NCBI GenBank assembly: GCA_020353515.1
Contig: CP070695.1
Span: forward strand, 2,969,231 to 3,033,230
DNA from: Candidatus Heimdallarchaeota archaeon
Lineage (GTDB): Archaea > Asgardarchaeota > Heimdallarchaeia > Hodarchaeales > Hodarchaeaceae
Direction of reading: 5' to 3'
DNA length: 64,000 nt
Part shown: one piece after another, positions 1-64,000 of the stretch
How positions within the stretch are numbered: the first letter of the stretch is position 1
Layout of the letters: each line of letters opens with the position of its first letter
Notes under the pieces: generated by a model
The model's database searches: none
What the model was told of the DNA's origin: nothing
Seen by the model: only the letters and a program-made list of their open reading frames with translations
Position numbers and translations under genes: made by a program

Positions 1-487
1 TTCTGGAAATCCCTTAGGTGGAATATTAAGTGATAAATTTGCTCGTAAACATGTTGTGTGGATATCTGGGTTACTGAGAGGAGTACTTTACCTTTTCTTA
101 GGAATTAAATGGGGACTATTAGCAGCTATTATTGTCTTTACTTTTCAACGTTTTCTATGGGCTATTTATCAACCTGCATTTAGAGCCACGCAGAGTGAAT
201 TGATACCAGAAGCAGTTCGAGGAAAAGAATTCGGATTAGTGCAAGCACTCTTTAACCTTGGTTCTGTACTAGGACCTATAATAGGTGGAGCTTTATATGA
301 TCAATTATTAGGTATAACTTTCAATTTATCTGGTGTGGTGTACCTAGGGGCTGGTATAACATTTGCAGTTGCTGGAATTTTTGGGATAATTGGGAGTATC
401 ACATTCTTAAAATTCGTAACTATAAATCCCCTAGAAACCCAGAAAAAGGCAATTTTTGTTGCAGAATCATCAACTAGTGAAAAATAA
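1..487 (+). CDS. MFS transporter, C-terminal part (gene begins before the window)
   Basis: Frame open from base 2: GGILSDKFARK (MFS motif A), ELIPEAVRGKEFG..FNLGSVLGPIIGG, several TM helices. Confidence 0.85.
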   Translation, partial: SGNPLGGILSDKFARKHVVWISGLLRGVLYLFLGIKWGLLAAIIVFTFQRFLWAIYQPAFRATQSELIPEAVRGKEFGLVQALFNLGSVLGPIIGGALYDQLLGITFNLSGVVYLGAGITFAVAGIFGIIGSITFLKFVTINPLETQKKAIFVAESSTSEK

Positions 488-514
488 CTGAATATCCTTT
501 TTTCTGTATGCAAA

Positions 515-985
515 TCACTTATCTAAGAATTTTTCTAGAAGTATTGCTTCAAGGATAGAACCATGTCGCTCAATTCGCGTTTTAATAAGTGATTGAAATC
601 CATTCTTGGTGTAGAAATCCTCTGATTGATCTACTGAGTTTACGATAATTGATGGAAACCCTTTTTCGTACGCTTCCCTCTCAAGGAATCTTATAATTCT
701 TGAACCAATTCCCCTCCTTTGATACTTGGATTCAACATACATATGTCTGATTTCATTCTCTTTCAATGCCCCCATACCAATAATTTTATCTTTGAGACTA
801 GCGACGATGATTATACGATCAGTAGCTATTTTTTGAATATATTCACTTGTCCGACTATTAGATATCTGGATTCTTACTTCTATGGGAAGATTCGTTGCAT
901 GATTAAGGAAATGATCTTGCATAAGAGAGCTGCACCGTTGTGCATCCTCCATTTTAAAATGACGTAATGCTATGTTTGAATCCAT
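515..985 (-). CDS. GNAT family N-acetyltransferase
   Basis: MYVESKYQRRGIGS acetyl-CoA motif A; FYTKNGF motif B. Confidence 0.9.
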   Translation of the reverse strand: MDSNIALRHFKMEDAQRCSSLMQDHFLNHATNLPIEVRIQISNSRTSEYIQKIATDRIIIVASLKDKIIGMGALKENEIRHMYVESKYQRRGIGSRIIRFLEREAYEKGFPSIIVNSVDQSEDFYTKNGFQSLIKTRIERHGSILEAILLEKFLDK

Positions 986-997
986 AAATTCACCGTT

Positions 998-1384
998 TTA
1001 TAGATCAAAAAGAGTTTTGAGAAAGGTATGTTTTTCTGATTTTAAAAGTGTCCATTTCCCCTTCCTATCTCGTGATATCAATCCAGCATCGTCCAAGATA
1101 GTTAAATGATGAGAAACTGTTGCTTGAGCGAGTCCTGTAATAAACTCTAGTTCACAAGGACATGAAGCTCCCTTATCTATTGACATTAATATATCAAGTC
1201 GTGTTGGCTGATTTAACGCTTTCACTAATTTTCTACCCTCCTTGTATTGATTTTGTTGTTTTGAGGACGAGATGAGATCTTTAATCCGCATTAATTCATT
1301 GATTCTTGCTGGAACGGATTCCCATTTTACCAATTGCATATCGAGAAGTTCAGTAAGTTTCCTTTCGAGTTCCGAATCTCCCAT
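998..1384 (-). CDS. ArsR/SmtB family transcriptional regulator
   Basis: ALNQPTRLDIL..CPCEL..LAQATVSHHLTIL..AGLI; divergent from ars remnants. Confidence 0.9.
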   Translation of the reverse strand: MGDSELERKLTELLDMQLVKWESVPARINELMRIKDLISSSKQQNQYKEGRKLVKALNQPTRLDILMSIDKGASCPCELEFITGLAQATVSHHLTILDDAGLISRDRKGKWTLLKSEKHTFLKTLFDL

Positions 1385-1451
1385 TAACTAGTTCTCCAAT
1401 CTATGATTATTTCTTTAATATTATGAAGATGACACGAATGAGTCGTTTCGA

Positions 1452-1481
1452 CAAATCGATATATTTAAAAATTTCGATTTG
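1452..1481. promoter_or_regulatory. Inverted repeat flanking a TATA-like box; candidate ArsR operator
   Basis: CAAATCGA (1452-1459) and TCGATTTG (1474-1481) around TTTAAAAA, between arsR and the ars remnants. Confidence 0.55.
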
Positions 1482-1527
1482 ATATCATATTTCATAACAA
1501 TTCTTATCGAATGAAGGCGTAGAGGCA

Positions 1528-1614
1528 GTGAACCTAATTGAAATTCTTCAAGGAGCTGGGGAAAGTTCAATTTTAACTCTTTTTGATTATCTTTCTCTTC
1601 ATGTTAAAATTTAA
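1528..1614 (+). pseudogene. N-terminal stub of an ArsP/DUF318-like permease
   Basis: GTG start after GAGG; MNLIEILQGAGESSILTLFDYLSLHV resembles the ...DYLSxHV N-terminus of archaeal ArsP-type permeases; ends at TAA. Confidence 0.45.
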
Positions 1615-1824
1615 TATTCTGAAACAGTGACCTTATCATTTACCGCTGCTTCAAACAATTTCGAATTAGCTATTGCTGTAGGTATAGCCACCTTTGGTAT
1701 TAATTCTGATCAAGCGTTAGCTACTGTAGTTGGACCTCTCATCGAGGTGCCAGTCCTATTAACCCTAGTCTATCTTGCTCTTTGGTTAAAAAAGTACTTG
1801 TTTAAAAATGAATTACAATGTTGA
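1615..1824 (+). pseudogene. acr3: C-terminal remnant of Acr3 arsenite efflux transporter
   Basis: [33 protein letters not shown] is the Acr3 C-terminal signature; only about 69 codons of a ~350 aa protein. Confidence 0.85.
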
Positions 1825-1852
1825 ATATATGCGAATAGGAAGTCTATAGATA

Positions 1853-2101
1853 ATGTCAAAAATAATAGTTGAAGTATTTGGTCCTGGTTGTGCCAAATGT
1901 AAAGCCCTGAAACACAATGCTGAAGAAGCCCTTGAAAAATTGGGTTGGAATGATGCAGAACTTCGGTATATCACGAATGTCGAAGAATATATTGAACGAG
2001 GAATTGCATCCACCCCCGCTCTAGCAGTAAATGGAAAGGTCATTCTCTCTGGAAAATATCTTCCCACGGACAATCTAGTGGAATTACTCCAAAAATATTA
2101 A
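1853..2101 (+). CDS. Small thioredoxin-like redox-active disulfide protein (MTH895/ArsE-like)
   Basis: GPGCAKC and TPALAVNGKV; typical ars operon member. Confidence 0.9.
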   Translation: MSKIIVEVFGPGCAKCKALKHNAEEALEKLGWNDAELRYITNVEEYIERGIASTPALAVNGKVILSGKYLPTDNLVELLQKY

Positions 2102-2561
2102 GAAAAAAGAATTCTTAGGATGGATTCTCCTCGCGCAATAGAGCTTGGGGGAAGGAGTAGATCTGTTTTCATAAATGGTGAATTGATCGCTATATTCAAT
2201 CTTGAACAGAGGCTGAAAGAGCTATAAAATCAACATTTACGACAATTAACCTTGGTAGCTAGAATTTAATCCAACGATTGAAGATAATTTTCTAAGATTA
2301 ATTGATGTTGATATTATGAGATCAATTTACCAGAAAAGATAGTTCTGTTAACAATTATATGTAGCCTTTGGCGGTTATAGATGTCAATATGGGAAGATAA
2401 AAATAAACTTAGATTGTTCTTGTTACATACTCTTGTTTTGTAAATACGAGAATGAATCAGCTTTAAAAATCCTAGATTATCAATCCTTGATAATGTATTA
2501 AAAGGCAAAAGTCTGTGTTGAACACATTAATACTGGTAGTGCGTAAATAAAAAAGTTAAAG

Positions 2562-2822
2562 TTGGACGTAAAAGTGAGAAGATTTGCTTTTCAAGAACTT
2601 GCATATGCTATTGTAGTAGCAGCCGCATATGGTTTGATAATAGGTATTTATGTCACGAGTGTGATCGATCTTGTTATTATTGAGGCACTACCTCTTTATA
2701 TTATCTTGTGGGTATTATTCATTTGTATGCATCTTGGTGGGATATTTTTGCTTGTAAAACTTGAAGAAATGCAAGAAAATACACAAAAATCAAAAACTTC
2801 ATCAGAGAATGAACAAAAATAA
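2562..2822 (+). CDS. Small hypothetical membrane protein (2 TM)
   Basis: Two hydrophobic segments and a polar tail. Confidence 0.55.
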   Translation: MDVKVRRFAFQELAYAIVVAAAYGLIIGIYVTSVIDLVIIEALPLYIILWVLFICMHLGGIFLLVKLEEMQENTQKSKTSSENEQK

Positions 2823-2854
2823 GTTAATAGAAGACTAGCGAGAGGAAAATGATT

Positions 2855-5107
2855 TTATATAGCTAAAATCTCATCTTTCGACATTTCAGAGATTTTTACC
2901 CAAATTTTTTCTAGTTCTGGTAAAATTTCAGAAATATTTTTTACATTTCCATCAATGATTTTCTGAGCTAGAGAGTCAAGAATTTCTTTCATGTGGTCTG
3001 ACATTTCTGTGGTCTTTTCTTGATCATCATTTAAATCTTTCAATCTCATTTTTATACTACGATGCTCCTGTTCCAACCCAAAGATTTCTGGGAATTGATC
3101 TTTTAATAAATTTAATATGGAATTTTGAATCTTGAGATTTACTTCATTAAAGACTCTTTTTAAGACAATTTCATTGAAATAAAGAACTCTCTCAGCATGT
3201 AACCGAACTTGTCTTTCTCTTTTCAGAGCTTCTTGATGTTCTCTTTCAGCCACTTTCATTGCTTCGATACGTTCTTTTTCCTTCTTTATTACGAGATCAA
3301 TCCTATCAGTAACAGATTCATCAGTGGAGGAAACACCGAACGACTTACTAATATCTCCTGACAACCAAAGGCTTCCTGGTTCATATAGACTCTCTACAGT
3401 TGCACGAGTAATATAATTCTCCAATTTTGCTGCTCGAGCATCAGCCATTGATTTAATCCTTAAATCTGTTAATAATTGGTTAATTTTACTAAAAACCTGC
3501 CTATGTTTCAATGATTTTGCTTGGTACTCTAATGAGGCTTCATTTTGACAAAGAAGTCCAACTAGTTTTGATTCATCACTTGAAAAAAGAATAGACAAAT
3601 TTTTACCAGGATAATTTTGAAGCTCATAAAGGAATTCCACAGGATGAAGACTTATTTCAAGGTTTTGGTCATTTTGGAGTAATATTAACCTAAAAACATT
3701 CGAACAATGATCAATAATGATTTTTATGTGATCCAACAAGCGTTCTGTTTGATCTTTGCTAATCATACTAGATTTAATGCCAAGAGTATCCATTCGTTTA
3801 GACGTGATAGACTTAGGTGAGTCTAGTAACATTTCAATGATTGTTTGCTGTTTATCTTGCTTTAGAAGACAAACAGGGATAAAACCCTGCTCACGTAGCT
3901 CATCTTTTAATTCTAGGAAATTATATTCTTCTTGTAAATTGTGGATATACATTTCCATCCAAGCTGATGATAATATTTTCATGTGTTCAACATCAATGTC
4001 ACCTTGAACGTTTAAACGACTTAAAATCCCTCTAATATCTAGACAACGTTGTTTAGAATAAGAAATAATTGATTGTAGATTTACATTTTGTTCTGAGAGC
4101 ATCAAGTAGTTCCAATTTCCTAGTGTGTTTGAATGACCATTATCAGATTGTCTTTCCTCAAAGTTATGGATATAGAAGAACCTTTCTTCTGGCCTTTGGT
4201 TAGGAATCCTAATTTGAACATGAAATTTGGCAAAAAGCAATTGATAAGGGTTATCAGGTCGACTTGATGTATGATTAAGATAGAGAGAATTCTTCAATTC
4301 TTCCTCTAAGAGTTCCAGAATCTCTTTGGAAACTATCTGTTCATCATAAGTAATAGGGGAAAATAACTCTCTAGAGGTTGTGTCATAAAAAACGGAAGTA
4401 GCAAATTCATATGAACGTCTACCAATATCACCAAACGATTCTAGTTCTTTTACATCATCGAACTTTCTAGTAAAATAATTTTCAACAAATGGGCAGATAA
4501 CAAAAAATCCTGCATCAAAAAAGACTAAAGGATCCATTTTCTCAATAGAAAAATTAGATTTAATATCTTCAAAAAATTCTGAAGCAAATCCTTTATTTAA
4601 AGCACCAGCTAACTCTGCCATTGCCCATCTCAAATCTAAGTTGGGAACCACTTCTTTTAAGAATGAAAAGAACGAAACCGCATATATATCAACTAGATTG
4701 GTCATGATTACTTTTGGATTCACTATTAAACGAGCGTGAGTAACTAAATCTTTCTCTATCTTAACTGCCCAATCATAAAGAAGGGAATATACATGTACGA
4801 GAGACTCAAAATCCATTGTCAGATGTTTCTTAGCCTCGATGAGATTTTCTAGCACAACTTTGACTCGGTCATCCTCATCGACCTTATCTCTTGCTTCTTT
4901 ATCTCGTTTTAGTTTGTCCATGACATAATTTGCAAGGTAAAAGGCAGATACAGCTGTATCAATGTCTGTATGGTATGAACTTGCCAAGTTTTGTAAAAGT
5001 TCATCGTACATAACTTTATACGTACCAAAAATTTCTAGAACATTTCTCCTTCTCTCTAAAACGCCTTTGAGCTCATCAATTAAGGACATACCGTATTCGA
5101 CGGCCAT
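2855..5107 (-). CDS. Large hypothetical protein, helical, with C-terminal coiled coil
   Basis: 750 aa ORF, GGTGA RBS, KKEKERIEAMKVAEREHQEALKRERQ coiled coil; no recognised motif. Confidence 0.8.
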   Translation of the reverse strand: MAVEYGMSLIDELKGVLERRRNVLEIFGTYKVMYDELLQNLASSYHTDIDTAVSAFYLANYVMDKLKRDKEARDKVDEDDRVKVVLENLIEAKKHLTMDFESLVHVYSLLYDWAVKIEKDLVTHARLIVNPKVIMTNLVDIYAVSFFSFLKEVVPNLDLRWAMAELAGALNKGFASEFFEDIKSNFSIEKMDPLVFFDAGFFVICPFVENYFTRKFDDVKELESFGDIGRRSYEFATSVFYDTTSRELFSPITYDEQIVSKEILELLEEELKNSLYLNHTSSRPDNPYQLLFAKFHVQIRIPNQRPEERFFYIHNFEERQSDNGHSNTLGNWNYLMLSEQNVNLQSIISYSKQRCLDIRGILSRLNVQGDIDVEHMKILSSAWMEMYIHNLQEEYNFLELKDELREQGFIPVCLLKQDKQQTIIEMLLDSPKSITSKRMDTLGIKSSMISKDQTERLLDHIKIIIDHCSNVFRLILLQNDQNLEISLHPVEFLYELQNYPGKNLSILFSSDESKLVGLLCQNEASLEYQAKSLKHRQVFSKINQLLTDLRIKSMADARAAKLENYITRATVESLYEPGSLWLSGDISKSFGVSSTDESVTDRIDLVIKKEKERIEAMKVAEREHQEALKRERQVRLHAERVLYFNEIVLKRVFNEVNLKIQNSILNLLKDQFPEIFGLEQEHRSIKMRLKDLNDDQEKTTEMSDHMKEILDSLAQKIIDGNVKNISEILPELEKIWVKISEMSKDEILAI

Positions 5108-5226
5108 TATATCACCAGAGAGTATCCAAATAACGAATCAGAAATATAAAGACGGTGACTGTTAATATGTATTTGCCAAAGAAATATTTCAGATTTTAAA
5201 TTTCAGAGATGTTCTTAACGATTATC

Positions 5227-7332
5227 TTATCTCAGAAGCCTTAATGAGTTCAGTACCGTCAAAATTGTAACGCCAACGTCCCCAAACACAGCAGCCCACA
5301 TTGTTGCAAGCCCCATAGCTCCCAAAAGAATGAAGATTGCCTTTATACCTAAAGCCAAAACAATATTTTGTTTTGCTAATCTGTTTGTCTTTTTGGCGAT
5401 ATCTATGGCATCACTTAATTTTGAAGGATTATCTTCCATGATAACTAAGTCTGCTGCTTCAATAGTAGCATCTGAACCGATACCACCCATTGCAACTCCG
5501 ATATCTGCTCTTGCAATAACTGGTGCATCGTTAATTCCATCTCCTACAAAAATAACGGCCCCAACTCCATTTTTCTTGTAGATATATCTTTCCAAAATTT
5601 CTAATTTATTTAAAGGCATTAAATTGGCATATATTTCCGATTGATCTATTCCTAATTCTTTTCCAACTCTCTCTGCAACATTTTTACTGTCACCAGTTAA
5701 CAAACCAATATTTAAGATACCTTGAGACTTCAATCTCTTAACTGCTTCATAAGAGCTGGTTTTAATCTGATCATCGATAATAATATGACCGATGTACTCC
5801 CCATTCCTTATTACATAAACAGCAGTCTCATCACGAATGCATTCTGAATGAGGACAATTTACTTTATGAGTCAGTTTATCATTTCCCACAACGATCGATT
5901 CATTAGATTTTGTCTTCATCATTATTCCTAAAGCAGGGAGCTCTTCATATTCCTCAATCTGTGTTAAATCCACTTGTTTTCCATAAGCCTCACGAATCGA
6001 AGCTGCAATGGGGTGTGTAGAATGCGCTTCTGCAAGTGCCGCATAGGCAAGAATATCATGAGGGCTGTAATCTGGGATTGGTACTATTGTTATCACTTTA
6101 AACTTACCTACAGTCAATGTTCCCGTCTTATCCCACAATACGGTTGATACTTCATTGAGTGAATCAATCACATTAGCACCTTTCAGTAGAATTCCCTCTC
6201 GTGAACTCTTACCAATTCCGGAAAAATAAACTAACGGGATTGAAACAACTAAAGCACAAGGGCAGGAGATGACTAGAATAACAAAAGCACGATACACCCA
6301 CACATCAAAGGCTTGTCTGAATAATAATGGGGGAATTATTGCAATGAAGAGAGCTAATAAAAGAACCAACGGAGTGTAGTAACGAGCAAATCGAGTGATG
6401 AATAATTCCGTTTTAGATTTATTTTTAGCTGCATTTTCAACAGCATTCAAGATTCTTGAAACTGTAGAGTCATAACAGGGAGATGTTACCTGAATGTGAA
6501 TACTGCTACTTGTTATTGAACCTGAAAGAACTTCATCGTCTTCTTTTACAACTACAGGTCGGGATTCCCCAGTCAGAGTCGTCATATCTAAGTTTGAATG
6601 TCCTTTTACAATCTTTCCATCTAATGGAATTCGTTCTCCTGGTTTTACTAAAATGATATCATCAGGTTTTACTTCTGCGATGGGAACAGTTGTGATGCTA
6701 TCTGCAACAACAAGGTGAGCTTGATCTGGCCGTATATCCAACAGAGAACCAATTGATTGTCTTGAATGATTAATTGCCTTGGTCTGTAAGTATTCTCCTA
6801 TTGTGTAAAAGACCATGACAGCTACAGCTTCAGGTATTTCCTGAATTATAATTGCTCCAATGGTAGCCACAGACATCAGGATATACTCATTTGTAAAATC
6901 ATAGTTTCGTAACTGAAGAATCGCATTTTTAAGTACTTTCCAACCAGCGATGAAATATGCGAGAAAAAAAGACATATAACCAGTCAATATGACTTGTTCT
7001 GTCATTGAGGGATTTGTTAGCACGATTCCAAGTCCAAGAAGCAGTAAAGAAACAGTGATTCGAACAATTGCGATCCAATTCCTGTCTTGTGGTTGATCCA
7101 TGGTTATCTCAGGAAAAGCCTGAGCTCCTGGTTCAATTTTTGAAATGATCGCATTAATCTCTTTTGAATGAGAATCACATTTTTTCTCCCCACAACTAAA
7201 AGTAAGCACTCTTGTGGCAAAGTTTAATTGGACGTCTGCGAAATTTTGATCTTTTAGTGTATTTTCTATCTTAAGCGCACAATTCGCACAGCTTAATCCT
7301 TTGATGGAATATTTATGGACATCCTGCCCCAT
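5227..7332 (-). CDS. cadA: Heavy-metal (Cd/Zn/Pb) P1B-type ATPase
   Basis: GLSCANC HMA domain, TGES, SCPCAL, DKTGT, HP, GDGINDAP. Confidence 0.93.
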   Translation of the reverse strand: MGQDVHKYSIKGLSCANCALKIENTLKDQNFADVQLNFATRVLTFSCGEKKCDSHSKEINAIISKIEPGAQAFPEITMDQPQDRNWIAIVRITVSLLLLGLGIVLTNPSMTEQVILTGYMSFFLAYFIAGWKVLKNAILQLRNYDFTNEYILMSVATIGAIIIQEIPEAVAVMVFYTIGEYLQTKAINHSRQSIGSLLDIRPDQAHLVVADSITTVPIAEVKPDDIILVKPGERIPLDGKIVKGHSNLDMTTLTGESRPVVVKEDDEVLSGSITSSSIHIQVTSPCYDSTVSRILNAVENAAKNKSKTELFITRFARYYTPLVLLLALFIAIIPPLLFRQAFDVWVYRAFVILVISCPCALVVSIPLVYFSGIGKSSREGILLKGANVIDSLNEVSTVLWDKTGTLTVGKFKVITIVPIPDYSPHDILAYAALAEAHSTHPIAASIREAYGKQVDLTQIEEYEELPALGIMMKTKSNESIVVGNDKLTHKVNCPHSECIRDETAVYVIRNGEYIGHIIIDDQIKTSSYEAVKRLKSQGILNIGLLTGDSKNVAERVGKELGIDQSEIYANLMPLNKLEILERYIYKKNGVGAVIFVGDGINDAPVIARADIGVAMGGIGSDATIEAADLVIMEDNPSKLSDAIDIAKKTNRLAKQNIVLALGIKAIFILLGAMGLATMWAAVFGDVGVTILTVLNSLRLLR

Positions 7333-7337
7333 GTCGA

Positions 7338-7700
7338 CTACTCTCCACCTACAGGATGTACTTTAAGATGTTCCAATGCATTTTCTAAAATTGGTTCTAA
7401 GTGCTCAATTTCAAGTGAATAATAATTTTCCTTGCCCTCACGACGGAATTTGACAAAGTTCCCTTCTCGAAGTTCCTTCAATTGATGAGAAATTGCTGAA
7501 GGAGATAATCCTAAGATTTCACTAAGATCACAAACACATAGTTCAGTCTCAAGTAATGCTAAAAGAATCCTAATCCTAGTTTCTCCAGAAACCATTCTAA
7601 AAAATTTAGTTAATTTGGTGGGATTTGATTCATCAATCTTTTTACGAGCATATGCTATCTGTTCAGGATGAATTTCGATTGTTTTACAAGGTTCAACCAT
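7338..7700 (-). CDS. ArsR/SmtB (CadC-like) metal-responsive repressor
   Basis: ELCVCDL..SAISHQL; 5 bp upstream of the ATPase. Confidence 0.92.
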   Translation of the reverse strand: MVEPCKTIEIHPEQIAYARKKIDESNPTKLTKFFRMVSGETRIRILLALLETELCVCDLSEILGLSPSAISHQLKELREGNFVKFRREGKENYYSLEIEHLEPILENALEHLKVHPVGGE

Positions 7701-7752
7701 TGGTAACCAAACTCTTAGGAATAAACTCTATCTAAGAAGTTATTAACAATAG

Positions 7753-7783
7753 TTTATAAAAATATTTGAGCACTTCCTCAAAT
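7753..7783. promoter_or_regulatory. TATA box plus adjacent palindrome; candidate CadC/SmtB operator
   Basis: TTTATAAA (7753-7760) next to ATTTGAG-cacttc-CTCAAAT (7764-7783). Confidence 0.6.
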
Positions 7784-7871
7784 GTGTTGCTTTTTATTCT
7801 AGTTTTAATTAAAGAATTTTAAGGAAATTAAGAGTGATGCTAAACGAATCAATTAAAAGTACTTATTTTTC

Positions 7872-8468
7872 TCAAATATTCCCTAAATTGTATTTTTTCA
7901 ACTCTTGGGAGATTTTTGTCTTCACACCAGCTGTTATTTCTTCCTGCCACGTTTTTAATAGCGAAAATATGACCCCATGATGTTCCATACGCTTCAATCC
8001 GATCTCATGTTCAATGTTATTCCTGGAAAAGGTCATATCCGTTAGAATAACAACTAGAAATCCATGGGATTGAAGATCAATTGCAGTTTGGGCAATACAC
8101 ACATCAGTTTCAAAACCACAAAGTACCGCTATCTGACGGTGGGTATTTCTAATTGCTACTTGGATATCTCTCTGGCCCCAGCAACTATAAACATATTTAT
8201 CAAAAATTTTAGTGTTTGAGGGGAGTGTATCTAGAAATATGTCTGGTAAGGACCCATTCTTCTTGATATCTTCAGCTGTGATAATGAGAGGGATATTCAA
8301 GACGCCAGAAAGTCTAATCAGATGTGTAAACTTTTGTAAAAAGATTAACTGCTCTTTGTTTGTTATCCCTTTCATGAATGTTGATTGGACATCAATAATC
8401 ATGATAAAACAATTATCAACTTCAATTAATTCTGAAGAACGAGAAACAGGTTCAAAATTTTCTTCCAT
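7872..8468 (-). CDS. Isochorismatase family cysteine hydrolase
   Basis: IIDVQ, K..YSCW, GFETDVCIAQTA (Asp-Lys-Cys triad). Confidence 0.9.
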   Translation of the reverse strand: MEENFEPVSRSSELIEVDNCFIMIIDVQSTFMKGITNKEQLIFLQKFTHLIRLSGVLNIPLIITAEDIKKNGSLPDIFLDTLPSNTKIFDKYVYSCWGQRDIQVAIRNTHRQIAVLCGFETDVCIAQTAIDLQSHGFLVVILTDMTFSRNNIEHEIGLKRMEHHGVIFSLLKTWQEEITAGVKTKISQELKKYNLGNI

Positions 8469-8577
8469 TTTGAATCATCCTTAGATGTAACGTCATATAA
8501 TCTTAAAAGGAATGAAGCATTAAAATTAGCTGATTCTCAATATCAACAGTCAATGTTAGAATAAGGAGCTAGTAATT

Positions 8578-8712
8578 GTGATTCTCATTCAAACCTATCA
8601 AGAGCTCTATTATGCCTTAAAAGTCCTTCAGTTATTAAAAGAAAGTGATAAACTGTTATATGAAAGACTCTATGAACAAATTACAGACCAAATTGAGAAA
8701 CTAATTCAATGA
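8578..8712 (+). CDS. Putative 44-aa small helical protein (not in ORF track)
   Basis: AAGGAG RBS, GTG start, MILIQTYQELYYALKVLQLLKESDKLLYERLYEQITDQIEKLIQ. Confidence 0.45.
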   Translation: MILIQTYQELYYALKVLQLLKESDKLLYERLYEQITDQIEKLIQ

Positions 8713-8975
8713 TCAGTCTGAACTAATTCGTTTTAGAGTTAAACGATTTGATCTTACATAGAAATCTCACCTAGTATGAAATTCATCTGAAATGTCATTG
8801 CAATACATTGCTTATTCAGAGTTGTTTAAATTGATTCGATTATATTAATAAAACATACAGAAATAAATACGTGAAATCAATCAAAAATCGGAGATAATAC
8901 TCCTTTCTGGTTAAATCGTTCTTCCAACATATTTATTTTTACCTGATCATTTCTATAGGAATTTGATGTGATTCT

Positions 8976-9656
8976 ATGGATTCCTGTCCAATATCCGAGC
9001 TCGTAATAGTACATGATTCTGGTCTACCAGTTTTTGCATGGTTAAATCCTTTAAAAAAGGATATTGCCACGGGTGTAGCAAACCCTGAGTCTCGAGATCT
9101 AATGAGTGGCCTTTTTACTGCAATTCTTACCATGTCTGAAGATATTTCGGAAACCGCGGCAATAAAATCGATTAAAATGCTTCGTTCGACTTTTAAATAT
9201 GCCATAAAAGAGAAGCTAATTTTCATCCTTGGTTATGATTCTACTGCATCTATTGCACAGGAACCACTTGTAGATTCCTTTTTATCTGATATAATTAACG
9301 ATTTCTCAAAACAGTATTCTGATTATATAACAGATGACATGTTACTTGATGGAGACGTATTTGTAAACTTTTCATCTTATATGGAGAAGGGTGTCACTGA
9401 TCCACGTTGGAAAATCGAACAAACTGAACAGGAAATGCTTGATCATATTCATGAGCTCCTTTTAGATATTGTCGGTCCTATAGGAACTGAAATGTTTGAT
9501 AGTAATCTACGAAAACAAACACAATATCGAAGAAGGCGTAGTGCTGACCTTCCTCAATTAGCAAAAGATCTTGTTTATGAAATGTCATTATTAATGGATC
9601 CAGCTCAAGCAAAGCAAATCGGAGATGAAATTCAAAGTATTATCCGGTCAAGGTGA
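8976..9656 (+). CDS. Longin-like domain protein (Asgard type) with C-terminal helical domain
   Basis: ELVIVHDSGLPVF / DLMSGLFTAI / IKSIKM..FKY..LIFILGYD beta-beta-alpha-beta3-alpha pattern typical of Asgard longin-like proteins. Confidence 0.7.
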   Translation: MDSCPISELVIVHDSGLPVFAWLNPLKKDIATGVANPESRDLMSGLFTAILTMSEDISETAAIKSIKMLRSTFKYAIKEKLIFILGYDSTASIAQEPLVDSFLSDIINDFSKQYSDYITDDMLLDGDVFVNFSSYMEKGVTDPRWKIEQTEQEMLDHIHELLLDIVGPIGTEMFDSNLRKQTQYRRRRSADLPQLAKDLVYEMSLLMDPAQAKQIGDEIQSIIRSR

Positions 9657-9662
9657 GATTCT

Positions 9663-12050
9663 ATGAAACCTGAGTATGGATTATTATTATGTAAATGTCG
9701 TGGGGAAATCGATAACCAGATTAAGCTAGAAGAATTAGCGAATGTCTTTGAAACTGATCCTAGAATAATGTTTACTCATATTAGTGAATCTCTTTGTGAT
9801 GCTATTGAGAGAAGAAATATTCAATCACTCTTAAGAAGATATAAACCAGCAGGTATAGTTATAGGGGGGTGTTCTCCTCGATACTATGAATCTTATTTTC
9901 GAACTCTAATTGAAAAAGCTGGAGGAAATGCTGGAAGGTTAGCTTTTGCCAATATAAGAGAACAGATTGCTTGGATATACAAATTTGAATCAAAAGAATT
10001 CCGAGACGAAAAAGGAAAATTAGCAATTGAAGTGGCTATTAGTTCACTTGATGAGGCTCATGACTTTCTTGTTACAAATGTAAAAATAAAGAAGAATATT
10101 GCCATTATTGGCGCTGGTATTGGTGGAATTCAAACAGCACTTAGCATTGTTAAATCTGGTACAGACACAGAAATTCACCTAATTGAGAAAGCACCTTTCA
10201 TAGGGGGAGATCAATTGAAATACTCAAAGGCTTTTCCACGAGATGAATGTTCTGCATGTGCAATCTCCCCGCTGATTTCAGAGATTTCTTCTTATCCAAA
10301 CATCAAAGTTCATACAAACACAGAAATTGTTGAATGTGTTGGTCGGGTAGGAGACTATAACATTTCAATGATACAACATCCTCGGTATGTAACTGATTCC
10401 TGTACTTCCTGTGGAACCTGTAGTTCTGTTTGTCCAGTTGAGATAGTTGAAAATAATGGGGCAGAAAGCCATAAAGCAATTTATCTCCCATTTGCAGGGA
10501 CGATTCCTAATAGATTTACTATTAATGAATCTGAAATAGCTTATTGTCGGAGTGATTGCGATCAGCCATGCGTTGCAAGCTGTTCAACTAATGCCATCGA
10601 TCTACTAGCATTTCCCAAAGAAGAAAAATTAAATTCTGGGGCCATAGTACTGGCTACTGGTGCTTCTGTTCATGCCCCACAGGTTGGAGAGAATGAATTT
10701 GGCTATGGTACATTACCAGACGTGTTAACTTTAGATCAGTATGAAAAGTTACTTGCTGCCACCAGTAAATGGAAAGGAGAAATTAAATTACAATCAGATG
10801 ACACAAAATCTCCTGAATCTGTGGCTTTTATCTTATGTGTGGATAGACAACAGATTGGATATTGTAGTAAATATTGTTGTTTAAGCACTGCTACTGCCGT
10901 AAAACAGACAGTAGAAAGATTACCAAACGCTAAAATTTATATTTTTTATCAAGATCTCTTTTCAGACTCAAAATTTGGCGATGATTACATAAAATTCACC
11001 CAAAAACTTTCTAACGTGGAATGGATTCGTACCACACCTCGTGTGAAGACAAAAAATGATAATTCACTTATCTTAGATGTTCCTGTATCAGGGGGAAGAA
11101 TTGATATCCCAGTGGATATGCTTGTTTTAGCAACAGGAATAGTACCATCAAAAGATAGTCCAATTATGCGACATATTTTCGGTTTAGATTCATCGAAAGA
11201 AGGATTCTTTAGTGAATTTGATTTACTTTTCAGTCCAGTGAGTACGAATGACCTAGGGAAGTTTCTAGTAGGATCAGTTGTAGGTCCAAGAACCATTCCA
11301 GAGACAACCATCTCTGCTTTTGCAGTAGGTTCACAGATTTTAAATTTGTTGAACAGAGGAAAAATCCCCTTACATATCTCAGTTACAGAGGTTGATAATG
11401 ATCTTTGTTCAGGATGTGGAGTTTGTGTCAAAACGTGTCCTTATCATGCAAATACTATCGATGAAAAGAATAAAACTGCAGTAGTAGATATTAGCCGTTG
11501 TAGAGGTTGTGGCAACTGTGTTGTTGCATGTCCTGCTAAGGCACGTGATTTAATAGAGTATCCCGAGTTAGCGATTCGAAAAGCTATTGATCTATTAGGA
11601 AACAGCGCCTTGATCAATAGAAGGGAGGTGAATATGCTTGCTTTCTTATGTAATGGTTGTGGTTATCCAGTAGCAGATAATGTTGGTCTTTCTGGAGCAG
11701 GTTCTACATATTCAAAGAACCTATCGATAATTCGAGTCCCTTGTTCTGGAAGGGTCGACCCAAGACATATTCTCCACGCTTTAACATTGTTCGATGGAGT
11801 TATGGTTGGAGCATGTAAGTTGCATAGTTGCCATTTCTCTGTTGGTAATTTTGATGCTCAAAAACGAATTTTTTTATTGCAGGGAACAATGGATACTGCC
11901 TCTATCGATCCAAAAAGATTGAAAATCGATTATTTTGCTCCAACGGACACTAATAAGTTTTGTCAAAGCGTAACAGATTTTGAACGTGAATTGAAAATAG
12001 CAAAAGAAACTGAAATGCAGTTAGAAAAGACAGTAGAAACGGAGGTCTAA
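9663..12050 (+). CDS. hdrA: Heterodisulfide reductase subunit A fused to C-terminal MvhD domain
   Basis: CKC, GCSPR, GAGIGG FAD site, DECSAC, ferredoxin CxxCxxCxxxCP motifs, YCSKYCC; C-terminal FLCNGCGY..RVPCSGRVD..GAC..CHF..GN (MvhD). Confidence 0.9.
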   Translation: MKPEYGLLLCKCRGEIDNQIKLEELANVFETDPRIMFTHISESLCDAIERRNIQSLLRRYKPAGIVIGGCSPRYYESYFRTLIEKAGGNAGRLAFANIREQIAWIYKFESKEFRDEKGKLAIEVAISSLDEAHDFLVTNVKIKKNIAIIGAGIGGIQTALSIVKSGTDTEIHLIEKAPFIGGDQLKYSKAFPRDECSACAISPLISEISSYPNIKVHTNTEIVECVGRVGDYNISMIQHPRYVTDSCTSCGTCSSVCPVEIVENNGAESHKAIYLPFAGTIPNRFTINESEIAYCRSDCDQPCVASCSTNAIDLLAFPKEEKLNSGAIVLATGASVHAPQVGENEFGYGTLPDVLTLDQYEKLLAATSKWKGEIKLQSDDTKSPESVAFILCVDRQQIGYCSKYCCLSTATAVKQTVERLPNAKIYIFYQDLFSDSKFGDDYIKFTQKLSNVEWIRTTPRVKTKNDNSLILDVPVSGGRIDIPVDMLVLATGIVPSKDSPIMRHIFGLDSSKEGFFSEFDLLFSPVSTNDLGKFLVGSVVGPRTIPETTISAFAVGSQILNLLNRGKIPLHISVTEVDNDLCSGCGVCVKTCPYHANTIDEKNKTAVVDISRCRGCGNCVVACPAKARDLIEYPELAIRKAIDLLGNSALINRREVNMLAFLCNGCGYPVADNVGLSGAGSTYSKNLSIIRVPCSGRVDPRHILHALTLFDGVMVGACKLHSCHFSVGNFDAQKRIFLLQGTMDTASIDPKRLKIDYFAPTDTNKFCQSVTDFERELKIAKETEMQLEKTVETEV

Positions 12051-12052
12051 TA

Positions 12053-12943
12053 ATGGCTAAAAATATTACAGTAGGTTATGCTGCATTGACTTCTTGCTCT
12101 GGATGTGAGATAGCATTATTGGATATAAATGAAAAAATCTTGGATGTCTTAAAAAATGCAGAATTAGTATATGGGCCCCTGATCATGGATGCTCGGGAAG
12201 TCCCTGATAATATTGATTTGCTATTTGTTGAAGGTTCTGTATCAACTGATCACGATTTACAGCAAGCACAAGAATATAGGAAAAAAGCTAAATACCTTGT
12301 AGCTGTTGGTGCTTGTGCTTGTTTTGGAGGGATCCCAGGTATGAGAAACTTTTTTGAGAGAAACGAAATTCTTGCCGATGTTTATCCCTTGAAAGACAAA
12401 TCAGAATTTTTAGGGCCAACACAATTATCTTCAAAAGTTCAAAGCTTACCAATGGTTGTAAAAACTGATTTTTTTGTACCAGGATGTCCCCCTTTACCAG
12501 AAAACTTTTTAACAGTAATTCAGAACTATCCTAATTTCGATCGCATCAAACTTCCTACTAAAACATTATGTGCTGAATGTGATCTGAACAAAGATAAGTT
12601 ACTATCACCAATAAGAGAATTTACTTCCTTAAAGATTAAGAACCCCTACCATTTCAATGAAGAGGAAGAAAATTTATGCTTTCTTGAAAGAGGAATCTTG
12701 TGTATGGGTGTAGCTACTCGAGCTGGTTGTGGGGGACGATGTGTCAAGGTTAGTGTCCCTTGTCGTGGTTGTTTTGGGCCCCCTCCTCAGGAAGGATCAG
12801 AGGATCAAGGAGCTGGTGTAATATCCGCTATTTCTTCTATATTACCTACAGGACGATTATTAACAAAAGAGGACATGCTTGGGCTCGTTTACCGATATTC
12901 TCTTTCAGTTATTACCGACCTACAAAAGTATTTTCATGAATAA
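12053..12943 (+). CDS. mvhG: [NiFe] hydrogenase small subunit (MvhG-type)
   Basis: SCSGCE, GACACFGGIPG, PGCPP, CAEC, CFL..CMG..CGGRC..CRGC. Confidence 0.9.
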   Translation: MAKNITVGYAALTSCSGCEIALLDINEKILDVLKNAELVYGPLIMDAREVPDNIDLLFVEGSVSTDHDLQQAQEYRKKAKYLVAVGACACFGGIPGMRNFFERNEILADVYPLKDKSEFLGPTQLSSKVQSLPMVVKTDFFVPGCPPLPENFLTVIQNYPNFDRIKLPTKTLCAECDLNKDKLLSPIREFTSLKIKNPYHFNEEEENLCFLERGILCMGVATRAGCGGRCVKVSVPCRGCFGPPPQEGSEDQGAGVISAISSILPTGRLLTKEDMLGLVYRYSLSVITDLQKYFHE

Positions 12944-12956
12944 GGAGAGACGATAA

Positions 12957-14414
12957 GTGTCATCAACAAGAAAAATCACAATTGATCCAGTTACCAGACT
13001 GGAAGGAAATGCAAAAATCACATTCGAGCTAGATGAATCAACTAACGTCTTGAAGAAAGCAGAATTTCAAGTTTTAGAATTCAGAGCTTTTGAAAAATTT
13101 TTGGAAGGAAGAAAAGCCCGAGAAACCCCTCGAATTACTCCTAGAATATGTGGTATCTGTCCTGTAAGTCACCACCTATGTTCTGCTAAAGCGACTGATA
13201 TGCTCGCGAGAGTAATAATCCCTGGGCGGGCTAAATTACACCGTGAATTAATGCATATGGGGCAATTCATACATTCACATTCCCTTCATGTGTATTTTCT
13301 TGCATTACCAGATTTTGTAGATGGTTTTAAAGCTGAAAGCAATGATTTCCGACTACTACTTAATGCAAATCCAACTTTAGTAAAGAATGTCATTAGGATT
13401 CGTGCTTTTGGTCAAAAAGTGATCGAAATTCTTGGTGGAAAAGCAATTCATCCTGTTACAGCGATTCCTGGGGGTATTTCGGTTCCTCTTAAAGTAGCTG
13501 AACACGAGGCATTACTGAATGAGGCAAAAAAACTGCTTCCAATTACTGAAGAATCATTAACAGCAGCTTGGGGATTATTAGACTGTGTACCAGAGGAACT
13601 CAAACAATATGAAACACTAAACTCCCATAATATGGGAACAGTTGGAAATAACAAAGAAATTGCGCTCTATGACGGCGAAACGGTTATTTTGGATTCAAAT
13701 GGTAAGGTTAAAGGAAATTTTAGGGGAGCTAAATATCGAAAAATGATAAGTGAGAAGTATTTCGATTTCTCTTGGACGAAATTTCCTTATTTCATTAATG
13801 CGGAAGATGAAGAAGATGCCATCATCCAAGTTGGACCTCTAGCTCGTCAAAAATGCTATGAAACGATATCCACTGAAAAAGCAGGTAAAATGCTAGCTAA
13901 TTTTCGTCAAAGATTTGGTCGCTATACAACTGAAAGCTATTCCACCCATTATGCCCGAATAATTGAAACCATGTATGCTCTTGAGAAAACAATAGATATC
14001 CTAGAAGATCCTAATTTAATGAAGGATACAGATTATAGAATATCCTCAACAATTAAAGAATCATCAGGCGTGGGTATTGTCGAAGCACCCAGAGGATCTT
14101 TGATTCATTCCTTTCAAACTGATCAAAATGGCTTAATTACGAAAGCAAATATCATTGTATCAACAACGTTTAATAATCCAGCAATTAATCTAGCATTATT
14201 CAAAGTGGCCAAAAAACAACTTGATCCCAGCCAAAAATCAATACCAGAATCAACATTGAGGCAGATAGAGTCAACAGTAAGGATTTTTGATCCGTGCTTG
14301 ACTTGTTCTTCTCACTCCCTTTCAGGAACTAATTTTGACATCGTTTTACGGAATACTGAAGGTGAGTTGATCTACTCTAGTTTGGTTGCTTCAAGAAACA
14401 GTAGTTTAAAATAA
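12957..14414 (+). CDS. mvhA: [NiFe] hydrogenase large subunit (MvhA-type, group 3c)
   Basis: IDPVTRLEG, L1 RICGICPVSH, EAPRG, L2 DPCLTCSSH plus cleavable C-terminal tail. Confidence 0.92.
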   Translation: MSSTRKITIDPVTRLEGNAKITFELDESTNVLKKAEFQVLEFRAFEKFLEGRKARETPRITPRICGICPVSHHLCSAKATDMLARVIIPGRAKLHRELMHMGQFIHSHSLHVYFLALPDFVDGFKAESNDFRLLLNANPTLVKNVIRIRAFGQKVIEILGGKAIHPVTAIPGGISVPLKVAEHEALLNEAKKLLPITEESLTAAWGLLDCVPEELKQYETLNSHNMGTVGNNKEIALYDGETVILDSNGKVKGNFRGAKYRKMISEKYFDFSWTKFPYFINAEDEEDAIIQVGPLARQKCYETISTEKAGKMLANFRQRFGRYTTESYSTHYARIIETMYALEKTIDILEDPNLMKDTDYRISSTIKESSGVGIVEAPRGSLIHSFQTDQNGLITKANIIVSTTFNNPAINLALFKVAKKQLDPSQKSIPESTLRQIESTVRIFDPCLTCSSHSLSGTNFDIVLRNTEGELIYSSLVASRNSSLK

Positions 14415-14490
14415 TTCTTGTGCTTCAAACAATCCCCAAACTATATATTTTTATGGTTTCCTCCTTTCTGGCACAAAAACCTCCCAAGAA

Positions 14491-14964
14491 GTGTTTAAAA
14501 TGGTTGAAATTGATCATGGATTTACAACTGATATGAAGTATGCTGTCGCAGGCACCTTTAGCGGTGGTCTTTCCAGTAAAATCTATCCTTTACTTAAAAA
14601 CGAATGGTACAATGTCAAAAAGGTCTATCCTGTATGTCCTGACAAGAAAGACGTTGATGGTGACACCACTTATGCATCCCTCAAAGATTTACCTGAACCA
14701 GTTGATGTTGTTGTTGTTGTTCATAAGAAGGAAATAACAACAGAAATTGTTAGGGAAGCCTCAACATTAAACCCAAAACCAAGTATATGGTTCATGCCAA
14801 GAACAGATTCAAAGGAAAGCATCATAATATGCGAAGAAAATGAAATGAAATATGGTATGTCGTGTCTTATGGGCCACAGAGCGATTCCTGGTATCAAGCG
14901 TTTTATCAACGGTCACTGGTGGCATTCGAAAGTTGGTGGAATGAACCAAATTCCTAAACAATAA
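14491..14964 (+). CDS. CoA-binding domain protein
   Basis: VYPV..YASLKDLPEPVDVVVVV..IWFMP; likely start at ATG 14500. Confidence 0.8.
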   Translation: MFKMVEIDHGFTTDMKYAVAGTFSGGLSSKIYPLLKNEWYNVKKVYPVCPDKKDVDGDTTYASLKDLPEPVDVVVVVHKKEITTEIVREASTLNPKPSIWFMPRTDSKESIIICEENEMKYGMSCLMGHRAIPGIKRFINGHWWHSKVGGMNQIPKQ

Positions 14965-14988
14965 GTTTTTCCAAATGGAGAGTACTAC

Positions 14989-15417
14989 TTGAAGATCTTA
15001 ATCGTTTATTATTCTCAATCTGGAAATACTAAAAAAGTCGTAGAAATGGCTGAAGAACGGTTAAAAGACCTCCACCATGAGGTAACCGTAAAAAATGCTT
15101 TGACTGTAAAGCCTGAACAAGTATCAGATTGTAACTTGTTACTTATTGGCACCCCCGTTCATGGTTATATCTTATTTGGTCAGAAACCTACAAAAGAGGT
15201 CAATGAATTTTTAGCAAATCAATTGCCACAGGATCTTGAAAATAAACCTGTAATTGGTTTTGCTACTTATCTCTTCTTTCCTGCAGGAGCATTAAATCGC
15301 ATTAAAAAGGCAATAGACGCACAAAATGGCAATTTACTGGGATTAATAGCACAAAGAAGGTCAAAGAAGACTGAACTTGTTAATGAAATAATAGAATGTA
15401 TTGAGGATTCATTTTAG
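14989..15417 (+). CDS. Flavodoxin-like protein
   Basis: YYSQSGNTKKV FMN loop, LLIGTPV. Confidence 0.85.
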   Translation: MKILIVYYSQSGNTKKVVEMAEERLKDLHHEVTVKNALTVKPEQVSDCNLLLIGTPVHGYILFGQKPTKEVNEFLANQLPQDLENKPVIGFATYLFFPAGALNRIKKAIDAQNGNLLGLIAQRRSKKTELVNEIIECIEDSF

Positions 15418-15490
15418 GATTGAATCTTTATGTCTTCTTGGTAACTACAATCTAAATGAAAAAGGATTCCCATTTTTTTGAGGATCAAGA

Positions 15491-16510
15491 TTGCGAAGGA
15501 TGAGGAACGACCACAAGGATATTTACCTAGTGACAGGTGCTTGTGGATTTGTTGGATCACATTTAGTTGAGACTCTCGTTTCCCAGGGGTTTTATGTAAG
15601 AGCTACGGATTTAAAAAGTGCCAATCGAAAAAATATTCCCTCTTTAGAAGCAGTAGAATTCTTACCAGGTGATCTTACTAAACCTAAGGAAATACCTCAG
15701 CTACTTGAAGGAATTACTAAAGTATTCCACCCTGCGGGAATCTTTAATTTCAGCGCACCAAAGAACATTTTGTTAAAAGTGAATGTTGAAGGAACAACTA
15801 ATCTTCTCTCTGCAGCTCTCTCTGAAGACATTTCTCATTTCATAAATTGGAGTACAGCGATGGTTTATGGGACCTTACTATACTCTCCCGCTAATGAGAT
15901 TCATCCAATTCAGCCAGAGGATCCCTATTCAGAATCTAAGTGGATACAGGAACAAATAGCTTTGTCCTATTTTCAAGAGAATGGATTACCGGTGAGTATT
16001 ATTAGGCCAACAGCTATTTATGGTCCCAGATCATTATATGGTACTTCCTTAGCAATTCTGGCTCTAGTAAATGGAAAAATATTGGGAATACCTGGAGACG
16101 GAAAAACGATTCAGCATCATGTACATGTGGATGATGTTGTGAAAGCGGCTATCTTCATGTCAGGTAATAGAAAAATGATTGGGGAAATTTTTAACATTGC
16201 TGATGATAACCCTATATCAATAGAAGAATCATTTAGGATAGTAACGAATCTTATCGAGAAGAAACTTCCTAGATTCCATATTCCAAAGTTTGTAGTAAAT
16301 TTTTATGGTTATTTTGATCGCTTTTGGAATAAGCTTCTTCGAAAAACAAGCTTATATGAAAAAACCTCATTAAAACTGCTCTTTTCAGATCATATTTATG
16401 ATAATAATAAACTAAAGAGCCTCGGATTCGAGTATTCTGTCCCAAGTCTTGAAATGGGAATTGAAACAACTCTTCAATGGTACCGACAGCAAGGGTATAT
16501 TGATTATTAG
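15491..16510 (+). CDS. NAD-dependent epimerase/dehydratase (3-beta-HSD-like extended SDR)
   Basis: TGACGFVG, NVEGT, YSESK, RPTAIYGP. Confidence 0.9.
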   Translation: MRRMRNDHKDIYLVTGACGFVGSHLVETLVSQGFYVRATDLKSANRKNIPSLEAVEFLPGDLTKPKEIPQLLEGITKVFHPAGIFNFSAPKNILLKVNVEGTTNLLSAALSEDISHFINWSTAMVYGTLLYSPANEIHPIQPEDPYSESKWIQEQIALSYFQENGLPVSIIRPTAIYGPRSLYGTSLAILALVNGKILGIPGDGKTIQHHVHVDDVVKAAIFMSGNRKMIGEIFNIADDNPISIEESFRIVTNLIEKKLPRFHIPKFVVNFYGYFDRFWNKLLRKTSLYEKTSLKLLFSDHIYDNNKLKSLGFEYSVPSLEMGIETTLQWYRQQGYIDY

Positions 16511-16827
16511 GATTTATTTGGTTTCACATGTCTTATCCCTATAAATTCACCCAAAATTATTAGAATGGGTTCGAAACTAAAGAGAAATGCTGACAATAGA
16601 GGTTCAAAATCATCTGTTGTTAAACCAAAAAGGTTGAAAGGAATTATCATGAATTCCTTACTTCCAGGTAGAACATTAAACCATAATAATATTCCACCAG
16701 CTTGAAATACAAAGAGAAAGCTGAACACAAGAACCCAATTAACTTTTTGAGTGATACGGTTGGTTTCCATTGAATAACCGAGGATTATTCCACAAAAGAA
16801 TAGGAATGGAAGATCAAAAGCAAACAT
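16507..16827 (-). CDS. Hypothetical membrane protein
   Basis: Three hydrophobic segments. Confidence 0.6.
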   Translation of the reverse strand: MFAFDLPFLFFCGIILGYSMETNRITQKVNWVLVFSFLFVFQAGGILLWFNVLPGSKEFMIIPFNLFGLTTDDFEPLLSAFLFSFEPILIILGEFIGIRHVKPNKS

Positions 16828-16877
16828 ATAACCATCATCTGAGAAAAAAATGCAAGGCTTTTAAGTAAAAGCTACTC

Positions 16878-17573
16878 CTAAAATTTTTCTATTAATTGGG
16901 GGAGCTCAGTTAGTCTAGAGATAATCCTTATATTGTATTTCTCATGAATTTTATTCATACGGTCTATCAATACCCCATGCATTCCTGCATTAAAGGCACC
17001 AAGAGCATCATTCTCTAACAGATCACCAACATATACTATCTCATCAAGAGAAAGATTTAAGTCTCTAGCACTCATTTCAAAGATTTTATAGTTAGGTTTT
17101 CGTTGACCAACCTCTCCAGATATGATTATGGATGTGAAAAAGGAATCAATTTTCGTAACTGCTAATTTTCTTCTTTGTTGTTCACCATCACCATCAGAGA
17201 TAATTCCTAGAGAAAAATTCTTAACCATAGTAAGACAAGGTAAGGCATCTTCATATAATCTCCAGTTTTGTTCATATTTAAAGAGGTACCTATTGAAAAC
17301 ATCCATTGCTTCATCTGAAGAAAGTTCATACCCCCAATTACTAAACACACTTTGTACTCTTAAAATCCGCTGCTGCTCAAATGAAATGCATCCATCCAAA
17401 TACTCATTAATATAATGATCGGTTTTGGTTTTCCAAGTTACAAAAAATTCATCAAAACTTAAATTAGGGATTTGTTTCTTCATTAAAGAATAAAGACTGA
17501 TAAGTGATCTTTCCAGTGCTTGTTCATGATTTAGGAGGGTACCATCAATGTCAAAAACAATTCCTTTAATCAT
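16878..17573 (-). CDS. HAD superfamily hydrolase (IA)
   Basis: FDIDGTL, KP, VGDLLEND. Confidence 0.92.
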   Translation of the reverse strand: MIKGIVFDIDGTLLNHEQALERSLISLYSLMKKQIPNLSFDEFFVTWKTKTDHYINEYLDGCISFEQQRILRVQSVFSNWGYELSSDEAMDVFNRYLFKYEQNWRLYEDALPCLTMVKNFSLGIISDGDGEQQRRKLAVTKIDSFFTSIIISGEVGQRKPNYKIFEMSARDLNLSLDEIVYVGDLLENDALGAFNAGMHGVLIDRMNKIHEKYNIRIISRLTELPQLIEKF

Positions 17574-17689
17574 ATTTCCTTTATCCTATTTTTCCAATAA
17601 ATCTACATTTATAATTGTAAGTAAAATTAGCTTTTGGAAGACTTCAAACAATTGGATTTTGATGAAAATAAACACAAAAGACCTGGAAA

Positions 17690-18337
17690 TTGAACATGAA
17701 AGCTTGGGATGACTCTTGGAAGACTGAAGAGGGGAGAGCTCGTTGGTTATATCCTGATCCATTCATTGTTTCATACCTACCTAAGTTGAAGAAAGAAGGG
17801 ATAGAAAAAGTTCTTGATCTGGGTTCTGGAGTTGGACGTCATACGATTTTATTTGCAAAAGAAGGGTTTGATGTTTATGGAGTAGATCCCAGCCCTTCTG
17901 GTTTCAAATATACATTGAAGTGGTTTGAAAGGGAAAGACTGCCTCCAAAATTAATTCTCAGTGAAATGAGTCAATTACCTTTCATTGATGATTTTTTTGA
18001 TTTAATAGTTGCGTGGAACGTGATTTATCATGGTACAGCAAAAGTTATTCATAAAACTGTGAATGAAATAGTAAGATGTCTAAGACATAACGGTTATTTG
18101 CTTTACACTTTAATTTCGACTAAACATAATAAATTTGGGAATGGAAAAGAGATCGAAAAGAACACATATATAATAAAGGAAGAAAAGGAAAAGAGTCATC
18201 CTCATCATTATTTCAATGAAGAAGAAATAAACAGATTTTTCAAAGGATTCACTCACTTGAGATGTGTTGACAAAGAACAATTTTACCCAGGCTTATTCCA
18301 TTGGCATCTTCTATCAAGACTTGTAGCAAAACACTAG
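17690..18337 (+). CDS. Class I SAM-dependent methyltransferase
   Basis: VLDLGSGVGRH, GVDPS, FDLIVAWNVIYH. Confidence 0.9.
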   Translation: MNMKAWDDSWKTEEGRARWLYPDPFIVSYLPKLKKEGIEKVLDLGSGVGRHTILFAKEGFDVYGVDPSPSGFKYTLKWFERERLPPKLILSEMSQLPFIDDFFDLIVAWNVIYHGTAKVIHKTVNEIVRCLRHNGYLLYTLISTKHNKFGNGKEIEKNTYIIKEEKEKSHPHHYFNEEEINRFFKGFTHLRCVDKEQFYPGLFHWHLLSRLVAKH

Positions 18338-18398
18338 CTTTCTGCCTCTTTAAAAACAAAAATAAACTATTATAGTTAAATATCCGATAGGGATTCTT

Positions 18399-19298
18399 AT
18401 GGTATCGGGTATTCATTTCCTTTTGACTATGAGCTGTAATTTCGAATGTGACCATTGTTTCTTATATTGTAGTCCAAATTTTGATGGGACATTCACTTTG
18501 AAGCAACTAAGAGCTGTCCACGATGAGATGAAGAAAATGGGGATAGAAATGGTTTATTTCGAAGGTGGTGAACCCTTCCTCTTTTACCCTCTGATGGTAG
18601 AAGGGATTAAAATGTCTCATGAGATGGGATTCAAGACCGGAGTAGTTACGAATTCATACTGGGCAACCACTGAGGAAGACGCAGAACTCTGGTTAAAACC
18701 ACTTCTTGATCTTGGAATTTCAGATGTAAGCGTAAGCAATGATGCTCTCCATCACGGAGAGGGTGAAGTAAACCCTGCTACAAGAGCATTAAAAGCGTTG
18801 AACCACTTGAATATGTCTGGAGGAGATATATGTATCCAAGAACCAACACTTGATTTAGAGATGACCCAAGAGAAAGGTGAACCAGTAATTGGGGGCGGTG
18901 CAATGTTTAGAGGAAGGGCAGTTGAAAAATTAATTACCGATAAATTACCTAGAAGACATTGGGAAGAATTTACAGAATGTCCTCATGAGGAATTAGAAAA
19001 CCCAGGTAGAGTTCACCTCGATCCTTTTGGAAATGTTCATATCTGTCAGGGTTTGAGTATGGGTAATATGTGGAAAACTCCCCTTTCAGAGCTAGTAAAG
19101 AACTATAATGCTAGCTTACATCCCATTTGTGGACCATTAATCAAGGGTGGGCCAGCTGAACTAGCAAGAGAATACCAAGTTGATCATGAAGATAATTATG
19201 TTGATGCCTGTCACTTTTGTTATTCGATTCGGAGAGTATTAATTGACAAATTCCCTGAATACTTAGCACCCAAGCCAGTGTATGGCCTAAATCAATGA
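18399..19298 (+). CDS. Radical SAM protein
   Basis: CNFECDHC, EGGEPF, C-terminal Cys cluster. Confidence 0.9.
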   Translation: MVSGIHFLLTMSCNFECDHCFLYCSPNFDGTFTLKQLRAVHDEMKKMGIEMVYFEGGEPFLFYPLMVEGIKMSHEMGFKTGVVTNSYWATTEEDAELWLKPLLDLGISDVSVSNDALHHGEGEVNPATRALKALNHLNMSGGDICIQEPTLDLEMTQEKGEPVIGGGAMFRGRAVEKLITDKLPRRHWEEFTECPHEELENPGRVHLDPFGNVHICQGLSMGNMWKTPLSELVKNYNASLHPICGPLIKGGPAELAREYQVDHEDNYVDACHFCYSIRRVLIDKFPEYLAPKPVYGLNQ

Positions 19299-19405
19299 TT
19301 TTTCAGAAAAAAACGTCTCCCTTGAAACATTAGTAAAATTCAAAAGGGTTCATAATCCTCATTGAGTGAATTAAAACTAAAATCTGTTTCGACGCGGGTT
19401 GTTCA

Positions 19406-20461
19406 TTGCTTAAAGATTTCGAGGGATACTTTTTAAATAAGGAAATGAAAGCATACTTTGAAGATTATAAGTTATACACCTTACAAATAGAAATCAATCA
19501 AAATTGTCAGCAGAATTGCATCTACTGTTATGCTCGTGAATCTCGTGGAGAGGAAATGAACCCAGATTTTATCAAAAGTATTCTCGATGCTGCTGCAGAG
19601 ATGGAAGTACGAAAAATTGAATGGTTAGGAGGTGATTGTCTCCTCCATTCTTCTTGGGAGGAATTAATGGCCTACGCCAAATGTGAGCATCAACTCATCA
19701 ACAATATTTGGACGAGTGGAAATCAATTAAAAAATACGGCAGTTGCAAAAAAAGTAATCGAATTAACACGTGATGGAGGCTTTATTTCCGTCCATCTAGA
19801 TTCACTAAATCCTGAAATTTATTCTAAACTCACAAATGGGAACCTTAAGTATCTTAAAGATACGTTGGAGGGAATCCAGAATCTAATCGATTTAGGAAAA
19901 TCACCTTCAGAGATCTTAAATTGTATGGCGTTAACAGGACTCCAAGCAGGAGAAGATTTTAAAGACACTGTTCAGTACTTTCATAACCAATTTAAAATAC
20001 CTGTAACTTTTATTAGCTATAAACCTACAAGTAAGGATTCTCGCTTACCGATCACCTCTCAACAGATAAAAGAAGCAGAGAGAGTAAAAACAAATGTCTT
20101 TTATGGTATTAATGTTCCAATTATACCACAGTGTGTCTCAAAATTTTATTGTGGAACAACAGCATCTATTATACCAGAGACAGGAAGCCCTACTGTAGGA
20201 AATTTAACAGTTTGTTCACGAATTCGACAATCATTTGGGAAACTTGAATTTGGTCTATCTTTCAAAGACCAATTTTATGAACTCAAAAATATACTATTAA
20301 CAAGGAAGCTAAAGGACGTTAACAATCTTCCAAATGATTGTCAACAGTGCACTTATAATAATATTTGTTGGGGATGTCGTAGTAATGCTTGGTATTACGT
20401 AGGGGATGTTTTTGCGGGGGATCCTAGATGCTGGAGACGCCTTCAGAATGATTCAATCTAA
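19406..20461 (+). CDS. Radical SAM/SPASM domain protein
   Basis: CQQNCIYC; C-terminal CQQC..ICWGCR..GDPRC SPASM motif. Confidence 0.88.
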   Translation: MLKDFEGYFLNKEMKAYFEDYKLYTLQIEINQNCQQNCIYCYARESRGEEMNPDFIKSILDAAAEMEVRKIEWLGGDCLLHSSWEELMAYAKCEHQLINNIWTSGNQLKNTAVAKKVIELTRDGGFISVHLDSLNPEIYSKLTNGNLKYLKDTLEGIQNLIDLGKSPSEILNCMALTGLQAGEDFKDTVQYFHNQFKIPVTFISYKPTSKDSRLPITSQQIKEAERVKTNVFYGINVPIIPQCVSKFYCGTTASIIPETGSPTVGNLTVCSRIRQSFGKLEFGLSFKDQFYELKNILLTRKLKDVNNLPNDCQQCTYNNICWGCRSNAWYYVGDVFAGDPRCWRRLQNDSI

Positions 20462-20617
20462 ATTATCTTCAAAGGTAGAGAAAGACCTCAATGTTAAACC
20501 TCCTTTTGAAGAGTCCATTATATATAGAATTCATAGAAAAATCAAGGTTCAGTTAACTAATTGATGTATTTCCAAAATTATCCCCTTAAATAAGATTATT
20601 GGTGTCCATAAAGTCCA

Positions 20618-21184
20618 TTGAAGGAGTCTAAAGCTAGTATGAAGGCTAAAATAATAGCTGCTTTATATAAAATTACAACAGGCAACAAAATAGTACGGAT
20701 ACTTCTCACGCCAGTTGGAGGGGGAGCCTTCATTCTTGTTAGTGTAATACTTATTCTTTTTTCTCTAGCAATAGATGAACTGTTTAGCTTCCCTAGACTT
20801 ATCCCAAACCCATTTAGTCTGTTGTTATCCATACCTGTTATTACTGTAGGATTGGTTTTAATATTATGGGCATCATTGCTTTTCGTCAAAGCGAAGGGAA
20901 CACCTGTACCATTTTCTCCTCCAACAAAATTAGTAAATTCTGGACCCTATGCTTATATTAGAAATCCAATTGTGTTAGGTTATATCCTAATATTTTTTGG
21001 GATTGGATTTTTCCTAGGATCAATTTCGCTTGTACTAATAATTTCTCCGTTGTATTTCCTACTTCTCATTCTAGAGATAAAACTGATTGAGGAACCAGAG
21101 CTTGAGAAGCGTCTCGGAAAAGATTACCTGGAATATAAGGAAAGAGTCCCCATGTTCCTCCCAAGATTGAAGATAAAGAAATGA
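20618..21184 (+). CDS. ICMT/PEMT-family integral membrane methyltransferase
   Basis: GPYAYIRNP, EEPELEKRLG..YLEYKERVP. Confidence 0.85.
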   Translation: MKESKASMKAKIIAALYKITTGNKIVRILLTPVGGGAFILVSVILILFSLAIDELFSFPRLIPNPFSLLLSIPVITVGLVLILWASLLFVKAKGTPVPFSPPTKLVNSGPYAYIRNPIVLGYILIFFGIGFFLGSISLVLIISPLYFLLLILEIKLIEEPELEKRLGKDYLEYKERVPMFLPRLKIKK

Positions 21185-21332
21185 TTGTGATCAATACTAA
21201 TTATATAGTCAATATTAATATAAAACTAAATACACCGAAATCACAGCATCCAGAATGAGATTCACCTCGTTTAAAAAGGATTTAAAGGAAGAGTTACTGT
21301 ATAGTGTAACTCCTCCAAAATCTGTTTCACTC

Positions 21333-21659
21333 TTACGTGCTCATTCCGATAAATGCTAGAGCTTCAACAACTGTATATTGTACCTCTACTGAATATTCAT
21401 ATCCTTCGATATCGTGATACATAACCTGACTTTGTATTGTTGCTGCCAAAGCTTCTTCTAGTTTTCCCTCTTTTACTAGTGCTATACCTAACGATTCAAT
21501 TCCTCGTTCTGTGGCCTTAACTGATGCGGGTACAACTGGTTCACTTAGTGTTTCATCATGTGGATATTTTTCCATCACCTCTAAATATCTTTGAGCTACT
21601 TCAGGTACCTTATGGGTTGGATACCAGGAATGTGTAACAATATATGGCATATATTTCAC
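21333..21659 (-). CDS. Hypothetical protein (about 105 aa, ferredoxin-like alpha/beta)
   Basis: GAGGTGA RBS; clean ORF with typical archaeal composition. Confidence 0.75.
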   Translation of the reverse strand: MKYMPYIVTHSWYPTHKVPEVAQRYLEVMEKYPHDETLSEPVVPASVKATERGIESLGIALVKEGKLEEALAATIQSQVMYHDIEGYEYSVEVQYTVVEALAFIGMST

Positions 21660-21688
21660 CTCACACTACTTTTTCATGGAAAATAAGG

Positions 21689-21715
21689 TTATTCAGACCC
21701 CAAAAGTCTGAATAA
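21689..21715. promoter_or_regulatory. Perfect 10-bp inverted repeat in divergent intergenic region
   Basis: TTATTCAGAC-cccaaaa-GTCTGAATAA. Confidence 0.5.
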
Positions 21716-21833
21716 TCCCTCTATGCGATATTTGCTTATTAAACCTTCCTCCCCTATTTTATATGAATTAGTAGCCTCAACAAATTTATAATATTGATAG
21801 TGAGCTAGAGATCTTTCAAAGAAGGAAATCACA

Positions 21834-23249
21834 ATGATTCAATCAGGAGAAATAATTTGGAAAAGTGCGGTAGAACTCGCTAAAGGTATTAAAGATGGGG
21901 AATTATCACCAGTTGAAGTTTTGGATGCATATTTAGACAGGATTAACGAGATCAACCCAAAAATCAATGCAATCGTTACATTAATAGAGGATAGTGCCAG
22001 AGAAGAGGCAAAAAAGGCAGAGGAAAGAGTAAAAGAAGGAAAGGAATTAGGTGCCTTACATGGTGTTCCTGTTGTTATCAAAGATAACATACCTGTTAGA
22101 GGAGTGAGAACTACTTACGGTTCCAAGTTATACGAGAACCACGTTCCAGAAGAGGACATGATTCTAGTTGATAGGTTGAAGCGTGCTGGGGCAATTATTT
22201 TAGGTAAAACAAATATGCCAGAGTTTGGTTTGATTGGAATAACAGATAATCCCGTTTTCGGAGTTTCAAAAAATCCATGGAATACGAACAAAACAACTGG
22301 AGGTTCTAGTGGAGGATCAGCAGCAGCTGTAGCTGCTGGTCTGTCTCCCATTGCAATTGGAAACGATGGTGGTGGTTCTATAAGAATTCCAGCTAATTTT
22401 TGTGGAGTTTTTGGATTAAAACCGCATCTAGGACGGATTCCACGCTATCCATCATTACCTGGATGGGAAACAATGGCAGTCGAAGGACCCATAACTCGAA
22501 CGGTCGAGGATGCCGCAATTCTGATGGACGTGATGGCTGGACCCGATGATAGAGATTACTTATGTCTACCTTCACCAAAGACAAACTACCACGAAAGATT
22601 AGAAGAAGATATTACTGGAAAGAAATTTGCATTTAGTCCCGATTTGGGTCAATTCGTCATCGACCCAGATGTTACAGAAGTAGTGACGAATGCAGTTTCC
22701 TCCTTTAGTAATTTGGGTCATGATGTAGAAGAAGTAAAGTTAGATTTGGTGGATATGGGTGAGGACTTCTTATATCAAATCGTTTCTGAAACTGCTGCTG
22801 GACTTGAAGCGCTTAGAGAGGAATGGGAGAAAGTTATGTATCCAGCGTATGCTGCTTTCCTAGGTTTAGAAGAGAATTTGAAGTCCATGGATTTTGTGAA
22901 GATCCAATACAAGCGCAAGGAACTGTGGGAACAAATCTGGAAACAGGTTTTCAAGAAATATGATTTCCTACTAGCACCAGTAACCGCAGTTCCTGCATTC
23001 GATATAGAAATAGGAATCGGACCCTTTGAGGTAAATGGAGAAAGCATTGGTCCTACTGGTTGGTTATTAACTTTTCCATTCAACTTCACTGGCCAGCCTG
23101 CATCTTCGGTTCCATGTGGATTCACGAAGGAAAATCTTCCAGTTGGTCTTCAGATAATTGGAAATCGCTTTGACGAACTTGGTGTCCTCCAGGCTTCTAT
23201 AGCTTTTGAAAAAGGATTGCCTTGGAGAGATAAGAAACCATCCATATAA
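21834..23249 (+). CDS. Amidase signature family enzyme
   Basis: HGVPVVIKD, GKTNMPEFG, GGSSGGSAAAVA, GNDGGGSIRIPA. Confidence 0.93.
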   Translation: MIQSGEIIWKSAVELAKGIKDGELSPVEVLDAYLDRINEINPKINAIVTLIEDSAREEAKKAEERVKEGKELGALHGVPVVIKDNIPVRGVRTTYGSKLYENHVPEEDMILVDRLKRAGAIILGKTNMPEFGLIGITDNPVFGVSKNPWNTNKTTGGSSGGSAAAVAAGLSPIAIGNDGGGSIRIPANFCGVFGLKPHLGRIPRYPSLPGWETMAVEGPITRTVEDAAILMDVMAGPDDRDYLCLPSPKTNYHERLEEDITGKKFAFSPDLGQFVIDPDVTEVVTNAVSSFSNLGHDVEEVKLDLVDMGEDFLYQIVSETAAGLEALREEWEKVMYPAYAAFLGLEENLKSMDFVKIQYKRKELWEQIWKQVFKKYDFLLAPVTAVPAFDIEIGIGPFEVNGESIGPTGWLLTFPFNFTGQPASSVPCGFTKENLPVGLQIIGNRFDELGVLQASIAFEKGLPWRDKKPSI

Positions 23250-23298
23250 CAAATATGGAAGAAGATTAGTTAATCATGAAAGGTATTTGGTCAACTTC

Positions 23299-24303
23299 AT
23301 GGAATATAAAGAGCTTGAAAACTGTAAATTGTGTGCTTGGGAATGTGGAGTCGATCGATTAGCAGGAGAGCAAGGAGTTTGCCTAGCGGGGCTCCCTAAA
23401 GTTGCAAGCTGCCAACTCCATCCAGCACCGCCACAATCCTATACTATTTTTTGTAGTTCATGCAATTTCAGGTGCCTCAACTGTCAGAATTGGGAGATCG
23501 CTCACTATCCCTTCACCCAGTACAAGATTAAAGGAATTGTTAATCCTGAACACGTTGCTCGAGTCGGAGTACAAGCTGTAAACTCTAACGCAGGACAGAT
23601 GATCGGAGCTGATCGATTCTTTTTTAGTGGGGGATCTCCAACTGTTTCTCTCCCTTGGATTGAAGAAGTTGTTCAATGTGCCAAAACTCTTGATCCAGAC
23701 ATAAAAATTAACTTTGATACTAATGGGTTCCCCTCTAAAAACAGTTTTCGGCGTATAATTTCCATCTCAGACTCTCTAACATTTGATATTAAAGCTTATA
23801 ATGATGAGGTTCATCGAACTTTAACTGGTGCACCAGTAGAGCCTGTTTTAACCAATGTTCAAGAAATGGCAAGACAAAAAGATCAGTTATGGGAGTTTAG
23901 AATCTTAGTTATACCTAACATTGTGGACCTCCCAGAAATTCAAGCAATAACTGAATTTATTGTGAGTTTAGATGAAACTTTACCAGTATCATTTCTAACA
24001 TTCCGTCCCAATTTTTGTTTAGATACCCACCCTGGAGCATCGAGAGAATTGATGGAAGCTGTTGTGACATTAGCTCGAAGAACTGGACTAACAAACGTTC
24101 ACTGGGCTGGCTTTTCGGGTATTCCAGGTGTTAACCCCTCAATTCCACAACGAATCAAGGATCAATTTTCTCTTCAAAACTCCGCTGTTGCAGCTTTTTA
24201 TGCACAACGCGCTGGATGCCGACAAATCCATCGAGATTGTGGAAAGTGTAGTTTCAAACTTACATGTGACTTAAAGGGTTATTATCCTTGTCAAAGTAGG
24301 TAA
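23299..24303 (+). CDS. Radical SAM protein (PflX/activase-like)
   Basis: CKLCAWEC N-terminal motif, CNFRCLNC, DTNG; start set at ATG 23299. Confidence 0.85.
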   Translation: MEYKELENCKLCAWECGVDRLAGEQGVCLAGLPKVASCQLHPAPPQSYTIFCSSCNFRCLNCQNWEIAHYPFTQYKIKGIVNPEHVARVGVQAVNSNAGQMIGADRFFFSGGSPTVSLPWIEEVVQCAKTLDPDIKINFDTNGFPSKNSFRRIISISDSLTFDIKAYNDEVHRTLTGAPVEPVLTNVQEMARQKDQLWEFRILVIPNIVDLPEIQAITEFIVSLDETLPVSFLTFRPNFCLDTHPGASRELMEAVVTLARRTGLTNVHWAGFSGIPGVNPSIPQRIKDQFSLQNSAVAAFYAQRAGCRQIHRDCGKCSFKLTCDLKGYYPCQSR

Positions 24304-24314
24304 TCAAAGGATAT

Positions 24315-25199
24315 TCAGAAAAATTCCCTTAGATTACTAACTATTTCTCTAATTGGATCCAATTTATTTAGTGTATAGAAATGTAGTCCAGATGCACCTC
24401 CTCTAAGAAGTTCAGTACACTGTTCTACAGCTAATTCGATCCCTTTTTCTTGAGTAGCTTTTGAATCTTCCTCTATTGGACCAAAAATATCGTAAAAACG
24501 TTGTGGAATAGAAGCTCCACTAAAAGCACAGAAGTTCTTCAAATTCTTGAAATTAAAGACTGGAAGAATTCCAGGAATTATTCTGGTAGTAACACCAATT
24601 TGTTTTAAACGAGAAACATAATCAAAATAGTCATTGTTTTCATAGAAAAGTTGAGTAATGATAAACTCACCTCCAGAATCCAACTTGTTTTTTAAATATA
24701 TGATGTCGATTTCTTTGTTTAACGCTTCAGGATGCCCTTCTGGGAAACCTGCTATTCCACACGAAAAGAAATCTCCATAATTACGTGAAACAAGATCACA
24801 TAATTGGTAAGCATATGAAAATCCATCTGGATCAGGTTTCCAGTCCTTCACACCCCTAGGTGGATCTCCGCGTAACGCTAAGACATTACATATTCCGTTG
24901 GTCTTCATGGTATTTAAAATTTTGATTAAATCCTGTTTTGAATGTCCAACACAGGTTATATGATGAATTGTAGGGATATCCAAACGATTTTGAAGTTCTA
25001 CGGTAATATCCATTGTTTTGTCTCGAGTACTCCCACCTGCTCCATATGTGACTGAAATAAAATCTGCTCCCAATTTCACTAGCTCTTCTACAACATGATA
25101 AAAAGAGTCCAATTGTGAGTCTTTCTTAGGTGGAAAAAACTCAAATGATAGCGTGATCTCCTTTTGTTTGAATATATCAATGATTTTCTGAACTCGCAT
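24315..25199 (-). CDS. metF: Methylenetetrahydrofolate reductase
   Basis: SFEFFPPK, SVTYGAGG, LALRGDPP, ITQLFY, HFYTLN. Confidence 0.95.
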   Translation of the reverse strand: MRVQKIIDIFKQKEITLSFEFFPPKKDSQLDSFYHVVEELVKLGADFISVTYGAGGSTRDKTMDITVELQNRLDIPTIHHITCVGHSKQDLIKILNTMKTNGICNVLALRGDPPRGVKDWKPDPDGFSYAYQLCDLVSRNYGDFFSCGIAGFPEGHPEALNKEIDIIYLKNKLDSGGEFIITQLFYENNDYFDYVSRLKQIGVTTRIIPGILPVFNFKNLKNFCAFSGASIPQRFYDIFGPIEEDSKATQEKGIELAVEQCTELLRGGASGLHFYTLNKLDPIREIVSNLREFF

Positions 25200-25372
25200 T
25201 TATTTCGCCAATTAAAACAGTGAGAACTTGATAACAGTTTATCATAAATTGAAATTTTTTGCGTGTTTTAAAATCTAATGGGTTTTCAAACAACTTTTTT
25301 TACTAGAGTGATTTTAATTGAATCTTAAGGAGTAACTAAGTAATATAGGTCAACTGAATCTTGGGTGATTTT

Positions 25373-26524
25373 ATGATCGTTAAGGATCTATCAGACGATT
25401 TTCCAATGATAAGAAAAGTTAATTATCTGAGTACAGCAAGTATTGGTTTGGTTCCTAATCCAGTTATTGAAACAACCAAGAATTTCTTCACTGAAATGGC
25501 TAGGAAGGGAACTTTAGCTTTAGATGAAGAGAAAGAGGTTAAGATTTACGAGAATCTCAGAAAAGAAGGAAGCCAACTTCTAAATTGTAATCCAAAGGAT
25601 ATTGCAGTCTTTAACAGTGTTTCCGAGGCATTAAACTCTGTTGCATGGAGTTTAGAGCTTAAAGAAGGAAAGTTAGTATCAACTGAGATTGAATTCCCTA
25701 GTGTTAGTTACCCTTTGTTTAGAATCGCTGAGAATGAAAATATCACTGTTAAACTTGTCAAAGCAGATAATTGGACCATATCTCTTGATGAAATCTTAGC
25801 TGAGATTGACGAAACTACAAAAGCTGTTTTTATAACACATGTAGAATTTCTTACTGGACAACAACACGACCTTAAGAAAATTACAGATCAGGCTCATGAT
25901 TTTGGTTCATTAGTAGTAGTAGATGGAATTCAGGCAGCTGGTTACCTTCCAATTGATGTTAGAAAATTAGGAATCGATGTTTACATCACAGGTAGTTACA
26001 AATGGTTGTTAGCTCCCTTTGGAACTGCAATAGCATATATCTCAAAAGACCTTTATGAAGCATTAACTCCTACTTTTGTCGGATGGCGTTCTTCAGAGGA
26101 CATGTGGGATTTTAATCCATTAGAACTTAAATTCCCACCTACTGCAATGAAATTTGAATATAGCACAAGTGCTTATGGAGTAAAAATTGGGCTAGCAGAA
26201 GCAATAAAGTATTTACATGAGATTGGAATCAATAATATCTATCATCATAATATGAAATTATCTGAATTACTGATTAATGAATTAAAATCAATAGAGAATG
26301 TCAGGATTATCACCCCAGAAAAGAAAGCGTCGATTGTCACTTTTAAAATTAAAGATGTTGATCTTCGCAAAATTGGCGAAGAATTAAGGAAGTTAAAGAG
26401 ACCGATTGAACTTAATATTCGACAAAATATGATAAGAATATCTCTCCACGTTTATAATACCGAAGAGGACGTTTTACAACTAATAGAGAACTTAAAGAAA
26501 TTATTCAAAAGAAGGAATGCTTAA
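25373..26524 (+). CDS. Class V PLP aminotransferase (cysteine desulfurase/kynureninase-like)
   Basis: VDGIQAAG, GSYKWLL (PLP Lys), RISLHVYN; ATG after GGTGA. Confidence 0.88.
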   Translation: MIVKDLSDDFPMIRKVNYLSTASIGLVPNPVIETTKNFFTEMARKGTLALDEEKEVKIYENLRKEGSQLLNCNPKDIAVFNSVSEALNSVAWSLELKEGKLVSTEIEFPSVSYPLFRIAENENITVKLVKADNWTISLDEILAEIDETTKAVFITHVEFLTGQQHDLKKITDQAHDFGSLVVVDGIQAAGYLPIDVRKLGIDVYITGSYKWLLAPFGTAIAYISKDLYEALTPTFVGWRSSEDMWDFNPLELKFPPTAMKFEYSTSAYGVKIGLAEAIKYLHEIGINNIYHHNMKLSELLINELKSIENVRIITPEKKASIVTFKIKDVDLRKIGEELRKLKRPIELNIRQNMIRISLHVYNTEEDVLQLIENLKKLFKRRNA

Positions 26525-26526
26525 GT

Positions 26527-27942
26527 ATGGATTTAAATGAGTTTCAAAGATTCGGACATCAATTGATTGATTGGATGGTAGAATACCTAAAAAATGTAGA
26601 AAAATACCCTGTAAAATCTCAGGTGACCCCAAAAGAGATTATTAATAAATTACCTTTGTCAGCACCTATAAAAGGAGAAGATTTTACAACCATTTTCACT
26701 GATTTTGAAAAAATAATTCTTCCTGGGATTACTCATTGGCAAAGTCCAAATTTTTTTGCCTATTTTCCCGCAAACAGTTCATATGCTTCAATGTTAGCAG
26801 AAATGCTTATGACGACACTTGGGGCTCAATGTATGAGCTGGGTAACCTCACCAGCAGCAACAGAGTTAGAAGAGCGAGTCATGGAATGGTTAAGAGATAT
26901 GATTGGGTTACCAAAGGATTTTAGTGGTGTAATCCAAGATACAGCCTCAACTTCCACTATTTGTTCACTTCTCACTGCGCGAGAGAAGCTTACTAATTAT
27001 GAAATTAACTCAACAGGGATGAATGATAAAGGAATCTTAACAATATATTGCTCTACAGAGACTCATTCAAGCATAGAAAAAGCTGTTAAAATCGTTGGAG
27101 TGGGAAAAGAGCATTTAAGGAAGATACCAGTTGATGAAAATTATGCCCTTTGCTCAGAACCCCTAGAAGAAGCTATTAAGTCAGATATTGATAATGAAAT
27201 GAAACCCATGGCAGTTGTTGCAACTATAGGCACTACAGGTTCCACAGCAATCGATTCTTTGAAAAAAATCGGAGAAATCTGTTCCAAATATAAAATCTGG
27301 CTTCATGTTGATGCCGCATTAGCGGGAACAGCATTTATTTTACCAGAATACCGATGGATGATTGAAGGCATTGAATACGCAGATACTTTTGTGTTTAATC
27401 CTCATAAATGGATGTTTACAAATTTTGATTGCTCTGCATATTTTATCAAAGATCCTGAGGCATTAGTTCGAACTTTTGAAATCCTTCCTGAATATTTGAA
27501 AACAAAAGCTGAAGGGGTTAAGAACTTTCGAGATTGGGGTTTACAATTGGGTAGGCGGTTTCGTGCTCTTAAACTATGGTTTGTGATCAGAAATTTTGGA
27601 ATAGAAGGATTACAACAAAAGATCAAATATCATATTGATCTCGCGAAGTATTTGAATCAAAAAATCGAGAAATCACCAGATTTTGAACTCCTTGCACCAG
27701 TTCCTTTGAATACACTCTGTTTTAGATATCATCCTACCACTCTCAACAATGAAGAGGAGTTAAACAGGGTGAATGAAGAGCTAATACATCGATTAAATGA
27801 AACAGGAAAACTTTACATGACTCACACAAAATTAGATGGAAAATATACTCTTAGATTCGTTACAGGCCAAACTTACACTCAAAAGAAACACGTTGATAAA
27901 GCATGGCTGCTAATACAAGAGGAAGCACAGAAATTGGCCTGA
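26527..27942 (+). CDS. Group II PLP decarboxylase, aromatic-L-amino-acid decarboxylase type
   Basis: PGITHWQSP.FFAYFP, SPAATELE, HSSIEKA, HVDAA, FNPHKW, LGRRFRALKLW. Confidence 0.92.
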   Translation: MDLNEFQRFGHQLIDWMVEYLKNVEKYPVKSQVTPKEIINKLPLSAPIKGEDFTTIFTDFEKIILPGITHWQSPNFFAYFPANSSYASMLAEMLMTTLGAQCMSWVTSPAATELEERVMEWLRDMIGLPKDFSGVIQDTASTSTICSLLTAREKLTNYEINSTGMNDKGILTIYCSTETHSSIEKAVKIVGVGKEHLRKIPVDENYALCSEPLEEAIKSDIDNEMKPMAVVATIGTTGSTAIDSLKKIGEICSKYKIWLHVDAALAGTAFILPEYRWMIEGIEYADTFVFNPHKWMFTNFDCSAYFIKDPEALVRTFEILPEYLKTKAEGVKNFRDWGLQLGRRFRALKLWFVIRNFGIEGLQQKIKYHIDLAKYLNQKIEKSPDFELLAPVPLNTLCFRYHPTTLNNEEELNRVNEELIHRLNETGKLYMTHTKLDGKYTLRFVTGQTYTQKKHVDKAWLLIQEEAQKLA

Positions 27943-28013
27943 ATTTAAGATTTTAAAATCAATTTATTCTAGTAAGGTAGTTCTTAAATGGGAGTTTCTC
28001 TGATCATATTAAT

Positions 28014-29268
28014 ATGAAAAAAGTGAAGCTATTCTGGACCATTTTCTTTATTGTATTCTTTATAACAAGTTTATTGTACGTTGAAGCAATTATAATGACA
28101 GAGGGGAACCCCTACTTTTATAGTTTCAATTTTCTAACTTATGATTCAGATGGAGATGGGATTGATGATGGAGTAAAAGCGACTTTTGATCCAGATTTTC
28201 CTGAAGGATATTCAGGGATAGTCGTTATACATGCAACTTTATTTTCTTCCAATGATACCCTGATAAATAATGCCTCTGGCACTTTCTCTCTAATAGGTGA
28301 AGAATACGACTATTTCGACTTAGATCTTGGAACACAACCTACGGGTTTATATTATTTAGTTGGAAAAATGTTTTTTAACTCAACTATGACACACACAAGA
28401 ACGTCTCGCCTGTTTAGATTAGGATTACTACCATATTTTTATAGTTTTAACTATCTTACTTTCGATTCAGATGACGATGGAGTCGATGACGGTGTCAAAG
28501 CTGTATTCGATCCAGACGTACCTAGTGGACAAAGTTCTTGTTCTTGCAGCTTTATATTCTTCAAATAATACCTTGATAAGTAATACCTCTGACACATATT
28601 CTCTAACTGGGGACGAATATGACTACTTCAAACTGGATCTTGGAGTTAATCTAATTGGTGTATATTATTTAGTTGGGGAAATCTTCTTTAACTCAATCAT
28701 GACTGAAAATCAAACTACTTCTCTTTTTAGGTTAGGATTGCAACCATATTTTTATAGTTTTGATTATTTAACCTATGATTCAGATCAAAATGGCCTTGAG
28801 GATGGTGTGAAGGCTGTTTTTGATCCAGATGTTCCTAGTAGTTATTCGGGTTCAGTTACAGTATATATTGATCTCATTGATTCCTCAAATCGTACCACAA
28901 TCACTACTGTATCTGAAAGTTACTATTTATATGGAACAACCGCTGATTATCTAACACTTGATTTAGGAATTGTTAGTAATGCTGGTTTTTACTATTTACT
29001 GGGTGAAGTCTTTTTTGGCACTATCAGTACGGACACTGTAACGACTTCTAGTTTTTATTTAAATGCAGCAGAAGATCCGATAACCGATAAGTTAGCTCCG
29101 ACAAATCAAACTAATTTACCGTATAGACAAAAAACTGGGCACAAAAGAGGGGAATTTATTGACAATACTCCAACTGCAGGTGAAACTCCGAGCTTTGAGA
29201 GTTTTGTTGGTCTAGTTGGATTATCATGTCTTGTTTTATTATGGTGTCGAAAACGAAGAAAAGCTTAA
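28014..29268 (+). pseudogene. Secreted, C-terminally anchored protein with three 107-aa repeats, frameshifted near 28530
   Basis: Signal peptide in ORF 28014; repeats PYFYSF..YDSDxDG.DDG; TPSFE+TM+RKRRK tail in ORF 28471; repeat spacing 321 vs 313 nt. Confidence 0.8.
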
Positions 29269-29292
29269 TCGAAGTGATGTGAACCTAATCTT

Positions 29293-29514
29293 TTAGCGGT
29301 TAATGGTATAATAGATTCGTCTTAAGTCAGTCATATCAGGAATCTTTCCAATTAACCCCGCATCATTTAAATCTCGTAGAGCATAACGAACGGTCCGAGT
29401 AGAATAGCTAGTATGTGATGTGATCTCCTTAAAAGTCATTTGCTTACGTGTTTGTAATATCTGATAAATCTTTAAGGAAGAAGGTGGTAAGTTCATAAAT
29501 TCTGTCATACCCAT
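29293..29514 (-). CDS. Small winged-helix DNA-binding protein
   Basis: LPPSSLKIY..YSTRTVRYALRDL..AGLI..DLRRIYY. Confidence 0.85.
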   Translation of the reverse strand: MGMTEFMNLPPSSLKIYQILQTRKQMTFKEITSHTSYSTRTVRYALRDLNDAGLIGKIPDMTDLRRIYYTINR

Positions 29515-29711
29515 TTTAGGAACACATCCAATCAATTTGGTTTTAATTCTGACTGTAACACGACATTCTCGGTTTTTATAGAAATTTTCCAAAAATCATA
29601 GATCGAAAGTTATAAATATGAGATAAATTGATATTAATTTGGCTTGATATTTTATAAGCATTACGAAAGATGAAAAAAATAGCATATTATTGAAACTTAG
29701 GGACACAGCTT

Positions 29712-30407
29712 ATGACCGATTCTGAAACATCCTCTCCACAGAGTAAGTACCAAGATGTCGTGAATTTCAAACCTGTCGTTTTAAAAGTTATTGATGATGA
29801 AAAAACGCTCAGGGCACTTATAGATCCTAATTATGAAAAGATTATTGCAATTTTAAGAAAAAAGCCGAAGACTGTACAAGAAATCACCGCTGATTTTAAT
29901 AAAAAGGCTGAAATGTGTCATTTGACTGAACCTAGAACTAATAAAACAATTTATCGCTATTTAAAGACCCTAGAAGAATTAGGATTAGTTATTCCTGCTG
30001 GTCAGAGAGTAGTGGTAGGTAAAACAGCGTCAGAGAACTTATATGCGCGCACTGCTCTCATTTTCCAACGTGGAGACATTGATTGGATGTCAGAGGAAGG
30101 AAGCGACTGGGCACATCGTTTTGCTACTATTTTAGGTTATATGCTTGGGATTAGCACCCAAGAAGCGTCTACTGAATGCATCCAGAAATTTTTCAAAAAT
30201 TGGAGTGAAACAAAATTAACAATTCTAGAGGGATTTGCTAAAACTGCGTCGGATGACATATTAGAACTCATTACAGAAGGAGAATGGGAGGAATTGATTC
30301 ACTTCACAGATTGGGTTTATATCTTTGGGACATTAATAGAAGAACCCAAATTATTGGAAGAACTCCACGATTGTCTTGAAAGACCTATTGACGATATTAA
30401 TCCCTAA
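29712..30407 (+). CDS. wHTH (ArsR-like) regulator, paralog A
   Basis: KTIYRYLKTLEELGLVIPAGQR..ENLYARTA. Confidence 0.85.
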   Translation: MTDSETSSPQSKYQDVVNFKPVVLKVIDDEKTLRALIDPNYEKIIAILRKKPKTVQEITADFNKKAEMCHLTEPRTNKTIYRYLKTLEELGLVIPAGQRVVVGKTASENLYARTALIFQRGDIDWMSEEGSDWAHRFATILGYMLGISTQEASTECIQKFFKNWSETKLTILEGFAKTASDDILELITEGEWEELIHFTDWVYIFGTLIEEPKLLEELHDCLERPIDDINP

Positions 30408-31094
30408 GTGACTTTTAGGAGGCAATTAGAAATAGCTTCTCAAAAAAATAAATATCAAGACATCTTAGATTACAAACCTGTGATTTTAAAAATCATAGAT
30501 GACGAGGAAACACTCAAAAAGCTTGAAGATCCGAATTATGACGTGTTAATGTCAATCTTAAGAAGAAGACCAATGACCGTAAGGGAAATTACTACGGCAT
30601 TTAACGAAGAAGCTGAAAAGTCAAGCAGTATTGATTCAAAGTCACAAAAAACCATATATCATTATTTAAAAATCTTGGAGGATCTGGGATTAATTATTTC
30701 TGCTGGACAAAGAGTAATTATGGGTAAAACAGCTACAGAAAAACTATACATGCGCACTGCTCGAATGTACGAGCGCAGATACAAGTATATCGATTGGCTA
30801 GGGGAGGAAGGAAATGAATGGGCTTCCCGTTTTGGTACTCTATTCAATTCTTTATTTTCTATAGAGAAGAAATCCTCTGCAAAATGTATTCAGGAATTCT
30901 TTGCTAAATGGACAAAAGCCAAAAAAGCTGAAATTGAAAAAATGGCATCACTGGCGCCTGACGATGTAGTGGAAATCATCACTGGGTGTGATTTGAGAGA
31001 ATTGTCTGAAATTCTAGGTCGTGTATACATTTTCGGCACCTTCATGAACCAACCTGATTTATTAGAACAACTTCGTGTTTGTTTAAAGGGATGA
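30408..31094 (+). CDS. wHTH (ArsR-like) regulator, paralog B; in frame with paralog A
   Basis: KTIYHYLKILEDLGLIISAGQR..EKLYMRTA; clearly similar to 29712..30407. Confidence 0.85.
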   Translation: MTFRRQLEIASQKNKYQDILDYKPVILKIIDDEETLKKLEDPNYDVLMSILRRRPMTVREITTAFNEEAEKSSSIDSKSQKTIYHYLKILEDLGLIISAGQRVIMGKTATEKLYMRTARMYERRYKYIDWLGEEGNEWASRFGTLFNSLFSIEKKSSAKCIQEFFAKWTKAKKAEIEKMASLAPDDVVEIITGCDLRELSEILGRVYIFGTFMNQPDLLEQLRVCLKG

Positions 31095-31121
31095 ATCTGA
31101 AAGTGTTTTACTAAATGCGGC

Positions 31122-31793
31122 TTACATTTTTTGCATAATGAAAAAAACTGAATTTACCTTTTTCATCCTTTTTACCCTCTTTATCTCATTTTGGTACTTG
31201 TGAAGCGTTTTAAGGACAGCTGGATTATTTTTGTATTCCAAGGCTATTTCGTTCACCCTTACCTCTAGAGGTTCATAATAATCCTTCCACCACGTATCCC
31301 CAGGAAGCAAAAAATGATTCAGGAGTTTGTATTTACAACTAGGAATGGCACTTAGTTTAGAATCCATATCTCTTATATCATCATGGACCACTAAGAATCC
31401 TTTAGGTTTAATCAATCGTCTCCATTCTTTTAGGCCCCTTTCAAACCCAATGGTCGTTATAACTCCCTCTGCCCATAGGATATCAAAGCTTTCATTGGGA
31501 AAATCTATGTCAAATAATGAGCACTTCATTGCCTTGACTCTGTTGGTTAAACCTTTTGCCTTTATCTTACTATTCAGTTTATTCAGGCCAGATTGGTCAA
31601 TATCTATGCCAATAATTTCACCTTTACATAATGCCGCTAATTCTATTGTTGGTTCACCTGAACCACACCCAATATCAAGAATTCGTGGATTGGATAATTC
31701 AGGAAGCATATAAAATGCCTTTCTTGTATATTGATTGAATTTTTTACGGAAAATATCTCGGTCTATCTCAGTAAATGTGTCATCTGTCATCAA
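31122..31793 (-). CDS. Class I SAM-dependent methyltransferase
   Basis: ILDIGCGSG, FDILWAEG. Confidence 0.9.
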   Translation of the reverse strand: MMTDDTFTEIDRDIFRKKFNQYTRKAFYMLPELSNPRILDIGCGSGEPTIELAALCKGEIIGIDIDQSGLNKLNSKIKAKGLTNRVKAMKCSLFDIDFPNESFDILWAEGVITTIGFERGLKEWRRLIKPKGFLVVHDDIRDMDSKLSAIPSCKYKLLNHFLLPGDTWWKDYYEPLEVRVNEIALEYKNNPAVLKTLHKYQNEIKRVKRMKKVNSVFFIMQKM

Positions 31794-32017
31794 TTCTCAA
31801 CCCAACAAATACAACCTGAATCTCATCTTCTGTTATTATTGACCGTACGAATTTTAATTATTCTATGTTAACACTCTAAAAAAACATTGGAAGTGAGGAC
31901 TATTGTCATTACACTGACTACTTCTCTAAATTACACAGTACTTATGAGATTCAATCTTACATTCTATTGTTTAGGACTTAATTGATTGCACTAACCTAAT
32001 TTTTTAAAAGGAAGAAC

Positions 32018-33259
32018 TTGAAAAAAGGAAAAATTATGAGGCAGATCGTCAGGATAATCAGTTTCTTGTGCTTATGTGGTCTAATTCTTTCTATTTATTT
32101 CATAAATGATCATAATGTTACTGGTTTTTCATTTAAACTTAATTCTTCATGTCCGACGAAAAGATTCAGTCATAACATGGTTTATGATACAAGAAATAGT
32201 CGGATCATCCTTTTTGGTGGGTACACTATGATAAGTACTGAATACATTCAACTCTCTGACACCTGGATATTCGATTGCACGACCAACACTTGGTCTGAGC
32301 AAAATCACACAATTCATCCATCATCGAGACAGAACTTTGGGATGGTTTATGATCCGACAAGACAAAAAATCCTTTTGTTTGGGGGAAATAGTGATGATAC
32401 GTGGATATATAATTGTAGCACTGATTCATGGACTCAAACACATCCAGATGTAAAACCTCCTGCTCGAACTGATCCTGCAATGTATTTTGATCCAATAAAT
32501 GACAAAGTAATCCTTTTTGGAGGATATAGTACTGAAACTGATGAAAAATATAATGATATCTGGGCATATGAATTTTCAAATAATACATGGACAGAACAAC
32601 ATCCTCAAGACGAAAGCCCTAGTCCACGATATGGCCATCGAGTGATCTATGATTCATATAATAAGAAAGGTCTTTTCTTTGGGGGCCGTGCTGAAGAAGT
32701 CACAAACGAATTATGGCTATATGATTATGGAACAAATTCATGGGAAGAAATTGATCAGCCTCAGACGGAAAAACCTGAAACACGATATTGGCACGAAATG
32801 GTTTATGACACGGATAATAATGAAGTAATTATTTTTGGTGGACGGGAAAGTGAATGGATTTCTACTTCCATTTTCAATGATACATGGATTTACGATCCAC
32901 AGCTTAATGAATGGGAAGCCACTGACCCTGAGATGGCACCAACAAGAAGAACAAGCTCATCTTCCGTTTATGATTCTAATAATAAAAAAATGGTGATCTT
33001 TGGTGGCACCTTCGATATCCCCATCACTGAATCAAAAATTCTTAATGATACGTGGATGTATAATACTGTAAATAATGAATGGAAAAAAATTTCTCAACTA
33101 GAATCACTATCTGACACACTTTCCTCCACTCTTACTTCATCTGAAATCCCACCCAGTTCTTCTATTATTCCTGCTTCCTCCTCTGGCTTCACAATACTCA
33201 TCTTAGCGTACATACTCCCTCTCCTATTAGTCATGGTAAAAAGAGGATATAATAAATAA
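32018..33259 (+). CDS. Secreted Kelch-repeat beta-propeller protein with C-terminal TM anchor
   Basis: Six YD..IILFGG..DTWIY..W repeats; N-terminal signal; Ser-rich linker, then SSGF+TM+KR. Confidence 0.9.
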   Translation: MKKGKIMRQIVRIISFLCLCGLILSIYFINDHNVTGFSFKLNSSCPTKRFSHNMVYDTRNSRIILFGGYTMISTEYIQLSDTWIFDCTTNTWSEQNHTIHPSSRQNFGMVYDPTRQKILLFGGNSDDTWIYNCSTDSWTQTHPDVKPPARTDPAMYFDPINDKVILFGGYSTETDEKYNDIWAYEFSNNTWTEQHPQDESPSPRYGHRVIYDSYNKKGLFFGGRAEEVTNELWLYDYGTNSWEEIDQPQTEKPETRYWHEMVYDTDNNEVIIFGGRESEWISTSIFNDTWIYDPQLNEWEATDPEMAPTRRTSSSSVYDSNNKKMVIFGGTFDIPITESKILNDTWMYNTVNNEWKKISQLESLSDTLSSTLTSSEIPPSSSIIPASSSGFTILILAYILPLLLVMVKRGYNK

Positions 33260-33407
33260 GAAAGCCACCGATTGCACTTCATTACCTTCTAATTTCATTC
33301 ATAATTAAAAATTTAAGATTCACTGATGTTTATATGAGATTTAGTTATATCCAACTTGTTTCTTTTTCTTCTCGGTTTTAGAGGTTCAATAAAACTAACA
33401 AGGTAGA

Positions 33408-34046
33408 ATGATCATGTTACCAGCAAAACAAATTGCTTTATGGGCAGATAAACTTCGAGATATCTCAGCATTGGGTCTAAAATTCTCAGGGAATATTTAT
33501 AATCGAGAGAGATTCCAAAAGATCCAAGAAATTGCTATAGAGATGATAGCACTATCTACAAATACCTCAATAGGTCAATTGGAACCTTTACGGACGACTA
33601 TCCTCACACGACCTAGCCCCTTAGTTGGGGGTGATGCAGCTATCATTGACTCTGAAGGACGTATATTATTGATTCAACGAGCGGATAACAAGATGTGGGC
33701 GATGCCTGGAGGTTTGTCAGAAGTAGGTGAGACCCCAGTTGAAGGAGTATTGCGAGAAGTTGTTGAAGAAACGGGGTACAATTGTCAAGCTATCTCTTTG
33801 ATTGGCATTTTTGATTCGAGGTTGTGCGGAACAACCTACCCTCTCCAACTGTACCATTTTACGTTTCTTTGTGTACCACTAGAAGATGAAAAACAAAGAG
33901 TCCCCTTGCATCAACAGGAAACATTGGATGTTAATTGGTTTCATGAAGATTCTTTACCAGAAAACATTGACCCAGGGCATATATCACGGATATCTGAAGC
34001 GTTTCGGGTTTGGAGAGGGGATGAAAGGGCCTTTTTTGACAAATAA
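33408..34046 (+). CDS. NUDIX hydrolase with Nudix_N domain
   Basis: MPGG..GET..REVVEETG Nudix box. Confidence 0.92.
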   Translation: MIMLPAKQIALWADKLRDISALGLKFSGNIYNRERFQKIQEIAIEMIALSTNTSIGQLEPLRTTILTRPSPLVGGDAAIIDSEGRILLIQRADNKMWAMPGGLSEVGETPVEGVLREVVEETGYNCQAISLIGIFDSRLCGTTYPLQLYHFTFLCVPLEDEKQRVPLHQQETLDVNWFHEDSLPENIDPGHISRISEAFRVWRGDERAFFDK

Positions 34047-34184
34047 ACTAAAATTCCTTCTAACTTTTCTCTTGGTATGTATTGCTATAGATCAATATTG
34101 ATTTCTCATGGGAGTAAATAGAACAGAAAAAAGAAATAAAGTCAATGAAATAAAATACTATTTGCTTCTTGGTGCGATTTAAAT

Positions 34185-35159
34185 ATGATGCAGCAAAATC
34201 CTATTCAAGATCTTCTTGAAAGTATTTTTAAAGCAATTCAGACATTTTTTCAGGAAATATCCGATCCAGTTGGTTTTATTGAAACTTATTTCATATTAGA
34301 ACAAGGTTACAATATTTACAATACCATTGTATATACAACTATTGGGATTCTCTCAATTCTCCTTATTGGAAAAATAATTGTCAAAATAAATCAAAAAGGG
34401 GAAAACCGCTGGGGAGAATACTATATCCCAGTCCAAATGGACTCAGAGTTTTTTGTTTCTATATTGCCATACATCTTCATTGGTTCAACATTGCGAGCTT
34501 TACAAGACATTGCCGATCAAGATAAGATTATATCACCATATGAGTTTTTTAAGCTTAGAATTTTTGTAACACCTTATGTATATGTCATTACAATCCTATT
34601 AACTTTAATTGTGGGACTTGTTTCGATTATACTCTCTCAAGAATATTTGAAAAACACCCAGCGATTTTTTAATTGGAGGATTACCTTTTTTACAATTGGA
34701 ATCATTATTGAAATTATCCTATTCTTACCAATTCCTTTCTTACTGACAGATCTGTACTTTATCAGTGGAGGTATAATCATCCTATTATTATCAGGTATTT
34801 TTGGGTTACTCTTTCATTTAACAGCTAATTATCTTTCACGACGGTATATTCCTGAAACACCAGCTCGAAGAGAGGAAGTTCTAGCAATGATAACTCAAAT
34901 GTTTGACGCATTTAATACCGTTATTGCTATTGAATTTTTTAATTACGAAGAGAAGCATTATTTGCCTGTTATTCTGTTTGATACTCCCTTGGGGGCATGG
35001 CCTTTCTTAATAGTAAAATTTGGGGTGGTAATGCTATTCATCTATGCTGTTCGTGGAGTTGAAAGTGAAGAAATCCAGAAATGGCTACTTTGGGTTGTAT
35101 TCCTTCTAGGTTTAGCGACTGGGACAAGAGACTTTCTCCGTTTAGTGACAAATACTTAA
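34185..35159 (+). CDS. DUF63 family archaeal membrane protein
   Basis: GYNIYNT, GSTLRALQD, FVTPYVY, YEEKH, LGLATGTRD. Confidence 0.8.
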   Translation: MMQQNPIQDLLESIFKAIQTFFQEISDPVGFIETYFILEQGYNIYNTIVYTTIGILSILLIGKIIVKINQKGENRWGEYYIPVQMDSEFFVSILPYIFIGSTLRALQDIADQDKIISPYEFFKLRIFVTPYVYVITILLTLIVGLVSIILSQEYLKNTQRFFNWRITFFTIGIIIEIILFLPIPFLLTDLYFISGGIIILLLSGIFGLLFHLTANYLSRRYIPETPARREEVLAMITQMFDAFNTVIAIEFFNYEEKHYLPVILFDTPLGAWPFLIVKFGVVMLFIYAVRGVESEEIQKWLLWVVFLLGLATGTRDFLRLVTNT

Positions 35160-35161
35160 CA

Positions 35162-35340
35162 TCATGTCTCTATCACTGGATTGTAACCTGACTCATCCAT
35201 TGAAAAAGCCCACACTATGGCTTCTTTACATGTTCTAACATGTGGAGGAACACGTAAAATGTAAGTTTCTTTGGTTGTTGAATCTTGAACTTTAACCACC
35301 ATTAGTGGCTCCTCATTCTTCCTGATTTGAAGAGGGGATA
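35162..35340 (-). pseudogene. C-terminal remnant of a DUF6745-like protein
   Basis: Manual translation EEPLMVVKVQDSTTKETYILRVPPHVRTCKEAIVWAFSMDESGYNPVIET*; no intact 5' part. Confidence 0.65.
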
Positions 35341-35445
35341 ATCTATTTCTGGTAATTAATATTATAGGTTTTACTTTGATAATTCTCCGAAAACGATGCC
35401 AAAGGATTTAGAGAGTTTCGGAAAAACCAATGATCTCATCTAGGA

Positions 35446-36690
35446 TTACTTCGTTAAAGTGAATTGGGCCTTTATTTCGTTTAAAATGATCTCTAAATGT
35501 TCCAAATTTTTGGTTTCTATTGCCAGTTCAACAACTACATGGTTAAAAGGCAAATCAGGTGAAAAACGGTCTACATTAATATCTATAATGTTAGCTTCCA
35601 GCTTAGTTATGATTTTTAACAAATTTTCAAGCCCACCAGGCTTGTCTTCTACTAGAACTTTAAGTTCCCTATAGCGGCCAGATTTGATTAATCCTTGTGT
35701 TATGAGTTTACTTAATATTGTTATGTCTACATTACCCCCACTTACTACCAATACGACATTTTCATTTTTTTGTGCAATATCTCTGTACAACAGAGCTGCT
35801 AACGCTGTGGCACCTGCTCCTTCTACCACTGATTTACATCGCTCTAGTAGAAGGAGCATAGCTTGAGCTATTTCCTCCTCTTCGACAATGACTATATCAT
35901 CCAAATGAGATTTTATAATTGAAAAAGTGAACTCACTAGGGCTTTTTATAGCAATACCATCAGCTAATGTATTTCCTTTCTCAGTTTGTATTAATTTTCC
36001 TTCCTTAAACGACTTATAAGCAGCAGCCATCTCTCTTGTCTGAACACCAATAACCCGGCATTTTGGTTTTTTAGCCTTAATAGCTGTTACTATCCCTGAT
36101 ATCAGTCCTCCTCCCCCAATAGGACAGATAACTAAATCTACATCGGAAAGATCTTCCAATATCTCCAATCCGATCGTTCCCTGACCTGCAGCTATATGTG
36201 GGTCATCAAATGCATGAATTAAGGTTAAATCCTTGGTGTTTTTGATTTCTTTTGCCTTAATATAAGCCTCTTCAAAACTTTCACCGTATAGGATGACCTT
36301 TCCACCATAGCCTTTTGTTGCTTCAATTTTAGAGATTGGAGCACCTTTGGGCATAACAATAGTTGAAGCCACCCCAAATATAGATGCTGCTAGCGCAACA
36401 CCTTGAGCATGATTCCCTGTACTAACAGCGACTACTCCTTTCTCCCTGATACTTTCTTCTATACGAGCAATTTTATTATATGCTCCCCTAACTTTAAACG
36501 AGCCCGCTTTCTGTAGATTTTCGTGTTTAAGATAGACACTACACCTAGTTATTTTTGAAAATGTAGTAGAATGGTTTAACGGTGTTCGTTTTATCTTCCC
36601 CTCAAGTACCTTTTGAGCTTCAAGAATATCATTTAGTGTTAATTCAGACAAATTAATCACCCTGTTTTCCCCCATAATTTCATCCCTCAC
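35446..36690 (-). CDS. ilvA: Threonine ammonia-lyase with C-terminal ACT domain
   Basis: KHENLQKAGSFKVRGA, GNHAQG, GGGGLISG, SGGN, DKPGGL ACT domain. Confidence 0.93.
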   Translation of the reverse strand: MRDEIMGENRVINLSELTLNDILEAQKVLEGKIKRTPLNHSTTFSKITRCSVYLKHENLQKAGSFKVRGAYNKIARIEESIREKGVVAVSTGNHAQGVALAASIFGVASTIVMPKGAPISKIEATKGYGGKVILYGESFEEAYIKAKEIKNTKDLTLIHAFDDPHIAAGQGTIGLEILEDLSDVDLVICPIGGGGLISGIVTAIKAKKPKCRVIGVQTREMAAAYKSFKEGKLIQTEKGNTLADGIAIKSPSEFTFSIIKSHLDDIVIVEEEEIAQAMLLLLERCKSVVEGAGATALAALLYRDIAQKNENVVLVVSGGNVDITILSKLITQGLIKSGRYRELKVLVEDKPGGLENLLKIITKLEANIIDINVDRFSPDLPFNHVVVELAIETKNLEHLEIILNEIKAQFTLTK

Positions 36691-36712
36691 AAATAAATGT
36701 TTCTTCTCATAA

Positions 36713-37621
36713 TTATCCTGAATAAATACAGGGAAGGATGATATTGATTGAATTTTGGGTTAACCATAACCGCCCGTTGAAATATGAGGTGAAGAATTGA
36801 AGATATTGAGAAACTAAGCTAAAACCTTGCAATGTAGTCAGTAAGGTATCACTAGGAACACTAAAACTTATCCCAACTGAAAACCTATTCATAATTTCCA
36901 CTTCAATAGTGATTTGTAGCCCACGAAGCCATGTTAAAATTGTTGAAAAGAGATTCTCTGGAAAATGAGAGCTCGCCCAAATTTCTGGATTTGAAGTTTC
37001 AAGATCGTCCGAATCCAAGGACGAAATCATATTGAATTGTGTTTTAGAAGAGTTTCGAAGATAATGGAAACTAGTTCTCAAGACATTAGATAGGGATACA
37101 GGATAAATATTTGGAGGCTTGAGGAGCAATTGAATTAAATCTGTGACTATGATTGTTAAAATTTTCTGGCGATAAGATATATTGCTAAATCTTTGAATTA
37201 CTCTTTGATCCATTGATTCAACGCTTTTCATGAGATAATGACTTAGATCCATTAAGAGGGATCCTGTACGGAGTTCATAAGTGAGCTCCTCAACCCAATT
37301 GTTGATCATCGAAGTGATAGGTTGAGAAATTGATGAATAAAATATCTTATATGTCCTAAGGGGAATTGAATAAAGATCTATATGGAGTGAAAAAAGAGTT
37401 TTATTGCTTATTTGCCGAGTGCTAGGATGAATACCACTCATCTGAGCAAATGTTTGAGTGAAATAGAAAACCTCATCATGATCAGCTGATAGAATAATGA
37501 AGGGATTGAAGGGATTAGAATAAATAGTGGAGATGTTATTTCGGAGAACAACTTCTTTCATCCATACTGAAGAATTTATACCCTTTTTTTCTATTATTTT
37601 CGAGATATCATAATTCACCAT
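36713..37621 (-). CDS. Degenerate PAS-HisKA-HATPase protein (pseudo-histidine kinase)
   Basis: PAS-like PFIILSADHDEVFYFTQTFAQMSG; H-box-like LTYELRTG; PVSLSNVL; FNGRLWL..INIILP. Confidence 0.6.
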   Translation of the reverse strand: MVNYDISKIIEKKGINSSVWMKEVVLRNNISTIYSNPFNPFIILSADHDEVFYFTQTFAQMSGIHPSTRQISNKTLFSLHIDLYSIPLRTYKIFYSSISQPITSMINNWVEELTYELRTGSLLMDLSHYLMKSVESMDQRVIQRFSNISYRQKILTIIVTDLIQLLLKPPNIYPVSLSNVLRTSFHYLRNSSKTQFNMISSLDSDDLETSNPEIWASSHFPENLFSTILTWLRGLQITIEVEIMNRFSVGISFSVPSDTLLTTLQGFSLVSQYLQFFTSYFNGRLWLTQNSINIILPCIYSG

Positions 37622-37850
37622 TTTTCCCTCATGTACTTAAAAAAAATTGATAGCTCTTTTGTGTTTCTGAGGAAAATATCCGACATTTTTTATATAGACA
37701 TTATTTGCATATATCCCCTATAGGAATAAAATGGTTAAAATTAGGAATTACCCTCGAAACGCTTACGATCGCTTTTAATTACACACTTTACGAAATAACC
37801 AAAAAATCGGCCACTTTCAATAGGTTAAGGAGCCCTGGTAACTGAATCAC

Positions 37851-39449
37851 CTATCTAGCTTTCCAAAGAATCTCTCCATTTACCATAGTAAGCTCGACCT
37901 TAACCTTCTTTATTTTCTCTAGAGGAAAGGAAATCAGATCCTCTGACAAAATGGTTATATCAGCAAGCTTTCCCGGCTCAATAGATCCTTTTATATCTTC
38001 ATCAAAGGAAGCATAAGCCCCATTAAGAGTATAACATTTAATTGCTTCCTCTAAAGAAATCTGATTCTCTTTTATAGGGTGATTTATAGCAGCCCAAAGG
38101 CCATATATCGGATTAAAGGGCCATGGAGGGCAATAACCACAGTCAGAACCGAATGCTACTGTAATCTCCTCATCAAGTAGCTTTTTATAAGGATTGCAGA
38201 GTTTAAGCCTCTTTGAACCCAAACGTTGTTCGTACATCCCTCCAGGTTGCCCCCATTCTCCTACAAAGTTAGGTTGCATTGCTGGCACCACTCCTAATTG
38301 CTTAATTCTATGCATTTGTGCTTCAGTTAAGATTTCACAGTGTTCAATCCTATGCCTATGGTTCATCCTAGGTTCTTTTTCAATCGCTGCCTCTATAGCA
38401 TCGAGTGCCACTTGAATCCCTTTATCACCAATTGCATGGATCGCTACTTGCATTCCTAGTTCATGCGCTCGGATAACCCTACGTTTGAGTTCTTCTGGAG
38501 AAACAGCGAATAACCCATAAGTAGAGGACTCATCAGTATATGGTTCAGAAAACACTGCGGTACGTGCTCCCATAGAACCATCTATGTAGAACTTTATGGC
38601 TCCGATTCTTAGAAAATCATCTCCAAATCGGGTTTTGATGCCTAGGGTCTCTAATCCATCCAACATCACATCTGTAAATTGTGCATCAGGCATGATATAA
38701 GCTCGAACCTTTAAGAATCCTTCCTCAACGGCTGTTTGGTAAGTATTGATGTCAATGGAGTCAGAACCTAGATCATGGATACTCGCACAGCCCCAGCTCA
38801 AAGCAATGTCACATGCTTTTTTCAATCCTGACAAAGCTGCCTCTTTCGTGGTGGGAGGTTTAACAGCACCAATTAAATCCATCGCTTCCTCACGAAGTAT
38901 GCCTGTGGCTTCATTGGTTTTTGAATCACGATCGATTTTTCCCCCTGGAGGATCAGGAGTTTCTTTGGTTATTTTAGCTAACTCAAGAGCACGACTGTTT
39001 ACTACCATTAAATGTCCATAACAAGGAGTGAGTATCAACGGATTTTCTAGAGAAATTGGATCAAGATCATCCTTGTTAGGATATCTTTTCTCAGTCCATG
39101 TACTCTCATCCCAGCCATGGCCAGTAAGCCAGCTGCCACTTGGTAACTTAGATATTCGTTCACTTATTTTTTTCACGACTTCTACAATAGAATTTGTAGT
39201 GGAGAGATCCACTGTTGTTAAGGTTCGTACTCCCATCAATAAAAAGTGAGTATGACTATCAATGAAACTGGGTATGACAGTCTTACCCTCTACATCGATA
39301 ATTTTAGCTTCTGATGGAATATTAACTCTTTCAGAAGGCCCAACATCAATAATTTTTGATCCCACAACAATAATTGTGCTATTTGGAATCGGAGGGGCTC
39401 CTGTTCCATCGATGAGAGTACCACCCGTTATTACAGTAAATTGATTCAA
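37851..39449 (-). CDS. YtcJ-like metal-dependent amidohydrolase (Amidohydro_3)
   Basis: DSHTH, DGSMGARTA, HAIGD, HRIEH, FGSD, GSIEPGKLAD. Confidence 0.92.
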   Translation of the reverse strand: MNQFTVITGGTLIDGTGAPPIPNSTIIVVGSKIIDVGPSERVNIPSEAKIIDVEGKTVIPSFIDSHTHFLLMGVRTLTTVDLSTTNSIVEVVKKISERISKLPSGSWLTGHGWDESTWTEKRYPNKDDLDPISLENPLILTPCYGHLMVVNSRALELAKITKETPDPPGGKIDRDSKTNEATGILREEAMDLIGAVKPPTTKEAALSGLKKACDIALSWGCASIHDLGSDSIDINTYQTAVEEGFLKVRAYIMPDAQFTDVMLDGLETLGIKTRFGDDFLRIGAIKFYIDGSMGARTAVFSEPYTDESSTYGLFAVSPEELKRRVIRAHELGMQVAIHAIGDKGIQVALDAIEAAIEKEPRMNHRHRIEHCEILTEAQMHRIKQLGVVPAMQPNFVGEWGQPGGMYEQRLGSKRLKLCNPYKKLLDEEITVAFGSDCGYCPPWPFNPIYGLWAAINHPIKENQISLEEAIKCYTLNGAYASFDEDIKGSIEPGKLADITILSEDLISFPLEKIKKVKVELTMVNGEILWKAR

Positions 39450-39555
39450 TAGATCAAAACCTCACGTAAAAAATAGGATTTCACATCGTAATATCGGCTC
39501 ATCTATAACGTCTCAATACACTGATAAACACTTTTCGAGTTCTTTGATAGTTATT

Positions 39556-40917
39556 TTAAATTCGTACTCCAGAAACGAAAATAAGCCCTCTCTGTCCAAC
39601 ATCTCGTCCTTGATCATGGTCATCAGCGAAAGAACAAGTCACACTCCAACCTGCTGACTCGAAAAATGATGGTACAGTTTTTTTATCAAGGCCCCATTTA
39701 AAATATGGAGTAAACGGGCCAAATACGAGATCTGCAAGAGCAGGAACACAAATATCTACAAAAATCTCACTTGTTTCGGTACTCATCAACGCTGCTTTCT
39801 GGAGAAGTGAGACAACAACTTGTTTCTCCAGATAATACGCAAGTCCCTCTAGCACCCAAAAAGTAGGTGTCTTAGTTGAAAATCCGTTTTCTCTCAGAGA
39901 TGAATCCCATTTAGGACTAGAAAGATCCTCAGATACACGTACGAGATTACATAGAGGTTTTTCATCTTTGAGTATTGCTTCTTTGTATTCTATAACCGAA
40001 GACAAATCTATCTCAAAAATGGTATGTGAATTTATTTTTAAATTCTTCAATCTATAAGCTCGAGTATCTAAACCCGCACCTAGAAGAATAATTTGGGATA
40101 TTTTGTTATTCATGCACCAGGGATTTAGCAAAGTATTCTCGATGAAGTATGACCGTACAAGGGCATAATCACCCCTTTGAACCACGAATTTATGCTTATC
40201 AGCATACGCAGTCATATCACCTGCTAGACGCTCTGCGAAAGGGTCAATAATCAAGGGGGAAGCGGATTTATATTCTTGAAAGCGGTAATAAGCCATTAAA
40301 CGAGCAGTGAATGGCAATGCATCTTTCTCCTCATCACTCGTCATGTAGGTAGCTAAAATTTTCCCGTTTCCTATATTAGTTGTAGTATCAGCTAGATCAT
40401 CACTTTTTTCGTCGTCTTCCTCTAAAAAGATTGCAGGCTGTTCTAGAAAATTCAAGTCACTAAGTTCTTGTCTTACAATTTTAACTAGTGGAGGTATGGT
40501 GTAAGGCTTTCCAATAGTTTGAACTTTCATACTTTCTTCGTATAATAGTGTCTCAGAAAATTGGTACCCCTCTAAACCTTTTGCACAACAATACACAATT
40601 TGTAAGAATGCTTTGAGATACCCCACTAGGTGAGCTTCTTTTTCTTCAGATGATCTCGATTGGAGAGTTAGTGCAGCGTCAAGCGGATCTCTTAACAATC
40701 TAGAGGAGATTAATCCAGCCTCTAAAGGATCTCTCAATCCTTTTACTATAATTTTCTTCATTGAAGGTTTCAGATCCTTCACTAAGTCGAGATAAGCAGA
40801 GAATCCCACCTCAGGATTCTGAATGTAAAGCTCTACAATTCTCTCAACTTCAGGGAGGAGCCGCCTCGAGAGTTCAATAGCAAAAACTTGGATCTTGGGA
40901 TCCATTAGCATTACCAA
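39556..40917 (-). CDS. LCM-family SAM methyltransferase with about 190-aa N-terminal extension
   Basis: DPFAERLAG, QIILLGAGLDTRAYRL, FEID, EGLAYYL. Confidence 0.85.
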   Translation of the reverse strand: MVMLMDPKIQVFAIELSRRLLPEVERIVELYIQNPEVGFSAYLDLVKDLKPSMKKIIVKGLRDPLEAGLISSRLLRDPLDAALTLQSRSSEEKEAHLVGYLKAFLQIVYCCAKGLEGYQFSETLLYEESMKVQTIGKPYTIPPLVKIVRQELSDLNFLEQPAIFLEEDDEKSDDLADTTTNIGNGKILATYMTSDEEKDALPFTARLMAYYRFQEYKSASPLIIDPFAERLAGDMTAYADKHKFVVQRGDYALVRSYFIENTLLNPWCMNNKISQIILLGAGLDTRAYRLKNLKINSHTIFEIDLSSVIEYKEAILKDEKPLCNLVRVSEDLSSPKWDSSLRENGFSTKTPTFWVLEGLAYYLEKQVVVSLLQKAALMSTETSEIFVDICVPALADLVFGPFTPYFKWGLDKKTVPSFFESAGWSVTCSFADDHDQGRDVGQRGLIFVSGVRI

Positions 40918-41248
40918 GACATTCAGGAGAGATTTTGATGAATTTTAACTTTGATTATTTGACCTCGCTCTGTTCACCAAACTTCTTGGAGAAACAGATT
41001 TTCGTGTGATATTAAATGTTTCCTCCTTCTTTTCAAGAACAATCATTGATGCTTTACCTTTCTAAATATGTTAAACACAACTAAATTCTCTTTATTTGTG
41101 CCTCTAAAAATGGTTTTTTATATTCTGTAAGAGTTAAGTTAGTTAAATTGACTATTCAATGAGAAAATCCTTACTAATCTATTTTGTGAGTAAAAGGAAT
41201 TTCTAGAAGAAAGAATATCAGGATCATCAATAGCTGGAAGGATATACT

Positions 41249-44200
41249 TTGAAATATGCTTTTAAATATACCTTACAAGTCCTCAGTCGGCGTAAACGTA
41301 ATTTTTGCCTTACCGCCTTTGTAATTGCACTTGGGATATCTTTAGTTGTCCAGACACAGATTCTGGGAACAACAGTTGAAAGAAACTATAAAGAGATTCT
41401 TATCGAATCATTTGGAAACACTGACATACTCATTTTTTCCGTCAATGAGATTTATTTCTCTCAAAATGTTTCAGACATTTTGATACAGGAATTTAGTTCA
41501 GTCTTTGAAGGCATTCTCCCCCAGATTGCCTATCCAACGACTGCTTATTATCCAGAGAAAGGACAGTTTGAACAGGGAGTGAGAGTTGAGACGATTGGAT
41601 CAGAATTCGACGGAAGCTTTTGGGGATACATTTATTCAAACTCAACTGGAGAAAAACTAGATATTGCTTCATTACAAGAAGACGAGATCGTCATCTCTCC
41701 TGAGTTGGCTGATTCGTTAGATGCTAGAATTGGAGCCTCCATTACAATATCATTAAGAGACGAGAGGGGAAATCCCATTCTTCATAATGTTACAATCAAA
41801 AATATCTATAGTTATAGAGAATACGGAAGAACAGGGGATCCAAATGATTTTCGACGAATTTTGATGGGCGAACAAGCCGTTCAAACCCTCATTCCAAGCA
41901 GTATCGATCAGCCAATAACACAAATCTCAGTGGGAATAGAAGATCACCAAGAAAACTCTTTCCTTGGACGAGAACGGAGTGATGAGGCAAAAAGACAGAT
42001 TGAGACAATTTTAGATAAGAATTTTCAAGATAGTATGCTTATAACTGCTACCATAAGAGAGGATAATAGAGAAGGGCTGGAAGCGGGAATTTCCAGCTTG
42101 GCTGGTACATTTCAGATGTTTGGTGTTGTTGTAGTTATTGCAGGTTTATTATTGATCACCAACATTCAATTAATGAACATGGAAGAACGTGAGCAACAAA
42201 TCGGAATGCTTCGGGCAATTGGTGCTAAAAAACGAGATATTTTTGTATCGTATTCTATAGAAACTATACTAACAGGAATATTAGGAGGGATCTTCGGTCT
42301 AATCTTAGGAATAGTGGTTGGTATTTGGTTAAATGATCTAAGTAGGGGGATGCTTTCAGCAATGGGAAATCCTGAAGTAACAAGGTCTATCTTTGACTTA
42401 GTAATAGAGCCAAATGCGCTTTTATTGTCCTTTACTTGTGCAATTGGCCTTTCGTTTGTGACAGGAATGGTTCCTGCATTACGAGCGCAAGGAATCTCTA
42501 TAATTGATATCGTCCATGGGACAAAATCAAAAGACTTAATTTCCTCCTTTAATGGGAAAAAACCATTATGGCCTCTCGTTATTGGGGGAGTTATCTTAAT
42601 TTTCGGCCTTCTATCCCTAATTGACTTGATTCAACAAGGATACCCATTTTATGCACCAGAAGGCTTCCACAACATCGAGGAGGAAGCAGCTGCAAACTTC
42701 CAGGCTTTATTCTATGTTTGCTTGGGAATTCTTTTCGCTAGTTTCAGGTTAAGACGTTACAGACGGTTGGGTTTGACCGTTAGTGGCCTTCTGTTAATTG
42801 TTCTTACTGTATGGGGTTTTCATGTGGCTGTAGGATGGGCAGACGAAGGTGGCAATGCGAATAGTATTGCTATGAATGGATTATTAGCTGCAGTGATAGG
42901 GGCAACTACAATAGTAGGAGCTAATCTTGAAGCATTAACTGCAGGATTAAGAAAATTGTTTTCAATATTCAGTAAAACTAGAGCAACAGGACTTGTGGCT
43001 ACTCGTTATATCAACTCAAGAAAATCTCGTGCTGTTCTGACTTTCGCTACTTTTGCGGTTATTCTTTCGTTGAATTTCTTTGTGGGCTCATATGCCGCAA
43101 CCCAAGTAGGTGGTTCAAGTCACACATGGGAATATTATATGTCAGGAGTCTCGTTAGTTGTTGAATCTCAAACCCCATTTAATCTCTCCTCCCTTAACTA
43201 TCCTAATATTCTTCAGAATCAGTTTGAGGAAATAATACAGATATTTCCCTTGGGGGTAGGAGGAGTGCTTCCTTTTAGAGGCGCTAGTACTGATATATCT
43301 CCCGAGGAAGATATTTTCTACTCCAAACTTATAGCAATCGATTTTCCCAGTTACTCAACTGAGGATGGAGAAGTTTTGTATCCCTTCGTATTTAATAGCC
43401 TTCTTCCTCACTATACTCAAATGTCGATGATGGATCAATTAGAAAATCCAGATGAAGCACGAGAAGAAGCAAAATCATTTTGGAAAGCTTTCTTAGCAGG
43501 TCAAAGAATCCATCGAACAACACTTGAACCTGTGGATCCTGATGATCCGTTTGGATTACCAATGTTCATCAGTGAACGACTTTATTTTCTAGAAGTAGGG
43601 GAAATCATAAGTTTTCCGACAATGAATGGCAGCCTAGTCGAAATGATCTACGCTGGCAGATTGAGTTATTTCCCGTCCTGTAATCTCCGTATCAATGAAT
43701 TTGCCTCTGGAATTATCTTGAGCAGCGAAATCGCATCACAACTTAATATTATGAGTTATGGAATCAAGGAGTTTCTCATAGAAACCATACATGGGTATGA
43801 TTACGAAAAGAACGAGGAGCTTACTAGTAAAATCGAGGAATTTTCAAATAAAAAAGGGGAAGAATCTCTGTTGAGCTTGAGTGGAGGCACTTTCTATGGA
43901 ATTACTACTCATCATCTCTGGGATGTTGAGTACCATTTGAACGCTACAAATGCAAGCGCCCTCAATTTTCTGCAGATATTTATATCTACTGGGTTAATTA
44001 TCGGAGTCATTGGACTTCTCGTTGTATCCCATCGTTCTGTTAAGGAGAGGAAACGAGAGATCGGGATGTTAAGATCAGTCGGTTTTTCAAAGAAAGCGGT
44101 TTCATTAGCGATTCTCTTGGAATTATTGTTTTTAGGAGCCCTAGGCTTTATTACAGGGTTTTTAGTAGGAAATTATCTCGCATGGGTTTTTGCGGATCTG

Positions 44201-44344
44201 GTAAATTGGAAATTGATTATTCCTTGGGCTCAAGTAAGTACCTATGGTGTATTGATTATGGGGTCGGTCGTTTTAGCAGCACTAATCCCAGGTTGGTTGG
44301 CATCGCGGATTCCTCCAAGTGAGGCTTTACGTTATCATGGTTAG
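41249..44344 (+). CDS. FtsX/MacB-like ABC permease (double FtsX)
   Basis: Two ER.REIGMLR(A/S).G motifs, two large extracytoplasmic domains, ends EALRY. Confidence 0.9.
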   Translation: MKYAFKYTLQVLSRRKRNFCLTAFVIALGISLVVQTQILGTTVERNYKEILIESFGNTDILIFSVNEIYFSQNVSDILIQEFSSVFEGILPQIAYPTTAYYPEKGQFEQGVRVETIGSEFDGSFWGYIYSNSTGEKLDIASLQEDEIVISPELADSLDARIGASITISLRDERGNPILHNVTIKNIYSYREYGRTGDPNDFRRILMGEQAVQTLIPSSIDQPITQISVGIEDHQENSFLGRERSDEAKRQIETILDKNFQDSMLITATIREDNREGLEAGISSLAGTFQMFGVVVVIAGLLLITNIQLMNMEEREQQIGMLRAIGAKKRDIFVSYSIETILTGILGGIFGLILGIVVGIWLNDLSRGMLSAMGNPEVTRSIFDLVIEPNALLLSFTCAIGLSFVTGMVPALRAQGISIIDIVHGTKSKDLISSFNGKKPLWPLVIGGVILIFGLLSLIDLIQQGYPFYAPEGFHNIEEEAAANFQALFYVCLGILFASFRLRRYRRLGLTVSGLLLIVLTVWGFHVAVGWADEGGNANSIAMNGLLAAVIGATTIVGANLEALTAGLRKLFSIFSKTRATGLVATRYINSRKSRAVLTFATFAVILSLNFFVGSYAATQVGGSSHTWEYYMSGVSLVVESQTPFNLSSLNYPNILQNQFEEIIQIFPLGVGGVLPFRGASTDISPEEDIFYSKLIAIDFPSYSTEDGEVLYPFVFNSLLPHYTQMSMMDQLENPDEAREEAKSFWKAFLAGQRIHRTTLEPVDPDDPFGLPMFISERLYFLEVGEIISFPTMNGSLVEMIYAGRLSYFPSCNLRINEFASGIILSSEIASQLNIMSYGIKEFLIETIHGYDYEKNEELTSKIEEFSNKKGEESLLSLSGGTFYGITTHHLWDVEYHLNATNASALNFLQIFISTGLIIGVIGLLVVSHRSVKERKREIGMLRSVGFSKKAVSLAILLELLFLGALGFITGFLVGNYLAWVFADLVNWKLIIPWAQVSTYGVLIMGSVVLAALIPGWLASRIPPSEALRYHG

Positions 44345-44355
44345 GTGAAAAGGAA

Positions 44356-45042
44356 ATGAGAGAAAATATTTTAGTACTAAAAGATGTTCATAAGATCTAT
44401 GGGGAGGGTACACCCAATGAGGTTCATGCACTTAGAGGTGTTAACCTTCAAATCAGTAAAGGGGAGATGGTGGCTGTTATGGGACCTTCTGGGTGTGGAA
44501 AAACAACGATGCTTAATATATGTGGAGGTCTTGACTCTCCAACTTCTGGTACAATTCAAATTAATGGAGTTGATATTTCTACTTACTCAGATGGGCAAAT
44601 GACCACATTTCGTCGGGATAATATTGGATATGTATTTCAGCTCTTCAATCTATTCGATTATATGAGCGCTTTAGAAAATGTCATGGTCCCGTTATTAGCT
44701 CAAGGTTTTAGTTATCCAGAAGCAACACGGAGAGCCACCATGATTCTTCGTGAAGTAGGGTTAGGAGACAGAATTTATCATTCTCCTCCAGAACTCTCAG
44801 GAGGACAACAACAACGTGTAGCTATATCTCGTGCATTAGTGACTCAGCCTGCGATTATATTAGGGGATGAACCAACGGGAGATCTTGATTCAGTGACATC
44901 TGAAGACTTAATGGATATGTTTAAGCGAATAAATACCGATAACAGACAAACACTCATCATTGTAACTCATTCGGAATGGATTGGAGAACAATGTGAACGA
45001 ATTATCCGACTTCGTGATGGAGAAGTTGTGGAGGACTGTTGA
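44356..45042 (+). CDS. ABC ATP-binding protein (LolD/MacB type)
   Basis: GPSGCGKT, LSGGQQQR, DEPTGDLD. Confidence 0.95.
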   Translation: MRENILVLKDVHKIYGEGTPNEVHALRGVNLQISKGEMVAVMGPSGCGKTTMLNICGGLDSPTSGTIQINGVDISTYSDGQMTTFRRDNIGYVFQLFNLFDYMSALENVMVPLLAQGFSYPEATRRATMILREVGLGDRIYHSPPELSGGQQQRVAISRALVTQPAIILGDEPTGDLDSVTSEDLMDMFKRINTDNRQTLIIVTHSEWIGEQCERIIRLRDGEVVEDC

Positions 45043-46862
45043 TGAGGACTTCTAATGAAGAATTATTGGTTGGATTTTTAATTAATAAATTGGACCGATT
45101 TGAAAATAAGAAACTGCAGAATGAGTTGCATAAGGTTTTGAAAAAAGGACTGCAAAACAGAAAATCGAAACTTTCAGTTGGAGAATTTAATACTTTTTTA
45201 CTCGCAAACAGTCATTATACAAATACTAATTTTCTTGAACCAGAGGCGAGATCTCTTGTTGAGGAACCCATTCATTCCTTATATCGTAATTATATTAAAA
45301 AAACAGCTAAGCTTTTACGTGCTCGAATGAAGTGGAACCGTTCAGAGTTAGAATCCAATAGTATCTTGGCGAAATTTTTGGAATCAACACCGAAGTGCCC
45401 TCCAAACCCCAATAATCTAATCTCTCAAGAAAATCAAAAAATGGAAACCTTTCTTGAACAAACAATTAATTATATAGTTGAACGTTCGTGGATCCTATTC
45501 TGGGCTTTCAAGCACACGGGTGAAGATCGAATTGTAATTCATGATGGAACATTTCATCGAGAATATGGAGTGGGAAAGACATCCTCGGCTCTTAATGCTT
45601 TTGATGAGTTATTAATCCTCAATTTTGCCTATTACTTCTTAAAATCTCTAAAACAATTATTAGATGATATTACAATCCGAGTGAATAATGTTAAAGATTC
45701 ATTTGAAGGATCAGAAGTCATTCCAGTCTTAAATCCCAATTTAGCAACAGAAGCTTTTGGGGTACTTATAGGAGATTTAGTAGGTGGTATTGATGCTCTT
45801 AGAACCATCATTAGGCAGATCACTAGAATTGAAGAGATTCAATCCTCAGCCTACGAAGAAATTGAATTATTGAATGGATTTGGGAATGAAATTAGAGCAC
45901 GAGTGAATAATGGAAAGAATCTTTCCGAATTGAAAAGGAAGTTCAAAACCAATATTGATACTTTACGAGACCTTCAGAACTCAATACGAGAATTACAAAA
46001 AGGAGCTCAACAAGGAGAGATTATTGTTAATCTTGAAAAATTTCATTCAGCGATAATAGAACTACCAATTCAATTGAGAGAAGTAAAAATCTGGGCTGAT
46101 CGGTTCATGGATATAGCTTTTCTATCTCCAGAATCAGGAGGAGTGGCTCTAGAATCAACCAAGGATGATGTTATCCATGAACATGAAGAGGGAACCGTTG
46201 TAGAGGCATTTGGGATTCATAAAACATATTCACCATCACAGAGCACAGTGTATGCTCTTCGCGGAGCTAATCTCAAAGTTCAGCAAGGAGAATTTGTTGC
46301 AGTCTTAGGTCCATCAGGAGCAGGAAAAACAACATTAATTAACATCATGGCTGGACTTGATGTTCCTGATCGTGGACGTGTGTTTATTAATGGAAAAAAT
46401 ATTGCGGAAATGAGTGATAACGAACTTTCAGAATTTAGACGGAATAACATCGGGTTCATATTCCAACAATACTTACTGGATCCCCGATTAAATGTTCAAG
46501 AAAATGTTACTTTGCCAGCATTAATGGCTAGTAAAACCAAAAATTTAGATACTCGTGTCCATGAATTATTAGTGAGTCTTGGGCTAGTTGAATATGCCCA
46601 TCAAGATCCAATGAAGTTATCTGGAGGCCAAATGCAACGGGTAATTATTGCACGAGCATGCATTAATTCCCCCTTGGTGGTATTTGCAGATGAACCAACC
46701 GGAGATCTAGACAGTGAAACTGGAAAGCAAGTTTTAACGACATTTCGACAGCTTTGTGATGAGAAAGGAATCACTTTCATTGTGGTCACACATGATCAAG
46801 AAATGGCAGCCTTTGCAGATAGAATTGTACGGATGAAGGATGGAGTGATCATCGAGGACTGA
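45039..46862 (+). CDS. ABC ATP-binding protein with about 375-aa helical N-terminal extension
   Basis: C-terminal GPSGAGKT, LSGGQMQR, DEPTGDLD; unrecognised helical N-terminal region. Confidence 0.88.
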   Translation: MMRTSNEELLVGFLINKLDRFENKKLQNELHKVLKKGLQNRKSKLSVGEFNTFLLANSHYTNTNFLEPEARSLVEEPIHSLYRNYIKKTAKLLRARMKWNRSELESNSILAKFLESTPKCPPNPNNLISQENQKMETFLEQTINYIVERSWILFWAFKHTGEDRIVIHDGTFHREYGVGKTSSALNAFDELLILNFAYYFLKSLKQLLDDITIRVNNVKDSFEGSEVIPVLNPNLATEAFGVLIGDLVGGIDALRTIIRQITRIEEIQSSAYEEIELLNGFGNEIRARVNNGKNLSELKRKFKTNIDTLRDLQNSIRELQKGAQQGEIIVNLEKFHSAIIELPIQLREVKIWADRFMDIAFLSPESGGVALESTKDDVIHEHEEGTVVEAFGIHKTYSPSQSTVYALRGANLKVQQGEFVAVLGPSGAGKTTLINIMAGLDVPDRGRVFINGKNIAEMSDNELSEFRRNNIGFIFQQYLLDPRLNVQENVTLPALMASKTKNLDTRVHELLVSLGLVEYAHQDPMKLSGGQMQRVIIARACINSPLVVFADEPTGDLDSETGKQVLTTFRQLCDEKGITFIVVTHDQEMAAFADRIVRMKDGVIIED

Positions 46863-46881
46863 CTGATACTACTCAATTCTA

Positions 46882-47883
46882 TTAATTTCGTTTTACTATC
46901 AATTCAACTATATCAGAATCCATTAGTTCATGTTCAAGGCCCACATGTTGACCCGAAAACTCAACTGAAGACCCCCAAACTCTTGCATAACGAAAATTCG
47001 CCAGAAAGTCGTTATGAATCTTCCCAGCTAACTCACTGATAGTAGTACCGATTGGACAAACAAAAGGTTGCTTAGCTGGTTTACGTTTTGGTGGTTTTGT
47101 ATAAATTCTAATGACTTCAATAATACTGAAGAGATATTCTTTCAACTTTACGAGCGAATCCTCATTTTCTATGGAAATAGGATGAATTGGTAACTTAGTT
47201 TTTGTTTTCAGTAATTGATAGTTTTTTCTAGAATTGGGCAAATCTCCTTTGGTAGCTATAATACCGAATTTATACATTGACTCTTTATTCACAACTATTT
47301 TTGCTTGTTCTAATTGCTCCATCAGAAAGTTGTATTGACGCTTAATATCAAAAGAAAGATCGACAACCAATAAAATTGCATCACATGTCCTTGCAACTCG
47401 TACAATCTGTTTACTAATTGCCCAATCCTCTTTAAAATCAAGAAATCCAGGTAAATCAATGATCTGAATTCTGAGATCTTTGTACTCACATGTTCCTGCA
47501 AGAGCCCTCCTAGTAGTATGCAAATAAGCTCCAACTTTCACATCTGTGTTGGTAATGGTATTCATTAAGGTGCTCTTGCCAACATTCGATAAACCAAAAA
47601 GGACCACCCTTCCATCTCCAGACCTAGGGATCAGGAAAGGATCATACTGTCTACTTTTCTGTTTAGGTTTTTCATGGGTTTCAGCAATTATTCTCTCTAA
47701 ATCCCGAACAAAAAGATTAAATGACCCAATTTTCTGGTCTAGTTTCTTTTTTCTAATATCTTCTATAGTGGCTTCTAATTCTTGGACTAATTCGTCTCCT
47801 TCAAGAATTCTTATCCTTTTGGCAACTTTAAATCGATACCATTTGAATTTTCTATCATTTTTATTCATATCTCTCAACTTCAT
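46882..47883 (-). CDS. DRG/OBG-family GTPase with TGS domain
   Basis: G1 GLSNVGKS, G2 YLHTT, G3 DLPG, G4 TKGD; TGS YARVWG..GQHVG..DIVE. Confidence 0.88.
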   Translation of the reverse strand: MKLRDMNKNDRKFKWYRFKVAKRIRILEGDELVQELEATIEDIRKKKLDQKIGSFNLFVRDLERIIAETHEKPKQKSRQYDPFLIPRSGDGRVVLFGLSNVGKSTLMNTITNTDVKVGAYLHTTRRALAGTCEYKDLRIQIIDLPGFLDFKEDWAISKQIVRVARTCDAILLVVDLSFDIKRQYNFLMEQLEQAKIVVNKESMYKFGIIATKGDLPNSRKNYQLLKTKTKLPIHPISIENEDSLVKLKEYLFSIIEVIRIYTKPPKRKPAKQPFVCPIGTTISELAGKIHNDFLANFRYARVWGSSVEFSGQHVGLEHELMDSDIVELIVKRN

Positions 47884-48043
47884 TTATGATTGAAATAAGT
47901 AATAAATATCTTTAGATGGACTTCAGAAGTGATAAGAACCAAAAGATTACAAAAAGGAGAAACTGAGAAAATGTGTTGAGGGATTATTTCCATTTTTTAG
48001 AAAAAAAATCGGTACTACCCACTCTACTATTCAGTTAATCCCG

Positions 48044-48191
48044 ATGCTGTACAGGGTGTAAAAGCATGTAATCACACTAATGATTACCACTTCTAAAGAA
48101 AGAGATAACAGCAAATAGATCTAACGAAAGTTAGAGCGCGAGCCGAGCTCGCGGCGTCCTACATAAGACGAATGGATAGTAACATTGTCTA
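48044..48191. ncRNA. Candidate structured RNA (six consecutive hairpins)
   Basis: Stems incl. GTAATCA/TGATTAC, TCTAAC-GAAA-GTTAGA and CGCGAGC/GCTCGCG within an ORF-free 465-bp gap. Confidence 0.4.
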
Positions 48192-48348
48192 CAAGATTTA
48201 AGAATAAGTTCCAATTTATAAAATACTCCTTTGTGGTAACAAACCTTTATGATGGTACTGGATACATCTATACAAATTAGGGCATCAAAATACTGGTTTT
48301 TCTAGTTATATTCGTATTAGTCACTTTAATAGAAAAAGTAATGAATAT

Positions 48349-50688
48349 TCATTTTACAATCCCTCTTCTCTTTTTAAATATAAGACCCACTAAAACAAGA
48401 GTAGTTACCACAGGAAGCATAAGCCAGGAAGTATCCTGACTCGAGGTTTGACCGCTCATGTCACTTGAAACAGAACTCTCTTGACTTAAGGTTTGATCTT
48501 GTTGGAAATCTGTAATGAAACTATCTATAATGTCATTGCTAATACGTCTCGCATTGTATTCATCTTGCCTAGCGGTAGTAACTATTACTAAGTCATGTTC
48601 TGGGAAGATCTGAATTGTTTGTCCGCCATATCCAAGAGCAAAGTAATAATCTCCTCTTTCTGCACTAGTACTAACCCAGAATTGATACCCGTAACCTGGA
48701 GGATAGACAAATCCTCTTCGAGGTAACCCATCTATGTGATCGTGTGAAGATTTAGTGATCCAATCAGATGATATGATCTGATTACCATTCCATGTTCCGT
48801 TATTCAAGTATAGCTGTCCAAATTTCGCCATATTCCGAGGAGTCATGAATAATCCGATTCCCCCATAATTTATTCCATCTGAACCAGCCATCCATACAAC
48901 ATCCAACTCCTCGATACCTAAAGGTTCGAAAAAGTATTTTAGAGCAAACTCGAATGTAGAATATCCGGTTGTTTCTTCAATTATCGCTGATAATATTTGA
49001 GAAGCACCTGAATTATAATTATATTCGCTACCAGGATTAGCTATCATTGGCTTCGAAAGGACATACTCTACGCTATCTTCTGATACTGCTAAGCCTTCCC
49101 AAAAATCTGTTTGGTCTTCCCATTCCATCCCTGTGGTCATAGTTAATAGATGGTGCAACGTCATGGCTTCTTTACGCGAATCGATGTTATCAAATGTTTT
49201 ATCAGGAAAAAAGTCGAGGACTAACTGTTCTGTGTCTTGAATAAATCCTTTATCGATAGCAATTCCAATCATCGCTGATGAGAATGATTTAGTTGCTGAG
49301 AAATGTGTGTGTTTTAATTCGCGAGTATATTCTTGGCATTCATCATCATAAAAGTATTTCTCAAATACTAATTTACCAGATCGAATTACAAGAAGAGAAT
49401 GGAGATTATGATAATCAAGATTATTTAACCAGTCCAGATTTTGATATAATCTTGTAGAGTTGATATTTTGTTCCTCTAGACTTGAAGTAGGCCATTCATC
49501 AATGGGTTTATCAATAGTAAGGGAGGGATGATCTCCCCATAATTTCACTGTCCAATCCCAACTTGCTGAAGCGAGAATTGTGCCATCCATTGAGAATTTT
49601 ACTGATTCGATGGTGTTTCTATGCCCTGTTAGAGTGTTAATAATTATTCTATCAGAAATATTCCAAAGCTGGATTGAACAGTTATGCATTTCTCCAAAGG
49701 TAAGCCAGTAACGGTCAGGCCATGTTAAAGATGGATCAATCGCAACGGCGAGAGTGGAATCATCGGGGGAAAGAGCAATAGACCAAATAGACTGACCAAT
49801 ACTGATTTCATGAATAATGTTTCCTGTAGAAACGTTCCAAAGTTTTACTGTTTTATCCAAACTTCCAGAAATGATTATTGTCTCCTCATTGGAAAATGTG
49901 ATTGAAGTTATCTTGTCATTGTGATTAGCATATGAACGTAATTCTAAACCTGAAGATACATCCCATAGCCTGATGCTTTTATCCCAAGATCCAGAGATTA
50001 ACCTTGACCCATTTTTTGAGAAAGCAACTGAGGATACAGAATCAGAATGACCAGTGAAATTACGTAAAACTTCCCCAGTGCTCGCATTCAAAAGTCGAAG
50101 AAGCTTATCTGGTTGATTACCCTGTTTCACATCAACCATCCATTCACCACCTCCTACTGCTAGTGTTTTACCATCAGGAGACCATTTTATATCAATGACT
50201 CCATGTGGAAACATAGACCAAGAATTCAGGTGTTCCCCAGAAGAGACATTCCACAGATTAATTTTATTATCAATCCCTCCAGAAGCTAACATCTCACCTG
50301 AAGGGGAGAAATCTAATGTAATGATACCATAGTGGTGTCTGTTCAGTACATGTAAAATTTTACCATCAGTTAAGTTCCACAAGCAGATTGTTCCGTCAGA
50401 AGAACCTGAAGCGAGAATAGGGGCAACTGGTGAAAAAGCTACCTCCCGTACCCGCCAGCCATGGCCAGTTAGGTTAGCAAAATTATTAAAAATACTATTC
50501 GAGATGGAGCAAGATTCTATAATTGTGTTATCTATAGTGTTTGCTTGCAGTTGATTTGTATCGCTAATATCATTAGTTTTTACGCTATTAATACTTATAA
50601 ATGGTGAAAGAAAGACTATAATAAAGAAAGAAGTACTTAAACCTATTTTTTTTAATCGTTTCATAATTTCACAACCAGTTCTGAACAT
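48349..50688 (-). CDS. Secreted WD40-repeat plus serine hydrolase (beta-lactamase class C fold) fusion with C-terminal TM anchor
   Basis: About 7 GH..LASGS.D..LW repeats; FSATKS (SxxK), YNS, LGYGGQ; signal peptide; TM+KKRR. Confidence 0.9.
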   Translation of the reverse strand: MFRTGCEIMKRLKKIGLSTSFFIIVFLSPFISINSVKTNDISDTNQLQANTIDNTIIESCSISNSIFNNFANLTGHGWRVREVAFSPVAPILASGSSDGTICLWNLTDGKILHVLNRHHYGIITLDFSPSGEMLASGGIDNKINLWNVSSGEHLNSWSMFPHGVIDIKWSPDGKTLAVGGGEWMVDVKQGNQPDKLLRLLNASTGEVLRNFTGHSDSVSSVAFSKNGSRLISGSWDKSIRLWDVSSGLELRSYANHNDKITSITFSNEETIIISGSLDKTVKLWNVSTGNIIHEISIGQSIWSIALSPDDSTLAVAIDPSLTWPDRYWLTFGEMHNCSIQLWNISDRIIINTLTGHRNTIESVKFSMDGTILASASWDWTVKLWGDHPSLTIDKPIDEWPTSSLEEQNINSTRLYQNLDWLNNLDYHNLHSLLVIRSGKLVFEKYFYDDECQEYTRELKHTHFSATKSFSSAMIGIAIDKGFIQDTEQLVLDFFPDKTFDNIDSRKEAMTLHHLLTMTTGMEWEDQTDFWEGLAVSEDSVEYVLSKPMIANPGSEYNYNSGASQILSAIIEETTGYSTFEFALKYFFEPLGIEELDVVWMAGSDGINYGGIGLFMTPRNMAKFGQLYLNNGTWNGNQIISSDWITKSSHDHIDGLPRRGFVYPPGYGYQFWVSTSAERGDYYFALGYGGQTIQIFPEHDLVIVTTARQDEYNARRISNDIIDSFITDFQQDQTLSQESSVSSDMSGQTSSQDTSWLMLPVVTTLVLVGLIFKKRRGIVK

Positions 50689-50808
50689 TTATTATTAGTA
50701 AATTAATTTTATTTTTTTTTTCAACACATGGTCTTTTTCCCCAAAAAGTTATAATGATTATAAAAATTTTATTAATAGGGCAATGCAAAGTAAAAACTAG
50801 TCTAGAAA

Positions 50809-52296
50809 TTGAAGATCAACTCTAAAAAAGGTATCATAATGAACGATTTTCAGGACATTATCATTAAAGAATCTGATCCTGTTAAGATCGTTGACACAGA
50901 TAAATGGGTTGAAATTATTTTCGATTCTAACTATTTTTCCATAATTAAGCTTCTAAATGAAGGTTACAAAACCATTGAAGAAATGCATTGCGAATTTAAT
51001 AGAAAAAAAGATGTAATTGCTAAGAGCACTCTATACAGACACGTTAGATTCTTGATCGATAATGAATTCGTCATTAAATCTGGACGAAGAATAAAAAAGG
51101 GTCAGAGTGCTACAGAAAATTTATATGGAACGGCAGGGAGATTATTTCTGCCGGAAAATCCGTGGAAAAAAATATGGCACTCTAGTAGTGGTATCGAGAT
51201 TAGTCAGATTGTCGGTAGGATGATAAAACATCATTTTAACAATAAAAATCCACATCTGCATCGGCTTTATAAATTCATTAAGGAGCAGGAGGATGCTTTT
51301 TCCCAAACAGCATTAGCTGTAGTTGAAAAAATAACTCAAATTAATTCCATAATAGAGGATAAAAGGGTAAAAAAGGAACAAGAAAAGGCGGATCTGGCTC
51401 TTGCTGCTGTCAACAAGCTAACAGGTGATGATGCAATTGTTTTTTTCACTCTTATAGGTTGGATAACTTGGTTTATTGAGAAGGAGAATTATAAACAATT
51501 CATTTCTGACTTAAAAGAGTGTTTTTCAGATGATTCACCCCTAATTCACAAAGCAGTAGAAAAAATAGAGATACAAAGTAATAAATCATCAAATCAAGAT
51601 TATATCATGCGTAAACAACAAACTGTCAAATTCATTCCTAGTGAGCTAGTCCCAAAATACTTCTATGAAATAAATTATCGAGCAATCTTGTATATACTCG
51701 AATCTTCTAGTATACCAATGACAATAAAAGAAATACATGCATTACATTACGATACGATCAGTAAAATCAGTGAGGACGAAAAACAATCTAATCTGGAGTA
51801 TGACCCGCAACCTGTTCTATTCCGAACACATAAACCAAAAGCCGAGAACACAGTATACCGATATGTACAGGACTTGATCCAGAATGGACTAGTTATTGAA
51901 GCTGGCCGACGAATGTATCCAGAAAAACCTTTTACTCAGATACTTTATACAACTGCTGCTGAATTTTTCATACTTTTAGAAAACAGCGATGAATTCTGGA
52001 AGTACGACGGATGGAGGCAGGTTATCCGTGCGCTTGCGTTCGCAGTGAGGTGTTACTTAGACAAAAAGACCGTGGATCACGAAAAATTCTACAATTTGGT
52101 TACAAATATGGAGAAAGCAAGGTTAAAGCTCCTGAAAAAATTTTTAGCTAGTTCAGAAATCCCATATTTGAGACAGATAAAACCCCATGAAAAACCCAAT
52201 GCAGCTATTAGAATCTTGGGACTGATAGGGTGGTTCCTTATGGAAGAGGATAAGGAGAACCTCCAAAAACAATTATTGTCATGTTTTTCAGATTAG
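50809..52296 (+). CDS. Tandem two-domain wHTH regulator (fused form of the 29712/30408 family)
   Basis: STLYRHV..SGRR..TENLYGTA and NTVYRYV..GLVIEAGRR..ILYTTA; both halves end CFSD. Confidence 0.8.
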   Translation: MKINSKKGIIMNDFQDIIIKESDPVKIVDTDKWVEIIFDSNYFSIIKLLNEGYKTIEEMHCEFNRKKDVIAKSTLYRHVRFLIDNEFVIKSGRRIKKGQSATENLYGTAGRLFLPENPWKKIWHSSSGIEISQIVGRMIKHHFNNKNPHLHRLYKFIKEQEDAFSQTALAVVEKITQINSIIEDKRVKKEQEKADLALAAVNKLTGDDAIVFFTLIGWITWFIEKENYKQFISDLKECFSDDSPLIHKAVEKIEIQSNKSSNQDYIMRKQQTVKFIPSELVPKYFYEINYRAILYILESSSIPMTIKEIHALHYDTISKISEDEKQSNLEYDPQPVLFRTHKPKAENTVYRYVQDLIQNGLVIEAGRRMYPEKPFTQILYTTAAEFFILLENSDEFWKYDGWRQVIRALAFAVRCYLDKKTVDHEKFYNLVTNMEKARLKLLKKFLASSEIPYLRQIKPHEKPNAAIRILGLIGWFLMEEDKENLQKQLLSCFSD

Positions 52297-52363
52297 ATTT
52301 AGGACTAATCAGTCAAATTAAGATAGAGTACTTATAAGTCTAGCAAGTTAAGGATTCTTATTT

Positions 52364-52939
52364 TCATTGAGACTTATGCAATCTAATAACTGTCATAAAC
52401 TCTGCTAATGGTGTCAAATCAGTAGCAGCAAGACTGTCTTCCTTCGAATCCCAACCAAATCCCATTTTCGCTTCTCGGGGAAGTTTTTCAATCATCCATT
52501 CAATAAATTGAATCTTCTCTGAGGTATCTTCAATTATTTCTACTCTTGGGTGAAAAGTTTGGAATCCAACTTGAACTCGTACCTTCTCAGGATTAGCCCG
52601 AATATTTCTAACCCAATCGGTTCTCTCTCCGAGAGCAGCGGAAATATGGATTACTCCGTTTATTCTATGAAATTCTAGTGGATTTCGCCTTGTCTTACCA
52701 GTTCGACGACCAATAGTAGTGAGTAACAGAAATAGCCAGCCAAACCCGAATAAAGGTAATATACGGAGACGATAGAGCGGAATTACAATTTTGTTCAATC
52801 TTTTCAGCCATTTATAAGACCGTGGGAGTTCTCTTCCCTTATGATGCATTAATCGATCCATATACGTGCCTGGTTTTGGGAATGTGACTCTCTTTTTCGG
52901 GGAAGGAGATTGAGATTGATTCAACTCTATCAACTGCAC
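52364..52939 (-). CDS. Deazaflavin (F420)-dependent nitroreductase/quinone reductase family (DDN)
   Basis: LLLTTIGRRTGKTRRNPL, DWVRNIRANP. Confidence 0.88.
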   Translation of the reverse strand: MQLIELNQSQSPSPKKRVTFPKPGTYMDRLMHHKGRELPRSYKWLKRLNKIVIPLYRLRILPLFGFGWLFLLLTTIGRRTGKTRRNPLEFHRINGVIHISAALGERTDWVRNIRANPEKVRVQVGFQTFHPRVEIIEDTSEKIQFIEWMIEKLPREAKMGFGWDSKEDSLAATDLTPLAEFMTVIRLHKSQ

Positions 52940-53086
52940 GAGAATGATTAAATATTAAAAGAATATTTTATATTAGGGTTTATTTAGTCACTTATTTTAA
53001 TAACATTGGCTGATTATAGAATATTGATTTTTAATCTGGATTACTTACAAAATATGGTTTTAGTATCTAAATCTTTGGTGAATAAG

Positions 53087-53983
53087 ATGATAATTGATAC
53101 TCATTGTCACTTATGGGAAGGGGAATTAGTATTAGAGGATTTACGCAATTATCTTACCTCTATGGCAAAGCTACTTAAAGCTGATCCCAAATTGGTCTTG
53201 GATGGAAGGGCAGAAAGATTAGTGGATGAAATGAACACTGCAGGAATCGATAAAACAGTGATACTTGCCCTTGATTATGAATTTCTCTTCCGAGGTCGGA
53301 TTACTTTTCAGGAATATAATGACAAAGTCGCAGAAATGGTTAATCAATTTACTGACCGATTAATCGGTTTCGCTGGGATTGATCCTAGAAGAGGAGAGAA
53401 AGCTTTAGAAGAGCTTGAACGATGTACTGAAAAATTAGGCTTGAAAGGTGTAAAACTATGGCCTTTAACAGGATTCTATCCCGATGAAAAAGACTTCTAT
53501 CCATTTTATAAGCTAGTAGAAGAAAAGAACATACCAATATTATGTCATACGGGTTCAGGACCTGTTAAAACGTATTTAAAATACTGTAGACCCGCTCATG
53601 TTGACACTATTGCCGTAGATTTTCCAGATATGAAGATAATTATGGCTCATATGGGAGATCCTTGGGTCAGGGAAGCTCTTACCGTGGCCGCAAAAAATCC
53701 GAATGTCTACACTGATATCTCGGCTTGGGAATCAGTCCTGAGATTCGCCCCTCTTATTTTCTGTCAAACTTTGATGGAAGCAAGAATGACATGTGGGATA
53801 GACAAGATTGTGTTTGGTTCAGATTGGCCCTTATTCACTCCTGTAATGTCACTGGAGGAGTGGGTGAACGGAATAAAGAACCTAGAATTACCTCCTCCTC
53901 TTCAAATGATGGGAATGCCCGAATTTAGCGAAACGGAAAAAGAAAAAATCCTCGGTAAGAATGCTCAGAAGATTCTTCTATAG
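53087..53983 (+). CDS. Amidohydrolase_2 family protein
   Basis: IIDTHCH, GLKGVKL, CHTG, AHMG, FGSDWP; ATG after GGTGA. Confidence 0.9.
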   Translation: MIIDTHCHLWEGELVLEDLRNYLTSMAKLLKADPKLVLDGRAERLVDEMNTAGIDKTVILALDYEFLFRGRITFQEYNDKVAEMVNQFTDRLIGFAGIDPRRGEKALEELERCTEKLGLKGVKLWPLTGFYPDEKDFYPFYKLVEEKNIPILCHTGSGPVKTYLKYCRPAHVDTIAVDFPDMKIIMAHMGDPWVREALTVAAKNPNVYTDISAWESVLRFAPLIFCQTLMEARMTCGIDKIVFGSDWPLFTPVMSLEEWVNGIKNLELPPPLQMMGMPEFSETEKEKILGKNAQKILL

Positions 53984-54006
53984 AATAGAACTAAGGTGAG
54001 ATTGCC

Positions 54007-54678
54007 ATGAGAGAACTCATCCGAAAAATAATTCATTTTCTCATTTTTTATCCAATATATTATTATATCTGGTTCTTCTTCCTTCGTCAAGATCTCCTTG
54101 AAAACACTCTTTTAATGGCCGTTATAATTCTATTTTTTGGAATCAATCTCATAGATATTCTCATTCGGCCGATGAGTGATCCTGAAGAACTCAAAGATAA
54201 GTATACAATAGTAGTTCTGCTGTTTTTTCTAGGAGGCCCATTGATTCTACTGCTTGCGTTTTTTGAGAATCGGGAACTAATATCAAAAGTCTTACCAATT
54301 TATGATAATCTTCTAATAAGCTACTTAGGTATTCTACTAATGATAATAGGTAGTATAATTATGTTGAGTAGTAGGTACCAGTTAAATAAACATAGCTACG
54401 GAGGAGTGTCACTATCAGAGGAGAAGGAGCAAACATTACTAACCCAAGGAATGTTTAAGTATATTAGGCATCCGATTTATGCAGGAGGGCTAATTATAAC
54501 AATTGGACTCGAATTAGCATTTCGTAGTTTGATAATTCTATCCATTCACACATTAATTTTTTTTGTAATATTTCGAGATAGAATGCAACGTGAAGAAACA
54601 GTGCTGCTAAATAAATTTGGAACCGAATATCAGACTTATCTCAATAAAACTAAAAGGTTAATTCCGTATGTCTACTGA
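54007..54678 (+). CDS. ICMT-family membrane methyltransferase
   Basis: GMFKYIRHPIY, REE..L..FGTEY..Y...TKRLIP. Confidence 0.85.
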   Translation: MRELIRKIIHFLIFYPIYYYIWFFFLRQDLLENTLLMAVIILFFGINLIDILIRPMSDPEELKDKYTIVVLLFFLGGPLILLLAFFENRELISKVLPIYDNLLISYLGILLMIIGSIIMLSSRYQLNKHSYGGVSLSEEKEQTLLTQGMFKYIRHPIYAGGLIITIGLELAFRSLIILSIHTLIFFVIFRDRMQREETVLLNKFGTEYQTYLNKTKRLIPYVY

Positions 54679-54717
54679 TTGTATCAGAAAGAAATTAAAA
54701 TAAGGAGTATGAGAAAT

Positions 54718-54990
54718 ATGGCTTATGATATTAAATTAAAGGTAATAAAACAAGAAGGCCACTGTGTCGCTGGACACAAAGTTGGTGATGAGATCTTCAT
54801 CTCTTTTGAAAAGAACGAGATCCAAGGGAAAATTTGTTTGCATGCACTCTATTCAATATTACCCAAAGTATATGCAATGGCGTATGGGGCTGAGTTTCCT
54901 TGGTTAGAAAATCCTGATGTTAATACACATGCGTGTCCCGATGCTTGGAACCCCTTAGTCTATGAAGTGAGAAGAATCAGAAGAGAGTAG
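54718..54990 (+). CDS. TIGR04076 family protein
   Basis: GHCVAGHKVGD, IC..ALYSI, FPW, ACPD. Confidence 0.85.
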   Translation: MAYDIKLKVIKQEGHCVAGHKVGDEIFISFEKNEIQGKICLHALYSILPKVYAMAYGAEFPWLENPDVNTHACPDAWNPLVYEVRRIRRE

Positions 54991-55001
54991 GGATTCACGA
55001 A

Positions 55002-55435
55002 TTACCAGATACGGGGAACTAATCGATATCTTACCTTCTTCTTATATTCAAGATACCCTTGCAGCTCCTCTTCCAAAGTTTTCTCTTCAAATATGAGGCG
55101 GAAAGACATTAAAACGATGAATATGAATGCTGGAACCAGAACAAGTAAGGACCCAAGAGATAACGTGACACCAATTAAATAATAGAATTACCTAAATAGA
55201 GGAGATGTCGAACATATCTATAGGGCCCTGTTGAAAATACCTGTTGATCCTCTTGGACTTCAACTACTTTGGAAAGATAGGGATTTCCCTTCATAACTAA
55301 AAAATAAATGAAAAGATCGATTGTTACTAAACCAAAGGTGCCTATACTAATTATTACAGGAATAGCAGATAATTCAAAACGAAAATCCAATCCTGTTACT
55401 ACTAATATAGAAAAAAGTGGGATGAGAGATGTCTG
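55002..55435 (-). pseudogene. 5'-truncated, frameshifted ICMT-family gene
   Basis: ..STGPYRYVRHLLY..NSII*, then in another frame IGVTLSLGS..EEKTLEEELQGYLEYKKKVRYRLVPRIW*; shift near 55176. Confidence 0.8.
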
Positions 55436-55437
55436 AT

Positions 55438-56211
55438 TTAAATGGATCCTATCAAGATTGCATACACAATTGGACCAAGCATTGTTCCTCCTATGTTCGT
55501 AGTCACATGTATGCCAATTGAGGGTAAGATACTACGATGTTTCTCTCTTAAAGAGGCTGCAAAATATCCTAAAGTTGTTGTCATAAGAAAAATAACGCTT
55601 ACTGTTATAAGATCTGCCCCAAAAAATATTAAAGGTAGATGAATTGCACCAAAGAACATTGCACTGAAAATAACTGGATATGAGACATTTTGCTCACCAA
55701 TACTTATTTTCAAACCCTCTAAGGGATTCAGATAACCTTGTAACAAACCTCTGACGAAAATTTCTTCAGATATGCTGGCTAAAAACCAAATTAGGAGTAC
55801 TTTTTCTCTAATTCCCAAATCATATAAAACAGGATTTCCACTGGCACCAGTTATGATAATGATTATTGAGGCAATTGAACCTATTACTAGTCCTAGTCCT
55901 ATTATGACTCCCCATTTAAGTTCACCAATAGGTTTGTTCAATCCAGATTGTGTCAAATTTCCTTTAGTCAGAAGAACAATAATACCAAGAGAGAGAAAAA
56001 GAAACATTAAATCAGTTATTAACAATTTTGAAGCATTTCCTCCTTCTATAATTGGCCCATAAGCCTCATTGGTTAAAAATAGAGCCCCTATCTGAGAGAC
56101 AACATAAATACCCAATCCGATTAAAAAAGCTGTAACTAATAGATTTAAAGATTTATAACTTCCTATTTCCTCCCCTAATGTCTTATCCTCATTTTTTTTG
56201 ATATACATCAT
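55438..56211 (-). CDS. CPBP (Rce1/Abi-like) intramembrane glutamic metalloprotease
   Basis: EEIFVRG, FGAIH, SILPSIGIH..N. Confidence 0.9.
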   Translation of the reverse strand: MMYIKKNEDKTLGEEIGSYKSLNLLVTAFLIGLGIYVVSQIGALFLTNEAYGPIIEGGNASKLLITDLMFLFLSLGIIVLLTKGNLTQSGLNKPIGELKWGVIIGLGLVIGSIASIIIIITGASGNPVLYDLGIREKVLLIWFLASISEEIFVRGLLQGYLNPLEGLKISIGEQNVSYPVIFSAMFFGAIHLPLIFFGADLITVSVIFLMTTTLGYFAASLREKHRSILPSIGIHVTTNIGGTMLGPIVYAILIGSI

Positions 56212-56269
56212 ATTTTCTCCTAAAATATCCTATATACTGAATTTATTTGTTAAATAATCCATTATTATT

Positions 56270-56330
56270 CGTTTTGCTAATTATGCAAAACGTGTTTATA
56301 AGCTTGATGCTTTTTGCAATAGGAGCAAAA
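56270..56330. promoter_or_regulatory. Two TTTTGC-N7-GCAAAA palindromes bracketing a TATA box
   Basis: CGTTTTGC-taattat-GCAAAACG (56270-56292), TTTATAAG, TTTTGC-aatagga-GCAAAA (56312-56330). Confidence 0.65.
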
Positions 56331-56417
56331 CCAATAGAAATCTATTAAAGTATGAGTATAATTGTTAGATAATAACTAGCAACAGGTTTACTTACTGATA
56401 CTAACTTTAACGAGGAA

Positions 56418-57266
56418 ATGATAATGACAGCCTTTGATGAGTCAATAACTGATATAAAAATCGCGTTTAAGGTTTATTCAGAATACAAAAAAACCTATAT
56501 TTCGACATTTATAATATTTTTAACTGGAATTATTGTATTGGTCTTTACTGGTTTTTTTATTGCACGATTTGTTATTTTCGAAAACTATTTTCAATTTGAG
56601 AAGATCGTTAGATTGATTCTCCTGTTACTTACACCTTTGATTCTTCTTTTGGTATTTTTCTTACTTTTATCATACGCAAGGACTACTTTTGGTTTGACAA
56701 ATGATATAATGACATCTGGAGAATTGTTTACAGAATTCAAAAGAACTCTTACTTATTTTAAGAGATTTTGGTTATACTTTGCAGTTTTAACGTTACCTTA
56801 TGTTTTAATTATTGTTGGGGATCAGATGTTCACTATATTTAATTTATTCGAACTAATTCATTCTCAAGATAGCAATCGTATATCTATTGTAACCATCAAG
56901 GTTCTCGTCTATTGTTTTGATTTGATACTCTACATCACTCTAATTGAGACATTTCCGAGTATTATTGTTGTTAGAAATCTGAAGCAATGTATTATCGAAA
57001 ATTATTCAGTTGTACGCCAGAATTTAAAACGATTGATATTTTCAGTTGGGGGATATTACCTACTCTTTCGAGTACCAATGATTATTGTTGATATAGCTCG
57101 ACTTCTAATAGTTACCAGTGAGGAAACCTTTCTATTATTCAATATGATTTTCTTAATCTTCGCTTTCATAAACGCATTGGTTGGCCTACCTATTCTTAGT
57201 TTAATTTCCACACGAATTTATAACACCACTATATTGAAAACAAAAGCCAATGGAATTGAATCTTAA
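56418..57266 (+). CDS. Hypothetical multi-pass membrane protein
   Basis: About 6 TM segments. Confidence 0.75.
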   Translation: MIMTAFDESITDIKIAFKVYSEYKKTYISTFIIFLTGIIVLVFTGFFIARFVIFENYFQFEKIVRLILLLLTPLILLLVFFLLLSYARTTFGLTNDIMTSGELFTEFKRTLTYFKRFWLYFAVLTLPYVLIIVGDQMFTIFNLFELIHSQDSNRISIVTIKVLVYCFDLILYITLIETFPSIIVVRNLKQCIIENYSVVRQNLKRLIFSVGGYYLLFRVPMIIVDIARLLIVTSEETFLLFNMIFLIFAFINALVGLPILSLISTRIYNTTILKTKANGIES

Positions 57267-57296
57267 GATTAATAATCTACTAGGATCTTTTTAGCG

Positions 57297-57629
57297 ATGT
57301 TTGAAAAACCTGAAGACCCTGATGAATCTTCTGATATTCCTAAAACAAAAGTAATCAGTGACCCTTCCGTTGTACCTGTTTTATTCCATAAACAGAAACA
57401 AATAATCCTCAAATTATTACTTGGGAAAGAGTTCAACATCATGGAATTGAAACAGGAAACCAAGCTGAATCCTGGTACCATTAAAAGATATCTAGATGAT
57501 CTAGCTTCAAAAGAATTAGTTACACTTACTCGTAAGGTACAGAATGAATATGGATTCTTTCTTAAATATTACCGTGCAACAGCACAATCCTTTGTTATCC
57601 ATATAGAGTGGCCTTCAGATGTACTTTAG
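57297..57629 (+). CDS. Small wHTH (ArsR-like) regulator
   Basis: LNPGTIKRYLDDL..ELV..KYYRATA. Confidence 0.85.
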   Translation: MFEKPEDPDESSDIPKTKVISDPSVVPVLFHKQKQIILKLLLGKEFNIMELKQETKLNPGTIKRYLDDLASKELVTLTRKVQNEYGFFLKYYRATAQSFVIHIEWPSDVL

Positions 57630-57653
57630 TACTTTATAAATTAGGCCTGTGTT

Positions 57654-59006
57654 TTATTGTTCAGTGAAAGATGCTACTTCATTAGTTCCGAAATTTATTT
57701 TGATATTCTCGCTACTGCCTTCTGTTGGTTTGAACCTCATAGACAGAGTAAAGAAAAAGACGGATATTATTCCCATTGATCCTAAGATAAATGCAGTGGT
57801 TGAAATCCCTAAGTTTTTAATTAAAGAACCTCCAATAATCGCAACGGGGGCACTTGTGATTAATAACAAAGTTGGTATTAATGAATAGATTGAATTTCTA
57901 TTTTGATCGGGTATCGAGTCCAAGAAGAACCTTGAGTTTAAAATCATCTTAAGACCATGAAAAAAGTAAATAGGAGTGTAAAATAGCATAAAGGAGAAAA
58001 TAGCTAAGGGATTGAAGGTGTTTGTGTCAAGGGGAAACCAAGTGGTTAAAATGGCAACCCCCCAGTAAAATAATACTGTATCAATAAAGGTCAAACTGGG
58101 AATCCAAGTAATTTCCATATTAACAGCTACTTTTGAGGCCAAAAAAATTGAAACAGATCCCAATAGTAAGATAACAAGTCTCATAAGCCCAACACCACCA
58201 TCAGATCCTGTATAAGACAAATATACTGGAAATAACATCATTTCAACCCATACTATAACAACTGTACTGCTGAAGCATAAACCTAATAAGAAAAAAAGCA
58301 TAGTCTTGTTGAAAAATGCAAAATGAAGCCCACCACCTAACAATTTGAAATAATTCGTAATAGATCTTCGTGGACGTTCAATCCCAGGAAAATCTCTGAC
58401 AATAATTAAAAAAACAATAGCGAACAAAGCCAGTCCTGCTGCTTGAATAAGAAAAACGGCTTGTCTGTAAAAAATTGTAGCAAGTATCCCTCCAAGAGCA
58501 GTTGCAATTCCAGGTACTATATTACCAATAGCAGTCCATCTTCCACTCAGGAATTTGTAAATTTTCCTTTCAGGATCACTTTTATCAGCTACTACCTTAT
58601 AGTTATTGTCAAACCAAGTGTCAATAGCACCAGATTGTTGAGATGCTGCAATCGCTTTAAGGATATATGCAATCAGGAGGGTAGAGAATGAATCAGCAAA
58701 AAATAACGAAATATAAGCTATAGCCTCTAGAAAAAATCCAGTGAAAAGGATCCAACGTTGGCCAATCCAATCACCAAAGGCTCCACTTGGATAATCTAGA
58801 AGAGCCTGTAGAACAAAACTCACAGCAATAAGCACACCTAATAGCTCGATACCCACCAAATCAATCACAAAAAGGGCAAAAAAGGCAGAAGAGAGAGTCC
58901 AGAATAATCCGAGAATCATGGTAGAATAAAATACTTTCATCACGAACTTTTGTGCCCTATCAGGGAGTTCTTGAATGCCTAGAAATGTATTCAAAAATCT
59001 AAACAC
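57654..59006 (-). CDS. MFS transporter
   Basis: DYPSGAFGDWIGQR, SGAIDTWF, about 12 TM. Confidence 0.88.
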   Translation of the reverse strand: MFRFLNTFLGIQELPDRAQKFVMKVFYSTMILGLFWTLSSAFFALFVIDLVGIELLGVLIAVSFVLQALLDYPSGAFGDWIGQRWILFTGFFLEAIAYISLFFADSFSTLLIAYILKAIAASQQSGAIDTWFDNNYKVVADKSDPERKIYKFLSGRWTAIGNIVPGIATALGGILATIFYRQAVFLIQAAGLALFAIVFLIIVRDFPGIERPRRSITNYFKLLGGGLHFAFFNKTMLFFLLGLCFSSTVVIVWVEMMLFPVYLSYTGSDGGVGLMRLVILLLGSVSIFLASKVAVNMEITWIPSLTFIDTVLFYWGVAILTTWFPLDTNTFNPLAIFSFMLFYTPIYFFHGLKMILNSRFFLDSIPDQNRNSIYSLIPTLLLITSAPVAIIGGSLIKNLGISTTAFILGSMGIISVFFFTLSMRFKPTEGSSENIKINFGTNEVASFTEQ

Positions 59007-59129
59007 TGTTGTCTTATTCCTAAAGGTATTTTTAGATAAACTAACCCAAATATGCTCTTGATAAATTCAGGAATGTGAAATAACCTAAGAGACTTAAAAG
59101 AATATTTGATCTGGTAATATATTCAATAT

Positions 59130-60260
59130 TTAAGACTCAGGAAAAGTTACTTCAAAGTATTGCTCCTTCGATAATTTAAGGGGCTGTAACTGAATCCAAT
59201 CATTATATTTTGGCGGTCCAAAGCAAATATTGAGGGAAAGATTAGTCAAATCAGTGAGAAGGGAGTACATCGTCCCAAAACCTTCTTGATAAAGATGAGC
59301 ACTTGGACCATTAGGATACTCTTGACTAAATAGGTCTTTGAGTTGCTGGGTATTAATATTTGGTTGATGCCTCTGTACAAAATTTTTAAGCAAACTTTTA
59401 CGGGTCATTGAATTTTGTAGAAATGGTTCACCATTCAAAATGCCATCATTGTATGAATTATATGGAACCATTTCTGGGTTGAGATAGTGATTCGTGGCGT
59501 ATAAGTATTGAAATTCAGAGCTCTCATCGATGATGTCGATACTATATTTACCATCAAGCCATTCAACACGGATCGCATTACCCCCTTGATCAGCAATTGA
59601 AAAAATATAGGGAAAGCTAACAGGAAGCTCTTTAATAAGGTCAATTGCTTGATCAATACTTGCACATTGTTCAAGTATGGCCCGAACAAAAACTGCAAGA
59701 CCGAATCCTCGAGTTGTTAAGGGATATGCAAAAGCTCCTCCATTACTGATGAAAATCCCTAAACCTTTCTCATTAAAACCATTACCTCTACCAAATCCAA
59801 ACCCCATGAAAGCAAAATGTTTTAATTTCTGGTCAACTTGACTGGTGACGAAAGTAAAGTCCTCTAATGGATCAAGATAAGACCATTCATTTGAATAAGC
59901 TACAATTGTGTTATTTAGTGAGGTCAGCTTCGGTAAAAGCGTTAGAACTGAACAATTTCGTGGAATATCATATGCTGTCTGAAAAAACTGGATTTTTTTA
60001 GGATTAAGGTTCAATCCATCACAAAAACCTTGAATTTCGTCTATTATTCCAGGACAAGCCACTTCTATAGAGCTTTTGAAATCATTAAAGCTATTAAAAC
60101 CAAATTTTTTGAATTTAACTATATTATTTGAGATAAGAGATCGTTTATTAGGAAATTTGTCAATATTCTTTGCAACAGTGTATCCAACATCATATGAGGA
60201 GCCTTTGAGGACTGTTAGATAATATTTTTTCTTAATTAAATTCTTTTCATTCTTCTCCAA
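59130..60260 (-). CDS. C45 family Ntn peptidase/acyltransferase
   Basis: DEIQGF, NCS (nucleophile Cys), GFNEKGL, ATNHY. Confidence 0.85.
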   Translation of the reverse strand: MEKNEKNLIKKKYYLTVLKGSSYDVGYTVAKNIDKFPNKRSLISNNIVKFKKFGFNSFNDFKSSIEVACPGIIDEIQGFCDGLNLNPKKIQFFQTAYDIPRNCSVLTLLPKLTSLNNTIVAYSNEWSYLDPLEDFTFVTSQVDQKLKHFAFMGFGFGRGNGFNEKGLGIFISNGGAFAYPLTTRGFGLAVFVRAILEQCASIDQAIDLIKELPVSFPYIFSIADQGGNAIRVEWLDGKYSIDIIDESSEFQYLYATNHYLNPEMVPYNSYNDGILNGEPFLQNSMTRKSLLKNFVQRHQPNINTQQLKDLFSQEYPNGPSAHLYQEGFGTMYSLLTDLTNLSLNICFGPPKYNDWIQLQPLKLSKEQYFEVTFPES

Positions 60261-60740
60261 ATCAATTCACATCCAAATTTGAAAAATTAGATCAGATCCC
60301 AAAACATCTATTTAAAAGATTTAAAATTGAATTCCGTATGGTTCCATTTTGTAAGCTGGAGGGCCAGCTAGAGGGCATGTATGCTTCACACCTCAAACTT
60401 TATTCTCTTCCAAGGTTAAATTGAGGTTTATAGCTATCAATTTCATTGTAAGATTGAGTTAGTTAATAAGGATTTCGTTTAGGGTATCTATTCCTAAATC
60501 AAAGGAGAATTGATTATTCTCTCCCTAATAGAAGAAATTTCGATCAATTTCTTTGTTCAAAATTTAATGAAGAGAAAGATAATACTATCGAGTTTAATTG
60601 CTTGATAACTAAAAACCCAAGTTTTAACAGATTTTGCACTAATTTTTCATTTAATTAATTATATTTTGGAGATATTTACCGTTTAAGACACTAAATAACT
60701 AGATTAAAAAAGAAATCACCCTCCTTTTTTGCGTGTTTTT

Positions 60741-61013
60741 TCAGCTTTCTGGTATTTCTTCACGAGAAATTTCAATAACGACTGGTCGTTTGGGATCTGG
60801 ACAACATCGTGAGTGAGTGTTATCCTTAAACCAAGGAAAACTCCCACCTGATTGCATCACTCTAATTGTAGGATAGATGGAGTTATAAGCCGATTGACAC
60901 AATTTACCGACATCTTCGGGAAAAGAAAACACTTCTCCTACTTTATGACCCCGAGGACAAGTTTTATCGCCAAGAATATCAGTAATTTCTAATTTAATTT
61001 TATAATTCGTCAT
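60741..61013 (-). CDS. TIGR04076 family protein
   Basis: CPRGHKVGE, LCQSAY, FPW, CCPD. Confidence 0.85.
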   Translation of the reverse strand: MTNYKIKLEITDILGDKTCPRGHKVGEVFSFPEDVGKLCQSAYNSIYPTIRVMQSGGSFPWFKDNTHSRCCPDPKRPVVIEISREEIPES

Positions 61014-61180
61014 TTTCTTCGTAACCTTCTCTTATTTTTAGGAATGAATTCGCAAAGGAACAATTGTTTTTAGTTTTTGTGTAACTTGTTCACCATCAAA
61101 GCATTGAGTGATCCAAACAGTCAGTAAATTTTGGCTAGAAGAAAAGACAAATCGTCTTCAAAAATCGTCAAAAGAAGATA

Positions 61181-62008
61181 TTAGTTAAAATTCGATCCAC
61201 GACCGTTAAGAGAACTCTGAGCTGAAATATGCTTGATTGCCCAGATAATGATCACAACAGCAATCAAAATGGCTCCTGTAGAAAAGATTAAATTAACAGA
61301 TTCCTCGAACGTAAGAGCAGCTCCCATAGTTAGGATGCCAAAGGCAATCGCAACGAAAAATAAAGGGTCACGTGAGGAATGACGTGAAAAATAATAAGTT
61401 AGAGACAAAGCAACTGAAATGAATCCAATAGGTAAGATAAGTTCTACTGCATCATGGAAAGTTAGAGCAAATCCAAAAGCTACAATTGCGAAAGCAATCG
61501 CAACGAAAAATGACGGATCACGATGGGATTGTTGCGCAAAATAATATGTGAGAGTCAATCCAACAACCATAAAACCAAATGGTAGAATGATAGAAACAGC
61601 ATCGTCAATCATTAATGAAAAACCGATTGTTAGAACACCAAAAATAATGGCAACAAAAAAAGAAACATCACGTTCAGATTGCCGAGAAGCAAGAAATGCA
61701 CATGAGATACCGATGACTATGAATGTTATTGGTAGAATTATATCAAAGGAGTCGGGGATAATTAGGGAAATTGAAAAGGCTATTATCAAAACACCAACAG
61801 CCAATACAATGTAATAAGATACTTGGGTCTGTTGTTGAGGAGTTAACTTACGGAAGGGAAGATCACGTGATATCTGTTCACGAGCTTGTTTTTTCAACAT
61901 TTCAATCTTAGTAACATCAGTAGGGGAGTCGGTCAGTTTACTACCACATACTGGACAGAAGATAGAACCATCCTCATTAGCAGAGCCACAATTCTCACAG
62001 AAACTCAT
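61181..62008 (-). CDS. Zinc-ribbon membrane protein with internal about 50-aa helical-hairpin repeats
   Basis: CENCG..CPVCG; three copies of ILP.(G/T)F..RD(P/V).FFVAI.F. Confidence 0.8.
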   Translation of the reverse strand: MSFCENCGSANEDGSIFCPVCGSKLTDSPTDVTKIEMLKKQAREQISRDLPFRKLTPQQQTQVSYYIVLAVGVLIIAFSISLIIPDSFDIILPITFIVIGISCAFLASRQSERDVSFFVAIIFGVLTIGFSLMIDDAVSIILPFGFMVVGLTLTYYFAQQSHRDPSFFVAIAFAIVAFGFALTFHDAVELILPIGFISVALSLTYYFSRHSSRDPLFFVAIAFGILTMGAALTFEESVNLIFSTGAILIAVVIIIWAIKHISAQSSLNGRGSNFN

Positions 62009-62394
62009 TGTTAAGACACCATACCAATTATCTTATAATAAGCACTTCACCAATAGGCAATCATCATCAATAATATAAAAAAACTAATTTTGAGGCAACA
62101 ATATACACCTCTTAATAGGCTAATATGTTAATTGGCAAGTTAACCTGTAAGAATATATCAGATAATTATACATTGATAACGAAATTCAGTCGAAAGAATT
62201 AGCCATGACCTACTGATAATATTAACTAGCTTTTATACGTCAAATATCAATATGCTCTATAAAATTCTACAATTTAATTTTTATCATTTTGGTAACAAGT
62301 TCTCCCTTGATTATTCTCCACCGATGATGCTTCATTTGAGTTAAAGTATTAATATGTTGTATCACATCTTTCTTTAATCATCATCTGCTTCTTA

Positions 62395-63741
62395 TTGGTG
62401 AATATTTTGGAAGGAGAATCAGAAGAGTTTAGAATAAAAAGTATAAGCCCACGAAACTGGTTCATTATCTTCATCTTGGGCATTTCAGGACAAATTGCTT
62501 GGGCAGTAGAGAATTCCTGGTTCAACACATTTGTGTTTGATGAGTTAACTCCCAATCCTCAACCTGTTGCATGGATGGTTGCGGTAAGTGCCATTACTGC
62601 TACTGTGACAACTTATATCATAGGTTCTCTTTCAGATAGAACCAAATCTAGGTGGGGACGTCGTAAACCCTTTTTAGTAGCGGGTTATTTCTTTTGGGGG
62701 ATAACTACAGCTCTATTTCCTACCGTCTCGTGGATTGATGATGTTGGTATTGCAGTTGTTATGGTGATAATTGCTGATGCAATTATGACTTTTTTTGGTT
62801 CTACTGCTAATGATGCAGCTTATAATGCCTGGGTAACAGATATAACTGATCCAACCAACAGGGGACGTTTACAAGGTATAATTTCAACGACTACATTGTT
62901 AGCTAATCTTATTGCTCTTGGAGCTGCTGGGTTTGTTATTGATGCTTTTGGGTATTTTGTCTTTTTCTATGTGCTTGGAGGCATAGTTACCTTAACAGGA
63001 ATTATTACTGCTATTGTGTTGAAAGAATCTGTTTCTACAACCGAAAATCGGGCTACAAGAAAACCTATTCTTCAAGATTTAATTGATACCTTGAAACCTT
63101 CGACAGTAAAAGAAAACAAATTATTGTACTTATTATTCGGTTATATGGCTTTAACGGGAATAGCATCAAATATTTCCTTCCCGTATCAATTTATCTATTT
63201 CGAACATCACTTGGGCTTCACAAAATCCGAAATTAGTATAATAGGAGCCGCGATTATTATGATTGCTGTTATAGTTTCAATTTTCTATGGTTTTATAAGT
63301 CATAAATTCAATAGAAAAGTTGTACTGTTTATACTACCCATTCTAGGACTAATTCCAGGCATTGGATTTATGTTAGTCCAAACAGCAGATATTTTTCTTA
63401 TTATTCTGGTCGCAGGATCAAGTATAAGTCTGGGGATGATTTCAGGAATAACTCTTGGCGCGTGGATACAAGACAACTATCCATCAGGGAATATAGGTAG
63501 ATTTCAAGGTGTACGTATGATTTTCTTTGTCCTTATCCCTATGGTGATAGGCCCCCCAATCGGTGCGTTTGTTATCGAAACGTTCGGAGTACCAACCATT
63601 TTGAATGGCGAACCTGGGTTTATCCCTCCACCAGAAATCTTTCTTGCTAGTACTCTTTTTTCTCTGATTGCAATTGTTATTCTTTTCTTTATAACCATGG
63701 AGCAAGGTTTAGAACATCTAAAAAGAGGGAAGGAGGCCTAA
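62395..63741 (+). CDS. MFS transporter (GPH-like sugar transporter)
   Basis: GSLSDRTKSRWGRRKPF, NDAAYNAWVTD; adjacent to a GH2 gene. Confidence 0.9.
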   Translation: MVNILEGESEEFRIKSISPRNWFIIFILGISGQIAWAVENSWFNTFVFDELTPNPQPVAWMVAVSAITATVTTYIIGSLSDRTKSRWGRRKPFLVAGYFFWGITTALFPTVSWIDDVGIAVVMVIIADAIMTFFGSTANDAAYNAWVTDITDPTNRGRLQGIISTTTLLANLIALGAAGFVIDAFGYFVFFYVLGGIVTLTGIITAIVLKESVSTTENRATRKPILQDLIDTLKPSTVKENKLLYLLFGYMALTGIASNISFPYQFIYFEHHLGFTKSEISIIGAAIIMIAVIVSIFYGFISHKFNRKVVLFILPILGLIPGIGFMLVQTADIFLIILVAGSSISLGMISGITLGAWIQDNYPSGNIGRFQGVRMIFFVLIPMVIGPPIGAFVIETFGVPTILNGEPGFIPPPEIFLASTLFSLIAIVILFFITMEQGLEHLKRGKEA

Positions 63742-63743
63742 AA

Positions 63744-64000
63744 ATGAGTTCCCAGGACTGGCATCCTGTTCCAGGGCAATTAATAACTCGTTGGGTAAAA
63801 GATCTTGATCCTTTAAACCCGTTACCAGATTATCCTCGACCACAACTATGTCGAGAAGAGTGGTTGAATCTTAATGGATTTTGGGATTATGCTGTTCGTC
63901 CAAAAAAACATACTGAAATTAATTCGTACGATGGAAAAATACTAGTACCCTTTCCTCTTGAATCCGCTCTATCTGGGGTAAAGAAGAAATTATCTCATAA
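63744..64000 (+). CDS. Glycoside hydrolase family 2, N-terminal part (runs off the window)
   Basis: Manual translation MSSQDWHP..LITRW..YPRPQL.R..WLNLNGFWDY..ILVPFPLESALSGV; GGAGG RBS. Confidence 0.85.
   Translation, partial: MSSQDWHPVPGQLITRWVKDLDPLNPLPDYPRPQLCREEWLNLNGFWDYAVRPKKHTEINSYDGKILVPFPLESALSGVKKKLSH

Follow-up and report, generated by a model that had tools for sequence, protein, structure and literature searches.

The 64-kb stretch of DNA analysed here (the window) carries four tightly packed, co-oriented open reading frames on its forward strand, at 8976..14414 as the initial annotation gave. The first (8976..9656, +) translates into a 226-aa protein, P0001, composed of a longin domain and a four-helix bundle. 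The second (9663..12050, +) encodes P0002, an HdrA-MvhD fusion of 795 aa that matches NCBIfam HdrA2 (E 7e-165) and Pfam FlpD (E 1.4e-31), with its MvhD (FlpD) domain at residues 659-778 (11637-11996, +). The unit is completed by mvhG (12053..12943, +; VhuG E 9e-63, Oxidored_q6 E 3.7e-32), encoding a [NiFe] hydrogenase small subunit of 296 aa, and mvhA (12957..14414, +; VhuA E 2e-97, NiFeSe_Hases E 1.9e-40), encoding the large subunit of 485 aa, P0004. These matches agree with the HdrA-MvhD, MvhG, and MvhA identities first assigned to the genes.

The layout described for this unit could be read directly from the sequence. The stop codon of the longin gene (TGA, 9654-9656) lies inside a Shine-Dalgarno-like AGGTGA (9651-9656, +), which ends 6 nt 5′ of the hdrA ATG at 9663, leaving only 9657-9662 between the two genes. 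The gap is 2 bases between hdrA-mvhD and mvhG and 13 bases between mvhG and mvhA. Upstream, 507 bp separate the longin gene from a divergent isochorismatase gene (7872..8468, -). Alignment of this intergenic region with those of three relatives, whose longin proteins are 88-90% identical to that of the window, revealed an invariant non-coding block, TTATT[C/T]AGAGTTGTTTAAAT (8822..8842, +), about 135-150 nt 5′ of the longin ATG. The block may be a TATA-like promoter element or an operator for the four genes. Between the longin gene and hdrA there is no intergenic room for an independent promoter, with 6 bp in the window and overlaps of 11-32 bp in relatives. The first two genes, longin and hdrA-mvhD, are probably translationally coupled.

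The redox genes retain their diagnostic motifs. P0002 shows the C-x-x-R...CSKYCC motif of HdrA and a GAGIGG FAD loop, and both Ni-binding motifs of MvhA are intact (RICGICPVSH and DPCLTCSSH), the latter followed by a C-terminal extension of about 31 residues. The NCBIfam scores of the module proteins all fall far under the curated equivalog cut-offs (550 vs 1100 bits for HdrA2), and the module therefore represents a distinct, divergent subtype. It contains no protease or hyp gene, and no hdrB (CCG-domain) or hdrC gene was found in it in any lineage examined. The genome has 27 CCG-domain matches, all outside the window, one of them directly 5′ of another hdrA at 1.53 Mb, and the module may draw on a distant HdrBC. 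In the canonical mvh cluster of the same genome, a CCG-domain HdrB-like gene occupies the position held here by the longin gene.

The N-terminal 147 residues of P0001 (8976..9416, +) are predicted to adopt a true longin fold. In the AlphaFold2 model (pLDDT 79.6), they follow a ββαβββαα order with no helix before strand 1 (DSSP: E6-13, E18-23, H40-53, E64-67, E71-78, E81-88, H93-117, and H130-140). The best VIA-align match was the VAMP7 longin domain (4afi_B, Z 13.2, rmsd 2.5 over 122 residues), with CPLANE (7q3d_C, Z 12.3) and a Lokiarchaeal longin (8yqg_B, Z 12.0) among the further matches. Ranks 1-29 of the top 50 are all longin-type domains (Z 9.8-13.2); roadblock-type chains enter at rank 30 with Gse1p (Z 9.8), and those of the MglB/LAMTOR type score Z 8.4-9.0. 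Foldseek returned 36 matches with E ≤1e-3, the top ones being Sec22b (E 4e-5), VAMP7, and TRAPP. At the sequence level, the best match of the family profile among PDB sequences was TRAPP Bet5 (E 2.7e-4). Four longin-type Pfam families were considered (PF13774, PF19031, PF04099, and PF04086). P0001 alone reached Intu_longin_1 below threshold (E 0.024, 15.3 bits vs a cut-off of 23.7), while among other family members Longin PF13774 was matched in 4 of 13 (best E 4.7e-5), Intu_longin_1 in 6, SRP-alpha_N in 3, and Sybindin in 2. The longin-like character proposed for this half in the initial annotation is thus borne out by the predicted fold, both structure searches, and the Bet5 profile match. 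A roadblock/LC7 fold was also considered and was rejected, as the model opens with a strand (6-13), has two C-terminal helices, and scores lower against roadblock proteins than against longins.

Residues 150-226 (9423..9653, +) form a four-helix bundle with a domain-model pLDDT of 82 (81-94 for the bundle proper). Its conserved motifs are L-x-D-x-x-G-x-x-G and M-D-x-x-Q-A, together with a basic inter-helix loop, RKQTQYRRRR. The helical domain and VGPIG motif described earlier for this half are present, with G167 invariant across the family, whereas the suggested likeness to domains attached to roadblock/MglB proteins did not hold up. No specific structural match was found, the best VIA-align hits being generic helical bundles (Z 7.4) and Foldseek giving nothing below E 1. 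A bundle profile searched against 5.8 billion proteins matched only its own family of 212-230 aa. Judged from these profile searches, the bundle is unique to the longin family linked to hdrA-mvhD.

At the protein level, P0001 is acidic (pI 4.6), with both domains net negative, and the family as a whole ranges from pI 4.4 to 6.0. Identity within the family runs from 93% to 22%, and 17 alignment columns are invariant. Its members have 0-3 Cys each, none conserved family-wide, and the alignment contains no conserved Cys or His able to handle a metal. No membrane segment was found in the family (maximum 19-residue hydropathy 1.1-1.5), Pfam searches found neither a helix-turn-helix family nor, in P0001 or its relatives, a Synaptobrevin (SNARE) motif, and P0001 has no lipid-anchor site. 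The longin protein is a soluble, acidic, cofactor-less, two-domain protein and, being acidic and devoid of conserved Cys and of a membrane segment, is therefore not a redox carrier or DNA binder.

The strength of the linkage between the longin gene and hdrA-mvhD is the new result of this study. Only 5 of 400 Asgard species genomes (G000, G076, G045, G046, and G229), spanning at least three families, encode the full-length longin family, and the same five are the only ones with an HdrA-MvhD above 40% identity, all other matches being at 36% or less. Synteny was compared at loci L001, L002, L003, L004, L006-L009, L047, L049, L102, and L103. Wherever a contig continues beyond the longin gene, the next gene is hdrA-mvhD, and on contigs long enough to include them mvhG and mvhA come after it; the linkage is thus kept in every relative found, down to longin identities of 22-26%. 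The longin stop and the hdrA start overlap by 11 bp in L001 and 32 bp in L002 and are separated by 4-10 bp in L003 and L103. The most distant lineage has 245 bp between the two genes, so tight coupling is not universal. The two proteins also diverge from those of the window in identical rank order, with longin/HdrA-MvhD identities of 73/77, 64/74, 56/66, 40/61, 22-26/44, and 22/41%. Beyond the four genes, no flanking gene is conserved across lineages, and no longin gene was found at 20 paralogous hdrA loci (flanks of about 2.5 kb upstream and 6 kb downstream). Other longin paralogues occur in unrelated gene contexts. One lineage has two copies, with a divergently encoded longin paralogue. The four genes make up a single unit, inherited as a block and apparently passed between Asgard lineages in the same way. 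A longin-hydrogenase linkage is not reported in the literature searched.

We favor, at roughly even odds (about 0.5), the view that the longin protein is a dedicated, non-catalytic accessory or adaptor component of a distinct HdrBC-less HdrA-MvhD/MvhG/MvhA module, for which we infer binding, dimerisation, and the adaptor role itself. By analogy with all characterised longin domains, its longin domain would pair with a second one, either another copy of the same protein, in the lineage of the window, or, in the two-copy lineage, the protein made from the divergent paralogue. The pair would present a docking surface, with the family-specific bundle as the element that holds on to the hydrogenase/flavoprotein or to a partner of it. 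Such a protein would serve to tether, position, or gate the enzyme and would not itself carry electrons. To our knowledge, no hydrogenase or Hdr complex has a longin domain among its subunits, and the literature searched describes none. A maturation factor or a regulator would explain the gene linkage just as well.

It is conceivable, although we consider it unlikely, that the longin protein is instead a small-GTPase regulator or effector platform that couples the nucleotide state of a Ras/Arf-like GTPase to the hydrogenase, whether as a GEF, a GAP, or a docking site, as in TRAPP, Mon1-Ccz1, FLCN-FNIP, GATOR1, and SRX-SRbeta. Binding of small GTPases is nearly universal among characterised longin-domain complexes (reviewed in PMC10933270), Bet5 of TRAPP leads at the sequence level, and the genome contains 58 Ras-family matches. 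However, the signalling link to small GTPases proposed in the initial annotation was not borne out by gene neighborhoods, as the 64-kb window contains no GTPase gene and the nearest ones are 70 and 94 kb off. A Ras/Arf-type GTPase gene adjoins the module in L001 (divergent, upstream) and in L002 (downstream), and another genus has a Ras-family gene directly 5′ of hdrA-mvhD-hdrC-hdrB, but none is near the module in L003, L006-L009, L047, L102, or L103, and a neighbor in 2 of 7-9 loci is within chance at the gene density of the genome (P ~0.24-0.35). In addition, R70 is invariant only within the close group, distant branches having Glu or Asn there, and no Arg is invariant across the whole family, so no family-wide arginine finger is evident.

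Another possible role is that of a dedicated chaperone in the assembly or maturation of this subtype of hydrogenase/flavoprotein. The longin protein would then hold MvhA or HdrA-MvhD until cofactors are inserted or the C-terminal extension is cleaved, and would be absent from the mature enzyme. [NiFe] hydrogenases commonly have private chaperones encoded in their operons, and the strict co-inheritance and operon position of the longin gene are consistent with such a role, as is the need to process the roughly 31-residue extension of MvhA in a module that brings neither a protease nor a hyp gene. We nevertheless find this doubtful, as no Hyp/Hup/Hya accessory protein is among the top 50 structural matches, the family lacks a conserved Cys or His for metal, and other, paralogous mvh clusters, in this genome and in related ones, do without a longin protein. 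We know of no Hyp/Hup/Hya accessory protein with a longin fold.

The SCOP profilin-like fold class includes the longin domain as well as the GAF and PAS sensor domains. A ligand-sensing regulator, acting on transcription or translation of the operon rather than on the enzyme, would account for a longin gene at the head of the unit, the conserved non-coding block upstream, and the conserved basic loop in the bundle. Such a role seems very unlikely for a protein that is acidic, is net negative in both domains, and has no helix-turn-helix family in Pfam, whose bundle resembles only generic helical bundles (Z ≤7.4) and whose N-terminal top matches are all longins, with no GAF or PAS. Finally, a meaningless adjacency, in which one of the dozens of longin/roadblock genes per Asgard genome (10.1101/2020.10.19.343400), with at least 8 longin-like matches in this one, happens to lie beside a hydrogenase operon, is strongly disfavored by the one-to-one co-occurrence in 5 of 400 genomes from at least three families, the position kept at all loci while outer flanks change, the overlapping longin and hdrA reading frames in L001 and L002, and the shared rank order of divergence.

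Compared with known systems, the module shares the HdrA Fe-S and FAD motifs, fused to MvhD, with the methanogen MvhAGD-HdrABC complex and the Methanosarcina HdrA2 (an HdrA-MvhD fusion). Its MvhG and MvhA belong to the F420-non-reducing (Vhu/Mvh) type, and the Ni-binding motifs are preserved. MvhAGD-HdrABC of methanogens is an electron-bifurcating hydrogenase/heterodisulfide reductase; the module described here lacks hdrB and hdrC and has a non-redox longin protein in first position. Residues 1-147 of P0001 have the same predicted fold as the eukaryotic trafficking longins (VAMP7/Sec22b/Ykt6, TRAPP Bet5/TRAPPC1, sedlin, sigma/mu adaptins, and SRX of SR-alpha; Z 10-13.2, rmsd 2.5-3.4 over about 120-130 residues), with a weak but specific profile similarity to Bet5 and matches of several members to Longin, Intu_longin_1, SRP-alpha_N, and Sybindin. 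However, the genomic partner here is a hydrogenase and not trafficking machinery. P0001 lacks the SNARE motif and the membrane or lipid anchor of the longin SNAREs (VAMP7, Sec22b, and Ykt6), and its C-terminal part consists of four short helices in a compact bundle seen nowhere else. The longin-type GTPase-activating subunits (FLCN, NPRL2, and SMCR8) have a conserved catalytic Arg on the longin domain and a paired small GTPase. In the P0001 family, R70 is conserved in the close group, no Arg is invariant throughout, and no GTPase neighbor is conserved.

Roadblock/LC7 proteins (MglB, LAMTOR2/3, and dynein light chain) serve as dimerising platforms for GTPases or partner-protein helices, and their core sheet and central helix are related to those of P0001 (Z 8.4-9.0). 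They have an N-terminal helix before strand 1 and no extra C-terminal helix, whereas in the P0001 model a strand comes first, at residue 6, and the domain closes with two helices (93-117 and 130-140), the longin arrangement as defined in PMC10933270. Closest to home are the longin and roadblock proteins of the same phylum (the Lokiarchaeal Roadblock-Longin 8yqg, the roadblocks 7f8m and 9jue, and the asCOG Roadblock/LC7 superfamily), which share the fold (8yqg_B, Z 12.0). By sequence, the family is most similar to Asgard longins that stand alone, about 150-160 aa long (E 1e-15 to 1e-19). P0001 also has in common with these proteins the lineage-specific domain shuffling described for Asgard ESPs (10.1101/2020.10.19.343400). 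The reported Asgard longin fusions are to GTPase, roadblock, TRAPPC3, DENN, NPRL2-C, and two-component domains (10.1101/2020.10.19.343400; PMC10933270), whereas the second domain of P0001 is a helical bundle private to its family, and its gene is tied to the operon of a redox enzyme.

Four genes of one orientation form a unit in the window, 507 bp away from a divergently oriented isochorismatase gene: the longin gene, coding for the 226-aa protein P0001 (8976..9656, + strand), an hdrA-mvhD fusion of 795 aa (9663..12050, +; best model HdrA2, E 7e-165, with an FlpD domain at residues 659-778), mvhG (296 aa, 12053..12943, +; VhuG, E 9e-63), and mvhA (485 aa, 12957..14414, +; VhuA, E 2e-97). The initial annotation had described a co-oriented HdrA-MvhD/MvhG/MvhA operon after a gap of about 500 bp, headed by a 226-aa ORF that ends 6 bp ahead of hdrA with AGGTGA over its stop. 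Family models, coordinates, and sequence agree with this description: the stop codon TGA (9654-9656) sits within AGGTGA (9651-9656), and the next ATG is six bases on. The translations show the Fe-S and FAD motifs of HdrA as well as the two Cys motifs that bind Ni. The HdrA-MvhD, MvhG, and MvhA scores all fall far under the curated equivalog cut-offs, so this hydrogenase belongs to a divergent subtype. Downstream of mvhA, in the same orientation, come genes for a CoA_binding_2 protein (157 aa) and for a flavodoxin (142 aa) (14491-15417, +). Both lie outside the conserved core, as the CoA-binding gene is seen again beside the module in L102, a close relative, but not beside it in the other lineages. 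On the other side, a 750-aa ORF (2855-5107, −) with no Pfam match adjoins a P-type ATPase and an ArsR regulator, and its position is kept in L102 (739 aa) and L103 (749 aa), also with no Pfam match.

P0001 is genetically dedicated to this one HdrBC-less HdrA-MvhD/MvhGA module. Its family is small, with 12 clusters at 90% identity and eight representatives at 50% among 1.8 billion proteins, and all members with a source name are Asgard-labelled (Hodarchaeales and one Thorarchaeota). In every contig running past the longin gene, it lies directly 5′ of hdrA-mvhD, with mvhG and mvhA next wherever the contig reaches them. The linked loci are 88-90% (L102, L103, and L104), 54-73% (L001, L002, L003, and L004), 40% (L049), 22-26% (L006-L009), and 22% (L047) identical to P0001. 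The longin and hdrA reading frames overlap by 11 bp in L001 and 32 bp in L002, and a gap of 245 bp separates them in the most distant lineage; across the relatives' loci compared, no gene beyond the four is conserved between lineages. Among 400 Asgard species genomes, five carry the full-length family (the window's own, G000, and G076, G045, G046, and G229), as do several metagenome contigs besides. HdrA-MvhD proteins above 40% identity are restricted to the same five, and the matches in 261 other genomes are paralogs at 36% identity or less. The longin and HdrA-MvhD identities to the window follow the same rank order (73/77, 64/74, 56/66, 40/61, 22-26/44, and 22/41%). The patchy occurrence in at least three families, one of which belongs to a different class, and the conservation of the genes as a block suggest that all four travel together as a module. 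The window genome has at least eight further longin-like genes, and those examined in relatives lie in unrelated contexts.

The region upstream of the longin gene is also conserved in part. Four related loci share invariant non-coding blocks (window 8822-8842 and 8860-8925, +), namely TTATT[C/T]AGAGTTGTTTAAAT, AAATCAATCAAAAAT, and CTCCTTTCTGGTTAAATCGTTC, which lie 50-150 nt ahead of the longin ATG. They may serve as promoter or operator, or may form a structured leader of about 110 nt; a sigma-70 promoter and terminator scan, which is uninformative for an archaeon, gave background level. The interval between the isochorismatase and longin genes also holds a short ORF, some 44 codons long (8579-8713, +), with a GTG start and AAGGAG upstream. 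This stretch is conserved in the four-locus alignment, and two relatives have a gene call of 43-44 aa at the corresponding position (L102 8587-8721 and L104 573-704).

The assignment of the N-terminal domain of P0001 as a longin, a prediction anticipated in the initial annotation, is well supported by fold prediction, structural searches, and profile matches. Pfam gave a sub-threshold Intu_longin_1 match alone (E 0.024), and NCBIfam holds no family for this protein. An AlphaFold2 model built from 12 homologs (pLDDT 79.6) places strands at residues 6-13, 18-23, 64-67, 71-78, and 81-88 and helices at 40-53, 93-117, and 130-140, followed by four more helices at 151-224. Strand 1 has no helix ahead of it and the sheet is followed by two, which is the longin and not the roadblock arrangement, as these are defined in PMC10933270. 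In an exhaustive structural comparison, longin-type domains fill the first 29 rows, with VAMP7 at Z 13.2 (rmsd 2.5 over 122 residues), CPLANE at Z 12.3, the longin domain of a Lokiarchaeal Roadblock-Longin protein at Z 12.0, and TRAPP, adaptin, and SRX chains at Z 10-11, and with Roadblock/MglB/LAMTOR chains no higher than Z 8.4-9.0. Foldseek returned 36 matches at E 1e-3 or better, including Sec22b (E 4e-5). Single family members match Longin PF13774 (best E 4.7e-5), Intu_longin_1, SRP-alpha_N, and Sybindin, and the family profile finds TRAPP Bet5 among PDB sequences (E 2.7e-4).

The C-terminal half had been likened to domains attached to roadblock/MglB proteins, and this likeness did not hold. 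Residues 150-226 modelled alone give a four-helix bundle (pLDDT 82, and 81-94 for the bundle proper), for which VIA-align against 48,161 chains found generic helical bundles, AAA lid domains, and bromodomains (best Z 7.4), Foldseek found nothing below E 1, and an Atlas feature search with residues 125-226 gave no usable match. As the bundle profile, run against the longer proteins of a 5.8-billion-sequence collection, recovers the 212-230 aa family alone, we regard the bundle as a private domain and reject the idea that it is shared with roadblock/MglB proteins.

From the predicted fold, the synteny, the co-occurrence, and the composition of P0001, we infer, with a probability of about 0.5, that this protein binds the module as an accessory or adaptor subunit with no catalytic role. 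Pairing of the longin domain would give a docking platform, and the private helical bundle would give specificity for the enzyme or for the enzyme's partner. Longin domains habitually work as pairs. The most distant of the lineages labelled Hodarchaeales has another longin-bundle paralog (6988-7710, −, in L006-L008; 8001-8657, +, in L009) head to head with the copy preceding hdrA-mvhD, an arrangement that fits this habit and suggests that the two paralogs may form a heterodimer. Complex prediction of HdrA-MvhD residues 1-772 with the longin protein gave an ipSAE of 0.00 in both runs, a value that counts neither for nor against binding. It is also conceivable, if unlikely, that this protein is a private assembly chaperone of the enzyme.

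We are equally doubtful of a GTPase-coupled signalling platform, in line with the signalling idea of the initial annotation. The window genome has 58 Ras-family matches; however, no GTPase gene lies within the 64-kb window, the nearest being 70 and 94 kb from the longin gene. Only two loci, L001 and L002, have GTPase genes beside the module, a frequency within chance at this gene density (P ~0.24-0.35), and no arginine is invariant across the family. A broader version, in which the eukaryotic-signature longin platform would be an integral subunit of an Asgard electron-bifurcating-type hydrogenase and would tie what the enzyme does, or where it sits, to a small GTPase or another cellular cue, seems to us a rather unlikely one. 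If true, it would be an archaeal precedent for longin/roadblock platforms tying metabolic state to signalling, here on H2 metabolism, in a lineage close to the eukaryotic ancestor; in eukaryotes, such platforms (Ragulator, FLCN-FNIP, and GATOR1) link metabolic state with signalling.

The proteins of the family are acidic (pI 4.4-6.0), have 0-3 cysteines, none conserved family-wide, and contain no hydrophobic segment, so that they are neither electron carriers nor membrane proteins and DNA binding is unlikely. A role as a sensor or regulator is improbable, and a DNA-binding regulator was rejected, the protein being acidic with no HTH. Adjacency with no functional meaning is very improbable: the linkage of the longin gene with hdrA-mvhDGA, as first proposed for the window, is kept in relatives down to 22% identity, and the association between longin, a eukaryotic-signature fold, and an enzyme of energy metabolism is real and conserved.

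To our knowledge, few if any of the many Asgard longin/roadblock proteins have an assigned cellular partner. On the hydrogenase side, an extra non-redox subunit could explain the docking of HdrBC-less HdrA-Mvh complexes to a partner. About 130 roadblock/longin orthologous groups with many lineage-specific fusions are described for Asgard archaea, and the passages that mention longins name no fusion with a redox enzyme (10.1101/2020.10.19.343400). Asgard GTPase, roadblock, and longin genes generally lie outside operons with their presumed partners (PMC10933270), which makes their function hard to infer. A preprint on Hodarchaeales isolation reports NiFe hydrogenase clusters that contain FrhG-like genes together with HdrA or HdrB-like ones and does not mention longins (10.1101/2025.02.26.640444). 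Full-text literature searches on longin/Asgard/hydrogenase and Hodarchaeales/hydrogenase/HdrA found no description of the longin-hydrogenase linkage, and within this literature the association is undescribed. The fold itself is known; its domain partner and its genomic setting are new. The narrow distribution, in five of 400 genomes and some metagenome contigs, limits its generality and the mechanism is a proposal; as the genetic partner of this longin family is both clear and conserved, namely one particular HdrBC-less HdrA-MvhD/MvhGA hydrogenase, the family offers a rare handle by which the function of an Asgard longin protein becomes directly testable.

The family HMM, which would miss a very divergent longin, found nothing at an E cut-off of 0.01 in 20 paralogous hdrA loci taken with flanks of about 2.5 kb upstream and 6 kb downstream. 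Two species of another Asgard genus have a gene for a Ras-family small GTPase immediately 5′ of hdrA-mvhD and in the same orientation (L098 1825-6570 in G100:C2, followed by hdrC and hdrB; L100 1519-4840 in G099:C23). The window genome itself encodes a canonical cluster at 1.53 Mb (G000:C1:1527761-1533857; L096 1761-7857), with a CCG-domain HdrB-like gene (387 aa), hdrA, mvhD, mvhG, and mvhA, whose HdrA is 32% identical to that of the window. Its hdrA stops at an in-frame TGA directly before mvhD, possibly a site of selenocysteine read-through or the boundary of two separate genes. Compared with this canonical cluster, the longin gene in the window takes the slot of the HdrB-like gene.
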